Shown piece by piece: positions 1 through 64,000 of a stretch of 64,000 nucleotides of DNA. Positions within the stretch are counted from its first letter, which is position 1. The number at the start of each line of letters is the position of its first letter. The position numbers and the translations under genes are program-made. A model generated the notes under the pieces. That model saw only the letters and a program-made list of their open reading frames with translations. It was not told where the DNA came from and made no database searches. The DNA is from a virus: IMG/VR virus record IMGVR_UViG_3300046536_000173, positions 1 through 64,000 of that record, one strand, 5' to 3'.

Positions 1-213
1 GAGGGCGAGCTTCCGCAAGCGCTCCAGCTTGAACCCGCCCGCGAGTATTGCGTGATCATGTGCGCCGACCTCGACGAATGGGAACGCCTCAAAGTCGCGC
101 TGTCGCTCACACCCGTCCGCCGAGGCGGATACAAGCGGGGATCTGTGCTCGACGACGTGAGCACGCAACGCGTCGTGACCGCCGCCGCCGTCCTGAAGCT
201 GATCGAGGGGTAA
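1..213 (+). CDS. 3' end of ParB/Srx N-terminal-domain protein (partial)
   Basis: Same C-terminus as 41945-42586 (EGELPQALQLEPAREYC...KLIEG). Confidence 0.85.
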   Translation, partial: EGELPQALQLEPAREYCVIMCADLDEWERLKVALSLTPVRRGGYKRGSVLDDVSTQRVVTAAAVLKLIEG

Positions 214-216
214 GAC

Positions 217-462
217 ATGTCCGACCAGCCGCAACCACAGATGATTGACAGCACCGCCGACCCGCGCACCGTCAACAACGTGGTGCGCCACGAATACCGC
301 GTGCTGACCGATGCCGAAAAAGACCACATGCGCGCGATCAAAGACCTGGGGCTTGCCTTCATTGAGCAATGCGACGCGATCGGATCGAGCCGCGAACTGG
401 CACTGGCGAAAACGAACGCCGAGATGGCGGTGATGTGGGCCGTGAAACACGTCACGAGATAA
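217..462 (+). CDS. Acb2/Tad1-like helical-hairpin nucleotide-sponge protein (anti-CBASS/Thoeris candidate)
   Basis: YRVLTDAEKDHMRAIKDLG resembles Acb2 YRDLSQEEIDMMNRVKELG; SRELALAKTNAEMAVMWA resembles Tad1 SRENACALTHVEEALMW. Confidence 0.7.
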   Translation: MSDQPQPQMIDSTADPRTVNNVVRHEYRVLTDAEKDHMRAIKDLGLAFIEQCDAIGSSRELALAKTNAEMAVMWAVKHVTR

Positions 463-465
463 GCC

Positions 466-651
466 ATGCAAGAGCGCGCGATCGTTTACTTCGTCGTCGC
501 ATGGCTCGCGTGCTGGTTGATCGATCTCGTGATCATCGTCGCGCGCGGCCCCGTGCTGATCGACCCGATCCTGAAGCTCGTGGTCGTGCTCGTGTGCCTG
601 ATCATCGTCCTGGTCGGCCTCGCGCGGCACGGATGGTTGCTGACCGGATGA
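466..651 (+). CDS. Small two-TM membrane protein (copy 1 only)
   Basis: Two hydrophobic stretches; ATGA overlap with next gene. Confidence 0.7.
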   Translation: MQERAIVYFVVAWLACWLIDLVIIVARGPVLIDPILKLVVVLVCLIIVLVGLARHGWLLTG

Positions 652-1397
652 CGAAGCCGAAGCGCCGCGCCTCCTCGATCCATGTCGCCGTGCCCTCGAA
701 GGGCAGGGCTGGCAGGGTCCGCACGCAAGCCGTGATCCCGTCGTGTCACGTCTATGTCCCCGCGCTCGAAGCCGCCTCCTACGGTGCGGCGGGCGCCCGC
801 AACGTGGTTCCCGTGCCTGACACCGTGCGCGGCATCACCGCGACGCGAAACTTCATCCTCGACAACGCGCCCTCGACGCGCGTCGTGATGATCGACGACG
901 ACGTGAAAACGCAGGGGTGGACGCATCTCCTCCCGCGCTCCGCGCACAAGCTCCATCTCGACGAAGCGACGTGGCTCGCCGAATTCCGCAAGCTGTTCGA
1001 GGTGACCGAGAGTCTCGACTTTCGGATATGGGGAGTGGCGACGGAAAGCGCGACGCGCTCGTGTTACCCGTGGGCGCCCTTCCGCTGGCGAGCCTACGTC
1101 ACCGCGTCGTGCATGGGGATCGTCAACGACGACCGCGCGCCCCGCTTCGACGAAGCCTATCCCGTGAAAGAGGATTACGAGCTGTGCGCCCGGTGCATCC
1201 GCGACGACGGCGGGGTCGTTGCGGCGCAGTATCTATTCTGGGAGAAAGCGCACTGGCACGACAAGGGCGGATGTCACGACTATCGCACGCAAGCGATGGA
1301 GCGCGACGCGATCCGCCGCCTTTGCAAGACCTATCCGGGCCTCGTGCGCGCCGTCGAGCGCGCGTCGAACGCCTGGGCAATCGAGATCGGAAGCTGA
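648..1397 (+). CDS. TET-associated/GREB1-like GT-A glycosyltransferase (TAGT family), putative DNA base modifier
   Basis: VAVPSKGRA, GITATRNFILD, MIDDDV, KEDYEL and GGC motifs; ATG at 648. Confidence 0.75.
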   Translation: MTKPKRRASSIHVAVPSKGRAGRVRTQAVIPSCHVYVPALEAASYGAAGARNVVPVPDTVRGITATRNFILDNAPSTRVVMIDDDVKTQGWTHLLPRSAHKLHLDEATWLAEFRKLFEVTESLDFRIWGVATESATRSCYPWAPFRWRAYVTASCMGIVNDDRAPRFDEAYPVKEDYELCARCIRDDGGVVAAQYLFWEKAHWHDKGGCHDYRTQAMERDAIRRLCKTYPGLVRAVERASNAWAIEIGS

Positions 1398-1398
1398 C

Positions 1399-1560
1399 AT
1401 GAGCGACGACCGCGAGCGCTTGCTTCTGAAACTGGTCGAGGCGGTGCAAGACCTCGCGGGAGCGATCCTCGACCATGTGTCGCCCGCCGACCGCACGACG
1501 ATCGCCGACGTGCAGGCGAGACTTGCCGAGATGCGTCGCGAGTATCGGGGCGGCGCCTGA
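1399..1560 (+). CDS. Small helical hypothetical protein (copy 1 only)
   Basis: MSDDRERLLLKL...; TGATG coupling to terS. Confidence 0.65.
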   Translation: MSDDRERLLLKLVEAVQDLAGAILDHVSPADRTTIADVQARLAEMRREYRGGA

Positions 1561-2072
1561 TGGGCCGACGCCCGAAGCCGACCGCCTTGCACAAGCTCCA
1601 CGGAACCCACAACGCGACGAAGCACGGTCGCGACCGCGAGGGCGAGCCGATCCCGCTGGGCGACCTGGAGGAGCCGCCGCACGACCTGACCGAGAGTCAG
1701 GAAGCCGCGTGGCGCTACGCCGTCCAGAACATGCCGAAGGGCGTCGTCAAGCTGGTCGATCGTGGCATCCTGAAGGTCTGGGTCGAAGCGGAGGATCGCC
1801 ACAACACCGCGCGCATGATGCAAGCCATGCTCGACCAGGACACGAAGCTAAAGCTCCTGGTCAAAGGCCCGAACGGGCTGGAGCCTTCGCCCTACAACTT
1901 CATCCTCGACAAGTGCGCGCAAACCATGTTCCGCGCCGCGCAGGAACTTGGCTTCTCGCCCGCCGCGCGCCCCCGCCTGAAGCTCTACGCGCAGCAACCC
2001 GACAAGCCCGCCGCCGACGTGCGCGCCGACCCGTGGGCCATGCTGCAGGTCATCCCCGGTGGCAAGGCGTAA
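1560..2072 (+). CDS. terS: Terminase small subunit, P27 family
   Basis: MGRRPKPTALHKLHG N-terminus, ELGFSPAAR C-terminal motif; upstream of terL. Confidence 0.92.
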   Translation: MGRRPKPTALHKLHGTHNATKHGRDREGEPIPLGDLEEPPHDLTESQEAAWRYAVQNMPKGVVKLVDRGILKVWVEAEDRHNTARMMQAMLDQDTKLKLLVKGPNGLEPSPYNFILDKCAQTMFRAAQELGFSPAARPRLKLYAQQPDKPAADVRADPWAMLQVIPGGKA

Positions 2073-3801
2073 GCCTCCCGCGCCTCCTGCTCCCGGCGAT
2101 GATCCGCGCCGCTTCGTGCGCGACGCGCTCGACTACGCGAAACGCACCGCCGACGACCCGACCGCCGCCTCGACCCATGCCCGCGCCGCGTGCGAGCGCT
2201 TCGTCCGCGACCATGCCGAAGCCCAAAAGAAGGACTCGCGCTGGTCATTTGACGACACCGCCGCGATCCGCGCGATGGTGTTCGCGACTCAAATGCCGAA
2301 CATCAAAGGCCCGGAAGCGAACAAGCCGATCCGCCTGATGGACTGGCAGAAGTTCGCATATAGCAACATCTTCGGGTTTATGGAGCGTGGCACGACGACC
2401 CGCCGCTTCCGACAGGCGGGCATCTTCGTGCCGAAGGGTAACGGCAAAACAACGATCTCCGCGCCGCTCGCGATGTATATGACCTTCGGCGAGGGCGAGG
2501 GTGGAGCGGAAGGCTACGCCGCCGCCGTCACAAGAGATCAGGCCCGCATCCTGTTCGACACCGCCTCGCACATGGTTCGCCGATCGCCCGACATGCAACG
2601 CGCCTGGGGCGTCGGCGTGCTGACAAACTCGATCTTCCAGGAACGCACCGCCTCGCGCTTCATCCCGATCTCCTCCGACGCGAAAGCGCTCGACGGCCTC
2701 AACGTCGCCGTCGCCGTGTGCGATGAAATCGGATCGCACCGCACGAGCGAGGTTTACGATGCGCTGATCACCGCGATGGGCAAGCGTCATCAGCCGTTCC
2801 TCCTGTCGATCTCGACCGCGACATCGAACACGTCGGGCATCGGGCGACAGGTCTGGGACTACGTGCTCCGCGTCGTGCAAGGCGGACAAGAGGACGAACG
2901 CCTGTTCGGTGTGATCTACTCGATCGACGACGCCGACGACCCGTGGGACGAAGCGACCTGGGTCAAAGCGAATCCAGGTTGGGGCCATAGCGTCCAGCCC
3001 GACGCGATCCGCGCGATCATGCGGCAGGCGCGCAACAATCCCGCGCAAGAGATGTCCGCCCGGACGCGACACCTCAACATCTGGGTCGGTGCCGACGAAG
3101 CGCTGTTTTCGACGCGCGCGTGGAACGCGTGTGGCGATCCCTCGCTCCAGATCGACGCCTTCGAGGGCCGCGACTGTTACATTGGCGTCGATCTCGCTTC
3201 GCGCGCCGACCTCGCCGCCGTCGTCGCGGTGTTCCCGGAGCGGATCACCGTCGAGGATCGCGACGCGCTGATGTTCACGGTGTTTTCGCGCTGTTACCTC
3301 AACGAAGCGGCGGTGATGGAAGCGCGCAACCCGTCCTATCCGGGGTGGGCCGCGAACAACGAACTGATCATCACGCAGGGCAACGAAACCGACTTTCACA
3401 CGATCGAGTCCGACATCCTCGACATGTGCCAGCGCTTCCGCGTGTGCTCGCTCGCCTTCGACCCTTACAACGCGGTCCACATGGCGCAACGCCTCACCGC
3501 GCGCGGTGTGCCGTGCCGCGAATTCCGATCGAACGCGCTGAACTTCAGTCCCGCGACGCGCGAACTCGAAGCCGCGATCCGGGGCGGTCGCATTCAACAC
3601 GACATGAACGGCCCGCTGGGCTGGTGCATCGGAAACGTCGTCGGCCACACCGACGCGCGGGACAACGTGTATCCGCGCAAAGCGCGCCCGGAGAACAAGA
3701 TCGACGCCGCGATCGCGCTGATCATGGCGATCGCGCAAGCGACCGATCAGGTCGATGCGTCGTCGGTTTACGAGACAAGGGGACTTCTGACCCTTGGCTA
3801 A
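2059..3801 (+). CDS. terL: Terminase large subunit (cos type)
   Basis: Walker A VPKGNGKT, Walker B VCDE, ISTA, KANPG, GVDLA, KIDAAIALIMA. Confidence 0.97.
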   Translation: MARRKPPAPPAPGDDPRRFVRDALDYAKRTADDPTAASTHARAACERFVRDHAEAQKKDSRWSFDDTAAIRAMVFATQMPNIKGPEANKPIRLMDWQKFAYSNIFGFMERGTTTRRFRQAGIFVPKGNGKTTISAPLAMYMTFGEGEGGAEGYAAAVTRDQARILFDTASHMVRRSPDMQRAWGVGVLTNSIFQERTASRFIPISSDAKALDGLNVAVAVCDEIGSHRTSEVYDALITAMGKRHQPFLLSISTATSNTSGIGRQVWDYVLRVVQGGQEDERLFGVIYSIDDADDPWDEATWVKANPGWGHSVQPDAIRAIMRQARNNPAQEMSARTRHLNIWVGADEALFSTRAWNACGDPSLQIDAFEGRDCYIGVDLASRADLAAVVAVFPERITVEDRDALMFTVFSRCYLNEAAVMEARNPSYPGWAANNELIITQGNETDFHTIESDILDMCQRFRVCSLAFDPYNAVHMAQRLTARGVPCREFRSNALNFSPATRELEAAIRGGRIQHDMNGPLGWCIGNVVGHTDARDNVYPRKARPENKIDAAIALIMAIAQATDQVDASSVYETRGLLTLG

Positions 3802-3817
3802 CCTGGAGGAGCACGAC

Positions 3818-3925
3818 ATGAGCGACCAGCCGAAGCCCGACGATCCGATCCCCGATCCCCCGCCAGCGCCGCCCGTGCCGCCCGTGCCACCCGTGCCGGG
3901 GCAGAGCGAACAGCCCGCCGCATGA
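3818..3925 (+). CDS. 35-aa proline-rich peptide (copy 1 only)
   Basis: GGAGGAG RBS; MSDQPKPDDPIPDPPPAPPVPPVPPVPG; ATGA overlap with portal. Confidence 0.55.
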   Translation: MSDQPKPDDPIPDPPPAPPVPPVPPVPGQSEQPAA

Positions 3926-5292
3926 GCATCCGCGAGCGCGTGGGCACATGGCTGTTGGGCGGACCTCAACAGCCAGCGACGCGCATCGAGCCGACGATCG
4001 AGACAAAGAACGACGCCGCCGTGACCTCGACGCTGGGCGGCCTGGGATGGCCGCAGCCGATGCTATACGCCGCCCTCGGTGGCTACGCGTCGAACACCGG
4101 AGTCCCGGTGACGCCCTTCACCGCGCTTCAGGCGTCGGCGGTCTACGCTTGCATCCGCATGATCTCGCAAGACATGGCGATGCTGAAGCCCTTCGTCCGC
4201 CGCGCCCTGGTCGGAGGAGGCTACCGCCGCGAGCTTCAACATCCGCTGATGAAGCTGTTCCGCCGTCCGAACCGCTGGCAAACCGGGTTCGAATTCGTTT
4301 CCTACATGATCACGTCGCTTTGCCTCCGTGGCAACGCCTTCGTCGTCATCGAGCGCGACAAGGACGCGAACCCGATCGAGCTGGTCCCGATCGCGCCCGA
4401 TCGATGCTCGATCATGCTGACAGAGGACGGCGAGCTTTGGTATCGCATCAACAGTCGCCGCCTGGGTTACGGGTTGGTCGTGCCGCCAGATGACATGCTT
4501 CATCTCAAAAACATCAGCCTCGACGGATACGTGGGCGCCTCGCCGATCGCGATCGCGCAAGACATCGTGGGCCTCGCGCTCGCGACGCAGCAACACGGCG
4601 GGGTCTTGTTCCGCCAGGGCGGACAAATCGGCGGCGTGATCTCGCATCCCGGCAAGCTGTCGAAGGAAGCATCCGATCGCGTCGGCAATTCGTGGCGCGA
4701 GACGCACGCCGGAGTCCAGAACGCGCACAAGGTCGCGATCCTGGAGGAAGGGATGAAGTTCGACAAAATCGCGATCACCAACGAGGAAGCGCAATTCCTG
4801 GAGACGCGCCGCTTTCAGGTGCTGGAGATCGCCCGCCTGTATGGCGTGCCGCCGCACCGCCTCGGCGAACTCGACAAGGCGACGCTGAACAACATCGAAC
4901 AGCAAAATCAGCAATACGTTGACGGAGCGCTGGCGCCGACCGCGCGCGCGATCGAGCAATTGTTCGATCATCATCTCCTGTTCGACGACGAGCGATCGTT
5001 CCTGGAGTGTAAGTTCGACTTCGACGAGATGACGCGCGGCGACATGAAAACCAGGTTTGAGGCTTACCAGATAGGAACCCTCAACGGCTGGCTGAACCGC
5101 AACGAAGTCCGCGCCCGCGAGAACATGAACCCGATCGAGGATGGTCACGGCGACGACTATCGCGTGCCGCTCAATACCGCCGTCCCGTCCGACAACCTCG
5201 CGCAAGTCACGACCGCGCCCGCCGAGTCCGCGAACGCGCCGGGGGTAGCGCCGACGAAGCCGGAACCCGGAGCGACCGACGATGACGAATGA
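3922..5292 (+). CDS. Portal protein, HK97 family
   Basis: AVYACI, LRGNAF, ILEEGMKF, IARLYGVPPH, NEVRARENMNP. Confidence 0.97.
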   Translation: MSIRERVGTWLLGGPQQPATRIEPTIETKNDAAVTSTLGGLGWPQPMLYAALGGYASNTGVPVTPFTALQASAVYACIRMISQDMAMLKPFVRRALVGGGYRRELQHPLMKLFRRPNRWQTGFEFVSYMITSLCLRGNAFVVIERDKDANPIELVPIAPDRCSIMLTEDGELWYRINSRRLGYGLVVPPDDMLHLKNISLDGYVGASPIAIAQDIVGLALATQQHGGVLFRQGGQIGGVISHPGKLSKEASDRVGNSWRETHAGVQNAHKVAILEEGMKFDKIAITNEEAQFLETRRFQVLEIARLYGVPPHRLGELDKATLNNIEQQNQQYVDGALAPTARAIEQLFDHHLLFDDERSFLECKFDFDEMTRGDMKTRFEAYQIGTLNGWLNRNEVRARENMNPIEDGHGDDYRVPLNTAVPSDNLAQVTTAPAESANAPGVAPTKPEPGATDDDE

Positions 5293-5476
5293 CGACATCG
5301 CGATCGACATCACGAGCGACACGATCCGCCTTTACGGCGTCCGCTACAGCCTCGCCTTGTTTCGCACGCTTGGCGTCGCCTCCGTGGGCGGTGCCGCGTT
5401 TCGGATCGTGCATCGCGAGGGTGAGATGTTGACGCTGGAGACGATCAGCGAGGAGCGCATCGATGCAAATACTTAG
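5282..5476 (+). CDS. Hypothetical protein (copy 1 only)
   Basis: 64-aa ORF overlapping portal and protease; absent in copy 2. Confidence 0.6.
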   Translation: MTNDDIAIDITSDTIRLYGVRYSLALFRTLGVASVGGAAFRIVHREGEMLTLETISEERIDANT

Positions 5477-6158
5477 CGCGACGCAATTCAAGAACCTGAA
5501 CCGTGGCCGCAACGTCACGCGCTCGACGATCGCCGTGCGCAAGCAGATCATCGCCCCCGCCGAAGGTCTGGAGCGCGGCGACGCGCGCGCGCTGCGCTTC
5601 ACGATCTCGACCGCCGATGTCGATCGCGAACAGGACACGATCGCGATCACCGGATGGGACTTGGCGAACTTCAAGCGCAATCCCGTCGTGCTCTGGGGTC
5701 ACGACGCCTCGCGCTTGCCGATCGGACGCGCCTTCGATGTCTCGATCGAGGGCGGCGCGTTGAAAGCCTCCGTCGAATTCATCCCGCTCGACACCCCGGA
5801 GGGCGGCACCTTCGCCGAGTCCGTCTATCGCCTCGCCCGCGCCGGTTTCATCGCCGCGACCTCGGTGGGCTTCCGCCCTCTGAAGTGGGACTACACGCGC
5901 GACGCCGCGCGCGGAGCCGACGACTGGTTTCCGGGGATCGACTTCGAGGAGCAAGAGCTTGTCGAGCTTTCCGTTGTCACCGTGCCCGCGAACCCGGAGG
6001 CGCTGATGGACGCGCCCGCGCCGGGTGAGGGCACGGCAATCGCGTCCGACCTCCCTCCCGTCACGGGCGAGGAGGTGACAGCCTTCAACGAAGAACAAAC
6101 AAGATCACGAGCACGCCGCCGACGCGCGCTCCAACTGGCAATGGCCACGAACGACTGA
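5463..6158 (+). CDS. Prohead protease, HK97 family
   Basis: DREQD, NPVVLWGHD, SVGF, LVELSVVTVPANPEA. Confidence 0.95.
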   Translation: MQILSATQFKNLNRGRNVTRSTIAVRKQIIAPAEGLERGDARALRFTISTADVDREQDTIAITGWDLANFKRNPVVLWGHDASRLPIGRAFDVSIEGGALKASVEFIPLDTPEGGTFAESVYRLARAGFIAATSVGFRPLKWDYTRDAARGADDWFPGIDFEEQELVELSVVTVPANPEALMDAPAPGEGTAIASDLPPVTGEEVTAFNEEQTRSRARRRRALQLAMATND

Positions 6159-6219
6159 ATCGGAACAATCGCGCGACGACGCGGAAGCGCGCGCGCACAT
6201 GCAAAAGGGTAAACATCAA

Positions 6220-7770
6220 ATGGCTGGCTTGTCAGAGAAACATCGCGAACTGAAGCGTCGGCGCGCTGAGATCGTCGAGAAAATGGGCGCGATCGTCAAC
6301 AAAGACACGGACGAAACGCCGATCGACGAAGCTGGATCGACGACCTTCGACGAACTGTCGGCGGCGCTCGCCGCGATCGACCAACGCCTCCAGCGCGTCG
6401 CCGCCGCGATGTCCGCCGCCGCCGAAGGGGCGCAGGACGCGAACGGAGACGGCGAGGGCGACAGCGAAGGCGACGACGACGACAAGGGCCTCGCTCGTGG
6501 TGGTTTCCGTGTCCGCGAAGGAGGAGCGCGCACCGCCGCGCGAGCGAAGCGCGATCCCGACGCGGGCCTGAAGGACAAGCGCGGCATCAAAGCCTCGCGC
6601 TATGTGCTCGGGCTGTTGCACGCGCGCTTCCATCACGTCGGCATGGACAAGGCGGCGGAATTCGTAAGCAACCGCTTCGGCGACGACATCGTGGCCCGCG
6701 CGCTCAACGGCTCCGTGACCGGCGAGGGCGGCGCGCTGATCCCGCAAGACTTCATGGCGGACCTGATCGAGCTTTTACGCGCCTCGACCGCCGTTCGCGG
6801 GGCGAACCCGATGGAAGTCGGAATGCCGATGGGCAACCTGACGATCCCGCGCCTCGCCGGGGGCGCGACCGCCGCGTATCAAAACGAACTCGACGACATC
6901 GGCGTGTCGCAAGAGCGATTCGACGATGTGAACTTCGTCGCGAAAAAGCTCACCGCGATGGTTCCCGTGTCGAACGACCTGATCCGCCGCGCGCCGATCG
7001 GTGTCGAGGAAGTGGTGCGCGACGATCTCGTGCAAACCGTCGCCCGCCGCGAGGATTTGGCGTTCCTCCGTGGCGACGGAACCGACAAGGGTCCGGTGGG
7101 GATGAAGTCGCTTTGCCTCGCCGCGAATAAAATCACGGTGACGGCGATGCCCGCCGTTCCCGCGCCAGGGGATCAGGTGACCGCGATCCTCGCCGGGGTG
7201 TCCGCCGCGATCCTCGCGCTCCAGAACGGCATGTCGAGGATGATCCGCCCGACCTGGATCATGGCCCCGACGATCGCCCGCTTCATCGCGGTCGCCCGCG
7301 ATAACGTCGGCGGGTTTTACTTCAAAGACGAGATGGCGCGCGGAATGCTGGAGGGGTTCCCCGTCAGACTGACGCAGCAAATCCCGACAAACCTCGTGAT
7401 GACGACCTACACGAAGGCGAGCGAAGTCTACTTCGTCGATATGGCGGATTTTGTCATCGCCGACACTTACAACGTCGTCGTCGATGCCTCCGATGTCGCC
7501 GCTTACAACGATGGCGTGTCGATGGTCTCGACCTTTCAGCGCGATCAATCGCTGTTCCGTGTCATCGCGGAGCACGACTGCAACATGCGGCACCTGCAAT
7601 CACTCGCGATTCTGTTGACGCAGGATTGGGCCTTCAGCGGCCTCCCAGGTGCTGTCGGGGCGCCTTACACGACGCAGCCGCTCAATCCAACGTGGTCGCA
7701 AGCCGCCGCCATCAGGCCCGCCGTGCTGACCGGCGCGAACGCACCGCCGACGCTCGCCAACCCCGCCTGA
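6220..7770 (+). CDS. Major capsid protein, HK97 fold with N-terminal delta domain
   Basis: Coiled-coil N-terminus, GGALIP, KKLTAMVPVSNDL, AFLRGDG; start chosen to match copy 2 (MAGLSEK). Confidence 0.96.
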   Translation: MAGLSEKHRELKRRRAEIVEKMGAIVNKDTDETPIDEAGSTTFDELSAALAAIDQRLQRVAAAMSAAAEGAQDANGDGEGDSEGDDDDKGLARGGFRVREGGARTAARAKRDPDAGLKDKRGIKASRYVLGLLHARFHHVGMDKAAEFVSNRFGDDIVARALNGSVTGEGGALIPQDFMADLIELLRASTAVRGANPMEVGMPMGNLTIPRLAGGATAAYQNELDDIGVSQERFDDVNFVAKKLTAMVPVSNDLIRRAPIGVEEVVRDDLVQTVARREDLAFLRGDGTDKGPVGMKSLCLAANKITVTAMPAVPAPGDQVTAILAGVSAAILALQNGMSRMIRPTWIMAPTIARFIAVARDNVGGFYFKDEMARGMLEGFPVRLTQQIPTNLVMTTYTKASEVYFVDMADFVIADTYNVVVDASDVAAYNDGVSMVSTFQRDQSLFRVIAEHDCNMRHLQSLAILLTQDWAFSGLPGAVGAPYTTQPLNPTWSQAAAIRPAVLTGANAPPTLANPA

Positions 7771-7784
7771 ACGGAGAACACACC

Positions 7785-8306
7785 ATGGCGACCGAACCAA
7801 CGACCGACAAAGGGGCGCGGCATGACCGCGCCCCCGACCCTCGATCCCCCGCACCCGAGCAAGCCATGACGGGAGCGCCCGACCGCGACCAGATCGTGAC
7901 CTTCAACACGCAACACCTGTCCTATAACGCGGGCGAGTCCGCCGCCTTCGCGCCCGACGAAGCCGCGCACCTCGCCGACCTCGGCGTGACCGGCGACGCG
8001 CCTCCAGCTGCGGGGGCACCCGTCAACACGGCGATCCCCGCCGTCTCGCAAGCCCTCGACGTGCTGACATGCACGATGGGGACGTGGGACGGCACGCCGA
8101 CCGCCTACGCCTACGCCTGGACGCTCGACGCCGCGCCTGTCGGAGCCGACAGCGCGACGCACACCGTCACGAGCGCCGACGCGGGCAAGTCCGCCGTGTG
8201 CACCGTCACCGCGACGAACGCGACAGGATCGACCGCCGCGCCGCCCTCGGTCGGTGTCGTCGTCACCGATCCCGGCGCGACGCGCAGCGGTCGGAGCCGG
8301 TCATGA
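7785..8306 (+). CDS. Ig-like virion protein (head decoration candidate)
   Basis: PVNTAIP...LTCTMGTW...YAYAW...CTVTATNATGS beta-sandwich pattern directly after capsid gene. Confidence 0.65.
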   Translation: MATEPTTDKGARHDRAPDPRSPAPEQAMTGAPDRDQIVTFNTQHLSYNAGESAAFAPDEAAHLADLGVTGDAPPAAGAPVNTAIPAVSQALDVLTCTMGTWDGTPTAYAYAWTLDAAPVGADSATHTVTSADAGKSAVCTVTATNATGSTAAPPSVGVVVTDPGATRSGRSRS

Positions 8307-8518
8307 GCGACACCGTGGTTCCGGGGACGCTCGTGCACATGCGCGTCGCGCGCCGGTATTCGCACTACACGGTCGGCGAGATGATCGCCGTCCCCTATGA
8401 GGTCGCCCGCGATCTCGACGCGAAGCGCCTCGCCGTGCCGCTGCAATTGTTCGTGCCGGGTGGAGGCGCGGAGGAGGTCGCGCCCCTCCGCCAGCCGACC
8501 GGTGTCGTGCGGAAATAG
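8303..8518 (+). CDS. Small head-associated hypothetical protein
   Basis: Conserved in copy 2 (50670-50882). Confidence 0.7.
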   Translation: MSDTVVPGTLVHMRVARRYSHYTVGEMIAVPYEVARDLDAKRLAVPLQLFVPGGGAEEVAPLRQPTGVVRK

Positions 8519-8523
8519 CGCCG

Positions 8524-9156
8524 ATGTATGGCGGGTTGCGCGTCGTCGAGGCCCCCGCGACGGAGCCGGTGACCGTCGAGCTTGCCCGCCAGCATTGCCG
8601 CATCGACGCGGACTATGACGACGAGCTGGTCGCGCTTTACGTGACCAGCGCGCGCCTGGAGGCGGAAGCCTACCTGAACCGCGCGCTGTTCACGCAACGG
8701 CTGCGATACAACATCACCTGGGCGCCGCCGCCGACCGCGACGCCGCTCGTGCCGCAATCGCTGATCGTTTTCCCGCTCAACTGGCCCCCGCTGGTGAAGC
8801 GTCCGATTGAGCTTCCGCGCGCGCCGGCCATCTCCGTCGAGCAAATCATGTGGGGACCGCTCGACGACATGCGGCTCGCCGACCCAGAGGACTACGATCT
8901 GAACCTCGGCGTCGAGCCGGGGTATATCTCCGTCAAACCGCAATTGCTGCCGCGCATTCCGCAACAGTCGATGGTGATCGACTACACCGCCGGATATGAC
9001 GCCGCCGATCCGCTCGTGATCCCGACGCCGATCCGCATGGCGATCCTGATCGGCACCGCGCACCATTACGAAAACCGGGGCGACGTGTCCGCCGAGATGC
9101 CGCCCGCGTTTTATCGCCTCCTCGATCCCTTCCGCCTCTGGACCTTCAGCGGGTGA
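8524..9156 (+). CDS. Head-tail connector (gp6-like)
   Basis: PATEPVT...HCRID..DD...AEAYLNR; AHHYENR; LLDPFR. Confidence 0.9.
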   Translation: MYGGLRVVEAPATEPVTVELARQHCRIDADYDDELVALYVTSARLEAEAYLNRALFTQRLRYNITWAPPPTATPLVPQSLIVFPLNWPPLVKRPIELPRAPAISVEQIMWGPLDDMRLADPEDYDLNLGVEPGYISVKPQLLPRIPQQSMVIDYTAGYDAADPLVIPTPIRMAILIGTAHHYENRGDVSAEMPPAFYRLLDPFRLWTFSG

Positions 9157-9222
9157 TCCGATCGCCCCGCCGCGCCTTGCCAGGACGGTCAGGGGCGGCT
9201 CCTCGCCGTCGCCGGATGATCC

Positions 9223-9702
9223 GTGCCCGATAACCCGACCGGCGCCCTGACGGCCTCCACGGGTCTCGGCACGCTGCGCTCGCTCGTGACCCTGTACCGC
9301 CGCGACCAGGAACCCGCCGACGACCTCGCGCTCCAGGAACGGCTGGTGCCGATCGCCACCGTGCACGCCGCGATCGACCCGACCTATGCGAGCACGTTTT
9401 ACCAGAGCACGCAGGTCGACCAGCCGGTGACGCACATGATCACGATCCGCTGGCAGGATTACCCCGCGACGATCGAGGTCATCGCGCGCTCGACCGATCG
9501 ACCCGGAGGCGGGCAGCGCACTGAACTTTTCCGGGTGCGCCGCACGAAGGAAGTCGGAGGCCGCAAGCGCTTCCTTCAGATGGAGTGCGAGATCGAGCAC
9601 GCCCGCGCGACGCCCAACGACAGCGACGGAACCCGCAACGCGATGTTGACGGAGCCCTATGACGGCGCCGCCGCCGCGCCGCCTGGAGTGAACCCGCTAT
9701 GA
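9223..9702 (+). CDS. Head closure / head-tail adaptor
   Basis: VTHMITIRW, RFLQMEC; position after connector. Confidence 0.8.
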   Translation: MPDNPTGALTASTGLGTLRSLVTLYRRDQEPADDLALQERLVPIATVHAAIDPTYASTFYQSTQVDQPVTHMITIRWQDYPATIEVIARSTDRPGGGQRTELFRVRRTKEVGGRKRFLQMECEIEHARATPNDSDGTRNAMLTEPYDGAAAAPPGVNPL

Positions 9703-9866
9703 CGCTGATCCTGATCATCGTGCTGGTGCTCCTCCTCGCCGGGGGCGGCTACGGATGGCGCGCCGGATACTACGGACCCGCCGACCCGCTGGGCCTGATC
9801 CTGATCGTGCTTCTCGTGCTCCTCCTGGTCGGATTGCTTGGCGGACCTCGCTGGGGACTCTGGTGA
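9699..9866 (+). CDS. Small two-TM protein, DUF3309-like
   Basis: MTLILIIVLVLLLAGGGYGW...GLILIVLLVLLLVG; conserved at 52108-52275. Confidence 0.7.
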   Translation: MTLILIIVLVLLLAGGGYGWRAGYYGPADPLGLILIVLLVLLLVGLLGGPRWGLW

Positions 9867-10387
9867 TGTCCGATCTGAAGCTGACCGTCACGAACTGGGG
9901 CACCGTCGCGCTCGACAAGCGCGAGATCACGAAGCTCATGCGCGCCGCTGGCAACGACGTGAAAAGCAAGACCTCGCGCCTGATCAACAAAAGCACGGGC
10001 GGGGGCCGGAGCTATTTCGGACCCGCTGGCCGCTATACCGCGTCGTCGCCCGGAGCGCCGCCCGTGCGCGTGTCCGGGGATCTGAGATCGAGCTTGCGCA
10101 CCTATGTTTTCCGCTCCGGCGAGGGCTTCGCCGTCCGCGCCCGCGCCGCTTACGCGACACCGCTCGAAGCCGGGGCCTTTGGCGGTGCGCCCGGAAGCTC
10201 GAAGCGCCGCGAACATCGCAAGCTGTCCGCGCCCGTCCGCAAAGCCCGCGCCAAGGCACGGGGCGACAACCGCGAGATGGCACCGCGCCCCTTCCTCGAT
10301 CGCGTGATGTCGGAGGAAGCGCCCGAACTCGATCGCCGCGTGCGCAAAGCGCTCGAAGGCGCGTTGACCTGGAGGGAAACGAAGTGA
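9866..10387 (+). CDS. HK97 gp10-like neck/tail completion protein
   Basis: ASSPGAPP..SGDLRSS, MAPRPFL. Confidence 0.8.
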   Translation: MSDLKLTVTNWGTVALDKREITKLMRAAGNDVKSKTSRLINKSTGGGRSYFGPAGRYTASSPGAPPVRVSGDLRSSLRTYVFRSGEGFAVRARAAYATPLEAGAFGGAPGSSKRREHRKLSAPVRKARAKARGDNREMAPRPFLDRVMSEEAPELDRRVRKALEGALTWRETK

Positions 10388-11034
10388 GCACGACGACCGC
10401 GACGCCCGCGATCAGCATCATGGGTTCGCTCATCGCGTCGCTTCGCGCGAATGCTCCGATCTTCGGCGGACGCGTCGCCGGAGCCGCCGAATTTTACGCG
10501 GGCCTGAAAAATTACAACACGTCGATGGCGCTTCCCGCCGCTTACGTGCTCCCGCTTGGGCAGGAAGCGGAGCCGAACAAATACTGGGGAGGGCTGGTGC
10601 AGATCGTGCACAAAACGATCGGCATCGCCGTCGAGCTTGACGCGCAAACCGATCGACGCGGACAGGCCCCCGCGATGAACTTCGAGGAGATCGAGGCGCA
10701 GCTTTTCGCCTCCGTGCTCAACATCACGATCGACGAATGCCGCATGGTGCAAGGCGCGAACTTCGCTGGCGCCCGCTACCTCGACCTCGATCGCGCCCGC
10801 CTGTTCTATCAGTGGGAATTCCTCCTCGATTGGCAGATCACCGACGCGGACGGCGTGCAACCCGTCTCCGTGCCGCTCCAGCACGTCGAGATGGACATCT
10901 TCCACGCGCCGGGGGCTGTCGGTGTGCCCGGTTCGATCCCCGCCGCCGTCGTCGTCGTGCCGACCGGTGAGCCGCCGTATCCCCCGCCGACCAATGGGCC
11001 TTGGCCTGATCCCACCGCGAAGGAACCCGCCTGA
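10384..11034 (+). CDS. Tail terminator-like protein
   Basis: GGRVAGAAEF, LPAAYVLP, LDRARLFYQWEF; GTG start. Confidence 0.75.
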   Translation: MSTTTATPAISIMGSLIASLRANAPIFGGRVAGAAEFYAGLKNYNTSMALPAAYVLPLGQEAEPNKYWGGLVQIVHKTIGIAVELDAQTDRRGQAPAMNFEEIEAQLFASVLNITIDECRMVQGANFAGARYLDLDRARLFYQWEFLLDWQITDADGVQPVSVPLQHVEMDIFHAPGAVGVPGSIPAAVVVVPTGEPPYPPPTNGPWPDPTAKEPA

Positions 11035-13628
11035 TGGCGAGTAATATCGATTCATCGAAGCCTTCCAGCCCGATCGCGTATACCAGCGATATGCGCGGCA
11101 ATTTCGCGTCCGCGAAAGCTGAGATCGAGTTTCTACAAACTCAGATGGGCAGTCTTGAGGATGCTGGCCCCTATCTACCTACAGCCGGGGGCACCGTCGG
11201 TCCGCTTTACTACACGGCGACCGGTGGAACGGTGTCGCGGTCGGCGCAGGATCGCTCCGCTGACGTGGCGAACGTGCTGGACTTTGGTGCCGATCCAACT
11301 GGCGTTGCCGACAGTTCAGCGGCGATCAACGCGGCGGCGGCGGTCGTGGCGTCGGGCAGCACACGGCACAAGGCGGTTTATCTTCCAACCGGAACTTATC
11401 GCGTCAACCATCAGATCAATCTGACCGCCTGCCAGGCGTTTTATGGCGGCAGTCGTGGCTCATCCGTGCTGATGATCGATGATCAGTTCGATCCGGCGGC
11501 CACGGCGGTCCTGTTTGTCACGGCCTCGCTTTACGACGCGGGTCCGGTGCTGCGTGACTTCGGGATCACGTTCGCGCAGCCACAGGACCAGGGATCGCGG
11601 GCCAACTTCAAGACCCTGGCACAAGGAGGCACGTCGCACCCTGGCGGCACGGGCGTTAAATATCCGTGGGCGATAGCATCAGGCGCCGAGAGCTTTCGCA
11701 TCCAGTGCATACGTTTGCGTATCGGCGCCGCGTGGGACGGGATCACCACCAACGGCCACAACACGGTTTTCTATCTCGAAGACATCGAGATGAGCGCGTT
11801 TGATTGTGGCACGTCACTGGGAGAGGGTGCCAACGGTGTTTATGATTTCTCTCATATGACAAACTACCATTTCTGGAACTTTGAGATAAGCTCAACACTG
11901 ATGAATGTCTTCGCTGATGGCCAGACCATCGCGTTACGCGTCGGTGCTCAGAATGGCTTGAATGCGCACGGCATCTGTTGCCTGTTTGGGCGTGTCGTCT
12001 TTACCTCGCAGGCGTCGGGGGGTTGGTTCCATATCACCAACCTCGCGCTCGACTATTATCAGTCCACGCTTGAGGTCGCGGCGGCGGCTTTCCTGCAAAT
12101 CACCAACATGTATTCGACTTCCGGCGTTGGTGCCCCGCGCCCTTGTATTGACATAACCGCGACGACGTCCGCGACCAAGGTATTGATCACCAACGCGATG
12201 CTGGCGAGCGACACGGCGCTGCCGCAACTCCGTGTGGCGGGCGGCGATGTGACCGTGGTCGCGGCTTACATTCAACAGGGTGATATAACGTCTCCCGCCA
12301 TCGTCACATTGGGAGGCACGACGCGGCTGAACGACATCAAGATTTATCCCGGCACCGGAGCATGGACGCAGGCGCTTATTTCACAGAACGGAGCGAGCGT
12401 CTTACAGGTCGATAACCTCGATGTGGGCAGTGTGCCGGGCGCTACTGGCATCGCCGTGCAAATAAACGTTGATAATGTCGGCAATATCCTGGGCAAGCTG
12501 GCGCTCGCCGCTGGCTGGCGGACTGTTGTCGCCTATGGTCCGAACGGCGACTACGGCAAGGTTTTCAGCCCAAAGAATGACGCGACCAGCTATCAGGTCG
12601 GGAGTTATTCATTCTCTGTGTTTGGCGCGAGCGCGCACGGTTGCACCGCTTTTGGCTATCAGGCGCTGGTGCAAAATCAGGACACTGCGCTGCACAACAC
12701 GGCGTTCGGCATGAGCGCGGGGTTCGGTGTCACGACGGGTGGTGACAATACCTTTATCGGCTACGCGTCAGGCAACTCGGGACCAGTCACCGGAACGGGC
12801 AATACGTGCATCGGCAGCACTACGGGGTATTTGTTGACGAGCGGTTCAAATAATACGTTGATCGGGACCTACGCCGACCAGGGTGGTTTTACCAGCGGTT
12901 CAAATAATATCGTCTTGGGAACGAACCTTGGCGTGGGGTCCGTTGGTGTCACGGGCTCAAACAGCATGAACCTTGGCGGGATTATTTATACAACGGGGAT
13001 CAATACGCCCGCGACCTCGGTGACCACGGTATCGGGGAGATTGAACGCGATAACATTGTTTACGAACAGCAATATTCAGTCGGGTCTGTTAACTCCTGGT
13101 AACCCAGGACGCGTGGTTATGACCGGAGCGACAGGCGAACAAAGAGCGCTTATTTACCTTGGTCCAGCGGGTAACCTCTGGACCGCGCAAACGTCCGGGG
13201 CCTCGGACGATTACATACTGGCGAGATGGGATAACAGCGGTGGCTACCAAGGCAACCCCATATCCGTTAGCAGGGCGACCGGCGTGGTCACCTTCTCGCA
13301 ACCTATCGTCAACGGTTCCGATCGCAGCCTGAAAACCAACATAGAGCCGATCACCGGAGCGCTTGCCATCGTCAGTCAGCTACAGGGTGTTTTCTATAAA
13401 CACCGAGACGCGGCGCGGCGACAGGTCGGCCTGATCGCGCAAGATGTCCTGATGCCTCTGCCAGAGGTTGTTTTCGATGTTGGCCCGGAACTAGGAGAGG
13501 ACGGCAAACCAAGAGGAGGTGAGGGCGCACCCAATCTGTTGGGGATCGCTTATCCAAATATCGTCGCGGTTCTGATCGAAGCTATCAAGGAACTTAACGC
13601 GAAGCTCGCGGGGGCGGGGGCGGTATGA
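11034..13628 (+). CDS. Tailspike/depolymerase: pectate-lyase-like beta-helix, beta-solenoid repeats, C-terminal S74 intramolecular chaperone (copy 1 only)
   Basis: NVLDFGADPTGVADSSAAI...VYLPTGTY; NTFIG/NTCIG/NNTLIG repeats; SDRSLKTNI...GLIAQDV; visibly lower GC. Confidence 0.85.
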   Translation: MASNIDSSKPSSPIAYTSDMRGNFASAKAEIEFLQTQMGSLEDAGPYLPTAGGTVGPLYYTATGGTVSRSAQDRSADVANVLDFGADPTGVADSSAAINAAAAVVASGSTRHKAVYLPTGTYRVNHQINLTACQAFYGGSRGSSVLMIDDQFDPAATAVLFVTASLYDAGPVLRDFGITFAQPQDQGSRANFKTLAQGGTSHPGGTGVKYPWAIASGAESFRIQCIRLRIGAAWDGITTNGHNTVFYLEDIEMSAFDCGTSLGEGANGVYDFSHMTNYHFWNFEISSTLMNVFADGQTIALRVGAQNGLNAHGICCLFGRVVFTSQASGGWFHITNLALDYYQSTLEVAAAAFLQITNMYSTSGVGAPRPCIDITATTSATKVLITNAMLASDTALPQLRVAGGDVTVVAAYIQQGDITSPAIVTLGGTTRLNDIKIYPGTGAWTQALISQNGASVLQVDNLDVGSVPGATGIAVQINVDNVGNILGKLALAAGWRTVVAYGPNGDYGKVFSPKNDATSYQVGSYSFSVFGASAHGCTAFGYQALVQNQDTALHNTAFGMSAGFGVTTGGDNTFIGYASGNSGPVTGTGNTCIGSTTGYLLTSGSNNTLIGTYADQGGFTSGSNNIVLGTNLGVGSVGVTGSNSMNLGGIIYTTGINTPATSVTTVSGRLNAITLFTNSNIQSGLLTPGNPGRVVMTGATGEQRALIYLGPAGNLWTAQTSGASDDYILARWDNSGGYQGNPISVSRATGVVTFSQPIVNGSDRSLKTNIEPITGALAIVSQLQGVFYKHRDAARRQVGLIAQDVLMPLPEVVFDVGPELGEDGKPRGGEGAPNLLGIAYPNIVAVLIEAIKELNAKLAGAGAV

Positions 13629-13846
13629 GCGGTTTCAACGAGCAGGCCATTCCCGTCAGCCTGTCCCGGCAGCAATGGGACCACGTCCTGACCATGATCG
13701 CGCGGCAACCGTTCGACCAGTGCGCGCCGCTGATCGGTGAAATCCAGCGCCAGATTCAGATGCAAGAGGTGCGGAGCCGGGCCACGATGCAGCAGCCCCG
13801 GCTGGTGCCGGGAGATTATGGGCCGATCGAGCAACCGGCGGAATGA
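13625..13846 (+). CDS. Small protein coupled to tailspike (possible chaperone; copy 1 only)
   Basis: ATGA overlap; gained or lost together with the tailspike. Confidence 0.65.
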   Translation: MSGFNEQAIPVSLSRQQWDHVLTMIARQPFDQCAPLIGEIQRQIQMQEVRSRATMQQPRLVPGDYGPIEQPAE

Positions 13847-13882
13847 TGCCGCCTCGCGTCTGTTAACAAAGGAGAATCGCAG

Positions 13883-14092
13883 ATGAAAATAATCCCCGTG
13901 CCCGGTCGAACCGTGCGCGATCCTCACTCGATGGCGCTGTTGACGGAGGAGGGCCGCGAGGTGCCAGACGGCGACCCGTTCTGGCTCCGTCGCCTCCGAG
14001 ACGGAGACGTGACGAAGGAAGAACAGCAACCCGCCCGCGCCGCGCCGACGCGCCAGCCGCCGCGCCCCGATCCCGCGCACAAGGAGTCCTGA
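13883..14092 (+). CDS. Mu gp38-like protein (DUF2635)
   Basis: PGRTVRDP...EGREVP...FWLRRLRDGDV. Confidence 0.9.
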   Translation: MKIIPVPGRTVRDPHSMALLTEEGREVPDGDPFWLRRLRDGDVTKEEQQPARAAPTRQPPRPDPAHKES

Positions 14093-14095
14093 TCG

Positions 14096-15568
14096 ATGGC
14101 GATCAATTTCACCTACTATCCGACCTCGAACCGGGTTCCCGGTGTGTACGTCGAGATGGACCCTTCGCAGGCGAACACCGCGACGGTGCTCCAGAATACA
14201 CTGGTGATCGGCCAGATCGCCGCCGATGGCACCGCGATAGCCGACCATCCGACGCTGATCGAAAGCAAGGCGCAATTGCTGACACTGTGCGGCAAAGGCT
14301 CGATGCTCAACGCGATGGGAAGCCGTTACCTCGACCGCGATCCCTTCGGCCCGCTCTACATCTTGCCGATCGCCGATGATGCCGCCGCCGTCGCCGCGAC
14401 CGGGACGATCGTGCTCGCCGGCCCCGCCACGTCGTCGGGCACGCTGAATGTCTATATCGGCGGGTTGCGCGTGCGCTCGCTCGTGTCGCTCAACGACACC
14501 GCGACGACGATCGGGGTCGCGCTCGCGAGCGCGATCAACGCGACGGAGCACATTGAGGTGACCGCCGTCGCCGCGCTCGGCACTGTGACCCTGACCTCGA
14601 TCGGCAAGGGTCAGGCGTTCAACAGCATCGACATCCGATCCAACTATCTCGGCGCCGCCGGCGGTGAATATGACGTGCCGGGTGTCACGCTGACGATCAC
14701 TCCAATGACGGGCGGAACGGGCAACCCGAACATCGCGCCCGCGCTCGCGAACCTGTCGGATCAGCCTTACGATTTCATCATCACGCCTTACACCGACACG
14801 GCGAACCTCGACGCGCTGCGCGGCCTCCTCGCCGACGACGTGGGCCGCTGGTCGTGGGAACAGATGATCTACGGCGGGGCCTTCACCGCCTTCCGTGGCA
14901 CGCTTGGCGAGTGCACGACATTCGGTAACGGACGCAACGATCAGCACATGTCTGTCGTCGCTTTCAACGACAGCCCCGATCCGCCCTGGATTTGGGCGGC
15001 GGAGATGGGAGCCGCGTCCGCCGCGAGCTTGCGCGTCGATCCGGGGCTTCCGCTGCAATACATCAACACGACGCTGAAGGCGCCGCCGATCGCCTCCCGC
15101 TGGACGCTGGGGGAGCGCAATACGCTCCTCTATGACGGCATGAGCACCTTCCGCACCGGAGACGACGGGACGGTGATCGTCGAGCGCATGGCGACGACCT
15201 ATCAAAAGAACGCCGCAGGTGCCACCGACAACAGCTATCTCGATGTCGAGACGATGTATGGCCTGATGTTCGTCGCGCGCGACCTGTCCAACTATCTCCT
15301 GACCCGCTACGCGCGCAAAAAGCTGGTGAGCGATCAGACGATGATCCTCGCCGGTTCGAATTGCGTCAACGCGCCGATGATCCGGGCGAGCGTGATCAGC
15401 GAATACCGCGCGATGGAAGCGGCGGGGTATGTGCAGAATTCTCGCGAATTCGCGCGCAACGTCATCGTCGAAAACGCGGGCAACGGTCTGGTGAAAATCC
15501 TCGCGCCCGTCGATCTCGTGAATCAGCTTCGGCAGATCGCGATCCTGTTGCAATTCAGAAAAAGCTAA
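14096..15568 (+). CDS. Contractile tail sheath (Mu gpL-like)
   Basis: RVPGVYVEMDPSQAN, ERNTLLYDG, YLDVET, DLVNQLR. Confidence 0.96.
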   Translation: MAINFTYYPTSNRVPGVYVEMDPSQANTATVLQNTLVIGQIAADGTAIADHPTLIESKAQLLTLCGKGSMLNAMGSRYLDRDPFGPLYILPIADDAAAVAATGTIVLAGPATSSGTLNVYIGGLRVRSLVSLNDTATTIGVALASAINATEHIEVTAVAALGTVTLTSIGKGQAFNSIDIRSNYLGAAGGEYDVPGVTLTITPMTGGTGNPNIAPALANLSDQPYDFIITPYTDTANLDALRGLLADDVGRWSWEQMIYGGAFTAFRGTLGECTTFGNGRNDQHMSVVAFNDSPDPPWIWAAEMGAASAASLRVDPGLPLQYINTTLKAPPIASRWTLGERNTLLYDGMSTFRTGDDGTVIVERMATTYQKNAAGATDNSYLDVETMYGLMFVARDLSNYLLTRYARKKLVSDQTMILAGSNCVNAPMIRASVISEYRAMEAAGYVQNSREFARNVIVENAGNGLVKILAPVDLVNQLRQIAILLQFRKS

Positions 15569-15583
15569 GGGGAGCGCCGCGCA

Positions 15584-15949
15584 ATGGCCGCTTGTGAAAG
15601 ACTCGCCGGTATCACCGGACTCACGATCGACGGGAACGCTTACATGGTAGTTTCCGATGTAACCTGGTCCCCCGCCAAATGGAAACGCGAGACGCTTGTC
15701 GGCCTCGACAGCGTGCACGGCTTCAGCGAGGTGCCAATTCAGGGCTACATCGAGGCGACGCTACGCGACAGCGGCGAGATCAGCGTCGGCGACTTCAACG
15801 ATATGCGATGCGTCGAGGTGCTCGTGACCCTCGCGAACGGAAAGGTCGTCGGAGGCGCGAACATGTGGAACACGTCCGCGCTCGAAGTCCGCGCCGCCGA
15901 AGGCACTTTTCAGGTGCGCTTCGACGGCATAGACGTGTCGGAGTCCTGA
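15584..15949 (+). CDS. Tail tube (Mu gpM-like)
   Basis: RETLVGLDSVHGFSEVP..GYIE; LANGK. Confidence 0.92.
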   Translation: MAACERLAGITGLTIDGNAYMVVSDVTWSPAKWKRETLVGLDSVHGFSEVPIQGYIEATLRDSGEISVGDFNDMRCVEVLVTLANGKVVGGANMWNTSALEVRAAEGTFQVRFDGIDVSES

Positions 15950-15951
15950 TC

Positions 15952-16302
15952 ATGGCGCTGTCCGCGATCACGCGCGACGAATTCGAGCCGATCGACCCGA
16001 TCGAGGAGGAGCCGCAGGCGCGCACACTCGACATCGACATCGACGTGACGTTTCAAAAGAAGCGCTTCACGTCGCTTCACCTGGAGGAGCCGACCGCGAA
16101 GCAATTGGAGCGCGCCGAGCTTGAACTGAACACCGCGAACCCGACAGCCTACACGATGCGGCGGTATCAGATCGCGCTTGTCGCCTCCGTCGCCGGGGTG
16201 CCGCGCGAGGTTGTGCTAGAGCTTAAATTCAGCCAACTAAACGAGGCTTTCGATTTTTTGGCCGACTTGCTCGATCGTTCCCAAAAGGATGGCCCGACCT
16301 GA
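15952..16302 (+). CDS. Tail assembly chaperone; -1 frameshift extension ends at 16439
   Basis: LHLEEPTAKQ; TTTTTTG slippery site; -1 frame reads DLTRFWGWGPHDAWGL...WWAEQA (P2 gpE'-like). Confidence 0.88.
   Translation: MALSAITRDEFEPIDPIEEEPQARTLDIDIDVTFQKKRFTSLHLEEPTAKQLERAELELNTANPTAYTMRRYQIALVASVAGVPREVVLELKFSQLNEAFDFLADLLDRSQKDGPT
16254..16260 (+). other. Programmed -1 frameshift slippery heptamer TTTTTTG
   Basis: Same heptamer as P2 E/E'; conserved at 55790-55796. Confidence 0.85.
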
Positions 16303-16439
16303 TCGCGGACCTGACTCGGTTCTGGGGCTGGGGTCCGCATGACGCCTGGGGACTGACGGGCACGCAATTGGTCTGGTGGGCTGAACAGGCGCACCGGATC
16401 GCCGACCGCGAGCGCGAAGCGCGGGAAGCTCACAGGTAA

Positions 16440-16991
16440 ATGGCGAAACCACGATCATCAATGACAGCGGAGGAGCGGGCGCGAGCCGACGCCAGGGTGC
16501 GCGCGTGGGTTGTCGCGAACCCTGACAGACGCAAGACGATCGCTCGCGCCTGGGCGCGCGCATGGCGCGACGACAACGCGGAATTGGCCCGTGAACAAGC
16601 CCAGCGCTACCGCAACCCTGCCAGGGATCGCATCCGCTATCACACCGACCCGCAATATCGCGCCGTCAATCAACTGCGCTGCAAATTGCACGACGCGGTG
16701 AAGCGATTGCCCACAAAGACGCGCCTCCTGGCAAGGTGGGGCGCGCGCTCGACGATCGGCCCGCTGATTGGGTGCTCGCCCTCGGACCTGAAGTCGCACC
16801 TCGAAGCGCTGTTCCGACCTGGAATGTCCTGGGCGAACTATGGGCGCGGGGGTTGGGAAATCGACCATATCAAGCCGTGCGCGTCGTTCGATCTGACCGA
16901 TCCCGATCAATGCCGCGCGTGTTTCCATTATTCCAATCTGCGCCCGCTCTGGTTCAAGGATAATCAAGCCGCGCGAAGGATACCCGGCTAA
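16440..16991 (+). CDS. Free-standing HNH homing endonuclease (copy 1 only)
   Basis: MSWANYG..WEIDHIKPC..FDL...CFHYSNLRPLW..DN. Confidence 0.88.
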   Translation: MAKPRSSMTAEERARADARVRAWVVANPDRRKTIARAWARAWRDDNAELAREQAQRYRNPARDRIRYHTDPQYRAVNQLRCKLHDAVKRLPTKTRLLARWGARSTIGPLIGCSPSDLKSHLEALFRPGMSWANYGRGGWEIDHIKPCASFDLTDPDQCRACFHYSNLRPLWFKDNQAARRIPG

Positions 16992-19364
16992 GTGGCTGGC
17001 TATTCCGTTACATTTTCCGTTGTAGATCAAGCCTCCAAGCAGATCGACGCGATCAACCGTCGCATCGCGCAGACACGCGCGCCGCTCGATCGGATGTCGC
17101 GCCAGATGTCGCGCTTCATCGACGTGTCGGGGCTGCGCAAGGTCGCGACCGGGTTCGAATGGATCGGCAAGGCGGCGGGGAGCGTGCTGCGCACGTTGAC
17201 CTCGATCATCCCGGTGATGGGGACCATCGTCGGCGCCGCCTCGATCGCCGGAATGGTCAAGCTCGTGTCGGGGTATGCCGCTTGGTCCCGCGAGCTTGTG
17301 CAAGCCGCCGACAACATCGGAACGACGACGCAAAAGCTCCAGCAATTCGAGGATGCGACGCGCCTCGCCGGGGGCAACGCCGCCGACATGCGCGACAGCC
17401 TGAAGGGGCTTCACGATCGCCTCGCCGACTTCAACATCGGCGGGGCCAGCGCCGCCGTCACCGGACAATGGGCGAACAAGCTGGGCATCAACCTGAAGGG
17501 TGCGAACGGGCAAATCCGCACCGCCGACGAACTGTTGCCCGAACTGATCCGCAAGATCGGCGAGATCAAAGACCCCGCCGATCGCGCCGCCGCCGCGCAA
17601 GCGCTCCTGGGATCTTCGGGCGAAAAGCTGGTTGAGACGTTCCGCCAATCGAGCCGCAGCTTCGCGCAATGGTTCGAGGATGTGAAACGATACAAAGACC
17701 TGACCGACGATCAGAAGGCGAGCCTCCAGCGCTTCAGCGAAGCGCAAGGTCGCCTCGGTGTCGCCTTCGATCGCCTGGGGCAACAGATTAGCGCGATCGT
17801 CGCGAAGCATCTCGGGCCGTTGCTCGAAAAGTTCGCCGCCTTCGTCGAACAGAACACGCCCGCGATCCTCGCCGCCGTCGATCAACTGGCGAGCCGCTTC
17901 GCCGCGTGGTTGAACGACCCGGAGACGGGGAAAGCCTTCGTCGCCGGGATACAATCCGTCGTCGATGCTTTGAAGTGGGTCATCAACAACCTCGACACGA
18001 TCAAGCTCGCCGTCGAGGTCATCGCCGGATTGTTCGCGTTCAAATGGGCGGTCGGCATCGTGCAAGCGATCGGTGCCGTGACCTCCGCGCTTGGCGCTTC
18101 CGCGTCGATCGCCGGGGCCGCTGTCGGAACCGGACTGATCGGAGCGCTGGCCGGTGTCGCCGCGATCGCCGGATTGCTCGCGCTTGGGTCGAAGTATGAG
18201 ACGCCGGAAAACCGCGCCGCGCTCGACAAGCTCGCGAAGGAACGTCGCGACCCCGCAGGGGGTCCGAACGGCCCGACCGTCGATTACTGGATCGACGCGC
18301 AAGGCCGGAAGCACGACGCGACGACCGGAGCGCTGACCGACGACGCCGCGCCCGCCGTGCGCCCGCCCGGAGTCATTCAAAAGCAGTCGTCGAGCGGCGG
18401 ATACCTACCCGGAGGGGTGACGCCCGCCGCCTTCCATCCTGGAGGCCCCGCCGCCGCCGGTCTCGCCGGGGGCAGCGAATTCTGGGACAGCATGGCGCGC
18501 GCCGTGACGAAGGGCTTCGAGGATGCCGTGAACCATCTCCGGGACGTGGGTTCCGAAGGTGCCGGGGGCGCCGGGGGCGGGGGTGCCGCTGGAGGCGTTC
18601 AACGCGCGTCCTACTCGCCAGCCGGGGGCGGCGGTTTCGGACCAGCCGGGGGCGCGCCCGCTCAACAGGGAGGAGCGCCGTCGTCGCCGCCAGGATCAGG
18701 CGCCGGGGTTGGAGGAGGCAGCGCTGGCGGATCGGGTGGCATCGACGCTCCAGCCGGAACGCCGATCGCGCGCACCGGACTCGCGACCGTCACCTCCGCG
18801 AGCGGTCGAAAATTCCAGGTCGATGCGCGCTTCGCGCCGAACTTTCAGGGCTTCATCGACGATTACGAGAAGGCGGGCGGCAAGATCGGACCCGACAGCG
18901 GCACGCTGGGTTCACGCCCGCACAACGCGAGCGGCCATCCGATCGGAGCCGCGATCGACATCAATCAGATCGGGCGCGGGGTGCGCAGCAATCGCGCGCC
19001 CTCGCTCGACCCGAGACTCGAGGATCAGCTTGCGAAAAAATGGGGAATGGTCTCGGGCAATTCGTGGCGCTCGAACGATCAGGGACACTTCGGGATCGAA
19101 AGCGTCGAAGCCGCCCGCCGCGCGCTGATCGCGCAAGGCCGCGCGCCGGGGGCCGGGTATAAAACGCTGACGAAGGATCAACTCGACATCGCGCCGCGCG
19201 CGCCCGCCGCGACCGTGCCCGGACCCGCCTCGATCAACGGCTCCGTCGATGTCTCGATCACGCACAAGAACCCGCCCGCGAATTCCGCCGTGACCGCGAC
19301 CGGATCGGGTGCCGTCAACGTCGCGCCGCCGCGCGTCGAGCATCAGGCGATGGAGTCGATATGA
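16992..19364 (+). CDS. Tape measure protein with C-terminal M15-like peptidase domain
   Basis: Ala-rich helical body; SGHPIGAAID...WG...DQGHF Zn-peptidase motif. Confidence 0.9.
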   Translation: MAGYSVTFSVVDQASKQIDAINRRIAQTRAPLDRMSRQMSRFIDVSGLRKVATGFEWIGKAAGSVLRTLTSIIPVMGTIVGAASIAGMVKLVSGYAAWSRELVQAADNIGTTTQKLQQFEDATRLAGGNAADMRDSLKGLHDRLADFNIGGASAAVTGQWANKLGINLKGANGQIRTADELLPELIRKIGEIKDPADRAAAAQALLGSSGEKLVETFRQSSRSFAQWFEDVKRYKDLTDDQKASLQRFSEAQGRLGVAFDRLGQQISAIVAKHLGPLLEKFAAFVEQNTPAILAAVDQLASRFAAWLNDPETGKAFVAGIQSVVDALKWVINNLDTIKLAVEVIAGLFAFKWAVGIVQAIGAVTSALGASASIAGAAVGTGLIGALAGVAAIAGLLALGSKYETPENRAALDKLAKERRDPAGGPNGPTVDYWIDAQGRKHDATTGALTDDAAPAVRPPGVIQKQSSSGGYLPGGVTPAAFHPGGPAAAGLAGGSEFWDSMARAVTKGFEDAVNHLRDVGSEGAGGAGGGGAAGGVQRASYSPAGGGGFGPAGGAPAQQGGAPSSPPGSGAGVGGGSAGGSGGIDAPAGTPIARTGLATVTSASGRKFQVDARFAPNFQGFIDDYEKAGGKIGPDSGTLGSRPHNASGHPIGAAIDINQIGRGVRSNRAPSLDPRLEDQLAKKWGMVSGNSWRSNDQGHFGIESVEAARRALIAQGRAPGAGYKTLTKDQLDIAPRAPAATVPGPASINGSVDVSITHKNPPANSAVTATGSGAVNVAPPRVEHQAMESI

Positions 19365-20242
19365 GCGGCATCATCGGACAGATCGGAAGCGCGATCAGCG
19401 GAGCGACGCGCGTCGTCTCCGCGACCGGCGCGCTGGTCAACGATGTCGCTCGCCTGGGGCAGAGCTTCGGCGCCTCCCAGCAATTCGACGCGTCCGGTCT
19501 GTCCTGGGGCAGCGGCGCGTGGTTCCAGCAATTGCAACCCGGATCGTGGCGGGGCGTGGGTTTCGTGCTCGACGCCGGGGACACCGCCGCCGGTCGTCGC
19601 GTCGCGATCCACGAGTATCCGTATCGCGACACCGCCTGGGCCGAGGATTTGGGCAAGCTGCCGCGCCGCTTCACCGTGCAAGCCTTCGTCGTCGGCGACG
19701 ACTGCTATCAGCAACGCGACGCGATGCTTCGCGCCGTCGAGCAATCCGGGGCCGGGACGCTCGTGCATCCGACGCTGGGCAGCGTGCAATGCGTGCTCCT
19801 CGAATTCTCGTGCGCCGATCGGCGCGAGCGAGGCCGCGTCGTCGAGTTTCAATTCGCCTTCATCATCGCGGGCGATGTGCAATTCCCCTCGACCGCGATC
19901 GCCACCGTGCAAGGTGTCCTGGGCGCCGCCTCGAAGCTCAACATCGCCTCCGCGTCCGACCTTGGCTCGACGCTCCAGAGCATCGGCGCCGTCGCGAAAC
20001 AGGTCACCTCGACCGTGAGCAAGTACGCTGGTATCGCGACGGGGTTGGTCGGAGACGCGACCCGGATATTCAACAGTGTGCGCGGCCTCGTGGGTTTCCA
20101 CGGACGCTATGCGACCGGAAGCCGCTCAACCCTCCAGTCTGTCAACCGAACCGTGCAAGGCGCTCTGAGCGCCGCCACGACGGCGCGGACGCTGGTCAAC
20201 ACGTCCGCGTCGCTCGTGACCCGCCTCGCGAGCTTCCTGTGA
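19361..20242 (+). CDS. Mu gpN-like DNA circularisation protein, N-terminal part
   Basis: SWRGVGF, GRRVAIHEYPYRD..WAEDLG, GTLVHPTLG. Confidence 0.92.
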   Translation: MSGIIGQIGSAISGATRVVSATGALVNDVARLGQSFGASQQFDASGLSWGSGAWFQQLQPGSWRGVGFVLDAGDTAAGRRVAIHEYPYRDTAWAEDLGKLPRRFTVQAFVVGDDCYQQRDAMLRAVEQSGAGTLVHPTLGSVQCVLLEFSCADRRERGRVVEFQFAFIIAGDVQFPSTAIATVQGVLGAASKLNIASASDLGSTLQSIGAVAKQVTSTVSKYAGIATGLVGDATRIFNSVRGLVGFHGRYATGSRSTLQSVNRTVQGALSAATTARTLVNTSASLVTRLASFL

Positions 20243-20805
20243 GCGAGCAAAGCGACGCCTTCGCCGCCGCCGCCGCAGCGCTCGCCGACGCGCTCGCCGC
20301 CTCCGCGAACGATCCCGCCGACGCGATCCGCATGTTGCTACCGCTCGCTGGTTTCATCCCGCCGCCGGTCGCCGGAACCGGCCCGCTCGCCGCGAACGCG
20401 CAAGCCGCGCAAGACGCGGTGGCGTCGAACCTCCGATGCGCCGCGTGCGCCGCCCTGGCGACGGCCTCGACCCGCTATCTGCCCGCCAGCTATCAGGACG
20501 CCCAGGCGTTGCGCGTGACCGTGTGCGGTGCCCTCGACGCCGAGGTGACCCGTGCGGGCGACGCGGGCCGGGACGCGACCTATCAGGCGCTCCGCGAGCT
20601 TCGCGCCGCCGTCGCCCTCGACCTCGCCGTGCGCGGCGCCAACCTCGCGTGGCTGGTCGAGATCGTGACCCGCCAGCCGATGCCGTCGCTCGCCGAAGCC
20701 TGGAGCCTCTACCGCGACACGCCGCGCGAACCGGGGCTGGTCGCGTCCGCCGACCCGCCGCATCCGCTGTTCCTCCCGACGAGTTTCCCGGCGCTCAATC
20801 AATGA
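20239..20805 (+). CDS. Mu gpN-like C-terminal part as a separate ORF
   Basis: GTG start; PSLAEAWSLYRD..R...HPLFLP; same split in copy 2. Confidence 0.8.
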   Translation: MSEQSDAFAAAAAALADALAASANDPADAIRMLLPLAGFIPPPVAGTGPLAANAQAAQDAVASNLRCAACAALATASTRYLPASYQDAQALRVTVCGALDAEVTRAGDAGRDATYQALRELRAAVALDLAVRGANLAWLVEIVTRQPMPSLAEAWSLYRDTPREPGLVASADPPHPLFLPTSFPALNQ

Positions 20806-22064
20806 GCGACGCGATCGGCGCCATCGCGCACGGTGTCGCGCCCCGCCCGCCGCCCGGATCGTCGGATGTCCTGTCGTTGACCGTGGGCAATCAGACCGTG
20901 ACCGGCTGGCAACGCGTCTCCGTGACGCGACCGCTCGCCGCGATCCCCGCGAGCTTTTCGATCGAGGTGACGGAGCGCTATCCGTCCGCCGCCGACATCG
21001 ACCTGAAGCCCGGGCATCCGTGCACCGTCAAGATCGGCTCCGATCTCGTGCTGACCGGATACGTTGACCGCTACGCGTCGAGCATCAGCGCCGCGCAGCA
21101 CACGATCCGCGTCGAGGGACGCAGCATGTCCGCCGATCTGGTGGATTGCTCCGCGCTTGTCGCGGGCACGAGCGCCGGAAGCGCCTCGACGCCGGGGCTT
21201 CAGGTGCTCAACGGATCGACGCTCGACATCGTGCGCAAGCTCGCCGCGCCTTACGGGGTCACCGTGCAATCGACGGCTGGCGACGGCATCCAGGTGCCGC
21301 AATTCAACATCAACCTGGGCGAAACCGTGTGGGAGATCGTCGATCGGATCACGCGCTATTCGGAAATGGTCGCTTATGACATGCCAGACGGCTCGATCAT
21401 GCTCGCGAAAGTGGGCACGACGCCGATGGCGTCGGGTTTCAAGGTCGGAGTGAACGTTGAAGCCGCCGACGTGATGTTTTCGACCGATCAGCGCTATTCC
21501 GAATACGAAGGGCATCTGATGTCGATGATGGCGCTGGGCACCGATGGCGGGGTGAATTCGCCAGGGGTCGGTGAGATCATCCGCGACGATGAAATGACCG
21601 CGCTGCGCCGCCCGGACGGAAGCCCGCGCTTCCGCAAGCTCTACATCATCAGCGAGCAATTCGTGATGGGTCAGCCGCTCGCCGGAAAGCGCGCGATCTG
21701 GGAGAAAAATCGACGCTACGGCCAGAGCTTCAACTTCACCGTGACATGCGACGCGTGGCGCGACACCGCCGGAAAGCTCTGGTCGCCAAACTATCTCGCG
21801 CCGATCGACGCCGAAGCGCTGAAGCTAAAGCATCGCGACTGGCTGATCGGCACCGTCACCTATCTCCGCGACGAAAGCGGACAACACGCCCGCCTGTCGC
21901 TGTGGCCCCCGGAGGCATTCAGCGTCGAGCCGACATCGCCGAACGTGCTGGTCACGCAAGACGATGTGAACCGCAACAACGCGACGAAGCCGAACCCGCC
22001 CGCCCCGCCCGCGCCCGCCCAATCGAAGGGCACGGCCTTGCCGCCTGGACAGATCGACACATGA
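20802..22064 (+). CDS. Baseplate hub (Mu gpP-like)
   Basis: [39 protein letters not shown]. Confidence 0.92.
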
Positions 22065-23830
22065 CCGCCGCCGCGCGCCTGTATCGCCGCGTGATGATGT
22101 CGGTGATGCCGATGAAAATCACCGCGACCGACGACAGCGGTCCCGTGCACCGTGCCCAGGTCCGGGGCTTCCCGAACGAAACGATCGACGCGATGCCGAT
22201 CCTCCAGATTTACGGTCTCGCCTCGCACGCCATGCCGGGATCCGATGCGATGGCGATGTTCGGCAGCGGCGACCGATCGAACGGCGTCATCGTCGCGACC
22301 GGCAATCAAAAGCATCGGCTGCGCAACCTGAAGTCGGGCGAGGTCGCGCTGTATGACGACAACGCCTCCGTGCTGAAGCTCGCCAACGGCGGCAACGTCG
22401 AGATGACCGCGAAGGGCACGCACACGACGAACGTCCCGACCGTCGTCGTCAACGCGAAGGATGGCGTCAAGGTCACGACCCCGCTTGTCGATGTGCAGGG
22501 GCGGCAAACGATGGCGCATCCGCCCGTCGCCTCGAATGAGGTCGTGACGAAAGCGTATTGCGACGGCAACCGGGGCAGCGGATCGCCCGGACCCGCTGGC
22601 CCGCCTGGGCCCGAGGGACCGCCTGGACCGACCGGACCGCAAGGCCCGCAAGGCAACACGGGCGCCGCCTCGACCGTGCCCGGACCCGCAGGCCCGCAGG
22701 GGCCGAAGGGCGATCCCGGAGCGACGGGCTCGACCGGATCGCAGGGACCGCAAGGTGCGACCGGAGCGACCGGACCACAAGGGCCGCAGGGTGCGAGCGG
22801 CATTCCGACCGACGCGCCGTATGACAATTACGCTTACATGCGCGTCAACGCGTCGTGGCAAACCGGGGGCACGCTGGCTGGAAGCCTGACCGTCAACGGC
22901 AACTTCAACGCCATCGGCAGTTCCGCCGCCGCGTATTTTTACCTCAACCCCACGGGCGGGAGCATTCAGGGCGACGCGAACTATACTTACTTCTACCAGG
23001 ACAGCGGCAACTGGCACTGGCGTTACCAGCGCTCGACCGGGATGATGAATTACATCCGTGGCGGCGACTGGGCGAACCTGTTCCAGGTTGACGGCGGCGG
23101 CAGTATTTGGAACCCCGGAAGCGCCACGAGCGGCAACGCGACGACCGGACGGATGCGCGCGACCAACGGAGTCATGAGTAGCAATGGCCTGATGTATGTC
23201 GCCGACAACGACGCTTACTATTTTGGCCGTGGTGGCGACGGCACCTGGACGATCACCGATGGCGGTGTGGCGAACCTCTATTACAACGGCGGCAACCTGA
23301 CCGTGAATGGTCGGTTGGCCTGTCAATCGACGGGCGTTTGTTACTCCAACGTCGGGGCGCAGGGCTTCAACTTTCGCTGGGACGGCGCGAACTTTTTCAT
23401 CCGCGCGGACAACTCGGTTGAGTGGGCGCTTCAACCCTGGAGCGACGAGCGAGTTAAAGGGGATATCGCGCCGTCAACGTTCGATTGCCTCGCCGCCGTT
23501 CAAAAAATGCCGCTCTATCAATTCCGCTTTCGCCACGCGCCGGACCCGGCCAAGGCACTTAGCGCCGAGGTGCCGGAGGGCGCGCCGCTGGTGCCGGTCG
23601 GCTTCATCGCGCAGCGCGCCGACGAGGCATTCCCTGGCAGCGCCTTTCGGGGCACCGAAGCCGGGGGCAGCGTGGGCGGTGCGACGACCTTTTGGCAGAT
23701 GGACCTCAACGTTGTTTCCGCCGCGCTGTGCGGCGCGGTGAAGCAGCTTGACGCGCGCAACGCCGAACTCGCCGACACCGTGCGACAGCTATCCGCGCGC
23801 CTCGCTCAACTTGAACAAGGGAGACCCTGA
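22061..23830 (+). CDS. Baseplate spike (Mu gp45/gpV-like) fused to collagen stalk, fibre domain and S74 chaperone
   Basis: QIYGLASH...GDRSNGV...[10 protein letters not shown]; 23 GXY triplets; WSDERVK...VGFIAQ. Confidence 0.88.
22580..22798 (+). repeat. Collagen-like Gly-X-Y repeat (23 triplets, one STVP interruption)
   Basis: Counted from translation. Confidence 0.9.
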
Positions 23831-23831
23831 C

Positions 23832-24182
23832 ATGGCCGCTTTGATCATTCCGAACATGACGCCATTCGGCTCGATGACAAATCAGGCAACCTCGCGCCTG
23901 ATCAACCTCAACGCGACGATCGAGCGCCTGAAGGATGCGATCGCCACCGCGAGCGCTGGCTACACGGGCACACCGGGCACGCAATTCGAGGCCGCGCCGA
24001 TGGGCGTCGGGGCGCCGCCGCCCGCGCCGAACAATTTCGGGGTGCAACCCGACCCGGAAGCTCTGGGCGAGAACGGCACCGACTACGCCTACGCGGTCGG
24101 GGTGTTGACCGAACAGTGGGCACTGTTCTGGGCCGCCGCCGAAGCCTCGATCAATCAACTCGACAATGGCGGGACGCTCTAA
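23832..24182 (+). CDS. Hypothetical protein after spike (copy 1 only)
   Basis: GGGAG RBS, MAALIIPN...; absent between spike and gp46 in copy 2. Confidence 0.7.
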   Translation: MAALIIPNMTPFGSMTNQATSRLINLNATIERLKDAIATASAGYTGTPGTQFEAAPMGVGAPPPAPNNFGVQPDPEALGENGTDYAYAVGVLTEQWALFWAAAEASINQLDNGGTL

Positions 24183-24209
24183 GCGCGAGCGCGGAGGAGA
24201 CGCGCGCCG

Positions 24210-24854
24210 ATGCCAGGGTGGATCGGGTCTTCAACGCAATGGGACCACGGTGCGACGACCTGGGATACCGTATGGGACCCGACCGGGCTGGAGGTCCCCA
24301 CCGCCGAAGGCCCGGTACTGCCCGCGAACTGCGCTGGCGACGTTTATATTCGATGGGACAACAGCAACGCGATCGGCGACTGGACCCTCGCCGTGGGCGA
24401 TCTCCAGACCGGGCAAGACCTGGAGACGGCATGTCTCGTGTCGCTGTTCACCGACAAGCTCGCGACGCCCGACTTCGTGCCGACCGATGGAAGCTCCGAC
24501 CGTCGCGGCTGGTGGGCCGACCCTTACAACGACCAGCCGCTAGGCTCGAACCTTTGGCAACTGGAGCGCGCGAAGAAAACCCGCGACACGCTCGCGATCG
24601 CGCGCCGCTATGCCGAAGAATCGTTGCTCTGGCTCGTCGATGACGGCGTGGCGAAAGAGGTCATCGTGAACACCTCCTGGCTCGGCACCGCGATCGGATC
24701 GACCTTGCTGGGCATCGGCATCGCGATTGTAAAGCCGGATGGCTCGCTGACCCGCTTTACCTTCGGTTGGGCGTGGGAAGGGCTCGCGGTCCTGCCGTCG
24801 CCCGTGCGCGTGCCGCCGCCGCCGATGCAACGTCAACGCGCGCTGGTGAGGTAA
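24210..24854 (+). CDS. Mu gp46-like baseplate protein
   Basis: [29 protein letters not shown]. Confidence 0.93.
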   Translation: MPGWIGSSTQWDHGATTWDTVWDPTGLEVPTAEGPVLPANCAGDVYIRWDNSNAIGDWTLAVGDLQTGQDLETACLVSLFTDKLATPDFVPTDGSSDRRGWWADPYNDQPLGSNLWQLERAKKTRDTLAIARRYAEESLLWLVDDGVAKEVIVNTSWLGTAIGSTLLGIGIAIVKPDGSLTRFTFGWAWEGLAVLPSPVRVPPPPMQRQRALVR

Positions 24855-24860
24855 GATCAC

Positions 24861-25973
24861 ATGCCGTTCGCCCGACCGACCCTGACCGCGCTCCGCACCG
24901 CCGCGATCGAGGACATCACGACATCAGGCGTCCCCGGCCTCGACGGGCTGTTGCGCAACGCGGTGTTGCGCGTGCTCGCCTGGGTGATGTCGGGCCTTGC
25001 GTATAGCGTTTACGGTTACCTCGATTGGATCGCCCGACAGTCGGTCCCGTTCACCGCGACGGATGAATATCTCGAAGCCTGGGCGGGCCTGATCGCGATC
25101 TACCGCAAGGACTCAACGCCCGCGACCGGAGCCGCCAGCTTCACCGGAGCGCCGGGGCTTGTCGTGCCGCTGGGATCGACCCTGACCCGCCAGGACGGCA
25201 CCCCCTACATCGCCACCGACGACGCCACCGTTGACCCGACGGGCAACGTGCTCGTGCCGATCATCGCCGCCGTGAACGGCGCCGCGACTGATTGCGACAC
25301 GAACACCCCGATCAGCCTCGACCCGCCGATCGCGGGCATCAATTCCGGGGGCGTGACCTGGGGTCCGACGACCGGAGGTTCCGACCAGGAAACGACGGAC
25401 GAATTGCGGACCCGGATGCTGTTCAAATACGCCATGCCGCCGCAGGGCGGGTCCGCGTCCGATTACATCGAATGGGCGCTTGAGGTGCCGGGGTGCACGC
25501 GCGCATGGATCGAAGGGGAGGGGCACGGGCCGGGTAGCGTCGTCGTTTATCCGATGTTCGACATCGTGAACGCCGCCGCCGGGGGCTTCCCGGAGGGGAC
25601 CGATGGCGGGGCCGCGCTGGAAACGCGCATCCTGCCCGCGACGGGCGATCAGTTGGCCGTCGCCGATTACATCTTCCCGCTGCGCCCGGTGACCGCGCTG
25701 GTGTTCGTCGCCGCACCGGACCCGCTCGTGATCAACGTCACGCTCGCCGCGCTCGAACCCAACACCGTCGAGATCGTCGGGCAGATCACCGCTTCGCTCA
25801 ACGACATGTTTCTCGCGCTCGGCGAAGTCGGCGGCGTTATTTACCCCTCACAGCTATACGAAGCGATCTCTCTCACTCCAGGCGTCAACCATTTCGTGAT
25901 GCAGGCGCCGATCGCCGCCGTCACCGCGACCGCTGGTCAGCTTCCCGTACTGGGCACGCTGACGGTGCTCTAA
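24861..25973 (+). CDS. Baseplate J / Mu gp47-like protein
   Basis: GGSDQET, PPQGGSASDYIEWALEVPG.TRAW. Confidence 0.95.
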   Translation: MPFARPTLTALRTAAIEDITTSGVPGLDGLLRNAVLRVLAWVMSGLAYSVYGYLDWIARQSVPFTATDEYLEAWAGLIAIYRKDSTPATGAASFTGAPGLVVPLGSTLTRQDGTPYIATDDATVDPTGNVLVPIIAAVNGAATDCDTNTPISLDPPIAGINSGGVTWGPTTGGSDQETTDELRTRMLFKYAMPPQGGSASDYIEWALEVPGCTRAWIEGEGHGPGSVVVYPMFDIVNAAAGGFPEGTDGGAALETRILPATGDQLAVADYIFPLRPVTALVFVAAPDPLVINVTLAALEPNTVEIVGQITASLNDMFLALGEVGGVIYPSQLYEAISLTPGVNHFVMQAPIAAVTATAGQLPVLGTLTVL

Positions 25974-25976
25974 GCC

Positions 25977-26591
25977 ATGCCCGCGCCGACCTTCAGCCCG
26001 ACCGATTACCTCTGGCAGTTTCAACGCCTCCTCCCGCGTGGCCGCGTCTGGCATCGCGGCTGGGGCACCGTGCAAGCCGCCGACATCCTGACTCTCATGC
26101 CGACCTGGGCACGGTTGAGCGCGCGCGCGAACGATCTCATCGCCGACGTTTTCCCGTGCACGACGACCGACCTGTTGCCGGAATGGGAAGCCTCGCTCGG
26201 CCTGCCCGATCCGTGCACTGGCCCGCTCGACTCAATCCAGGAACGCGTCGCCGCCGTGTGCGCGAAGTTCACCGCGCGCGGCGGGCAGTCGGTCGCTTAC
26301 TTCATCGCCGTGTGCGAGACGTTGGGTTTCGAGGGTGTCACGATCGACGAATTCCCCGCGACATCCGACATCGAAGCGCCTCCGGTCTTTACGTGGCGCG
26401 TCAACATTCACACGTCGACGCAGACCGTGTGGTTCCGCGCCGGGGTCTCGACCGCCGGCGATCCGCTCGCATCCTGGGGAAGCAATGTCCTGGAGTGCAC
26501 GCTTGAGCTTCTGAAGCCCGCGCACACGAACATCATTTTCGCTTATCACGACGACGACGCAACAACGTCCGACGCCGCCGCGTCCGCATAG
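25977..26591 (+). CDS. Mu gp48-like (YmfQ/DUF2313) baseplate protein
   Basis: LLPRGRVW, LLPEWEASLGLPD, LKPAHT. Confidence 0.93.
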   Translation: MPAPTFSPTDYLWQFQRLLPRGRVWHRGWGTVQAADILTLMPTWARLSARANDLIADVFPCTTTDLLPEWEASLGLPDPCTGPLDSIQERVAAVCAKFTARGGQSVAYFIAVCETLGFEGVTIDEFPATSDIEAPPVFTWRVNIHTSTQTVWFRAGVSTAGDPLASWGSNVLECTLELLKPAHTNIIFAYHDDDATTSDAAASA

Positions 26592-26600
26592 GGGCCGATA

Positions 26601-28085
26601 ATGCACCGCATCGACAATTCGACCGCCGTCACCGTGATGCCGATCCGCAAGCCCGCTGGCACCGAAGGGTTCTTCACTCAAGGTAACCAAACGTCTGGCC
26701 AGCTCGCGACGATCGTCGAGGCCGACATCCTCAACGCGCTGATGATGGAGATCGCGAACGTCGTCACACGCGCGGGCATCGCGCTGAACAAGCTCGACGA
26801 CACGCAGCTATGGGCCGCGATCAACGCGCTGATCAACGCCTCCCGCCTGGGGTTCATGCCTGTCGAGCAAGGCGGCGGATACCTCCAGGGCAGCAACAAA
26901 GTCCGCATCGGTTGGGCGACGGACGGCAGCGGACTGAAAGCGCAGGTCGATGCGACCGACCTGGGGCCGATCGCGTTCCTCCAGCGCGCGCAAACCTTCA
27001 CCGCGACGCAGAGCTTCCAGACCGTCAATGTGACGACGATCAACGGCGGAACCTTCAGCGGATCGTCGATCTATTCAAGCGGCGCGATGACCGCCGCCGG
27101 AACCGTGACGGGCGGAACCGTCAACAGCAATGGCAACATGACCGCGAGCGGTGGAATGTATGCGGGCTATATTGCCTCGACCGGCAACATCAACGCAGCC
27201 GGAACCTTCACGGGTGGCGCCGTGTCGGTCACGGGCGGCGTCAACGGCAACGGACAGGTTCGCGGCGGTTCGATAATGAGCGCGGGCGGCATTTTCTATG
27301 TCGCCGACAACCTCGCTTACTATGTCGGGCGCGGCGGGGACGGAGCGTGGCGGTTCGTCGAAAACGGCAACGTCACTTGCACGATCGACGGCGCTGGCAA
27401 CCTGACCTCCGCTGGTGCCATCGCGTGCACCTATCTGACCAGCCACGGCGGCGGGAGCTTCGCGGGCGACGTATGGTCGGGTGGTGCCCTTACCTCGACC
27501 GGCAACACGAACGTCGGCAACTCGATCGTCATTCAACACGATGTCATCTTCGCCAACGCGACCAATCCGGGCCGATCTTCCCTGTTCGGCAACGGCGATC
27601 TTGGCTCGCTGATCCTGAATGTCTCGGGCGGCGGCGAGTGCGCGATCCGAGGCTATCGGTCGGCGGGTGAAACGCAGGTCATCGCGAATGGCGTGATCGG
27701 CCTCCGGATCGTGAACAACGGAGATGCCTACTTCATCGCCAACGTATTTGGCGCCGCGTTCAACCCTTCAGACACGCGCATCAAGGAACAGAGCGCGCCT
27801 TATACGCGCGGACTCGCCGACGTGCTGCGCATGACGCCCAAAGCCTACAAGCTGAAGCGCGACCTGGACGGGCCGCTTCATGTGAGCATCGATGCGCAAG
27901 CATTGCTGGAAACCATCCCCGAAGCCGTGGTCGAGCGCGATTGCACGGAACAAGACGGGCTGGCCGATCAGCTTTTCATTCAACCCGACTTCGTGAATTA
28001 CGCCATGCTCAACGCCATAAAAGAGATGGCCGCGACGATCGACACGTTGACCGCCCGCGTCGCCGCGCTCGAAGGGGCGCGCTGA
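26601..28085 (+). CDS. Tail fibre with C-terminal S74-like chaperone
   Basis: MHRID...GFFT...EIANVV...DTQLWAAI anchor; SDTRIKE. Confidence 0.9.
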   Translation: MHRIDNSTAVTVMPIRKPAGTEGFFTQGNQTSGQLATIVEADILNALMMEIANVVTRAGIALNKLDDTQLWAAINALINASRLGFMPVEQGGGYLQGSNKVRIGWATDGSGLKAQVDATDLGPIAFLQRAQTFTATQSFQTVNVTTINGGTFSGSSIYSSGAMTAAGTVTGGTVNSNGNMTASGGMYAGYIASTGNINAAGTFTGGAVSVTGGVNGNGQVRGGSIMSAGGIFYVADNLAYYVGRGGDGAWRFVENGNVTCTIDGAGNLTSAGAIACTYLTSHGGGSFAGDVWSGGALTSTGNTNVGNSIVIQHDVIFANATNPGRSSLFGNGDLGSLILNVSGGGECAIRGYRSAGETQVIANGVIGLRIVNNGDAYFIANVFGAAFNPSDTRIKEQSAPYTRGLADVLRMTPKAYKLKRDLDGPLHVSIDAQALLETIPEAVVERDCTEQDGLADQLFIQPDFVNYAMLNAIKEMAATIDTLTARVAALEGAR

Positions 28086-28312
28086 TGTCCGATCCGTCGT
28101 CGCCGACGCCTCCAGCCGCGCCGCACAGCAGCGTCATGGTGTCAATCAGCGAGCGGCTGATTCGCGTGCTCCCGCCCGCCTTCATCGCGCTTCTGGTGAT
28201 CAACGTGCTGTTTATCGGGGTCATCGCCTGGGTGTTCGACCACAACGCCGAAACCCGCAACGCGCTCCTGACCAGGATCGTCGAGCGCTGTTTGCTGCCG
28301 CCGCCCCGCTAG
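28085..28312 (+). CDS. Small single-TM membrane protein (holin-like position)
   Basis: LPPAFIALLVINVLFIGVIAWVF; last gene of the late operon. Confidence 0.6.
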   Translation: MSDPSSPTPPAAPHSSVMVSISERLIRVLPPAFIALLVINVLFIGVIAWVFDHNAETRNALLTRIVERCLLPPPR

Positions 28313-28319
28313 ATCGATC

Positions 28320-28337
28320 TGGCGCGCCCGGCTGGAG
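28320..28337 (-). other. Candidate att core resembling a tRNA(Arg) 3' end (CTCCAGCCGGGCGCGCCA)
   Basis: Ends in CCA, resembles tRNA-Arg acceptor stem GGGCGCGCCA, lies just downstream of integrase. Confidence 0.45.
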
Positions 28338-28351
28338 CCGCCACACGCCGC

Positions 28352-28383
28352 AAAGCAAAAGGGGTGCCCGCTTGGACACCCCT
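28352..28383 (-). terminator. Intrinsic terminator after integrase
   Basis: GGGGTGTCC-AAGC-GGGCACCCC then TTTTGCTTT on minus strand. Confidence 0.7.
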
Positions 28384-28415
28384 CGCCGTCGTCGCCCCGT
28401 GGGGTCTTCCAGGGA

Positions 28416-29771
28416 CTAAGCCGCCCTCCTCAACTCGACGACGTTGGTCGCGTCGGTCTCGACCAGCCCGACCAGCGCCGACGCGGACGGAGCGCCGTCG
28501 AGCAATTGATTCGCCCATGCCGTCGCCAGCGCCCGCCGCTGCGCGACGAATGTCGCCTTGTTGTACCGCCCCTCGACCTCGCCGAACGCCTTATGCGCGA
28601 GCATGACATCGATCACGCGCCCCGCGCCGGGGTCCGCTTCGTTATTGATCGTCGAGAACGTCGCCCGCCAGCCGTGCACCGTATGCCGCCCCGTCAACCC
28701 GACGCGCGGAAGCGCGCGCCCCATGACTTCATTCAGGCACGACCGCTCGACGCTGCCGCGCATCCCCTGACCTGGAAATACGAAGTCGGAGGAGACGCCC
28801 GCCGCGACCTGGAGCGCGCGCGCCGCCCGGAACACGTCCGTCGCCTGGGGCGCGAGCGGGATGACGTGCTCGCGCTTGTGTCCGCGCCGTCCCTTCATAC
28901 GGGCGGCGGGGATCTTCCACGTCATGCCGTCCGCCGTCTCGACAAGCTCGCTCCACCGCGCCTCGACGCCCTCCAGCTTACGGACAGCCGTCAACGCGAT
29001 CAGCCGATGCGCGAGCTTCGAGAACGGACCCGACGCGCTCGCCTCCACCGCCCGCAACACCGCCCGCGCCTCCTCGATCGTCTCGACGTGCGCGCGACTG
29101 ACCTCGCGCGGATCGCCCGCGACGCGCTTCGGCAAATCCGCCGCGATCGCCCGTACCGGGTTTTCCGTGACCAGCTTCCTCCGCAACGCGTAATCGAACA
29201 GCAATTGCAAATTCTGTTGCACATGCACCGCTTGCGCGCGGAGCGCCGGTCGATCGCCGCGCGCCTTCGTCAGGCCGATGATCAGCGCCTCGACCTCGCT
29301 CGCCGTGACCCGTGCGATCGGACGATCGCCGATCACCGGGTAAATGTGATTCCGAAGCCGAAGCTCGACGTTGCGCGTATGCGTCGCCGACCAGCCGCGC
29401 GCCTCCTGGGAGATGTCGAACCACGCCGCCCCGACGACGCGCACCGTCGCCGCGTCCGCCTCGCGCCGCGTCGCGCGCGCCTCCTGCCGATCGTGCGCCG
29501 GATCGCCGCCTTCGCGGATTGTGCGCCGCAATTCGTCGCGCTTGCCCTTCGCCTCGACGATCCCGAGATCGGGCCACCGCCCAATGATCGTCGCCTGATG
29601 CTTGCCCGCGACGTGGTAGTGCACCTGCCACGACTTCGCGCCGCCCGCGCCGACCAGCAAGTAAAGCCCGCCGCCGAAGCGGAGCTTGGCCCCCGCCTTC
29701 GCCGCCTTTATGTCCGCGCCCGTCGCGAGCTTGCCCGCTTGCCGCGCCGCGTCCTGAATGGTAGTGGTCAT
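28416..29771 (-). CDS. int: Tyrosine integrase, P4/IntA type with arm-binding domain
   Basis: GGGLYLLV..GAKSW; TAVRKLE; HTVHGWRATFST; LAH; RYN. Confidence 0.96.
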   Translation of the reverse strand: MTTTIQDAARQAGKLATGADIKAAKAGAKLRFGGGLYLLVGAGGAKSWQVHYHVAGKHQATIIGRWPDLGIVEAKGKRDELRRTIREGGDPAHDRQEARATRREADAATVRVVGAAWFDISQEARGWSATHTRNVELRLRNHIYPVIGDRPIARVTASEVEALIIGLTKARGDRPALRAQAVHVQQNLQLLFDYALRRKLVTENPVRAIAADLPKRVAGDPREVSRAHVETIEEARAVLRAVEASASGPFSKLAHRLIALTAVRKLEGVEARWSELVETADGMTWKIPAARMKGRRGHKREHVIPLAPQATDVFRAARALQVAAGVSSDFVFPGQGMRGSVERSCLNEVMGRALPRVGLTGRHTVHGWRATFSTINNEADPGAGRVIDVMLAHKAFGEVEGRYNKATFVAQRRALATAWANQLLDGAPSASALVGLVETDATNVVELRRAA

Positions 29772-29834
29772 GTGTGAATCCCTTTCGTTGGAATGCAGAA
29801 CGGGCGCCCCTGCCAGGGAGCGCCCGTTTCGTTG

Positions 29835-30146
29835 TCAGTCATTGCAAGAGGAAGGCCGGGGCTGTTCGTTGCACCGCCCCGACTCCCGATTGAACTTCCG
29901 CCAGCGCGCCGCTTCCGCTTCCTCGGCCCGTTGCTTTTGCTCACGTGCCGCCTCGAATTCCCGCCTGGAGATCGAGGGGACGTTTGTGAAGCAGACGATC
30001 CGCCAATCACCGTTGACGATGATCCGCGTTTCGTCATTCGGGCAGACCCACAGTCCATCTGCCCGCTGGTGCGGGACCATCTGCGCCTGGGCGGTCGCGA
30101 ACGTGCCGACCGCCAGGACCGCCGCGAGGAGCGTCGCGCGGATCAT
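29835..30146 (-). CDS. Secreted/periplasmic Cys-containing hypothetical protein
   Basis: Signal peptide MIRATLLAAVLAVGTFATAQA; four Cys. Confidence 0.65.
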   Translation of the reverse strand: MIRATLLAAVLAVGTFATAQAQMVPHQRADGLWVCPNDETRIIVNGDWRIVCFTNVPSISRREFEAAREQKQRAEEAEAARWRKFNRESGRCNEQPRPSSCND

Positions 30147-30427
30147 CGACCCGCGTCCGCCGTGAGCCGCGCCAGCTTCGCCGCGCAGCGTGCGCAGATC
30201 GGAACCGCCCCGAGGATCGGATGCGCCGCCGTCGCCGTCGCCGGGTTGTCGCACAGCGCGAACCATTTGCACTTGGCTGGAGCCGCTTCGTCGATCGCCG
30301 CGATCTCGCGATCCCGCCGCCACTTCGCCTCGGCGCGCGTCATGCCGTCCCATTTCACGCGCCCATCGACCATGACGCACCATTGGTGCCCGTCGTCGCC
30401 CCCGATCTGTCGGATCGTCACGCGCAT
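30143..30427 (-). CDS. Hypothetical protein with C-terminal Zn-finger-like motif
   Basis: CKWFALC...ICARC; overlaps neighbour. Confidence 0.65.
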   Translation of the reverse strand: MRVTIRQIGGDDGHQWCVMVDGRVKWDGMTRAEAKWRRDREIAAIDEAAPAKCKWFALCDNPATATAAHPILGAVPICARCAAKLARLTADAGR

Positions 30428-30430
30428 CGA

Positions 30431-30670
30431 TCAGCCCTCGCCCGCGTTGAGCTTCGCGACGATCGCATCGATCGCCGCCTGTTCGCCCGCGCAAGCGACC
30501 ATCCGCAGATCGCGCGCCGCGTGCCCGTGCTCGCGATAGTCCGCGCGCTCGGCCTCGACCTCCGCTTTCGCCCATGAGCCGAACGCGACGCCCCACCGCT
30601 CGCCGGGTTCATACCGTGAGAGGAGGACGTGATACTTGCGCGTCGCCGTCGTTGCTGTTTTCGTCGTCAT
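30431..30670 (-). CDS. Hypothetical protein
   Basis: 79-aa ORF, first gene left of the 30.7-30.95 kb intergenic region. Confidence 0.65.
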   Translation of the reverse strand: MTTKTATTATRKYHVLLSRYEPGERWGVAFGSWAKAEVEAERADYREHGHAARDLRMVACAGEQAAIDAIVAKLNAGEG

Positions 30671-30683
30671 GTTGGAGTCCCTT

Positions 30684-30910
30684 TCATGCGGAAATCATGC
30701 GGAGCAGGATGTCATACCCTGTCGTCACATTGCATTCCGTGCAAGGGGAGGTGGACGCTTATGGCTGAAAACACAAGGAAATGTCGCGCCCTGTCGGACC
30801 CTGACGTTGCACCCCGCGATGTGTTCAACAACGCCGGATGATGGTCTAAGTGGCTGTGGCAGTAGGGTTTCCGCCGATCCATGCGATCGACCATGCGAGA
30901 AAACATGCGA
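30684..30910. repeat. Phased CATGCG(A/G) direct repeats, 2 + 3 copies (integrase arm-site-like)
   Basis: TCATGCGGA at 30684 and 30695; CATGCGA at 30880, 30892, 30904. Confidence 0.6.
30729..30745. promoter_or_regulatory. Operator TTGCA-N5-TGCAA
   Basis: ATTGCATTCCGTGCAAG. Confidence 0.65.
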
Positions 30911-30933
30911 ACGCGCATGGGTGCCACGTTCAC

Positions 30934-30950
30934 CTTGCATGGATTGCAAC
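30934..30950. promoter_or_regulatory. Operator TTGCA-N5-TGCAA
   Basis: CTTGCATGGATTGCAAC. Confidence 0.65.
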
Positions 30951-30953
30951 CGA

Positions 30954-31085
30954 TCAGCGCTGATCGAGGCCGGTTCCCCGCGCGAGCCGCCGATACGCCG
31001 CAAGCTCCGCGCGATCGAACCCCCACGAGACGAACGACCCGACCAGCGCGCCGAACGCGAACGCCGCGAGGAGCGCGTAAATCAT
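30954..31085 (-). CDS. 43-aa membrane peptide
   Basis: MIYALLAAFAFGALVGSFVSWG; overlaps stop of upstream gene. Confidence 0.55.
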   Translation of the reverse strand: MIYALLAAFAFGALVGSFVSWGFDRAELAAYRRLARGTGLDQR

Positions 31086-31429
31086 CCCCCGCCCTGCCAC
31101 CGCATGAACGCCGCGAGCGCTGCCGCTTCCGTCTCCGTGAGCGGAGCATCATCCTCCATCGCCGCGAACAGCTTCGCGGAATCCTCCGCGTCGATGACGC
31201 GCCGACCGTCGTCGAGCACGGAGCAACGCAGATCGACGCCGAATACGCTGATCACGCCCGACCATACCGCTTTGGGGATCTGACCCGGACCACGCATCCG
31301 CGCCGGGGTCACAACGCGATCATTGCACGCGCGGCAACATCGTCCCTCCGCCACCGGCTCCGCGTTGTGCCCGCGCGCCCAGCCGCTGGCCCGCACCGCG
31401 ATCTCGCACCCGCATATGACGCAGATCAT
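31082..31429 (-). CDS. Hypothetical protein with Cys-rich N-terminus
   Basis: CVICG...GHNAEPVAEGRCCRACN. Confidence 0.7.
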   Translation of the reverse strand: MICVICGCEIAVRASGWARGHNAEPVAEGRCCRACNDRVVTPARMRGPGQIPKAVWSGVISVFGVDLRCSVLDDGRRVIDAEDSAKLFAAMEDDAPLTETEAAALAAFMRWQGGG

Positions 31430-31863
31430 GGCCTCCCCCTTCGCTCGCGAACCTCAACCGTGGGCGCCAAGCGCGCGACCTCCTCGATCGAGCACGGCTT
31501 GCGCCATTGCGCGCTTGTGAACTCGCGTCCGACTTCCGCCGTCATCTCGCCATCCGATACCGCGATCACCGCCTCGGTGGTGCCGCACATGTCGAAGATT
31601 CGATCGCGGGTGGCTTCGATCCGTCTCCGCATTGTCGGGGTCCAACGGACCACCGGGATCGGGCGTGCTTTGGCGAGGTCATGCAGCGCTAGACTCAGAT
31701 GCCAAAGCGGTCGGCCCGATGCGTAGACGCTTCATTCAAGACCAATGTTCACGGTCAAGCACGCCGATACGCTGTCGCCCGCCCACCAATAGTGGCCCTC
31801 GACGATCTGGCGCTCCGGGTCGAACACCGGATGCGACAACGCGAATTCGATCTGTGATCTCAT
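31426..31863 (-). pseudogene. 145-codon hypothetical gene with in-frame TGA at codon 44
   Basis: Strong GAGGAGGAGG RBS; NIGLE*SVYASGRPLWHLSLA continues in frame into ORF 31426-31653. Confidence 0.55.
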
Positions 31864-32084
31864 GCTTTCCTCCTCCTCGATGATCGCCCCGCTGGAGCCG
31901 CTGGGCGCGTCGCACGCGGGTCGGGGGCCGCGCCCGCTGTCGTCGTGTCCCGCCCTGGCACGAGCCAGCCGTGGGCCTCCTCGCAGCGTAGGCACCATCC
32001 CTGGTCCGGCTTGCCCGTCGCGATCTCGCCCGGAGCGACCGCCATCGACTTACGCCCGCAGTCGGTGCACCGGGGCAGTGTCAA
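31860..32084 (-). CDS. Small Zn-finger protein
   Basis: CTDC...CLRC; TTG start after GGAGGAGG. Confidence 0.55.
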   Translation of the reverse strand: MTLPRCTDCGRKSMAVAPGEIATGKPDQGWCLRCEEAHGWLVPGRDTTTAGAAPDPRATRPAAPAGRSSRRRKA

Positions 32085-32299
32085 TCCTCCTCCTCCCCGT
32101 CGTCGCCGACATAGAAGTTCGCTTCGCCCTCCGGGCACTCCTCGCGAAGCAACACGAGACAGCGCCGCACGCTTGCGGGGCCGGTGCCGAATGACTCCGT
32201 CGAATGACCGCACCGCTCGCACGTCGCCGATACGCCTTCGACTTCGCGCCCGTCGTCGTTTTCCAGGTCGATGAAATCGATCGAGCACGAGACTTTCAC
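32081..32299 (-). CDS. Acidic Cys-containing hypothetical protein
   Basis: TCERCGH..ESFG..PASVRRCL...ECP. Confidence 0.65.
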   Translation of the reverse strand: MKVSCSIDFIDLENDDGREVEGVSATCERCGHSTESFGTGPASVRRCLVLLREECPEGEANFYVGDDGEEED

Positions 32300-32391
32300 G
32301 GCACCCGCATCGCCTCGATCGTCAACAGCACGATCCCGACCCATGCGACCGCGAGGAACGCGACCAGAGCGAGGAGCCGCGCCATCGCGCG

Positions 32392-32706
32392 TCAATGCGC
32401 CCCGTGCGGGCCGGGTTGCTCCGCGAGGATCGACAGCATCATTCGCCCGAAGCGCTCCATATCGCCCGCCGTGTCCGCGTCGATGCCTGTCGGATGATCG
32501 ATCAGCTGGTCCGCATACCATTGGACCTCTGGCAGGGTCAGCGCTGCCGTCGTGTCGCCGATCGTAAACAAAAGATGATGCGCGCCGCGCCCCGTCTCGA
32601 CCGGAACGGCCATCATCGTTTCCAGGTGAAACACCTGACCCGCGAGCCGGAACGCGCGCAACAGCGCGAGCATCCCGACATGGCCGCGCAACGCTTCAGT
32701 CCGCAT
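32392..32706 (-). CDS. Hypothetical protein
   Basis: MRTEALRGHVG...; coupled within early operon. Confidence 0.6.
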   Translation of the reverse strand: MRTEALRGHVGMLALLRAFRLAGQVFHLETMMAVPVETGRGAHHLLFTIGDTTAALTLPEVQWYADQLIDHPTGIDADTAGDMERFGRMMLSILAEQPGPHGAH

Positions 32707-32911
32707 CGATCGCCGCCTTCTTCGTCGGGTAGAGCATGTCCGCGACAAGCTGCGCCGCGCGCATGGTCTGAAACGGCTTGTCGCAGCACGGGCACCGATC
32801 AAGCGGAAGCCGCTCGCTGGGCGGTGGCATGATCACAAGCCCGTCGATCCCCTCGACAATCGCCAGCCCGTCGCAACGCTTACCGTCGGTCGTCCATCGC
32901 TCCTCGCTCAT
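32696..32911 (-). CDS. Hypothetical protein with CPCC motif
   Basis: MSEERW...RCPCCDKPF. Confidence 0.6.
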   Translation of the reverse strand: MSEERWTTDGKRCDGLAIVEGIDGLVIMPPPSERLPLDRCPCCDKPFQTMRAAQLVADMLYPTKKAAIDAD

Positions 32912-33104
32912 GTTCGCGTTCCCTCTCAAGGTGGTTCAAAACCGCGTCCATCACGTCGATGCGGCGATCCGCCCGCCGCCGGTTCATCCGCCCCTCGCGA
33001 CACGCGCGCCCGTAAACCTCGCGCCGCATCTGACACTCGCGCTGAATCTCCTCGATCATGTCGTCGATCGAGACAGGGTGGCGGGGGAGGAGATCATCCG
33101 ACAT
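32880..33104 (-). CDS. Hypothetical phage protein
   Basis: IQRECQMRREVY...ADRRIDVMDAVL. Confidence 0.7.
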   Translation of the reverse strand: MSDDLLPRHPVSIDDMIEEIQRECQMRREVYGRACREGRMNRRRADRRIDVMDAVLNHLEREREHERGAMDDRR

Positions 33105-33372
33105 CGCGCCGCCTCCGCTTGTCGCCCGCCGCCTGGGCCTCGCGCAGCCGCGCGACGTAGGCGTTGTAATCGCTCGCCCGCCAGCGTGGGGTGTTGTGCC
33201 CGAGCATCAACGGCGCGGGGAACGCGCCTTCCCTCACGAGCCGTTGCACCGTCCGCTGGGTGACGTGCAGCAATTGCGCGACCGTGCGCTGATCGATCAG
33301 CCGGGGGACGATCGCGCTCGCCGCGCCCGCGTCCGCCTCGATCTCGACCGGAGCCGTCCGCGCCGCCATCAC
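33094..33372 (-). CDS. AlpA-family HTH / excisionase
   Basis: VAQLLHVTQRTVQRLVREGAFPAPL.LG...RW. Confidence 0.85.
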   Translation of the reverse strand: MMAARTAPVEIEADAGAASAIVPRLIDQRTVAQLLHVTQRTVQRLVREGAFPAPLMLGHNTPRWRASDYNAYVARLREAQAAGDKRRRRDVG

Positions 33373-33614
33373 GCAGCCGCCGACGCCGCGCCTCGCAGGT
33401 GCGGCATCATCGGGGGTTCGTCCGCTTCCGCTTCCGCTTCCGGTGCATCGACCTGGGCGATCACCGGCATGTCGCGCAACCGCGCCTTGACGTAATCGAC
33501 GACGAACTCGCGCCGATCCTGGTGTAGCGTCGCGACCAGATCGAACACGCGCGAGATCACGAGCAATTCGTGATCATGGGTCAGCTTGCCGCGCGTCGGT
33601 TGTTTCGTGCTCAT
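33369..33614 (-). CDS. Hypothetical protein
   Basis: MSTKQPTRG...; overlaps recT stop. Confidence 0.6.
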   Translation of the reverse strand: MSTKQPTRGKLTHDHELLVISRVFDLVATLHQDRREFVVDYVKARLRDMPVIAQVDAPEAEAEADEPPMMPHLRGAASAAA

Positions 33615-34882
33615 GTGCTTTTGCTCCCCTTCAGGATTGCCCGCCGTGTCGCGATCGCTTCGTTCAACCGATCCTGGTCGGGCGGAAAGTCGATCGCCGC
33701 GCGCGTCTTCGCCCGCCATTCCGCGCTGGTCGCCAGCGCGTCGAGCGCGATCAGGTCCATCGCCTCGACCTCCGCGAGCAATTCGAGGATCGGATCGTCT
33801 GGCCATCCCTCGACGCCTGGAGGATTGCCGCCGCCCGGGTCGAAGCCCGGAGGAGCGCCGCTGTCGAAGCCTGGAGGAGCGGGCCAATCGGGCGGGGGCG
33901 GCTGCTCCGCGACCTTGCGCACACGCTCGCGCGCCGTGCTGATCATCCTGGTGATCTGATCGCGGATCAGCGTCGGCGCCGTTGCGAGCGAAGCGACCAC
34001 GCGCTCGTGCCGCTCGATCGCCGCGACCCGCGCCTCCGTCGTCGCCGCCATGAGGAGCGCCGACAGGTTCCGCAGCCATAGCGTGCCGTTGCCTTCCATG
34101 AGCGGAGCGAAGCCCTCCAGCGCGTCGCCAGAGGGCGGCGGTGGGGGTGGTTGCTCCACGACCTTGCGATCGCGCTCCGTCATGCCAGGATCACCGTGGT
34201 CGATCGTGCCCTCGATCGTCACGCCGCCCGTGTCGGTCTCGTGGTCTTCCATCTCCTCGGCGGTGTAGCCCAGGCCCTCCTCGGGGAACGCCGCGCGCAA
34301 CGTCGCCGCCTTCGTGCACTTGTGCAGCATTTGCCGGGGCGCCTTCGACCATCGGTCGTTGGGAACCTCCGTGCGGAAGCCCGCGCGCGCGTAGCATTCC
34401 TCGAAGAACAATTGCTCGGTGAACGCGCGACGCTCGCCGCCGACCAGCCGCCAGACCGTCACCGCGCACGATGTCGGATAGGTCATCGTAATCTCGACCG
34501 CGCGCTTGCTGCCGTCGTCGTTGTCTATCGTGCCGCGAAAGGTGCGCTCGACCGCCGGTCCCCATTGCGGCAGGTCCATCCCCGCCCATGCTCCGGTGCG
34601 CGAAGCCGTGATCTCGACTTCGTTGATCCCTTGCATCACGACCTGGACGCGCCGCTTTAGCTTCGCGTTCCACATAGGGACTATGTGACAGGGCCTTTTG
34701 AACGGATCGAGACGACGCACCGCGCAGTATTCGACGACCGCCATGATGATCTCGGTCGTCTCGGCGGACGGATACAGATCGCACAGTGTCCGCCAGGACG
34801 CGTCGGTGCCGCCGAATATCGCGGGCTTGGTGTAGCGTGGCGCGACCGTCATCGCCTGCCGCTCGCGAGCTTGCTGCGCCAT
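33611..34882 (-). CDS. recT: RecT/Bet single-strand annealing protein
   Basis: LDPFKRPCHIVP, W.KAPRQMLHKC.KA..LRAAFP, YTAEEM. Confidence 0.9.
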   Translation of the reverse strand: MAQQARERQAMTVAPRYTKPAIFGGTDASWRTLCDLYPSAETTEIIMAVVEYCAVRRLDPFKRPCHIVPMWNAKLKRRVQVVMQGINEVEITASRTGAWAGMDLPQWGPAVERTFRGTIDNDDGSKRAVEITMTYPTSCAVTVWRLVGGERRAFTEQLFFEECYARAGFRTEVPNDRWSKAPRQMLHKCTKAATLRAAFPEEGLGYTAEEMEDHETDTGGVTIEGTIDHGDPGMTERDRKVVEQPPPPPPSGDALEGFAPLMEGNGTLWLRNLSALLMAATTEARVAAIERHERVVASLATAPTLIRDQITRMISTARERVRKVAEQPPPPDWPAPPGFDSGAPPGFDPGGGNPPGVEGWPDDPILELLAEVEAMDLIALDALATSAEWRAKTRAAIDFPPDQDRLNEAIATRRAILKGSKST

Positions 34883-34884
34883 CG

Positions 34885-35427
34885 TCAGAGCTTCCTGATC
34901 CGCAATACCTGTCCCGCGTTCGACAGCACCGCGCCGGGGACGACGACGCCTTGCTCCAGATCGTCGATCAGCGGGGTCCGCATCAGGATTCGCTCGGTCT
35001 TGAAGTATTCATCGGGCACAAGCTGTTCGTCGGTGAGCACGAGCGACGCGCGCCCCGCCGCGATGCTCGCCGCGCCCCATTTCGCGCGCCGCGCCTTCGT
35101 TTCGGTCGCGTTCATTAAATCCTCGATCACCTTGCGCACCGTCTCCGCGCGCGCCCGATACCTGTCCCGCCGGTTGACCATCTCGCGCCGCAGATCGTCC
35201 GCCTCGACCTCGCGCCGCTCGATCCACACGAGCGCGTCGATCGAGCGATCGAGCAAGACATCGGGGTGCGGCATCTCCGCGTCGGCCAGCGCCGCCCGGA
35301 TCACCTCCTCATCCTCGGTGATCGAGGGGTCGAGGGCATACATCTCGCGCAATTGCTGCCACGCTGACACGACGCGCTCCAATTGACCCGCCGAGGGAAC
35401 CCGTGGTGCGTTGTTGCTGTCCGACAT
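34885..35427 (-). CDS. Siphovirus Gp157-family protein
   Basis: Coiled coil; DEQLVPDEYF...GVVVPGAVL..LRI. Confidence 0.85.
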   Translation of the reverse strand: MSDSNNAPRVPSAGQLERVVSAWQQLREMYALDPSITEDEEVIRAALADAEMPHPDVLLDRSIDALVWIERREVEADDLRREMVNRRDRYRARAETVRKVIEDLMNATETKARRAKWGAASIAAGRASLVLTDEQLVPDEYFKTERILMRTPLIDDLEQGVVVPGAVLSNAGQVLRIRKL

Positions 35428-35457
35428 GCCGCCGCGCTCCTCTGAACCGGAGCGAGG

Positions 35458-35488
35458 AGGTTAGGCCGAACCTTGCACGGCATGCAAG
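35458..35488 (-). promoter_or_regulatory. PL-like promoter overlapped by operator CTTGCACGGCATGCAAG (35472-35488)
   Basis: TTGCAT-N18-TAACCT on minus strand; palindrome covers the -35 box. Confidence 0.7.
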
Positions 35489-35564
35489 TCTGGAGATGAC
35501 CGGAGAGGACGACGACGCCCGACTTCACGCGTCGCGCGAGCGTGTTGACGTGGGCTTGCGCGGA

Positions 35565-36092
35565 CTAATTGTGGCGGGCTAGCGTCCTGCGCTTTGTCAA
35601 ACGCCGATGGGAGGAGCCGGATGATTTTTTCGTCGATCGTTCCTCATGCGCATCATGTGCATCATTTGGTATTGTTCGCGGTCGGTTCCTGCCGCTGGGC
35701 GGTTCCTCATCCGCGAGCGCTCGATTGGCTCGCGCGAAAAGTTCGCTTTGACGTTGCCAGTAATCCGCCGCGTCCAATAATTCGGGGTTGCCGGCCTTCA
35801 AGGCGCGATACAGCCATTGCACCAGATGTTCCGACAACACTCCCGCGACCAGATAATTCGGATCAACCCGAAAAAGCAGGGAAATCCGAAGCAGATCGAC
35901 GAACTTAGGCAGGTTCGCGCCCGCCTCCCATCGACCATACATCGCCGGACTGACCCACAACCGCTTGGCCCATCGCGCCTTGGTGTGATGCTCCGCGCCG
36001 AACCTCTCCCCGTATGCCTTGCGCAGCTACCGCAACCGCTCGCCGAAGCCCCTCATCAATAACTTGTCGCCGCTCTCCTGGCGTTCTGGCAT
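35565..36092 (-). pseudogene. XRE/CI-like repressor with in-frame TAG at codon 22
   Basis: GAGG RBS then MPERQESGDKLLMRGFGERLR*LRKA...WAKRLWVSPAMYGRWEAG; divergent from cro-like gene. Confidence 0.8.
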
Positions 36093-36229
36093 TGCATAAA
36101 CCTCAAAGCACTGGACACGAACTATCGGCCCGCGCGCGCGAGCTTGTGAGTGTTATCCTGATCGGTCGGAATCACCGAAGCGGTGAACTCTAGATCGTCG
36201 CGCCGCACAACCGCAAGCCACAACGTGGG

Positions 36230-36260
36230 CTTGCACGCCATGCAAGTGCTGGCCTAGTGT
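36230..36260 (+). promoter_or_regulatory. PR-like promoter overlapped by operator CTTGCACGCCATGCAAG (36230-36246)
   Basis: TTGCAC-N18-TAGTGT, ending 5 nt before the cro ATG (leaderless mRNA likely). Confidence 0.7.
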
Positions 36261-36265
36261 GTGGT

Positions 36266-36523
36266 ATGCGACACGACCGGATCATCGAACTGTTTGGTGG
36301 CAACGTCGCGCTTGGCGATCTGGTTGGTCGCAGCGATAGCGCCGTATCGCGTTGGCGCGTCAACGGCATCCCGCCGCAATACTGGCTGATGATCGTCGCG
36401 CTGTCGCGCAGGCACGCGAGCGAGCAAGTCTCTTTCGAGATGATCGCCGCTGGTCCACCGGTCCGGGCCTTCGCCGTCCGCCCCAAGATAACCAAGGGCA
36501 GAACTCCCGAAACGGTGGCCTAG
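36266..36523 (+). CDS. Cro-like HTH protein
   Basis: IIELFGGNVALGDLVGRSDSAVSRWRVNGIPP.YW. Confidence 0.85.
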   Translation: MRHDRIIELFGGNVALGDLVGRSDSAVSRWRVNGIPPQYWLMIVALSRRHASEQVSFEMIAAGPPVRAFAVRPKITKGRTPETVA

Positions 36524-36586
36524 CGTTGTGGGGCGCGCACCTTTCCGACTGACCGCGCCGATTCTGATCGAGGATGGGCGGGCACC

Positions 36587-37075
36587 ATGACCCGGCCCGG
36601 ACGCCCTCTCGACCAACGCTTTTGGCGGTATGTGTCTTGCGAACCGAATAGCGGATGTTGGCTCTGGGATGGAGCGTGTGACCGCAAGGGGTATGGCCAG
36701 CTTCGCCTTGGAACAGGCGCGCTACGCTACGCGACGCATATAGCGTTGGAATTAGCGGGGCGGGAACTTCCACTAGGGATGCTCGCCTGTCATCGATGCG
36801 ATGTCCCTTCGTGCGTCAATCCCGACCACCTTTTCGTCGGCACGCCCCTTGATAACACCACCGATATGATTGTCAAGGGTCGCTTTACTTACGACCCCGC
36901 ACTGCGACCGCGAGGGTCCAGGGTTGGCGGTGCCAAACTGCACGAGCGAGACATCCCGGTTATCCGGCAGCGTCTAGCAGCGGGTGAGGCATTGCCTACT
37001 GTCGCTGCGACTTATGACGTTACCCCGACCGCGATTTGGTATGTCAAATGCGGAAAGACGTGGCGCCATGTTTAA
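36587..37075 (+). CDS. HNH homing endonuclease with C-terminal HTH
   Basis: SGCWLWDG..GYG..H...CHRCDVPSCVNPDHLFVGT..DN; lower GC. Confidence 0.9.
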   Translation: MTRPGRPLDQRFWRYVSCEPNSGCWLWDGACDRKGYGQLRLGTGALRYATHIALELAGRELPLGMLACHRCDVPSCVNPDHLFVGTPLDNTTDMIVKGRFTYDPALRPRGSRVGGAKLHERDIPVIRQRLAAGEALPTVAATYDVTPTAIWYVKCGKTWRHV

Positions 37076-37490
37076 GCTCATCGCGCCCGTCATGCCTGAA
37101 GATGACCTCCAAGCATCGTTGGCGCAGACGCTCGACCAGCTATTGAAGCCGCCAGCGATGTGGTGGGCGATGCCGATCGGGCACATCCAGCTAACGCGCC
37201 CACAAGCCGCCAAACTGACCCGCATCGGTCTGAAGCGAGGACTCCCCGACATCCTCGTGTTGCACGGGGTCTTGCACGGGATCGAACTGAAGCGCCCCGG
37301 CGAGGGGTTGAGCCGCGCCCGCTGGGTGCCGACCCGGAGCGGAGGCCGACGCTTCGTCGAGGGCCAGCGCGAGGTGTTCCCGCGCCTGGAGGCGGCGGGG
37401 ATGAAGCTCGCTACCTGTCACAGCGTCGTCGCCGTGCTCGACCAGCTTACCGCGTGGAAAATTCCCTTGCGTGGAAGGATCGCCGCATGA
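37068..37490 (+). CDS. VRR-NUC family nuclease/resolvase
   Basis: EDDLQ...GLKRGLPDIL...IELK...Q. Confidence 0.8.
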   Translation: MFKLIAPVMPEDDLQASLAQTLDQLLKPPAMWWAMPIGHIQLTRPQAAKLTRIGLKRGLPDILVLHGVLHGIELKRPGEGLSRARWVPTRSGGRRFVEGQREVFPRLEAAGMKLATCHSVVAVLDQLTAWKIPLRGRIAA

Positions 37491-37661
37491 GCAATCAACC
37501 GACACCATCAAACCCACGTCGCCCGTTGCCGGGGCCTAATAAGGTGCCGCAACCACGGCCCGATCCGCCCAGACGACCGGAGAAGGCGCCACCTCCTCCG
37601 CCTCCCCGCTACCAACCGCCAGCGCCGAGGCCACACGAGCGCCGCGACAGGCCCTTGTGAG

Positions 37662-38270
37662 GTGGTGGATTACTCGATCGCCGCGATCCCCACTGAGTAC
37701 AGGGGCCGCACATATCGCAGTCGCCTCGAAGCGCGGTGGGCCGCGTTTTTCGATCGCCTTGGTCTCGCGCATGAATACGAACCGTTCGACCTGGGCGCGT
37801 GGTCGCCCGACTTCCTTTTGACCGACATCGACACGCTGGTCGAGGTCAAGCCGCTGACCGAATTCGATGCTGAAGCCTGGGCGAAAATCGCGGCGGCTTG
37901 CAAGGAACGAAACATCAAAAATGGTCTGTTGCTAACGCGCGTCGCGCCGCAGCTATATCGCAACGTCGTCGAGTTAGGTTGGGTTGCGATCCCCTGGCAT
38001 GAGGATGGGGCAATCCCGCACCGGGCTTTGTTGGGTTGGGTTCCAAACCGGGAACATCCCCGGTTCGACGCCAAGATCGTCACTCTCATGCAACATCCCT
38101 TTGGGTGGGCGACGACGACCGGCTTCGGACACGTTTTCGAGGATGGGTTTCGACCGTCGGGGGATGATCTGGAGCGATTAAACTGGCCGGAACCCTATCC
38201 CGACCATGCGATGGGCCTCTGGGCGCGCGCGACCTCCGACGTTCAATGGCGACCGGATGGGGACGCATGA
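37662..38270 (+). CDS. PD-(D/E)xK nuclease-like protein
   Basis: YRSRLEARWAAFFD..YEP..PDF..EVKP. Confidence 0.8.
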   Translation: MVDYSIAAIPTEYRGRTYRSRLEARWAAFFDRLGLAHEYEPFDLGAWSPDFLLTDIDTLVEVKPLTEFDAEAWAKIAAACKERNIKNGLLLTRVAPQLYRNVVELGWVAIPWHEDGAIPHRALLGWVPNREHPRFDAKIVTLMQHPFGWATTTGFGHVFEDGFRPSGDDLERLNWPEPYPDHAMGLWARATSDVQWRPDGDA

Positions 38271-38273
38271 TCC

Positions 38274-38831
38274 GTGTCAAAGCTCCGCTGGGCAAAATGG
38301 TTCTGGGCTGACTGGTCGAACGACACCGCCCTGAATCTGTGCTCGATCCCGGCACGCGGATTGTGGATGTCGTTGCTTTGCATAGCAGCGCAGGGCGAAC
38401 CCTACGGCACGGTGACGATCAAAGGGCACGTTCCGACGACCGGGGAACTGTTCAGCCTGATCGCTCCGAGGGGCACGCGACGCCGCGAATTCGATCACTG
38501 GCTGGCTGAACTGGAGGAGCGCGGGGTGATCCAGCGCGACCCGACGGGAGCCATATGGAGTCCACGCATGAGCCACAGCGGAACCGTATCTTTGGCAAGA
38601 ACCAGTGCGGCAAAGCAACGCTGGAAAGGTCAGGGGAAAAGCCAAAAACAACAAAATTTGCATGAGCAAACACACGGAAACGGCGCCGATTTGCATGAGC
38701 AAAAAGAGGTTTTGCATATGGTAGAAGCAGAAGCAGAAGCAGAATCCCCCTTAATCCCCCCAAATTCAAAACGTGGTCGGAAGCCGAAGGATGGCCCCTG
38801 GACCTCCCTCGCCAAGCACGGGGTGAACTGA
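38274..38831 (+). CDS. Replication initiator-like protein
   Basis: KWFWADW..D..L..CS..ARGLWM.LLC...ELEERGV...SPRM; internal iterons. Confidence 0.75.
   Translation: MSKLRWAKWFWADWSNDTALNLCSIPARGLWMSLLCIAAQGEPYGTVTIKGHVPTTGELFSLIAPRGTRRREFDHWLAELEERGVIQRDPTGAIWSPRMSHSGTVSLARTSAAKQRWKGQGKSQKQQNLHEQTHGNGADLHEQKEVLHMVEAEAEAESPLIPPNSKRGRKPKDGPWTSLAKHGVN
38656..38760. repeat. Probable ori: ATTTGCATGAGCAAA x2 plus partial third copy, (AGAAGC)x3, A-rich
   Basis: Repeats at 38656-38670 and 38689-38703 inside the initiator gene, as in lambdoid O genes. Confidence 0.65.
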
Positions 38832-39373
38832 TGCGCGACCTCGCCCCGACAAAGCGACCGCCCGTCGCAACCGTGCGCGAATGGACGATCGCCCTCGGCA
38901 TCCTGACGGCGGGCCAGATGACGCGCGCCGACGCCGAGATGAAGCTGGCGGCTTATGTGCCGCTACTTCAGGACAACTTCCCCGCCGCCGCGTTCACGCA
39001 GGACTCGCTTCACCACGTCGCCCGCCAGTGCAAGTGGTTCCCGTCCTACGCCGAGGTGATCGAGCACCTTGGCGCTTGGTGGAAAGAACGCCGCCCGCCG
39101 TTCCCCGCGATCGCGCCGCCGCCCCCGCCGCCGCCTCGACCGGAGCCGACACCGGAGGAGATCGAGCACGTCCGCCAGCTATGCGCGCAAGTCGTCGGCG
39201 AGCTTCGTGCATCCGCGATCGACAAGGACACGGTGGGCCGACCGCTTCCGACCGGGCCGATCGAGCCGCGTCCGCGATACCTGCCGCCCGACGTGCTCGA
39301 TCGCATCAACCCCTTGCCGAACGGGCGGAAGCGCGCCGCGCAACCGGAGCCGCCACCGGAGCCGCCGACATGA
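38831..39373 (+). CDS. Replication-associated protein (helicase-loader position)
   Basis: CKWFPSYAEV motif; coupled to initiator. Confidence 0.6.
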   Translation: MRDLAPTKRPPVATVREWTIALGILTAGQMTRADAEMKLAAYVPLLQDNFPAAAFTQDSLHHVARQCKWFPSYAEVIEHLGAWWKERRPPFPAIAPPPPPPPRPEPTPEEIEHVRQLCAQVVGELRASAIDKDTVGRPLPTGPIEPRPRYLPPDVLDRINPLPNGRKRAAQPEPPPEPPT

Positions 39374-39935
39374 GCGACGACGGATTGCCGTGGGGTTACG
39401 TGCACCCCGTCGAGGGCTGGTTGCCGCTCCCGAAGGGGCCCGGGCTGATCGACCTCGGCCCGCCGCCGTTCGACGTGACGTTGCTCGATGGCCGCGTGCG
39501 CCGCGTCGTGCACAAACCCGGAGGATCAGCCGATGCCGCCACACCGCCCGCGATGGACGCTCCCGATGCGTCCGACCTACCCGACGCCCCCTAGCGCTTG
39601 GCGCGGACCCGGAACCGCGCACCGTCCGCCGCCGCCGTCACCGCCGCCGCCGCAGATCGTCCGCAAGCCGTGCGGGCTGTGCAATCGCGTCCGAAAATGG
39701 GTCGGCCTGGAGCCGCGACGGTGAACCCCGTCGAACAGCGCGCCGTCGAGATCGACGACACGTTGCACGAGATCGAGCGCGAGCTTCGACAGCCCGTCGA
39801 ACCCTTCGAGCGCGTCGCGATCCGCCTCGCCCGTCCGCCTCACGCTGGAGCAACGCGCCGCGCAGCCGGAACTCGGCGACGCGATCGGCCGGGTGGTCGT
39901 GCCCGTGCCGCCGCCCGAGGAAGGAGCAACCACCG

Positions 39936-40148
39936 ATGAACCGAAATGATCCGCCGATCCGACATCAAGCGCCGTTCCACGTCTACCCCGCGCGCCGCGC
40001 CGCGTCGCCACTGTCCATCCCGGTGCCGACGCGGCCAGTCATGCGGGACGAATGGAAGCCCATGTCGCCCGGCGCATTTTCGATGTTCGTGGGCGGCTTC
40101 GCGTTCGCCATCGCGGCCATCGTCCTGGTCGCGGTCCTGTCGCGATGA
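39936..40148 (+). CDS. Small protein with C-terminal TM helix
   Basis: AAGGAG RBS; FVGGFAFAIAAIVLVAVL. Confidence 0.6.
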   Translation: MNRNDPPIRHQAPFHVYPARRAASPLSIPVPTRPVMRDEWKPMSPGAFSMFVGGFAFAIAAIVLVAVLSR

Positions 40149-40666
40149 GCAACCAGCCATCCGACGCGTACCGCCAGCATCATCACGACATCGATCCGCC
40201 GCGTGTCGATGCCGTGACCTTCCGCCAGGGCTGGAGGGTGCGGACGCGCCTCGACGCGCTCCTCGCCTCGCGCCGGATCACGTCGGGCCATTGGCAAGCC
40301 GCCGTCGAGTATCGCGACGCCTGGGGCCGTGTGCTCGCTGCTGGCGGATCGCCTGGAGGCTATCGGGTCAGCGGAGCGATCGACCCGCATCATCGCGTCC
40401 TGGGCCTCCTCGCGACCGTCACGCGCCTCCGCGTGGTGCACACCGCGATCGGCGCCGACTTCGCGACGCTGTGCTTCGCGTGCGCCGTCGAGGATCGATC
40501 CTGGGCCTCGATCGCCGCCGCCCATCGCCGCAACCCGGAGACGGAGCGCGACCGCGCCGTGCGCGCGCTGCGCGCGCTGGCCTCGGCCTGGGCAGGAACG
40601 CGCCTGGGCGACCTCGACGTGTCGTCGCCCCCGCGTCATGCTCCGCGCCGTGTAGGGGGCCTCTGA
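40145..40666 (+). CDS. Late transcriptional regulator (Q-like position)
   Basis: LLASRRIT...AAVEYR; C-terminal HTH SWASIAAAHRRN. Confidence 0.65.
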   Translation: MSNQPSDAYRQHHHDIDPPRVDAVTFRQGWRVRTRLDALLASRRITSGHWQAAVEYRDAWGRVLAAGGSPGGYRVSGAIDPHHRVLGLLATVTRLRVVHTAIGADFATLCFACAVEDRSWASIAAAHRRNPETERDRAVRALRALASAWAGTRLGDLDVSSPPRHAPRRVGGL

Positions 40667-41121
40667 GCGCCGGGAAAGGGCATGGCGCCTATCGCGACCC
40701 GGAGATTGTGCGCAAGTCTCGACCGGGACCGAATCGGGAACGCCCCGGATTCCCGCGCAACCCGAGAATCGGGGCTTTCAGGGGACCGCGATGGGAGCGG
40801 CCCCGCCCCCGTCCAGGGATCGCGGCGGCGGCGATTTAAGTGCCCGCACACTCATGGATCGGGAAAGGTGACCCTGGCGCGAACCCTGTCCGGGCGCGGC
40901 CAAAGGGTGCATCGATCACGTAACAATTGAGGCGGTGTGACGAACGAAGTCCCAAAAGTTTAGGACGGCGGTCCCCTCGGTGAGACGATGGGCGGATCGC
41001 TCCAGCGTTTCCGCCGGTTTCCGGGTCGCGATCCTGATTGACGCCTTTCCGCGATCGGTGGTAGCGATTCGGGCATCCTCGCAGCCGTTGCGTGTATCGC
41101 CCCGGCCCGAGCTTCCCGAAC

Positions 41122-41451
41122 ATGCACCCCATCCGATACGAGCGCGGCGCGGTCGTGCGCTGCAATTCCCGCACCTGGATCGTCTGGACCTACTCGCGAG
41201 GGCAGGGAATCTGCGATCCGATCGCGCTCCCCGTGATGCCGCAAACCGGGCCGCGCCATCGCTCGCAAGCGCGCCTCGACCTCGGTGGGCGTGCGGTCCT
41301 GGTGCATCTCCTCGACCGCGTGACGTTGCCGCGCCTCGACTGTGAACACGTCGGCCAATGCACGCCCGACATCGTGTCGAGCCTCGCCGCGAGTATGCAA
41401 CGCGCGATCGACGCGCACGAAGCTGATCGCCCCCGGAGCGCCGTCGCATGA
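41122..41451 (+). CDS. Hypothetical protein with weak PemK/MazF-like pattern
   Basis: ERGAVV...IV...LPV...VGQ followed by C-terminal helix; 109 aa. Confidence 0.4.
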   Translation: MHPIRYERGAVVRCNSRTWIVWTYSRGQGICDPIALPVMPQTGPRHRSQARLDLGGRAVLVHLLDRVTLPRLDCEHVGQCTPDIVSSLAASMQRAIDAHEADRPRSAVA

Positions 41452-41524
41452 GCGGCCCATGGCTGTTCGTGATAGCGATGGCCTTGGTGCTTGCCCTCGA
41501 TCGCCTTTCGCTGGTCTGCCCCTG

Positions 41525-41857
41525 ATGCCGATCGCCTCGCCGGTCTATCATCCGCCCGGTTGGCAGTCGCGCGCCGATCGACGCCGCGCGCACGACCAGA
41601 GCAAGGTGCGGCACTATTCCAACGCCCGCTGGCTCCGTCTCCGCGCCGCGTATCTCGCGACGCATCCATTGTGCGAGTGCGGATGCAATCGCCCCGCGAC
41701 CGTCGTCGATCATCGCAAGCCGCATGGCGGCGACGACGCGCTGATGTATGCCTGGGACAACCTCCAGGCGATGACGAAGCCGTGCCACGATCGCAAGACG
41801 GCGACGCAAGACGGTGGGTTCGGTCGCGCCTCGCGCGCCTCGGTCGGTGCGCGATGA
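41525..41857 (+). CDS. HNH packaging endonuclease (HK97 gp74-like)
   Basis: W..LR..YL..HPLC...ATVVDH..PH.GD...NLQ....CH..KT. Confidence 0.9.
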   Translation: MPIASPVYHPPGWQSRADRRRAHDQSKVRHYSNARWLRLRAAYLATHPLCECGCNRPATVVDHRKPHGGDDALMYAWDNLQAMTKPCHDRKTATQDGGFGRASRASVGAR

Positions 41858-41859
41858 TG

Positions 41860-41944
41860 ACGCGATCGACCCCCATACGGTGTCCGAAACCGGGATCGAT
41901 CGTGTGCACTGACCGCGCCCCAACTGATTTTTTAGCTTTCCAAT
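41860..41944. other. Probable cos region
   Basis: Non-coding gap right after gp74-like HNH and before the packaging operon; exact cut site not determinable. Confidence 0.5.
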
Positions 41945-42586
41945 ATGGGCCAGACTGAAGCCGCCGCTTGGCCCGCCGACCAGATCGAGCGCCGCGACGT
42001 GTCCGCGCTCGTGCCGCACGTCCGCAACGCCCGGAAGCACGGCCCCGCGCAGATCGCGGAGATCGCCGGCCTGATCCGCGAATGGGGCTGGACCGTGCCG
42101 ATCCTGATCGACGAAGCGAACGGGATCATCGCGGGGCACGGGCGCGTGCTCGCCGCGCAGCAATTGAACATCGCCGACGTTCCCGTTGTCGTCGCGCGCG
42201 GATGGAGCGACGCGCAAAAGCGCGCATACATGATCGCCGACAACGAAGTGACCGCGCACTCGACCTGGAATACGGAGCTATTGCGCGTCGAGCTGGCCGA
42301 CCTCGCGCAACAGGGCATCGACCTGGAGACGATCGGCTTCAGCGCCGCCGACCTCGCCGCCAAGGGATCGAGCGAGGGCGAGCTTCCGCAAGCGCTCCAG
42401 CTTGAACCCGCCCGCGAGTATTGCGTGATCATGTGCGCCGACCTCGACGAATGGGAACGCCTCAAAGTCGCGTTGTCGCTGACTCCCGTCCGACGCGGCG
42501 GATACAAGCGCGGGTCCGTGCTTGACGACGTGAGCACGCAACGCGTCGTGACCGCCGCCGCCGTCCTGAAGCTGATCGAGGGGTAA
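41945..42586 (+). CDS. ParB/Srx N-terminal-domain protein
   Basis: NARKH...I..WGWTVPILIDE..GIIAGHGR..AA...AYMIADN. Confidence 0.9.
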   Translation: MGQTEAAAWPADQIERRDVSALVPHVRNARKHGPAQIAEIAGLIREWGWTVPILIDEANGIIAGHGRVLAAQQLNIADVPVVVARGWSDAQKRAYMIADNEVTAHSTWNTELLRVELADLAQQGIDLETIGFSAADLAAKGSSEGELPQALQLEPAREYCVIMCADLDEWERLKVALSLTPVRRGGYKRGSVLDDVSTQRVVTAAAVLKLIEG

Positions 42587-42589
42587 GAC

Positions 42590-42859
42590 ATGTCCGACAC
42601 GCCGCAACCAACGATCGACACGACCGACCCGCGCGCCACCATCGACAGCGCTTCCGACGCGCGCACCGTCAACAACGTGGTGCGCCATCAATACCGCGTG
42701 CTGTCCGACGCCGAAAAAGACCAGATGGGCGCCCTCAAAGACCTGGGGCTTGCCTTCATCGAGCAATGCGACGCGATCGGATCGAGCCGCGAACTGGCTC
42801 TGGCGAAAACGAACGCGGAGATGGCGGTGATGTGGGCCGTGAAACACGTCACGCGATGA
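42590..42859 (+). CDS. Acb2/Tad1-like sponge protein, copy 2
   Basis: Homologue of 217-462. Confidence 0.7.
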   Translation: MSDTPQPTIDTTDPRATIDSASDARTVNNVVRHQYRVLSDAEKDQMGALKDLGLAFIEQCDAIGSSRELALAKTNAEMAVMWAVKHVTR

Positions 42860-43038
42860 CAGCCTGGGAAGATCGTATGCGCGCCGCGCTCCTCGCCTGT
42901 GAGGCGCAGTTTCACGCATACGCCGATCATCATCTGGCGAAGGAACCGCCCGATCGCGACAAAGCCGCGATCAACGTCCGATGGGCGATCGACTGCCACG
43001 AAGCCGCGATGCCGCCCGACCGGGTCGTGCTCCGTTGA
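42856..43038 (+). CDS. Hypothetical protein (copy 2 only)
   Basis: MTAWEDRMRAALL...; occupies the slot of 466-651. Confidence 0.65.
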   Translation: MTAWEDRMRAALLACEAQFHAYADHHLAKEPPDRDKAAINVRWAIDCHEAAMPPDRVVLR

Positions 43039-43784
43039 CGAAGCCGAAGCGCCGCGCCTCCTCGATCCATGTCGCGGTCCCCTCGAAAGGCAGGGCTGGC
43101 AGGGTGCGCACGCAAGCCGTGATCCCGTCGTGCACGATCTATGCGCCCGCGCTCGAAGCCGCCGCCTACCGCGCCGCAGGGGGCCGCAACGTCGTGCCCG
43201 TGCCCGACACCGTGCGCGGGATCACCGCGACGCGAAACTTCATCCTCGACAACGCGCCCTCGACGCGCGTCGTGATGATCGACGACGACGTGAAAACGCA
43301 GGGCTGGACGCATCTCCTCCCGCGCTCCGCGCACAAGCTCCATCTCGACGAAGCGACGTGGCTCGCCGAATTCCGCAAGCTGTTCGAGGTGACGGAGAGT
43401 CTTGAATTCCGCATCTGGGGCGTGGCGACCGAAAGCGCGACGCGCTCCTGTTACCCGTGGGCGCCCTTCCGCTGGCGCGCGTATGTCACCGCGTCGTGCA
43501 TGGGGATCGTCAACGACGATCGCGCGCCCCGCTTCGACGAAACATATCCCGTGAAAGAGGATTACGAACTCTGTGCCCGGTGCATCCGCGATGATGGCGG
43601 GGTCGTTGCGGCGCAGTATCTATTCTGGGAGAACGCGCACTGGCACGACAAGGGCGGATGCAACGACTATCGCACGCAATCGATGGAGCGCGACGCGATC
43701 CGCCGCCTTTGCAAAACCTATCCGGGCCTCGTGCGCGCCGTCGAGCGCGCGTCGAACGCCTGGGCGATCGAGATCGGACCCTGA
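43035..43784 (+). CDS. TAGT-like glycosyltransferase, copy 2
   Basis: Near-identical protein to 648-1397; TTG start. Confidence 0.75.
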   Translation: MTKPKRRASSIHVAVPSKGRAGRVRTQAVIPSCTIYAPALEAAAYRAAGGRNVVPVPDTVRGITATRNFILDNAPSTRVVMIDDDVKTQGWTHLLPRSAHKLHLDEATWLAEFRKLFEVTESLEFRIWGVATESATRSCYPWAPFRWRAYVTASCMGIVNDDRAPRFDETYPVKEDYELCARCIRDDGGVVAAQYLFWENAHWHDKGGCNDYRTQSMERDAIRRLCKTYPGLVRAVERASNAWAIEIGP

Positions 43785-43788
43785 TCAC

Positions 43789-44019
43789 ATGAGCGACATC
43801 ACCACATCACCGTTGGTCGCGGATGGTGGCCTTTGCTTGTTCCAGGCGATCGAGCCGACGCACTGGCTCACGTTCGCGTCGTGCGGCCTACGGATCAACA
43901 TGGCCACGGGTGAGGTCGTGATCCCGGATGGTCTCGCGCTCAACGAAGCCTCCCGGCAATTCTGGGAACAATTGGGGCGCTTTCATCCGCTCGCCCCGAT
44001 CGGGTTTGGTGATCGCTGA
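43789..44019 (+). CDS. Hypothetical protein (copy 2 only)
   Basis: MSDITTSP...; occupies the slot of 1399-1560. Confidence 0.65.
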   Translation: MSDITTSPLVADGGLCLFQAIEPTHWLTFASCGLRINMATGEVVIPDGLALNEASRQFWEQLGRFHPLAPIGFGDR

Positions 44020-44534
44020 TGGGACGCCGCCCGAAGCCGACCGCCTTGCACAAGCTCCACGGCACATACAACGCGACGAACCACGGACGCGACCGCGCGC
44101 AAGAGCCGGTGCCGATGGGCGACCTGGAGGAGCCGCCGCCCGACCTGACCGAAAGCCAGGAAGCCGGATGGCGCTACGCGATCGCCAACATGCCGAAGGG
44201 CGTCGTCAAGCTGATCGATCGCGGCATCCTGAAGGTCTGGATCGAAGCGGAGGATCGCCACAACACCGCGCGCCTCATGCAAGCGATGCTCGACCAGGAC
44301 ACGAAACTAAAGCTCCTGGTGAAAGGCCCGAACGGGCTGGAGCCGTCGCCTTACAACGTGATCCTCGACAAGTGCGCGCAAACCATGTTCCGCGCCGCGC
44401 AGGAATTGGGCTTCTCGCCCGCCGCGCGTCCGCGCCTGAAGCTCTACGCGCCGCCGCCCGACTCACAAGCCGCCGCCGACGTGCGCGCCGACCCGTGGGC
44501 CATGCTGCAGGTAATCCCTGGTGGCAAGGCGTAA
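44019..44534 (+). CDS. terS: Terminase small subunit, copy 2
   Basis: Homologue of 1560-2072. Confidence 0.92.
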   Translation: MGRRPKPTALHKLHGTYNATNHGRDRAQEPVPMGDLEEPPPDLTESQEAGWRYAIANMPKGVVKLIDRGILKVWIEAEDRHNTARLMQAMLDQDTKLKLLVKGPNGLEPSPYNVILDKCAQTMFRAAQELGFSPAARPRLKLYAPPPDSQAAADVRADPWAMLQVIPGGKA

Positions 44535-46263
44535 GCCTCCCGCGCCTCCTCCTCCCGGTGATGATCCGCGCCGCTTCACGCGCGACGCGCTCGACTATGC
44601 GAAGCGCACCGCCGACGATCCCGCCGCCGCCTCGATCCACGCCCGCGCCGCGTGCGAGCGCTTCATCCGCGACCATGCCGAAGCATCGAAGCGCGACACC
44701 CGCTGGTCGTTCGACGACACCGCCGCGATCCGCGCGATGGTGTTCGCGACTCAAATGCCCAACATCAAAGGCCCGGAAGCGAACAAGCCGATCCGCCTGA
44801 TGGACTGGCAAAAGTTCGCATATAGTAACATTTTCGGGTTCCTGGAGCGTGGCACGACGACCCGCCGCTTCCGACAGGCGGGCATCTTCGTTCCGAAGGG
44901 TAACGGCAAAACAACGATCTCCGCGCCGCTCGCGATGTATATGACATTCGGCGAGGGCGAGGGTGGAGCGGAGGGCTACGCCGCCGCCGTCACAAGAGAT
45001 CAGGCCCGCATCCTGTTTGACACCGCGTCGAACATGGTCCGCCGCTCGCCCGACATGCAACGCGCCTGGGGCGTCGGCGTGCTGACGAATTCGATCTTCC
45101 AGGAACGCACCGCCTCGCGCTTCATCCCGATCTCCTCCGACGCGAAGGCGCTCGACGGCCTCAACGTCGCCGTCGCCGTGTGCGATGAAATCGGATCGCA
45201 CCGCACGAGCGAAGTCTATGACGCGCTGATAACCGCGATGGGCAAGCGTCATCAGCCGTTCCTCCTGTCGATCTCGACCGCGACCAGCAACAGCGCCGGG
45301 ATCGGAAAACAGGTCTGGGATTACGTGCTCCGCGTCGTGCAAGGCGGGCAGGATGACGATCGGCTGTTCGGCATCATCTATTCGATCGACGACCAGGATG
45401 ATCCGTGGGACGAAGCGACCTGGGTCAAGGCAAATCCGGGCTGGGGCCATAGCGTGCAACCGGACGCGATCCGCGCGATCATGCGACAGGCCCGCAACAA
45501 CCCCGCGCAAGAGATGTCCGCCCGGACGCGGCACCTCAACGTGTGGGTCGGCGCCGACGAAGCGCTTTTCTCAACGCGCGCATGGAACGCGTGCGGCGAC
45601 GCCTCGCTTCAAATCGCCGCCTTCGAGGGCCGCGAATGTTACATCGGCGTCGATCTCGCCTCGCGCGCCGACCTCGCCGCCGTCGTCGCGGTGTTCCCGC
45701 AAACCGTCACCGTCGAGGGCCGCGACGCGCTGATGTTCACGGTGTTCGCGCGCTGTTACCTCAACGAAGCCGCCGTGATGGAAGCGCGCAACCCGTCATA
45801 TCCGGGGTGGGCCGCGAACAACGAATTGATCATCACGCAAGGCAACGAAACCGACTTCCACACGATCGAGGCCGACATCCTCGACATGAATTCGCGCTTC
45901 CGCCTGATGTCGCTCGCCTTCGATCCCTTCAACAGCGTGCACATGGCGCAACGCCTGACCGCGCGCGGTGTGCCGTGCCGCGAATTCCGATCGAACGCGC
46001 AAAACTTCAGCCCCGCGACGCGTGAACTCGAAGCCGCGATCCGGGGCAGTCGCATTCAACACGACATGAACGGCCCGCTGGGCTGGTGCATCGGAAACGT
46101 CGTCGGCCACACCGACGCCCGCGACAACGTGTATCCGCGCAAAGCACGCCCGGAGAACAAGATCGACGCCGCGATCGCGCTGATCATGGCGATCGCGCAA
46201 GCGACCGATCTCGCCGCAGCGCCCTCCGTTTACGAGACAAGGGGGTTGATCACACTCGGATGA
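44521..46263 (+). CDS. terL: Terminase large subunit, copy 2
   Basis: Homologue of 2059-3801. Confidence 0.97.
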   Translation: MARRKPPAPPPPGDDPRRFTRDALDYAKRTADDPAAASIHARAACERFIRDHAEASKRDTRWSFDDTAAIRAMVFATQMPNIKGPEANKPIRLMDWQKFAYSNIFGFLERGTTTRRFRQAGIFVPKGNGKTTISAPLAMYMTFGEGEGGAEGYAAAVTRDQARILFDTASNMVRRSPDMQRAWGVGVLTNSIFQERTASRFIPISSDAKALDGLNVAVAVCDEIGSHRTSEVYDALITAMGKRHQPFLLSISTATSNSAGIGKQVWDYVLRVVQGGQDDDRLFGIIYSIDDQDDPWDEATWVKANPGWGHSVQPDAIRAIMRQARNNPAQEMSARTRHLNVWVGADEALFSTRAWNACGDASLQIAAFEGRECYIGVDLASRADLAAVVAVFPQTVTVEGRDALMFTVFARCYLNEAAVMEARNPSYPGWAANNELIITQGNETDFHTIEADILDMNSRFRLMSLAFDPFNSVHMAQRLTARGVPCREFRSNAQNFSPATRELEAAIRGSRIQHDMNGPLGWCIGNVVGHTDARDNVYPRKARPENKIDAAIALIMAIAQATDLAAAPSVYETRGLITLG

Positions 46264-47642
46264 AATCACCCGTCGCACGCCTGATCAACGCGATGCGCCT
46301 CGGCCTCGCCGATCGCCCGACCGCCACGCGCACCGAACCGTCGATCGAGACGAAGGACAGCGCCGCCGTGACCTCGACGCTGGGCGGTCTGGGCTGGCCG
46401 CAGCCGATGCTATACGCCGCCCTCGGTGGCTACGCGTCGAACACCGGAGTCCCGGTGACGCCCTTCACCGCGCTCCAGGCATCGGCGGTTTACGCGTGCA
46501 TCCGCATGATCAGCCAGGACATGGCCATGCTGAAGCCGTTCATCCGCCGCACGCTGGTCGGTGGGGGTTATCGCCGCGAGCTTCAGCATCCGCTCGCGAA
46601 GCTGTTTCGCCGTCCGAACCGCTGGCAAACCGGGTTCGAATTCGTTTCATACATGTGCACGTCGCTTTGCCTCCGTGGCAACGCCTTCATCGTCGTCGAG
46701 CGCGACAAAGACGCGAACCCGGTGGAGCTTGTCCCGATCGCGCCCGACCGTTGCTCGATCATGCTGTCGGAGGATGGCGAGCTTTGGTATCGCATCAACA
46801 GCCGCCGCCTGGGTTACGGGCTGGTCGTGCCGCCCGATGACATGATCCACCTTAAAAACATGTCGCTCGACGGCTACATGGGCGCCTCGCCGATCGCGCT
46901 CGCGCAAGACATCGTGGGCCTCGCCCTCGCGACGCAACAGCATGGCGGCATCCTGTTCCGCCAGGGCGGACAGATCGGCGGCGTCGTGTCGCATCCCGGC
47001 AAGCTGTCGAAGGAAGCATCCGATCGCGTCGCGAATTCGTGGCGCGAGACGCACGCCGGAGTCCAGAACGCGCACAAGGTCGCGATCCTGGAGGAAGGGA
47101 TGACCTTCAACAAAGTCGCGATCACGAACGAAGAGGCGCAATTCCTGGAGACGCGCCGCTTCCAGGTGCAAGAGATCGCCCGCCTGTATGGCGTGCCGCC
47201 GCACCGCCTCGGCGAACTCGACAAGGCGACGTTGAACAACATCGAACAGCAAAACCAGCAATACGTTGACAGCGCGTTGAAGCCGATCGCGAACGCGATC
47301 GAGCAATTGTTCGATCATCATCTCCTGTTCGACGACGAACGATCGATGCTCGAATGTAAGTTCGACTTCGACGACATGACGCGCGGCGACATGTTGACCC
47401 GCTTCAACGCGTATCAGGTCGGAACCCTCAACGGCTGGCTGTCGCGCAACGAAGTCCGCGCCCGCGAAAACATGAACCCGATCGAGGATGGGCACGGCGA
47501 CGAATACCGCGTGCCGCTCAATACCGCCGTCCCCTCCGACAACCTCGCGCAAGTGACGACCGCGCCAAGCGTGACCGATGACGCGCCGGGGGCGAACGCG
47601 ACCACGCCGGAACCTGGAGCGCCCGACGATGCAGATAATTAG
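46260..47642 (+). CDS. Portal protein, copy 2
   Basis: Homologue of 3922-5292 with different N-terminus. Confidence 0.96.
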   Translation: MKSPVARLINAMRLGLADRPTATRTEPSIETKDSAAVTSTLGGLGWPQPMLYAALGGYASNTGVPVTPFTALQASAVYACIRMISQDMAMLKPFIRRTLVGGGYRRELQHPLAKLFRRPNRWQTGFEFVSYMCTSLCLRGNAFIVVERDKDANPVELVPIAPDRCSIMLSEDGELWYRINSRRLGYGLVVPPDDMIHLKNMSLDGYMGASPIALAQDIVGLALATQQHGGILFRQGGQIGGVVSHPGKLSKEASDRVANSWRETHAGVQNAHKVAILEEGMTFNKVAITNEEAQFLETRRFQVQEIARLYGVPPHRLGELDKATLNNIEQQNQQYVDSALKPIANAIEQLFDHHLLFDDERSMLECKFDFDDMTRGDMLTRFNAYQVGTLNGWLSRNEVRARENMNPIEDGHGDEYRVPLNTAVPSDNLAQVTTAPSVTDDAPGANATTPEPGAPDDADN

Positions 47643-48324
47643 CGCGACGCAATTCAAGAGCTTGAACCGTGGCCGCAACGTCACGCGCTCGACGATCGCC
47701 GTGCGCAAGCAGATCATCGCCCCCGCCGAAGGTCTGGAGCGCGGAGACACGCGCGCGCTGCGCTTCACGATCTCGACCGCCGATGTCGATCGCGAACAGG
47801 ACACGATCGCGATCGCCGGATGGGATCTGACGAACTTCAAGCGCAACCCCGTCGTGCTCTGGGGACACGACGCCTCGCGCCTCCCGATCGGTCGCGCCTT
47901 CGATGTCTCGATCGAGGGCGGCGCGTTGAAAGCCTCGATCGAATTCATCCCCGCCGACACGCCCGAAGGCGGCGCTTTCGCCGAGTCCGTCTATCGCCTC
48001 GCCCGCGCCGGTTTCATCGCCGCGACCTCCGTCGGGTTCCGCCCCCTGAAATGGGACTACACGCGCGACGCCGCGCGCGGAGCCGACGACTGGTTTCCGG
48101 GGATCGACTTCGAGGAACAAGAGCTTGTCGAGCTTTCCGTCGTCACCGTGCCCGCGAACCCGGAGGCGCTGATGGACGCGCCCGCGCCGGGTGAGGGCAC
48201 GGCAACCGCGTCCGACACCCCGCCCGTCTCGGGCGAGGAGGTGACAGCCTTCAACGAAGAACAAACAAGAGCACGAGCACGCCGCCGACGCGCGCTCCAA
48301 CTGGCACTGGCAACGACCGACTGA
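47629..48324 (+). CDS. Prohead protease, copy 2
   Basis: Homologue of 5463-6158. Confidence 0.95.
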   Translation: MQIISATQFKSLNRGRNVTRSTIAVRKQIIAPAEGLERGDTRALRFTISTADVDREQDTIAIAGWDLTNFKRNPVVLWGHDASRLPIGRAFDVSIEGGALKASIEFIPADTPEGGAFAESVYRLARAGFIAATSVGFRPLKWDYTRDAARGADDWFPGIDFEEQELVELSVVTVPANPEALMDAPAPGEGTATASDTPPVSGEEVTAFNEEQTRARARRRRALQLALATTD

Positions 48325-48378
48325 AATCGGATCAACGCGCCGCGCGATCCCGCGCCGCGCACACATAGGACAATCGCA

Positions 48379-49929
48379 ATGGCTGGCTTGTCAGAAAAAC
48401 ACCGTGACCTAAAGCGTCGGCGCGCTGAAATCGTCGAGAAAATGGGCGCCATCGTCAACAAAGACACGGACGAAACGCCGATCGACGAAGCCGGATCGAC
48501 GACCTTCGACGAACTGTCGGCGGCACTCGCCGCGATCGATCAACGCCTCCAGCGCGTCGCCGCCGCGATGCAAGCCGCCGCCGAAGGGGCGACGGACGCG
48601 AACGGAGACGACGACAGCGACACCGAAGCCGACGACGACGACAAGAGCCTCGCCCGTGGCGGTTTCCGCGTGCGCGAAGGTGGCCGGCGAACCCCCGCGC
48701 AAGCGAAGCGCGATCCCGATGCGGGCCTGAAGGAAAAGCGGGGCGTGAAAGCCGCGCGCTTCGTGCTGGGCCTGATGCACGCGCGCTATAACAAGGTTTC
48801 GATGCAAAAGGCGTCGGAATTCATCGCGACCCGCTTCGGCGACGACATCGTTGCGCGCGCCCTCAACAGCGGCGTGACGGGCGAAGGCGGCGCGCTGATC
48901 CCGCAAGACTTCATGGCGGACCTGATCGAACTGTTGCGCGCCTCGACCGCCGTTCGCGGATCAAACCCGATGGAAATCGGGATGCCGATGGGCAACATCA
49001 CGATCCCGCGCCTCGCCGGAGGAGCGACCGCCGCGTATCAGAACGAACTTGACGACATCGCCGTGTCGCAAGAGCGCTTCGACGACGTGAACCTTGTCGC
49101 GAAAAAGCTCACGGCGATGGTTCCCGTGTCGAACGATCTGATCCGCCGCGCGCCGATCGGAGTCGAGGAGGTGGTGCGCGACGATCTCGTGCAAACCGTC
49201 GCCCGCCGCGAGGATTTGGCGTTCCTCCGTGGTGACGGAACCGACAAGGGTCCGATCGGAATGCGGCATCTCGCCTTGCCCGCGAACATCATCACGATCG
49301 CGCCGATGCCCGCGACGCCCGCGCCCGGAGATCAACTGACCGCCATCCTCGCCGCCGCGTCCGCCGCGATCCTGACGTTGCAAAACGGCATGTCGCGGAT
49401 GCTTCGCCCGACCTGGATCATGGCGCCGACGATGGCCCGCTTCATCGCGACCGCCCGCGACTCCGTTGGCGGGTTCTACTTCAAAGACGAGATGGCGGCG
49501 GGGACATTCGAGGGCTACCCCGTCAAATTGACGCAGCAAATCCCGACGAACTTGGTCATGAGCACATACACGAAGGCGTCGGAAATTTACTTCGTTGACA
49601 TGGCGGATTTTATCATCGCCGACACATACAACGTCGTCGTCGATGCCTCCGATGTCGCCGCATACAACGACGGCGTGTCGATGGTCTCCGCTTTCCAGCG
49701 CGATCAATCGCTGTTCCGTGTCATCGCGGAGCACGATTGCAACATGCGGCACCTTCAGTCGCTCGTGGTGTTGCTCGTGCAAGACTGGGCCTTCAGCGGA
49801 ATGCCGGGGTCGCCTGGGGCGCCTTACTCGACGCAACCCCTCAACCCCACATGGTCGCAAGCCGGAGCCATCAGGCCCGCCCTGGCGACCGGCGCGAACG
49901 CGCCGCCGCCACTCAAAGACCCGGCATAA
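48379..49929 (+). CDS. Major capsid protein, copy 2
   Basis: Homologue of 6220-7770. Confidence 0.96.
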   Translation: MAGLSEKHRDLKRRRAEIVEKMGAIVNKDTDETPIDEAGSTTFDELSAALAAIDQRLQRVAAAMQAAAEGATDANGDDDSDTEADDDDKSLARGGFRVREGGRRTPAQAKRDPDAGLKEKRGVKAARFVLGLMHARYNKVSMQKASEFIATRFGDDIVARALNSGVTGEGGALIPQDFMADLIELLRASTAVRGSNPMEIGMPMGNITIPRLAGGATAAYQNELDDIAVSQERFDDVNLVAKKLTAMVPVSNDLIRRAPIGVEEVVRDDLVQTVARREDLAFLRGDGTDKGPIGMRHLALPANIITIAPMPATPAPGDQLTAILAAASAAILTLQNGMSRMLRPTWIMAPTMARFIATARDSVGGFYFKDEMAAGTFEGYPVKLTQQIPTNLVMSTYTKASEIYFVDMADFIIADTYNVVVDASDVAAYNDGVSMVSAFQRDQSLFRVIAEHDCNMRHLQSLVVLLVQDWAFSGMPGSPGAPYSTQPLNPTWSQAGAIRPALATGANAPPPLKDPA

Positions 49930-49947
49930 TCGGAGGAGCTTCGCACA

Positions 49948-50673
49948 ATGCCAGACGATCGAAACGACGCGCCGCGCTTCGTCCCCCTCGGCTCGATGCC
50001 GGGGGGGTTGGAATTCCCCCCGCGACGCTATCCGCCCGACCCGCGACATCTCGACATCCCGCGCACGTTCGACCCGCGCGCGTCGGTGCAGCTTGAACGC
50101 AGCGCGCGCGACATCGCGGCGGGCAAGCCTGGAGCCGCCGCGCGCGAGGATGCCGATCGCGCGACGCCGGAGAACCCGACCGGACGCGCGACGCCGGGGA
50201 ACCCAAGTGGCGAACCCGCGCCGACCGGGGTCGAGGGCGCGACGGAGCGCGAAACGCCCGTGACCTTCAATCAGCATTTCGCCAGCTATAACGCTGGCGA
50301 AACCGCCGCCTTCAGCGCCGACGAAGCCGCCCGCCTCGCCGACCTCGGCGTGACCGGCGAAGCGCCGCCCGCTGGAGCCGCGCCCGTCAACACGACGGTC
50401 CCCGCCGTCACGCAAGCCGCCGACGTGCTGTCGTGCACGATGGGGACGTGGGACGGGGAGCCGACCGCCTACGCCTACGCCTGGACCCTCGACGGCGCGT
50501 CGGTCGGAACCGACAGCGACACGCACACCGTCACGAGCGCCGAAGCGGGCCAGACCGCTGTTTGCACCGTCACCGCGACGAACGCGACCGGATCGACCGC
50601 CGCGCCGCCCTCGACGGGTGTCGTCGTCACCGATCCAGCCGGAGCGACGCGAAGCGGGAGGCATAGGTCGTGA
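49948..50673 (+). CDS. Ig-like virion protein, copy 2 (longer N-terminus)
   Basis: Homologue of 7785-8306. Confidence 0.65.
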   Translation: MPDDRNDAPRFVPLGSMPGGLEFPPRRYPPDPRHLDIPRTFDPRASVQLERSARDIAAGKPGAAAREDADRATPENPTGRATPGNPSGEPAPTGVEGATERETPVTFNQHFASYNAGETAAFSADEAARLADLGVTGEAPPAGAAPVNTTVPAVTQAADVLSCTMGTWDGEPTAYAYAWTLDGASVGTDSDTHTVTSAEAGQTAVCTVTATNATGSTAAPPSTGVVVTDPAGATRSGRHRS

Positions 50674-50882
50674 GCGCGACCGTGGTTCCGGGCACACTGG
50701 TCCATATGCGGACCTTGCGCCGCTTCGCGCATTACACGGCGGGCGAGCTTATCGCCGTTCCGTTCGATGCCGCGCGCGACCTCGACGCGAAGCGCCTCGC
50801 GCAGCCGTTGCAATTGTTCGTGCCGGGGGCGGAGGGCGACGCGCAGCCCGTCCGCCAGCCGACCGGCGTCGTGCGGAAATAG
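50670..50882 (+). CDS. Small head-associated protein, copy 2
   Basis: Homologue of 8303-8518. Confidence 0.7.
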   Translation: MSATVVPGTLVHMRTLRRFAHYTAGELIAVPFDAARDLDAKRLAQPLQLFVPGAEGDAQPVRQPTGVVRK

Positions 50883-50887
50883 CGCCG

Positions 50888-51520
50888 ATGTATGGCGGGT
50901 TGCGCGTCGTCGAGGCCCCCGCGACGGAGCCGGTATCGATCGAGCTTGTCCGCCAGCATTGCCGCATCGACGCGGACTATGACGACGAACTGGTGGCGAT
51001 GTATGTGACCAGCGCGCGGCAAGAGGCGGAAGCCTACTTAAACCGCGCGCTGTTCACGCAACGCTTGCGATACAACATCACCTGGGCGCCGCCGCCGACC
51101 GCGACGCCGCTCGTGCCGCAATCGCTGATCGTGTTTCCGCTCAACTGGCCCCCGCTCGTGAAAGCGCCGATCGAGCTTCCGCGCCCGCCCGCGATCTCCG
51201 TCGAGCAAATCACCTGGGGACCGCTCGACGACATGCAAATCGCCGACCCGGAGGATTACACGCTCAACCTGGGCGTCGATCCCGCATATGTCTCCGTCAA
51301 ACCGCAATTGCTGCCACGCATCCCGCAACAGTCGATGGTGATCGACTTCACGGCGGGCTATGACGCCGCCGATCCGCTCGCGATCCCGACGCCGATCCGC
51401 ATGGCGATCCTGACCGGCGCCGCGCACCATTACGAAAACCGGGGCGACGTGTCCGCCGACATGCCGCCCGCGTTTTACCGCCTCCTCGACCCGTTCCGGG
51501 TCTGGACCTTCAGCGGATGA
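50888..51520 (+). CDS. Head-tail connector, copy 2
   Basis: Homologue of 8524-9156. Confidence 0.9.
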   Translation: MYGGLRVVEAPATEPVSIELVRQHCRIDADYDDELVAMYVTSARQEAEAYLNRALFTQRLRYNITWAPPPTATPLVPQSLIVFPLNWPPLVKAPIELPRPPAISVEQITWGPLDDMQIADPEDYTLNLGVDPAYVSVKPQLLPRIPQQSMVIDFTAGYDAADPLAIPTPIRMAILTGAAHHYENRGDVSADMPPAFYRLLDPFRVWTFSG

Positions 51521-51639
51521 CCGGATCGCCCCGCCGCTTCAGCCGCGCGCGGATCGAGCTTCTGGCAACCGCCGCCGTCGCGCTCCTGGGGGTGCTCGTG
51601 CTCCTCCTCGACCTCCTGACGGGTGTCGATGCCCGATAA
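51517..51639 (+). CDS. 40-aa single-TM peptide (copy 2 only)
   Basis: MTGSPRRFSRARIELLATAAVALLGVLVLLLDLL. Confidence 0.5.
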   Translation: MTGSPRRFSRARIELLATAAVALLGVLVLLLDLLTGVDAR

Positions 51640-52111
51640 CCCGACCGGCGCCCTGACGGCCTCCACGGGGATCGGCGCGCTGCGCTCGCTCGTGACCCTG
51701 TATCGCCGCGACCAGGAACCCGCCGCCGACCTCGCGCTGCAGGAACGGCTGGTGCCGATCGCCACCGTGCACGCCTCGATCGAGCCGACGTTCGCGAGCA
51801 CGTTTTACGCCTCGACGCAGGTCGACCAGCCGGTGACGCACATGATCACGATCCGCTGGCAAGAGTATTTGCCGACGATCGATGTCATCGTGCGCTCGAC
51901 GAAGCGCCCCGACACGGACGGCATCCGATCGGAGCTTTTCCGCGTGCGCCGCTCGAAGGAAGTCGGAGGCCGCAAGCGCTTCCTTCAGATCGAGTGCGAG
52001 CTTGAACACGCCCGGATCACGCCCGACGACCGCGACGGAACCCGCAACGCCCTGTTGACCGAACCCTATGACGGCGCCGGGGCCGCGCCGCCCGGAGTGA
52101 ACCCGACATGA
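51629..52111 (+). CDS. Head closure protein, copy 2
   Basis: Homologue of 9223-9702. Confidence 0.8.
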   Translation: MPDNPTGALTASTGIGALRSLVTLYRRDQEPAADLALQERLVPIATVHASIEPTFASTFYASTQVDQPVTHMITIRWQEYLPTIDVIVRSTKRPDTDGIRSELFRVRRSKEVGGRKRFLQIECELEHARITPDDRDGTRNALLTEPYDGAGAAPPGVNPT

Positions 52112-52275
52112 CGCTGATCCTGGTCATCGTGCTCGTGCTCCTCCTCGCCGGGGGCGGCTACGGATGGCGCGCCGGATATTACGGCGCGAGCGACCCGCTG
52201 GGCATCATCCTGATCGTCATCCTGTTGGTGCTCGTGTTTGGCCTCGTGCGCGGACCTCACTGGGGCTGGTGGTGA
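52108..52275 (+). CDS. DUF3309-like membrane protein, copy 2
   Basis: Homologue of 9699-9866. Confidence 0.7.
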   Translation: MTLILVIVLVLLLAGGGYGWRAGYYGASDPLGIILIVILLVLVFGLVRGPHWGWW

Positions 52276-52793
52276 GCGATCTGAAGCTGACCGTCACAAG
52301 CTGGGGCACCGTCGCGCTCGACAAGCGCGAATTGCGCGCCCTCATGCGCGCGGCCGGCAATGACGTGAAAAGCAAAACCGCCCGCCTGATCAACAAAAGC
52401 CAGGGCGGGGGCCGGAGCTATTTCGGACCCGCTGGACGCTATACCGCGTCGTCGCCTGGAGCGCCGCCCGTGCGCGTGTCCGGGGATCTCCGATCGAGCT
52501 TGCGGACCTATCCCTTCAAGTCGGGCGAGGGCTTCGCCGTCCGCGCCCGCGCCCCCTACGCGACGCCGCTCGAAGCCGGGGCCTTTGGCGGGGCGCCCGG
52601 AAGCTCGAAGCGCCGCGAGCATCGCAAGCTGTCCGCGCCGATCCGCAAAGCGCGCGCCAAGTCGCGGGGCGAGGGCCGCGAGATGGAGCCGCGCCCGTTC
52701 CTCGATCTCGTGATGACGCGGGAAGCGCCCGACCTCGATCGCCGCGTGCGCAAAGCGCTCGAAGGCGCGTTGACCTGGAAAGAGTCGAAGTGA
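52272..52793 (+). CDS. gp10-like neck protein, copy 2
   Basis: Homologue of 9866-10387. Confidence 0.8.
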   Translation: MSDLKLTVTSWGTVALDKRELRALMRAAGNDVKSKTARLINKSQGGGRSYFGPAGRYTASSPGAPPVRVSGDLRSSLRTYPFKSGEGFAVRARAPYATPLEAGAFGGAPGSSKRREHRKLSAPIRKARAKSRGEGREMEPRPFLDLVMTREAPDLDRRVRKALEGALTWKESK

Positions 52794-53434
52794 ACGCGCT
52801 CGCGCCGCCCTCGATCATGGGCATATTCATCGCGCAATTGCGCCTGTGCGCGCCGATTTTCGGCGGACGCGTCGCCGGAGCCGCCGAATTTTACGCGGGC
52901 CTCAAGAATTACAACACGTCGCTCGCGCTGCCCGCCGCGTATGTGCTCCCGCTCGGCCAGGAAGCCGAAGCGAACACGATCCTGGGCGGCGGGTTTCAAC
53001 AGATCGTGCACAAGTCGATCGGTGTCGCCGTCGAACTCGACGCGCAGACCGATCGACGCGGACAGGCGCCGACGATGAACTTCGAGGAGATCGAGCTTCA
53101 GCTTTTCGCCTCCGTGCTCAACCTGTTCATTCCCGGATGCCGCATGTCGAAAGGCATCTGGTTCCAGGGTGCCCGATACCTCGACCTCGACCGCGCGCGT
53201 CTGTTCTACCAGTGGGAATTTTGCGCCGACCTGATGATCACCGACATCGACGGGGTGCAACCCCTCTCGGTGCCGCTGGAGCATGTCGAGGTGGACATTC
53301 ACAACGCGCCGGGGGCCGTGGGCGTGCCCGGAAGCATCCCCGCCGCCGTCGTCGTCGTGCCTACCGGCGAGCCGCCCTATCCGCCGCCGACCAATGGGCC
53401 TTGGCCCGACCCTGACACATCAACGGAGGATTGA
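52790..53434 (+). CDS. Tail terminator-like protein, copy 2
   Basis: Homologue of 10384-11034. Confidence 0.75.
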   Translation: MNALAPPSIMGIFIAQLRLCAPIFGGRVAGAAEFYAGLKNYNTSLALPAAYVLPLGQEAEANTILGGGFQQIVHKSIGVAVELDAQTDRRGQAPTMNFEEIELQLFASVLNLFIPGCRMSKGIWFQGARYLDLDRARLFYQWEFCADLMITDIDGVQPLSVPLEHVEVDIHNAPGAVGVPGSIPAAVVVVPTGEPPYPPPTNGPWPDPDTSTED

Positions 53435-53437
53435 ATC

Positions 53438-53641
53438 ATGCTGGTAAAGCCCGTGGCCGGTCGCACCGTGCGCGATCCGCACTCGCTGGCGGTGTTGCCG
53501 GAGGAAGGTCGCGAAGTTCCCGACAACGACGCCTTTTGGCTCCGTCGCCTTCGTGACGGCGACGTGACGACCGAACAGCCAACGGCACGCGCCGCGCCGC
53601 GAGGGCACGCGCGACACGAACCCGCGCACAGGGAGTCCTAA
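53438..53641 (+). CDS. Mu gp38-like protein, copy 2
   Basis: Homologue of 13883-14092. Confidence 0.9.
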   Translation: MLVKPVAGRTVRDPHSLAVLPEEGREVPDNDAFWLRRLRDGDVTTEQPTARAAPRGHARHEPAHRES

Positions 53642-53644
53642 GCG

Positions 53645-55117
53645 ATGGCGATCAATTTCACCTACTATCCGACATCGAACCGGGTTCCGGGCGTCTATGT
53701 CGAGATGGACCCTTCGCAGGCGAATTCCGCGACGGTCCTTCAAAACACGTTGCTGATCGGGCAGATCACGATCACCGGGACAGCGGTCAGCAACCATCCC
53801 GTGCTGATCGAAAGCAAAGCGCAATTGCTCACGCTTTGCGGCGCCGGATCGATGCTCAACGCGATGGGAAGCCGCTACCTCGACCGCGATCCCTTCGGCC
53901 CGCTTTACATCCTCCCCGTCGAGGATGACGCCGCCGCCGTCGCCGCGACCGGATCGATCGCGATCGCCGGTCCCGCGACCAAATCTGGCACGTTGAACGT
54001 CTACGTCGGCGGGTTGCGCGTCCGCTCGCTTGTCTCCAGCGGAGACGCCGCGACCGCGATCGCGACCGCGCTCGCCGCCGCGATCAACGCGACGGAGAAC
54101 ATCGAAGTCACCGCGACCGCCGCCGCCGCCGATGTCACGTTGACCTCGATCGGTAAGGGCGACGCTTTCAACGGTATCGACATCCGCGCGAACTATCTCG
54201 GCGCCGCTGGCGGCGAATATGACGTGCCGGGTGTCACGTTGACGATCACGCCAATGGCGGGCGGCACCGGCAATCCGGGCATCGGGGGCGCGCTCGCGAA
54301 CCTGTCGGATCAGCCCTTCGACTTCATCATCACGCCATACACGGACACGTCGAACCTCGACGCGCTCAAGGGCATGTTGGCCGACGACGTGGGCCGCTGG
54401 TCTTGGGAACAGATGATCTATGGCGGGGCCTTCGCCGCGTATCGCGGAACGCTCGGCGAGTGCACGACGTTCGGCAACGGTCGCAACGATCAACACATGT
54501 CGATCGTCGCATACAACGACAGCCCCGATCCGCCCTGGATTTGGGCGACCGAGATCGGAGCCGCGTCCGCCGCGAGCTTGCGCGTCGATCCGGGCCTTCC
54601 GCTGCAATACATCAACACGACGCTGAAGGCGCCGCCGATCCCCTCCCGCTGGACCTTGGGCGAGCGCAACACGCTCCTGTATGACGGCATGAGCACGTTC
54701 CGCACCGGAGACGACGGAACGGTGATCGTCGAGCGCATGGCGACGACCTATCAAAAGAACGCCGCCGGAGCGACCGACAACGCATACCTCGATGTCGAAA
54801 CGATGTATGGCCTGATGTTCGTCGCGCGCGACCTGTCGAACTATCTCCTGACCCGCTACGCCCGGAAAAAGCTGGTCAGCGATCAAACGATGATCCTGGC
54901 CGGGTCGAATTGCGTCAACGCGCCGATGATCCGCGCCTCCGTCATCGCCGAATATCGCGCGATGGAGTCGGCGGGCTACGTGCAAAACTCACGCGCGTTT
55001 TCGCAAAACGTCATCGTCGAAAACGCGGGCAACGGACTGGTGAAAATCCTCGCGCCCGTCGATCTCGTGAACCAGCTTCGCCAGATCGCCATTTTGTTGC
55101 AATTCCGCAAGAGCTAA
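53645..55117 (+). CDS. Tail sheath, copy 2
   Basis: Homologue of 14096-15568. Confidence 0.96.
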   Translation: MAINFTYYPTSNRVPGVYVEMDPSQANSATVLQNTLLIGQITITGTAVSNHPVLIESKAQLLTLCGAGSMLNAMGSRYLDRDPFGPLYILPVEDDAAAVAATGSIAIAGPATKSGTLNVYVGGLRVRSLVSSGDAATAIATALAAAINATENIEVTATAAAADVTLTSIGKGDAFNGIDIRANYLGAAGGEYDVPGVTLTITPMAGGTGNPGIGGALANLSDQPFDFIITPYTDTSNLDALKGMLADDVGRWSWEQMIYGGAFAAYRGTLGECTTFGNGRNDQHMSIVAYNDSPDPPWIWATEIGAASAASLRVDPGLPLQYINTTLKAPPIPSRWTLGERNTLLYDGMSTFRTGDDGTVIVERMATTYQKNAAGATDNAYLDVETMYGLMFVARDLSNYLLTRYARKKLVSDQTMILAGSNCVNAPMIRASVIAEYRAMESAGYVQNSRAFSQNVIVENAGNGLVKILAPVDLVNQLRQIAILLQFRKS

Positions 55118-55130
55118 GGGGGAACCCGCG

Positions 55131-55502
55131 ATGCCGATGATCGCATGCGAACGACTGGCCGGTATCACCGGCCTGACAATCGACGGAAACGCTTACATGG
55201 TCGTTTCCGATGTCACATGGTCCCCCGCGCGGTGGAAGCGCGAGACGCTTGTCGGCCTCGACAGCGTGCACGGGTTCAGCGAAGTGCCCTTGCAAGGCTT
55301 CATCGAAGCGACGTTGCGCGACAGCGGCGCGATCACCGTCGGCGACTTCAACGACATGCGTTGCGTCGAGGTCATGGTGACGCTCGCGAACGGCAAGGTC
55401 GTGTCGGGGGCGAACATGTGGAACACCGCCGCGCTTGAAGTGCGCGCCGCCGAAGGCACGTTTCAGGTGCGCTTCGACGGCATCGACGTATCGGAGTCAT
55501 AA
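55131..55502 (+). CDS. Tail tube, copy 2
   Basis: Homologue of 15584-15949. Confidence 0.92.
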   Translation: MPMIACERLAGITGLTIDGNAYMVVSDVTWSPARWKRETLVGLDSVHGFSEVPLQGFIEATLRDSGAITVGDFNDMRCVEVMVTLANGKVVSGANMWNTAALEVRAAEGTFQVRFDGIDVSES

Positions 55503-55505
55503 ACA

Positions 55506-55838
55506 ATGGACGCGATCACGAGCGAATTCGAGACGATCGGGGAGGAGCCGATCGCGCGCACCCTCGACATGGACATCGACGTGACGTTTCAGAAAAAGCG
55601 CTTCACGTCGTTGCACCTGGAGGAGCCGACCGGCAAGCAATTGGAACGCGCGGAGATCGAATTGAACACCGCGAACCCGAACGCTTACACGATGCGCCGC
55701 TATCAGATCGCTTTGATCGCCTCCGTCGCCGGGGTGCCGCGCGAGGTCGTGCTTGAACTGAAGTTCACGCAAATAAACGAGGCTTTCGATTTTTTGTCCG
55801 AATTGCTCGCGCCTTCCCCGAGGGATGGCGCGACCTGA
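55506..55838 (+). CDS. Tail assembly chaperone, copy 2; -1 frameshift extension ends at 55978
   Basis: TTTTTTG at 55790-55796. Confidence 0.88.
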   Translation: MDAITSEFETIGEEPIARTLDMDIDVTFQKKRFTSLHLEEPTGKQLERAEIELNTANPNAYTMRRYQIALIASVAGVPREVVLELKFTQINEAFDFLSELLAPSPRDGAT

Positions 55839-55978
55839 TCGCGGACCTGACGCGGTTCTGGGGCTGGGGTCCGCATGACGCCTGGAGCCTGACCGGAACC
55901 GAATTGATCTGGTGGGCTGAACAGTCGCACCGGATCGCCGACCGCGAGCGCGCCGCGCAGGAACAGGCTCGAAGGTAA

Positions 55979-58738
55979 ATGGCCGGTTATTCCGTCACCT
56001 ATACCGTTGTCGATAACGCAACGAAGCAGATCGACGCGATCAACCGTCGCATCGCGCAAACACGCGCGCCGCTCGACCGCCTGTCGCGCCAGATGTCGCG
56101 CTTCATCGACGTGTCGGGGCTGCGCAAGGTCGCAACGGGGTTCGAATGGATCGGCAAAGCCGCGTCGAGCGTGCTGCGCACGTTGACATCGATCATCCCG
56201 GTCATGGGGACCATCGTCGGCGCCGCCTCGATCGCCGGAATGGCCAAACTCGTGTCGAGCTATGCCGATTGGTCGCGCGAGCTTGTGCGCGCCGCCGACA
56301 ACATCGGCACGACGACGCAAAAGCTCCAGCAATTCCAGGATGCGACGCGCCTCGCCGGGGGCAACGCCTCCGACATGACGGAAAGCCTCAAAGGGCTGCA
56401 CGACAAGCTCGCCGACTTCAACATCGGCGGCGCGAACGCCGCCGCCACCGGGCAGTGGGCGAACAAGCTCAAAATCAACCTGAAGGACGCGAACGGGGTC
56501 ATCCGTTCCTCGACCGACCTGTTGCCCGAACTGATCCGCAAGATCAACGAATTACCCGATCCCGCCGATCGCGCCGCCGCCGCGAACGCGCTCCTGGGAT
56601 CGTCTGGCGAAAAGCTGATTCAGACGTTCCGCCAGTCGAGCAAGAGCTTCGACGCATGGGCCGACGACGTTAAACGATACAAAGATTTAACGGATGATCA
56701 GAAAAGCAGCCTCCAGCGCTTCGCCGAAGCGCAGGGCCGCATCGGTGTCGCCTTCGACCGCCTGGGGCAACAGATCGCTCCGGTGATCGCGAAACATCTC
56801 GGGCCGTTGCTGGAGAAGTTCGCGATCTTCGTCGAACAGAACACGCCCGCGATCCTCGCCGCCGTCGATCAACTGTCGGAACGCTTCGCCAAATGGCTCG
56901 CCGACCCGGAGACGGCGAAAGCCTTCACCGCTGGCATCAAAGCCGTCGCCGACTCGCTCGTGTGGGTCAGCAACAACCTCGACACCGTGAAAACCGCCGT
57001 CGAGGTCATCGCCGGATTGTTCGCGGCGAAGTGGGCGATCGGGATCGCGTCGTCGATCGCCACCGTCGCGCAAGCCTTCGGTGTCGTCGGTGTCGGAGGA
57101 GCCGCCGGTCTGGGCATCCTGGGCGCTCTGGGCCTGATCATCTGGTTGTCGATCGAGATCGTCCGACACTGGGATGAAATTAAACAAGCGGGCGTCGATC
57201 TCGCCGACGCGGTGGGCAAGAGCTTCGAGCGCGTCAAGAAAACGATGTCCGACTTCTGGGAAGGCAAGCACGACCCAAGCGAGATGCCGAAGCCGGGGGA
57301 GGTGCCAAGCTATCCGAAGCAACCCGACTTCGTTCCCGGTGGCGCCTGGACACCGAAGCCGAGCGACAACACCGAACCCGGAGGAGCCTGGGCGCGCCCG
57401 CCTGGAGCGATCCAGAAGCAAAGCGCGAGCGGCGGATACCTGCCCGGAGGGGTGACGCCCGCCGCGTATCATCCCGGAGGCCCCGCCGCCGCTGGCATCG
57501 CCGGGGGCAGCGAATTCTGGGACAGCATGGCGCGCGCCGTGACGAAGGGTTTCGAGGATGCTTTCGACCATATCACCGGAACCGGGGGCATGGGCGGAGG
57601 AGGAGCCGGAGGAGGAGGCTACACGCCCGCCGCGTATCGCGTGCCCGTGCAAGCCGGAGCGCCGTCGCCGAACGTGCAACAGGCGATCGTCCGCCCGCCT
57701 GGAGCCGGAGGAGGGGTTGGCGGCGGCAGCGCCGGAGGATCAGGCGGCATCGACGCGCCAGCCGGAACGCCGATCGCGCGAACCGGACTCGCGACCGTTA
57801 CCTCCGCGAGCGGTCGCAAGTTCCAGGTCGATGCGCGCTTCGCGCCGAACTTCCAGGGCTTTATTGACGATTACGAAAAGGCCGGAGGGCAGATCGGACC
57901 CGACAGCGGCACGCTTGGCGAGCGTCCGCACAACGCGAGCGGCCATCCGATCGGTGCCGCGATCGACATCAATCAGATCGGGCGCGGGGTTCGCAGCAAG
58001 CGCGCGATCTCGCTCGACCCGAGGATCGAGGATGCGCTCGCGAAAAAATGGGGGATGGTCTCGGGCAATTCGTGGCGATCGAACGACCAGGGGCATTTTG
58101 GCATCGAAAGCGTCGAAGCCGCGCGCCGCGCGCTGATCGACAAAGGCGTTGCCGTGCCGAACCAAGCCGCTGGCGGCGCGGCGATCCAGACCGGATGGAA
58201 CGCCAACAATCCGATGAACCTCACGCCCGGATCGAACTGGCACGGCGGACGCGCGACCACACCGGGCGGACTGCCGATCCGCACCTATGGATCGATGGAG
58301 GAGGGCGTCGCCGACAGCGTGCGCAAGCTGGTCGAGTATCAGCAAAAGCGACACCTCGCGACGGTGGACATGATGGCGCGCGAGTGGAACAAGACCGCGA
58401 CGCCTGAGTATGTGAACAAGCTCGCCGACGCCCTGCACGTCGGAAAGGATCAGCCGTTCGACATCCGCGATCCCGACAAAGCCGCCGCCTGGGTGCGTGC
58501 CGCGCAGCCGCAGGAAACCGGACCCGGACGGTTGACGGAAGCGCAGATCGCCGCTGGTGTTCGCACCGGCCTCGCCCCGCCCGTGACCGTGCCGCCGCCG
58601 CAACCGCCGAACGGCGCCGTCGATGTTTCGATCACGCATAAAAACGCGCCGCCGAATTCCGCCGTCACCGCGACCGGATCGGGCGCCGTCAACGTCGCGC
58701 CCGTGCGCGTCGAGCATCAGGCGATGGAGTCGATATGA
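55979..58738 (+). CDS. Tape measure protein, copy 2, with M15-like peptidase plus lysozyme-like domain
   Basis: SGHPIGAAID...DQGHF; then NNPMNL...EGV...L.EY...TV...W...YV. Confidence 0.9.
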   Translation: MAGYSVTYTVVDNATKQIDAINRRIAQTRAPLDRLSRQMSRFIDVSGLRKVATGFEWIGKAASSVLRTLTSIIPVMGTIVGAASIAGMAKLVSSYADWSRELVRAADNIGTTTQKLQQFQDATRLAGGNASDMTESLKGLHDKLADFNIGGANAAATGQWANKLKINLKDANGVIRSSTDLLPELIRKINELPDPADRAAAANALLGSSGEKLIQTFRQSSKSFDAWADDVKRYKDLTDDQKSSLQRFAEAQGRIGVAFDRLGQQIAPVIAKHLGPLLEKFAIFVEQNTPAILAAVDQLSERFAKWLADPETAKAFTAGIKAVADSLVWVSNNLDTVKTAVEVIAGLFAAKWAIGIASSIATVAQAFGVVGVGGAAGLGILGALGLIIWLSIEIVRHWDEIKQAGVDLADAVGKSFERVKKTMSDFWEGKHDPSEMPKPGEVPSYPKQPDFVPGGAWTPKPSDNTEPGGAWARPPGAIQKQSASGGYLPGGVTPAAYHPGGPAAAGIAGGSEFWDSMARAVTKGFEDAFDHITGTGGMGGGGAGGGGYTPAAYRVPVQAGAPSPNVQQAIVRPPGAGGGVGGGSAGGSGGIDAPAGTPIARTGLATVTSASGRKFQVDARFAPNFQGFIDDYEKAGGQIGPDSGTLGERPHNASGHPIGAAIDINQIGRGVRSKRAISLDPRIEDALAKKWGMVSGNSWRSNDQGHFGIESVEAARRALIDKGVAVPNQAAGGAAIQTGWNANNPMNLTPGSNWHGGRATTPGGLPIRTYGSMEEGVADSVRKLVEYQQKRHLATVDMMAREWNKTATPEYVNKLADALHVGKDQPFDIRDPDKAAAWVRAAQPQETGPGRLTEAQIAAGVRTGLAPPVTVPPPQPPNGAVDVSITHKNAPPNSAVTATGSGAVNVAPVRVEHQAMESI

Positions 58739-59616
58739 GCGGCATCCTGGGCCAGATCAGCGGAACGATCAGCGGGGTCAATCGCGTCGTCTCGGCGGGC
58801 GGATCGCTGATCAACGATGTCGCCCGCCTGGGGCAGAGCTTCGGCGCCTCGCAATTGTTCGACACGTCGGGCCTGTCCTGGTCGGGCGGAACGTGGGCGC
58901 AGCAATTGCAACCCGGAAGCTGGCGCGGCGTGGGCTTCGTGCTCGACGCCGGAGACACCGCCGCAGGCCGTCGCGTCGCGATCCACGAATACCCCTATCG
59001 CGACGACACCTGGGCCGAGGATTTAGGCAAGCTCCCGCGCCGCTTCACGATCCAGGCGTTCCTGGTCGGCGACGACTGCTATCAACAGCGCGACGCGATG
59101 CTTCGCGCCGTCGAGCAATCCGGCGCCGGAACGCTCGTGCATCCGACGCTTGGCTCGATTCAATGCGTGCTCCTCGAATTCGCATGCGCCGATCGCCGCG
59201 AACGGGGCCGCGTCGTCGAGCTTCAATTCGCCTTCATCCTCGCCGGCGACGTGAAATATCCCTCGACCATCATCGCCACCGCGCAAGCCGTCGCCGGAGC
59301 CGCCGCGAACCTCAACATCGCTTCCGCTTCCGACCTGGGCTCGACGCTTCAACGGATCGGCACCGTCGCGAAAGCCGCCATCAACACCGTGACGCATTAC
59401 ACCTCGATCGCGACCTCGATCGTCGGCGACGCGACGCGGGTGTTCAACAGCGTGCGCGGCCTGACCGGATTTTTCGGACGCTACGCGACCGGAAGCCGCA
59501 ACACGCTGCAAAAGGCGAGCGCGACCATCGGCGGGCTTTTGAGCGCCGCGACGACCGCGCGATCCGCCGTCACGGGTGGCGCCGCCCTGGTCAACCGTCT
59601 CGCGAGCTTTCTGTGA
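58735..59616 (+). CDS. gpN-like N-terminal part, copy 2
   Basis: Homologue of 19361-20242. Confidence 0.92.
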   Translation: MSGILGQISGTISGVNRVVSAGGSLINDVARLGQSFGASQLFDTSGLSWSGGTWAQQLQPGSWRGVGFVLDAGDTAAGRRVAIHEYPYRDDTWAEDLGKLPRRFTIQAFLVGDDCYQQRDAMLRAVEQSGAGTLVHPTLGSIQCVLLEFACADRRERGRVVELQFAFILAGDVKYPSTIIATAQAVAGAAANLNIASASDLGSTLQRIGTVAKAAINTVTHYTSIATSIVGDATRVFNSVRGLTGFFGRYATGSRNTLQKASATIGGLLSAATTARSAVTGGAALVNRLASFL

Positions 59617-60179
59617 GCACGGAGTCCGACGCCTTCGCCGCCGCCGGGGTCGCGCTCGCCGAAGCCCTCGCCGCGTCCGCCGCCGATCCCGCCGACGCGA
59701 TCCGCATGTTGCTGTCGCTCGCCGCCTGGACACCGCCCGCCATCCCCGGCGCGGGTCCGCTCGCCGCCCGCGCCCGCGACGCCGCCGACGCGATCGCGTC
59801 GAACCTCCGATGCAGCGCGTGCGCCGCCCTGGCCACGGCCACGCTCACGTATGGGCCGGTCAGCTATCAGGACGCGATGTCGCTCCGCGTCGCCGTGTGC
59901 GACGCCCTGGACGCCGAAGCGACCCGCGCAGGCGACTCCGGTCGCGATGCCACCTTCCGCGCGTTGACCGATCTGCGAACCGCCGTCGCTATGGACCTCG
60001 CGGTGCGCGGCGCGAACCTCGCGTGGCTGGTCGAGATCGACACGCGCCAATCGATGCCATCGCTCGCCGAAGCCTGGACGCTTTACCAGGACACGCCGCG
60101 CGAGCCGGGGCTTGTCGCGTCCGCCGACCCGCCGCATCCGCTGTTCCTGCCGACCAGCTTCGCGGCGTTGAACAAATGA
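59613..60179 (+). CDS. gpN-like C-terminal part, copy 2
   Basis: Homologue of 20239-20805. Confidence 0.8.
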   Translation: MSTESDAFAAAGVALAEALAASAADPADAIRMLLSLAAWTPPAIPGAGPLAARARDAADAIASNLRCSACAALATATLTYGPVSYQDAMSLRVAVCDALDAEATRAGDSGRDATFRALTDLRTAVAMDLAVRGANLAWLVEIDTRQSMPSLAEAWTLYQDTPREPGLVASADPPHPLFLPTSFAALNK

Positions 60180-61426
60180 GCGCCGCGATCGGCGCCATCG
60201 CGCACGGTGTCACGACGCACGGCCCGCCACCCGGAGCCGCCGACGTGCTGTCGTTGACCGTGGGCAATCAGACCATCACCGGATGGCAGCGCGTCTCCGT
60301 GACCCGCCCGCTCGCCGCGATCCCCGCGAGCTTTTCGATCGAGGTGACGGAGCGCTATCCGAACGCCGCCGACATCGACCTGAAGCCGGGGTTTCCGTGC
60401 ACCGTCAAGATCGGTTCCGATCTCGTGCTGACCGGATACGTTGACCGCTACACGTCCGCGATCAGCGCTTCACAGCACACGATCCGCGTCGAGGGCCGGA
60501 GCATGTCGGAGGATCTGGTCGATTGCTCCGCCGTCGTCAAAAAAACGAGCGCGGGCAACACGCCGACGCAAGGACTCCAGATACGCAACGGCGACGTGCT
60601 CTCGATCGTGCGCGCGCTCGCCGCCCCTTACGGCGTGACCGTCCAGTGCGACGCGCCGGGGCCTTTCAGGGCAATTCCCCAATTCAACATCAACCTGGGC
60701 GAAACCGTGTGGGAGATCATCGACCGGATCACGAGATATTCAAAGCTGATCGCTTACGACATGCCGGATGGCTCGATCATGCTTTCCGAAGTCGGAAAGG
60801 TGTCGATGGCGTCCGGGTTCAGGATCGGAGTCAACGTCGAGACCGCCGACGTGATGTTTTCGACAGATCAGCGTTATTCCGAATATGAAGGCCACCTGAT
60901 CGCGATGATGTCGCTCGGCACCGACGCGGGCGAAAACTTTCCGACTGTTGGCGAGATCGTGCGCGACGATGAAATGGCCGCGCTGCGCCGCCCGGACGGA
61001 AGCCCACGCTTCCGCAAGCTCTACGTCATCAGTGAACAATTCGACATGGGTCGTCCGATCGCGGGCGACCGTGCCGCCTGGGAGAAAAATCGCCGCTGGG
61101 GCCAGAGCTTCAACTTCAGCGTGACGACCGACGCGTGGCGCGACGCATCGGGTAAGCTGTGGTCGCCGAACTATCTCGCCCCGATCGACGCCGAAGCGCT
61201 GAAGCTGAAGCATCGCGACTGGCTGATCGGCACCGTGACCTATCTGCGCGACGAAAGCGGACAGCACGCGCACCTGTCGCTGTGGCCGAAAGAGGCTTTC
61301 ACCGTCGAGCCGACATCGCCGAACGTGCTGGTCACGCAAGACGACGTGAACCGCAACAACGCGACGAAGCCGAACCCGCCCGCGCCACAGCACAAAATGC
61401 TGACCGAGGAGGAGATCAGCCTTTGA
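60176..61426 (+). CDS. Baseplate hub gpP-like, copy 2
   Basis: Homologue of 20802-22064. Confidence 0.92.
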
Positions 61427-63270
61427 CCGCGACCGCGCGTCTGTATCGCCGCGTGATGATGTCGGTGATGCCGATGAAAATCACGGCGACCGACGACACC
61501 GGGCCGATCCACCGCGCACAGGTGCGCGGGTTCCCGCTTGAAACAATCGACGCGATGCCGGTGCTCCAGATTTACGGCCTCGCCTCGCATGCCGAACCGG
61601 GATCCGATGCGATGGCGATGTTCGCCTCCGGCGACCGATCGAACGGCGTCATCGTCGCGACGGGCAATCAAAAGCATCGCTTGCGCAACCTGAAGTCGGG
61701 CGAGGTCGCGCTTTACGACAACACCGACAATCAAAGCGTGCTGAAGCTCGCCAACGGCGGCAACATCGAGGTTAGCGCGAGCACGAAGCACACGACGACG
61801 GTCCCGACCGTCGAGGTCAACGCGAAGGAAGGGGTCAAGGTCACGACGCCGCTGGTCGATGTCCAGGGGCGGCAAACGATGTCGCACGATCCCGTCGCGT
61901 CGAACGAAGTCGTCACGAAGTCATATTGCGACGCGAACCGGGGAGGAGGATCAGCGGGACCGCCCGGACCTCCCGGCCCGACCGGACCGCAAGGGCCGCA
62001 GGGACCGGCTGGACCCGCTGGAGCGACCGGACCCGCTGGCGCCGCCTCGACCGTGCCCGGACCCGCTGGACCCGCTGGAGCGAAGGGCGATCCCGGAGCG
62101 ACCGGAGCGCCGGGACCAACCGGAGCGACGGGGCCGCAGGGAGTCGCCGGAACGCCCGGAGCCGCTGGCGCGACCGGAGCGCAAGGCCCGAAGGGCGACA
62201 CGGGATCGCAAGGGACGCAGGGACCGCCTGGGGCGGACTCGACCGTGCCAGGACCAACCGGACCCGCTGGCGCGCAAGGCCCGCAGGGCGTGCCAGGAAC
62301 GCCGGGGGCTACGGGATCGACCGGACCGCAGGGCGTGCCCGGAGCGGACTCGATCGTGCCCGGACCACAAGGCCCGCAGGGTGTCCAGGGCGTGCCCGGA
62401 ACGCCTGGAGCCACCGGAGCGCAGGGACCGATCGGACTGACCGGCGCGCCTGGAGCCGACAGCACCGTGCCCGGACCACAGGGACCGCAAGGCCCGATCG
62501 GACTGACCGGAGCGACGGGACCGAAGGGCGACACCGGGGCCACGGGGACGCAGGGACCGCCTGGAGCCGACAGCACCGTGCCCGGACCAACCGGAGCGAC
62601 GGGGCCGCAGGGTGTCCAGGGCGTCGCCGGAACGCCCGGAGCGACGGGAGCGCAGGGACCGAAGGGCGACACCGGAGCGACCGGAGCCGCCTCGACCGTT
62701 CCCGGCCCGCAGGGGCCGAAGGGTGACACGGGCGCGACGGGGCCAGCCGGAAGCACCGTGGCATCTGGCGTATCGTTCGCGCCCGCTGGGAACGTCGCCG
62801 CGACGAACGTGCAGGGCGCGATCGCCGAGGTGGACGCGGAGAAGGTCGCCAAGAGTGGCGACGTGATGACCGGGAACCTTAAAATCTCCGTGGCCGACAA
62901 CGCCCTTGGGCTACTGGTCAACGGCGCGACCACAGGTGTCCGCTTCGTCGCGGGCCCAGGTGGCATATCAATCGAAGGTGTAGATAATAGCGGGGTCGGT
63001 TCCTATCAGCCGCTCAATTTCTATGGGTCGGTAATTAAATTCAATCAGGCTGTTACGCTGATCGCCGATCCCGCCGCCCCGTTGGAAGCGGCGACGAAAC
63101 AATACGTTGACAACACGATCACCGCCCGGATCGGACACTCGCAATGGGATGGCGTCGGCCTCGCCGAGACGCGCCCCGGAGACGACGCGCCGCCCGACCT
63201 GATCGCCGAGATGCGCGCGACGATCGCCGACCTCGCCGCCCGCGTCGCCGTGCTGGAGGCTCGCGCATGA
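61423..63270 (+). CDS. Baseplate spike fused to long collagen stalk and a different tip domain, copy 2
   Basis: gp45-like N-terminus; TTG start after GAGGAGGAG; 82 GXY triplets. Confidence 0.88.
61948..62757 (+). repeat. Collagen-like Gly-X-Y repeat (82 triplets, six S(T/I)VP interruptions)
   Basis: Counted from translation: blocks of 11, 20, 11, 11, 11, 12, 6. Confidence 0.9.
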
Positions 63271-63872
63271 CCGGGTGGATCGAGGGCATCGTCGGATTGC
63301 CCGTCCCCGCCGCCGATGTCTCGCCGCCGCCCGTCGCCGACTGTCGTGGCGACATCTTCATCCTGTGGGACAACCGCAACGCGCAAGGCGACTGGAGCCT
63401 CGCCGATGGCGACCTCCAGACCGGGCAAGACCTCGAAACCGCGTGTCTCGTGTCGCTGTTCACGGACAAGCTCGCGACGCCCGACTTCACGCCGACCGAC
63501 GGCACGAGCGATCGACGCGGGTGGTGGGCCGACGTTTACAGTGACACGCCGCTGGGATCGAACCTGTGGCAGCTTGAACGCGCCAAAAAGACCCGCGACA
63601 CGCTGGGCCTCGCGCGCCGCTACGCCGAAGAGTCGCTTCAGTGGCTCGTCGAGGATGGCGTGGCGAAACAGATCGCCGTCAACACGTCCTGGCTGGGCGA
63701 AGCGATCGGCTCGACGCTCCTGGGCATCGGCATCGCGATCCTGAAGCCGGATGGCAGCGTGACCCGCTTCACCTTCGGCTGGGCGTGGCAAAGCCTCGCC
63801 GCGCTGCCCTCGCCCGTGCGCGTGCCGCCGCCGCTGATCGCGCAACCCGTCCCCGTCGCCGTGAGGAGATGA
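63267..63872 (+). CDS. Mu gp46-like protein, copy 2
   Basis: Homologue of 24210-24854. Confidence 0.93.
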
Positions 63873-63876
63873 CCCG

Positions 63877-64000
63877 GTGCCCTTCGCCCGCCCGCCTCTG
63901 ACGACGCTCCGCAATCAGGCGGTGCAGGACATCACGACCTCCGGGGTTCCCGGCCTCGACGGACTGTTGCGCAACGCCGTTTTGCGTGTGCTCGCCTGGG
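63877..64000 (+). CDS. Baseplate J, copy 2 (partial)
   Basis: GTG start, then PFARPPLTTLR...; homologue of 24861. Confidence 0.9.
   Translation, partial: MPFARPPLTTLRNQAVQDITTSGVPGLDGLLRNAVLRVLAW

What the first reader, a model, noticed from the sequence alone, without database searches (positions are those of the whole stretch)
1..1560. Anti-defence cassette between cos and terminase: ParB-N + Acb2/Tad1-like sponge + orphan TAGT glycosyltransferase
Seen: both copies (1-1560 and 41945-44019) keep the order ParB-N, 81-89-aa helical protein, variable gene, GT-A glycosyltransferase, variable gene, terS, tightly packed and mostly overlapping. Established: Acb2 and Tad1 sequester CBASS and Thoeris signal nucleotides; TAGT-like enzymes normally glycosylate a base first hydroxylated by TET/JBP; ParB-terminase-linked modification loci are known. 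Seen: no TET/JBP, methyltransferase or hydroxymethylase is recognisable in the 42-kb unit, so the acceptor is unexplained. Inference: a late-expressed, packaging-coupled module combining signal sponging with an unknown DNA or virion-protein glycosylation.
Basis: partly seen in the sequence, partly recalled or inferred. Interest (0 to 1): 0.75.

Follow-up and report, generated by a model that had tools for sequence, protein, structure and literature searches.

The report
Phage ParB-glycosyltransferase pair with inserted sponge gene
At the very start of two sibling soil-phage genomes sits a widespread two-gene unit, a ParB-like helper and a sugar-transferring enzyme whose target is unknown, and an independent gene for a small protein that probably soaks up bacterial alarm molecules has been inserted into it.

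Summary
Both copies carry ParB-N, an 81/89-aa Acb2/Tad1-family protein, a small variable ORF, a TAGT-family GT-A glycosyltransferase, another variable ORF and terS, tightly packed. They start 22 bp after a mapped cos end. No TET/JBP, DNA methyltransferase or thymidylate-synthase-like gene is in the record.

In 164 related glycosyltransferase loci a ParB-like gene lies directly upstream in 155, and the other 9 are cut by a contig end. In 131 the two genes abut. None of 100 related records has TET/JBP, while the positive control does. A complex model docks the conserved ParB C-terminal domain on the enzyme (0.72 against 0.00 for controls).

The sponge gene occurs in only one other of those loci. 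In sibling phages that lack ParB and the glycosyltransferase it sits between terS and terL, so it is an independent accessory insertion.

The most likely reading has two parts: a ParB-tethered glycosyltransferase that probably acts on DNA, with an unknown acceptor, and a separate Acb2-type signal sponge. This scan has already noted the orphan ParB-TAGT pair on many other genomes. What is new here is the sponge insertion, the cos mapping and the predicted interface.

The parts
1..213 (+). Copy A: the last 70 codons of the ParB-like adaptor, i.e. its C-terminal domain. The gene is cut by the start of the window and contig.
   Evidence: All 9 differences from copy B (42374-42586) are synonymous, 0 of 9 nonsynonymous.
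217..462 (+). Copy A: Acb2/Tad1-family sponge-like protein, 81 aa.
   Evidence: PF24729 at E 9.5e-18. AF2 model with pLDDT 87.6 shows a two-helix hairpin. Vs.4 and Acb2 are the top structural matches. Y27, K42, R59 and T66 are invariant.
466..651 (+). Copy A: variable 61-aa ORF that reads as two hydrophobic (TM-like) stretches. It is an accessory gene.
   Evidence: It has no family hit. An 87% identical copy sits directly after ParB in L002.
648..1397 (+). Copy A: TAGT-family GT-A glycosyltransferase, 249 aa.
   Evidence: PF20691 at 28.1 bits and phrog_842 at 4.6e-20. AF2 pLDDT 92.1. BFVD top hits are TAGT-domain phage proteins with TM about 0.8. R20, D83-D85 and K174-E175-D176-Y177 are invariant. 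dN/dS is 0.12 against copy B.
1399..1560 (+). Copy A: variable 53-aa ORF between GT and terS.
   Evidence: It has no family hit and no homologue in the fetched loci.
1560..2072 (+). Copy A: terminase small subunit of the P27 type.
   Evidence: PF05119 at 25.2 bits, phrog_83 at 1.9e-20 and TIGR01558.
2059..3801 (+). Copy A: terminase large subunit.
   Evidence: terL homologues follow GT and terS in the related loci.
41525..41857 (+). Copy B: HNH endonuclease, the last gene before cos.
   Evidence: HNH families appear in the Pfam and PHROG scans of the ORF set. Homologues lie upstream of ParB in L002, L003 and L020 among others.
41908..41937 (.). cos region. One physical genome end lies between 41922 and 41923, after the conserved motif GACCGCGCCCCA and before A-C/T-x-GATTTTT.
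   Evidence: At least 12 independent IMG/VR contigs begin at exactly this base. Continuous contigs carry the conserved motif across it.
41945..42586 (+). Copy B: ParB-like adaptor, 213 aa. It has an N-terminal ParB/Srx domain at about 13-138 and a conserved C-terminal domain at about 149-213.
   Evidence: phrog_620 at 2.4e-42 and PF02195 at 3.1e-4. The alignment of 27 sequences is A5. The C-terminal domain is the predicted GT-binding surface.
42590..42859 (+). Copy B: Acb2/Tad1-family sponge-like protein, 89 aa.
   Evidence: PF24729 at E 3.5e-17. dN/dS is 0.24 against copy A over the shared part.
42856..43038 (+). Copy B: variable 60-aa ORF.
   Evidence: An 88% identical copy lies in the same slot of L001. 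It has no family hit.
43035..43784 (+). Copy B: TAGT-family GT-A glycosyltransferase. The start is TTG at 43035, or ATG at 42981.
   Evidence: PF20691 at 31.7 bits and phrog_842 at 2.1e-20. It is 95% identical to copy A at the protein level.
43789..44019 (+). Copy B: variable 76-aa ORF between GT and terS.
   Evidence: 86% identical copies lie in the same slot of L011 and L012. It has no family or Atlas hit.
44019..44534 (+). Copy B: terminase small subunit.
44521..46263 (+). Copy B: terminase large subunit.

Best explanation
Three independent things share the stretch between the cos end and terS of two sibling temperate phages.

(1) A conserved two-gene late module. It consists of a ParB-like adaptor and a TAGT-family GT-A glycosyltransferase. 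The adaptor has a ParB/Srx N-terminal domain, of the kind fused to phage DNA methyltransferases, and a family-specific C-terminal domain. That C-terminal domain is predicted to dock on the enzyme. Inferred mechanism: the N-terminal domain brings the enzyme to phage DNA late in infection, around packaging, and the enzyme transfers a sugar from a nucleotide-sugar to DNA. The acceptor is unknown, because neither this phage nor its relatives encode any known enzyme that makes 5hmC or 5hmU.

(2) An Acb2-family protein inserted between the two genes in this narrow lineage. It most likely forms an oligomer that sequesters cyclic-oligonucleotide or ADP-ribose-derived immune signals (CBASS or Thoeris).

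(3) Tiny swappable ORFs of unknown role.

Shown here: the gene identities, the synteny statistics, the cos end, the absence of TET/JBP, and purifying selection. Predicted: the ParB-GT contact. Inferred: the DNA target, the sugar transfer, and ligand sequestration.
For: Identities: (49 of 50 GT homologues hit TAGT).

ParB-GT pairing:
- ParB lies directly upstream in 155 of 164 GT loci. The gap is <=60 bp in 131, 61-150 bp in 3 and >150 bp in 21.
- The other 9 loci are cut by contig starts.
- The pairing holds down to 22-29% GT identity. It also holds in cultured Microbacterium phages and in Clostridium phage CS266P2.

Predicted complex:
- ipSAE is 0.72 as the median of three runs (0.77, 0.72, 0.71), and the best of 3 controls is 0.00.
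- In the tool's calibration this mark was reached by 58 of 80 solved complexes and 2 of 110 mismatched pairs. My own alignments were used, so those counts hold only roughly.
- The runs agree in at least 83% of contacts, and the partner pLDDT is at least 84.
- The interface is ParB 149-161 and 182-201 against GT 90-122, 136-145 and 195-196. It includes the invariant R200 and the nearly invariant Y159, V182 and V201.

DNA-directed context:
- The ParB N-domain is 58% identical to the N-domain of ParB-methyltransferase fusions.
- Mycobacterium phage Cooper has the same layout at its left end (ParB, TET/JBP-matching gene, terS, terL), with the dioxygenase where the GT sits here.
- The GT keeps the R...DDD...EDY motif reported for phage DNA GT-A enzymes and trypanosome JGT (passages of bioRxiv 2023.12.21.572611).
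- ParB-like proteins activate phage T-dioxygenases (PMC13229309, abstract and sections 12 and 13).

Absence of a base-preparing enzyme: PF12851 hits 0 of 1 own record, 0 of 50 and 0 of 50. The control phage Cooper hits 1 of 1 at E 4e-8. No C5-MT, N6/N4-MT or ThyS is present.

Acb2-like protein:
- PF24729 at E about 1e-17.
- The top 9 of 13 PDB profile hits are Acb2, Vs.4, Tad1 or Acb2 homolog 43.
- The hairpin superposes on Vs.4 at Z 7.4, rmsd 1.2 A, 54 residues and 30% identity. On Acb2 it gives Z 6.8, rmsd 1.3 A and 28% identity.
- Y27 and K42 align to the ligand residues Y11 and K26 of PaMx33 Acb2. R59 and T66 align to R67 and T74. All four are invariant in 26 of 26 sequences (residue roles from passages of PMC10312549).

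Independence of the sponge gene.

Selection between the two copies: dN/dS is 0.12 for GT, 0 for the ParB C-part and 0.24 for Acb2-like, against 0.43 for terS.
Against: - No acceptor for a DNA glycosyltransferase can be named. Characterised members of this GT-A group act on 5hmC or 5hmU, which this phage cannot be seen to make.
- A TAGT-domain enzyme, GREB1, is reported to glycosylate a protein (PMC7968844; search listing and start of abstract only). A protein target is therefore open, and it could include ParB itself, since ParB sits next to the catalytic DDD region in the model.
- The complex score is a model's confidence, not a measurement, and it rests on my own alignments.
- The window GT passes the TAGT gathering score only narrowly (28.1 against 27.5 bits).
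- PDB matches to Acb2 are weak by E-value: 0.035 for the profile search and 0.2 for Foldseek, with no Foldseek match at E <= 0.001.
- Unrelated helical hairpins reach the same Z as Vs.4.
- The alignment of R59 and T66 to R67 and T74 rests on a segment scoring only 2.1 bits.
- Phages L173 and L174 do without ParB-GT, so the pair is dispensable for packaging.
Confidence: 0.6

Rival explanations
1. The ParB-tethered glycosyltransferase glycosylates a protein rather than DNA. Candidates are ParB itself, a terminase or portal component, a virion protein or a host protein. In this reading ParB is the substrate or the substrate adaptor.
For: - No hydroxylated base can be made by the phage.
- The TAGT-domain protein GREB1 is reported as a protein O-GlcNAc transferase (PMC7968844; listing and start of abstract only).
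- In the model the ParB C-terminal domain contacts GT residues 90-122 and 136-145, next to the DDD motif at 83-85. That position would also suit an acceptor.
- Generic GT-A structural neighbours act on many kinds of acceptor.
Against: - The partner is a ParB/Srx N-domain whose nearest relatives are fused to DNA methyltransferases.
- The same left-end slot holds a DNA dioxygenase in phage Cooper.
- The active-site motif matches the DNA GT-A/JGT group.
- The nearest structural neighbours are TAGT-domain phage proteins.
Confidence: 0.22
2. This is a classical TET-type pathway after all. The GT glycosylates 5hmU or 5hmC made by a dioxygenase too divergent for PF12851, or by a host enzyme.
For: PMC13229309 section 12 reports that PF12851 annotates only 83-95% of the contigs found with the authors' own phage 5mYOX profiles, and that thousands of contigs lack the annotation. 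Several ORFs in the early region have no assigned function.
Against: - 0 of 101 records with this GT clade match PF12851 at E <= 0.01. That set includes 18 IMG/VR records at least 90% complete, 2 complete GenBank phages and the window's own record. The control matched.
- Apart from ParB, only the terminase and portal-type downstream genes recur next to the GT in the 80 loci clustered, and the upstream clusters occur in at most 10 loci.
- The cassette slots here hold only 53-89-aa ORFs.
Confidence: 0.1
3. One reading: ParB-N, sponge and GT form one co-adapted, packaging-coupled anti-defence module.
For: The three genes are co-oriented, overlap or abut, and are kept in both sibling copies and in contig L001. 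All are under purifying selection.
Against: - The sponge gene is absent from the other 163 of 164 GT loci.
- Only 1 of its 80 nearest loci has the GT, and only 5 have any ParB-like ORF.
- In L173 and L174 it lies between terS and terL without ParB-GT.
- The ParB-GT slot holds unrelated inserts elsewhere: MmcB-like plus HNH, PAPS-reductase plus dGTP-diphosphohydrolase-like, SAM methyltransferases, and DUF1643.
Confidence: 0.05

Closest known systems
ParB-dependent phage thymine dioxygenase (5mYOX) hypermodification clusters (O'Toole et al., PNAS 2026, PMC13229309). Mycobacterium phage Cooper gp1-gp4 serves as a concrete layout.
   Same: Both have a ParB-like protein with an N-terminal nucleotide-binding-type domain and a C-terminal domain, and no family hit for a DNA-binding domain. 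In both it lies next to a post-replicative DNA-modifying enzyme and the terminase genes. The paper reports that GTs (31%), ParBs (27%) and terminases (19.2%) co-occur with 5mYOX. Cooper has ParB, a TET/JBP-matching gene, terS and terL at its left end.
   Different: No dioxygenase is present here or in 100 related records. The enzyme paired with ParB is the glycosyltransferase itself. The C-terminal domain of this ParB family is not matched in Cooper's ParB, where the HMM match covers only profile positions 14-141.
TET/5mYOX-associated GT-A DNA glycosyltransferases (Pfam PF20691 TAGT; phage enzymes in Burke et al. 2021, PMC8256090, and bioRxiv 2023.12.21.572611) and trypanosome base-J glucosyltransferase.
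   Same: Both have the GT-A fold. The R...DDD...EDY active-site motif is invariant. The Pfam TAGT match holds, and the nearest BFVD structures are TAGT-domain proteins with TM about 0.8.
   Different: There is no co-encoded methyltransferase, dioxygenase or thymidylate-synthase homologue, so the known acceptor is missing. [quoted passage not shown]
Acb2 (PaMx33 p26, T4 Vs.4) and Acb2 homolog 43; Tad1 hairpin domain.
   Same: Both match Pfam PF24729 and have the two-helix hairpin. The CDN-pocket Tyr and Lys and the cA3-pocket Arg and Thr have invariant counterparts.
   Different: This protein is shorter than PaMx33 Acb2, with no long insert between the helices. It carries a strongly conserved N-terminal extension: S12, D15, R17, N20, N21, R24 and H25 are invariant, and short strands are predicted there. 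Acb2_43 uses an added N-terminal strand to bind 3'cADPR instead of cGAMP, so the ligand here cannot be read from homology.
ParB N-domain fused to N6/N4 DNA methyltransferases next to phage terminases (phrog_498).
   Same: The N-domain is 58% identical over residues 8-138 to such fusions, and phrog_498 matches at E 9.1e-41. Both lie in a terminase-proximal position.
   Different: Here ParB is a separate protein. Its partner is a glycosyltransferase, predicted to be bound through a dedicated C-terminal domain.

Membership tests
Acb2/Tad1 sponge family (PF24729) | Match to the family HMM above the gathering score | tested here: met
   64.6 and 62.8 bits against a cut-off of 27. All 120 listed homologues carry PF24729.
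Acb2/Tad1 sponge family (PF24729) | Antiparallel two-helix hairpin protomer | tested here: met
   AF2 gives helices at 32-55 and 59-79 with pLDDT 87.6. The model superposes on Vs.4 at Z 7.4, rmsd 1.2 A over 54 residues, and on Acb2 at Z 6.8, rmsd 1.3 A. Generic hairpins reach a similar Z, so the fold alone is weak evidence.
Acb2/Tad1 sponge family (PF24729) | Cyclic-dinucleotide pocket residues (PaMx33 Y11 and K26) | tested here: met
   The profile alignment places Y27 and K42 opposite Y11 and K26 (segment 13.5 bits, whole-sequence E 0.035). Both are invariant in 26 of 26 sequences. The residue roles come from PMC10312549 passages.
Acb2/Tad1 sponge family (PF24729) | Cyclic-trinucleotide pocket residues (PaMx33 R67 and T74) | tested here: inconclusive
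   R59 and T66 align to R67 and T74 and are invariant. The aligned segment scores only 2.1 bits, and the paper says these residues vary among homologues.
Acb2/Tad1 sponge family (PF24729) | Hexamer assembly and binding of an immune signal | not testable with these tools
Testing needs SEC or a crystal structure, and ITC or native gels.
TAGT, TET-associated glycosyltransferase (PF20691) | Match to the family HMM above the gathering score | tested here: met
   28.1 and 31.7 bits against 27.5, which is narrow. 49 of 50 aligned homologues match, with a best E of 9.2e-20.
TAGT, TET-associated glycosyltransferase (PF20691) | GT-A fold with the R...DDD...EDY/F active-site motif | tested here: met
   AF2 pLDDT 92.1. 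GT-A matches appear in PDB and BFVD. R20, D83-85 and E175-D176-Y177 are invariant.
TAGT, TET-associated glycosyltransferase (PF20691) | Genomic association with a TET/JBP (5mYOX) dioxygenase or another maker of 5hmC/5hmU | tested here: not met
   PF12851 hits 0 of 1, 0 of 50 and 0 of 50 records, while the control phage Cooper hits 1 of 1. ThyS and DNA methyltransferases are absent.
TAGT, TET-associated glycosyltransferase (PF20691) | Sugar transfer to hydroxymethyl-pyrimidine in DNA | not testable with these tools
   Needs an enzyme assay or nucleoside LC-MS.
ParB-dependent 5mYOX cluster (PMC13229309) | ParB-like protein with an N-terminal NBD and a C-terminal domain but no DNA-binding HTH domain | tested here: inconclusive
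   Only the ParB N-domain is recognised, at residues 13-138. The C-terminal domain at 149-213 is conserved. No family hit covers a DNA-binding domain, but homology of this C-terminal domain to the 5mYOX-ParB CTD was not shown. Cooper's ParB matches the N-domain only.
ParB-dependent 5mYOX cluster (PMC13229309) | Cognate 5mYOX dioxygenase encoded beside ParB | tested here: not met
   The gene beside ParB is the GT in 131 of 164 loci.
Chromosome/plasmid partition ParB | Full ParB/Spo0J model, HTH parS-binding domain and a ParA partner | tested here: not met
   TIGR00180 scores 26.9 bits against a cut-off of 58.45. No ParA family appears among the 18 Pfam families found on 36 ORFs.

The most novel reading that the evidence does not exclude
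The ParB-tethered TAGT-family enzyme glycosylates phage DNA without any prior hydroxylation. The acceptor would be a canonical base, the backbone or the cos ends. ParB would load the enzyme on DNA as it is packaged. That would be a DNA-modification chemistry not yet described, carried by hundreds of phages. In this lineage it would share one late transcript with a signal sponge, giving layered counter-defence.
Probability: 0.12. Interest if true: 0.85.

Novelty: new variant of a known kind. Interest (0 to 1): 0.45.

Why it matters
Phage DNA glycosyltransferases of this family are understood only as the last step after a dioxygenase or a hydroxymethylase. Here, and in every one of 100 related phage records examined, that first step is missing, yet the enzyme stays welded to a dedicated ParB-like partner and is under purifying selection.

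Two outcomes are possible. A DNA target would imply a new acceptor chemistry. A protein target would mean that ParB-fold adaptors steer protein glycosylation at the packaging step.

The predicted contact is between the ParB C-terminal domain (R200, Y159, V182, V201) and the enzyme. It gives a direct experimental handle. Cultured Microbacterium phages carry the same pair, so the question is testable.

The Acb2-like protein belongs to a very large, highly conserved subfamily: 991 proteins at E <= 0.001 in one word-limited search. Its conserved N-terminal extension may define a ligand specificity of its own.

Tried and rejected
What led nowhere or was set aside:

- Single-sequence phmmer of the sponge-like protein and of the GT against PDB sequences found nothing. 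Profiles were needed. The GT profile gave only two marginal GT-A hits, at E 0.28 and 0.34.
- DNA similarity of 1-6000 to GenBank phages gave only short terminase and portal matches in 18 records, none over the cassette.
- Foldseek of the sponge model gave no match at E <= 0.001. The VIA second look shows unrelated helical hairpins at the same Z as Vs.4. Fold alone was therefore not used as proof.
- NCBIfam gave nothing for the sponge, the GT, the small ORFs, HNH or terL. The Atlas gave nothing for the 76-aa ORF.
- My simple GC3 gene caller mis-called antisense frames over ParB and Acb2, so it was not used for gene calls.
- The four small variable ORFs remain unexplained.
- A seroconversion (cell-surface) role for the GT was considered and set aside. 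I saw no hydrophobic stretch in its translation (read by eye, no predictor run), it has a ParB partner, and it lies in the late packaging operon.
- A degenerate-remnant reading was set aside because dN/dS is 0.12 and the catalytic motifs are invariant.

Literature:
- Searches for a described function of a ParB-GT pair without a dioxygenase found none. This covers only the held library.
- Iyer et al. 2013 (NAR), which defined TAGT, is not held and is cited from recall only.
- Supplements are closed and I did not open any. Dataset S10 of PMC13229309 and Table S4 of bioRxiv 2023.12.21.572611 may list such pairs.

Not done: sequencing-run and read-laying tools, oligomer prediction for the sponge, and host assignment.


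Full report
WHAT THE WINDOW IS. The window is the first 64 kb of an 83,470-bp IMG/VR virus record. A self-comparison shows two collinear, related but distinct phage genomes of about 42 kb placed head to tail. They are 71-97% identical block by block, with a period of about 42.4 kb. GC content is 65.6% and there are no tRNAs. Each unit encodes HK97-type packaging genes, a contractile-tail baseplate, an integrase, RecT and Cro/HTH regulators, so it is a temperate phage. An earlier follow-up of this scan judged the tandem arrangement to be an assembly join of two sibling phages (e1-6118265). I did not re-test that beyond.

CHECK OF THE OBSERVATION.
- Copy A: ParB C-terminal 70 aa (1-213; the contig starts inside the gene), 81-aa protein (217-462), 61-aa hydrophobic ORF (466-651), GT (648-1397), 53-aa ORF (1399-1560), terS (1560-2072), terL (2059-3801).
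- Copy B: HNH (41525-41857), ParB (41945-42586), 89-aa protein (42590-42859), 60-aa ORF (42856-43038), GT (43035-43784), 76-aa ORF (43789-44019), terS (44019-44534), terL (44521-46263).
- Neighbouring genes are 1-4 bp apart or overlap by 1-4 bp.
- ParB/Acb2-like, GT and terS are 88.6-93.3% identical between copies. The two small-ORF slots share no similarity.
- Three of the four small ORFs recur in the same slots of other contigs at 86-88% identity. They are real, exchangeable accessory genes with no family assignment.

THE SPONGE-LIKE PROTEIN.
- Both copies match Pfam Acb2_Tad1_hairpin at E 9.5e-18 and 3.5e-17.
- A word-limited search found 991 proteins at E <= 0.001 among 993 candidates, and the listed ones all carry PF24729.
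- In an alignment of 26 of them, 31 columns are invariant.
- A profile of that alignment found 13 PDB sequences at E <= 10. The top nine are Acb2 (p26), T4 Vs.4, Tad1 and 'Acb2 homolog 43'. The E-values are weak, with a best of 0.035.
- The AF2 model (pLDDT 87.6) is a two-helix hairpin with an N-terminal extension that holds two short strands.
- Foldseek's first eight rows are Vs.4 and Acb2 chains (probability 0.94-1.00), but no row reaches E 0.001.
- The VIA second look gives Vs.4 at Z 7.4, rmsd 1.2 A, 54 residues and 30% identity. Acb2 gives Z 6.8, rmsd 1.3 A and 28% identity. Unrelated hairpins reach the same Z at a much worse rmsd.
- Passages of PMC10312549 state that Y11 and K26 of PaMx33 Acb2 bind cyclic dinucleotides and that R67 and T74 bind cA3. 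In the profile alignment these fall opposite Y27, K42, R59 and T66, all invariant in the 26 sequences. The R67/T74 segment scores only 2.1 bits.
- The subfamily also has an invariant N-terminal block: S12, D15, R17, N20, N21, R24 and H25. Passages of bioRxiv 2025.08.24.671296 report that Acb2_43 uses an extra N-terminal strand to bind 3'cADPR and does not inhibit CBASS.
- Family membership is therefore well supported, but the ligand is open.

THE GLYCOSYLTRANSFERASE.
- Both copies pass the TAGT gathering score narrowly (28.1 and 31.7 bits against 27.5) and match phrog_842 at about 1e-20.
- An exhaustive search found 885 cluster representatives at E <= 0.001. Of 50 sequences aligned (48 of those representatives plus the two window copies), 49 match TAGT.
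- The AF2 model (pLDDT 92.1, pTM 0.90) is a GT-A fold.
- PDB neighbours are generic GT-A enzymes (AvpGT at 2.2e-7, WrtF, TarS/TarP). BFVD neighbours are TAGT-domain phage proteins (best 8.1e-18, TM 0.81).
- R20, D83-D84-D85 and K174-E175-D176-Y177 are invariant across 27 sequences spanning 21-75% identity.
- Passages of bioRxiv 2023.12.21.572611 give R...DDD...EDY/F as the shared active-site motif of phage DNA GT-A enzymes and trypanosome JGT.

NO MAKER OF A HYDROXYLATED BASE.
- Six-frame searches of the whole record found no TET_JBP, C5-methyltransferase, N6/N4-methyltransferase or thymidylate-synthase family match. The last three have working controls in the tool's named genomes.
- A Pfam scan of 36 ORFs between 23.7 and 41.9 kb found 18 families, none of these kinds.
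- For TET_JBP I supplied my own positive control. Mycobacterium phage Cooper gives a match at E 4e-8 (28.2 bits, below the curated cut-off but well inside my threshold).

THE NEIGHBOURHOOD SURVEY CHANGES THE READING.
- I fetched GT relatives from IMG/VR in four scans: 8 loci, 80 of 278, 80 of 140, and 2. I added two GenBank phages. After dropping five duplicate fetches this gives 164 GT loci.
- A ParB-like ORF lies directly upstream on the same strand in 155 of them. The gap is <=60 bp in 131, 61-150 bp in 3 and >150 bp in 21.
- The 9 loci without ParB are all cut by a contig start. Seven have under 310 bp upstream. L094 starts inside a second GT. L084 starts inside the same PAPS-reductase/dGTP-diphosphohydrolase insert seen in L077.
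- The pairing holds for GTs only 22-29% identical to the window's, for ParBs 14-40% identical, for two different terminase types, and for cultured Microbacterium phages and Clostridium phage CS266P2.
- PF12851 matched 0 of 50 records of the near clade, 5 of them at least 90% complete. Thirty shorter contigs of that clade were not searched. It also matched 0 of 50 of the distant clade plus the two GenBank phages, 13 of them at least 90% complete.
- In contrast, my Acb2-like HMM hit only one other contig among the 164 GT loci: L001/L009, which is 96-98% identical to copy A.
- Among the 80 nearest Acb2-like loci (of at least 540), only that same contig has the GT, and 5 have any ParB-like ORF.
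- In L173 and L174 terL is 74-75% identical to the window's. There the genome's left end runs straight into terS, and the Acb2-like gene (83% identical) lies between terS and terL with no ParB-GT.
- Where other phages have inserts between ParB and GT, these are unrelated: MmcB-like plus HNH, PAPS-reductase-like plus dGTP-diphosphohydrolase-like, class-I SAM methyltransferases, and DUF1643.
- The conserved unit is therefore ParB plus GT. The sponge gene and the tiny ORFs are separate accessory insertions.

ParB AND ITS PREDICTED CONTACT WITH THE GT.
- The 213-aa protein has a ParB/Srx N-domain at about residues 13-138 (phrog_620 at 2.4e-42). That domain is 58% identical to the N-domain of ParB-methyltransferase fusions.
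- It scores far below the partition-ParB model, 26.9 against 58.45 bits.
- A C-terminal domain at 149-213 is conserved across the family. R200 is invariant, and Y159, W170, V182, G197 and V201 are nearly so.
- The ipSAE was 0.77, 0.72 and 0.71, with a median of 0.72. The best of three controls was 0.00.
- In the tool's calibration that mark was reached by 58 of 80 solved complexes and 2 of 110 mismatched pairs. My own alignments were used, so those counts hold only roughly. The runs agree in at least 83% of contacts, and the partner pLDDT is at least 84.
- The interface is ParB 149-161 and 182-201 against GT 90-122, 136-145 and 195-196. The conserved C-terminal domain is thus the predicted GT-binding domain. 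This supports binding but does not show it.

cos.
- Twelve or more independent contigs begin at exactly the same base. Their starts read ACTGATTTTTT, ACCGATTTTT or ATGGAT(A)TTTT.
- In continuous sequences (the window, L002, L020, L023, L024, L030) the conserved motif GACCGCGCCCCA precedes that base.
- In the window this places one physical genome end between 41922 and 41923, which is 22 bp before the ParB start codon and 65 bp after the HNH stop. ParB is therefore the first gene of the packaged genome.

COMPARISON WITH WHAT IS KNOWN.
- O'Toole et al. [quoted passage not shown] They also report that 5mYOX genes co-occur with GTs (31%), ParBs (27%) and terminases (19.2%).
- Phage Cooper shows that layout concretely: gp1 ParB, gp2 with the TET_JBP match, gp3 terS and gp4 terL at the left genome end. 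My ParB HMM matches Cooper's ParB only over the N-domain (profile positions 14-141). That fits a shared N-domain with a partner-specific C-terminal domain.
- The window has the same architecture with the GT in the enzyme slot and no dioxygenase.
- The GT preprint notes that about 65% of its GT contigs have no 5mYOX or ThyS neighbour, and says ParB annotations go with 5mYOX pathways. I found no paper describing an obligate ParB-GT pair without a dioxygenase. The supplements were not seen.
- This scan has noted the orphan ParB-TAGT pair before on many other genomes (339 notes in at least 299 genomes, for example e1-146060, e1-485418 and e1-461629) and on this genome (e1-6118274 and e1-6118275). 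My results agree with those notes, and they lower the novelty of that part.

MECHANISM AND ODDS. I put 0.6 on the composite reading. Its parts are a ParB-tethered GT module that most likely acts on phage DNA near packaging with an unknown acceptor, an independent Acb2-type sponge, and accessory ORFs. The anatomy is secure. The DNA target is an inference from three things: the ParB N-domain's relatives, the Cooper-type layout and the active-site motif.
- Rival, 0.22: the target is a protein, possibly ParB itself.
- Rival, 0.10: a hidden or host dioxygenase supplies the acceptor.

All three genes are under purifying selection between the sibling copies. dN/dS is 0.12 for GT, 0 for the ParB C-part (0 of 9 changes nonsynonymous) and 0.24 for Acb2-like, against 0.43 for terS.

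VERDICT. The sponge is a new member of a known family. The ParB-GT pair is a variant of known ParB-guided DNA-modification cassettes that lacks their defining first enzyme. Interest is 0.45. The puzzle is real and testable, but it has already been seen repeatedly in this scan, and nothing specific to this window resolves the acceptor.

Noticed in passing
window 1-64000 (record 1-83470): The record holds two sibling phage genomes of about 42 kb head to tail, 71-97% identical block by block. The contig starts inside ParB and ends inside HNH. Earlier notes of this scan judged this an assembly join.
   Followed up: partly
window 41908-41937; starts of L001, L005, L006, L010-L013, L017-L019, L021, L022: A conserved cos-end motif. 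Many independent contigs start at the same base, after GACCGCGCCCCA, which maps one genome end to 41922/41923.
   Followed up: yes
L173:1-2843 and L174:1068-3902: Sibling phages without ParB-GT carry the Acb2-like gene, followed by a 96-aa ORF, between terS and terL. The packaging operon therefore has at least two accessory-gene slots.
   Followed up: partly
L077:4121-5437 and L084:1-733: A PAPS-reductase-like gene and a dATP/dGTP-diphosphohydrolase-N-like gene are inserted between ParB and the GT. This may be a different nucleotide or DNA modification route joined to the same pair.
   Followed up: no
L101:7442-8017 and L144:1268-2038: Class-I SAM methyltransferases of the small-molecule type sit between ParB and the GT in other phages. 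They may tailor the sugar or the acceptor.
   Followed up: no
L094:1-1451: Two GTs of the same family lie in tandem. The upstream one is cut by the contig start.
   Followed up: no
L086:5658-7854 (Microbacterium phage Metamorphoo): A cultured phage has gp84 ParB-like, gp85 glycosyltransferase and gp86 annotated UDP-glucose dehydrogenase near its right genome end. No TET_JBP is found in the whole record. It is a tractable system for the open question.
   Followed up: partly
L252:785-1753 (Mycobacterium phage Cooper gp2): The gene annotated 'queuine tRNA-ribosyltransferase' carries the TET_JBP match at 1109-1513 (E 4e-8). It sits between a ParB-like gene and terS, so the annotation looks doubtful.
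   Followed up: partly
window 3-362 (-) and 41932-42675 (-): Long antisense ORFs with high GC3 overlie ParB and the Acb2-like gene and fooled a simple GC3 gene caller. This is probably a high-GC artefact.
   Followed up: no
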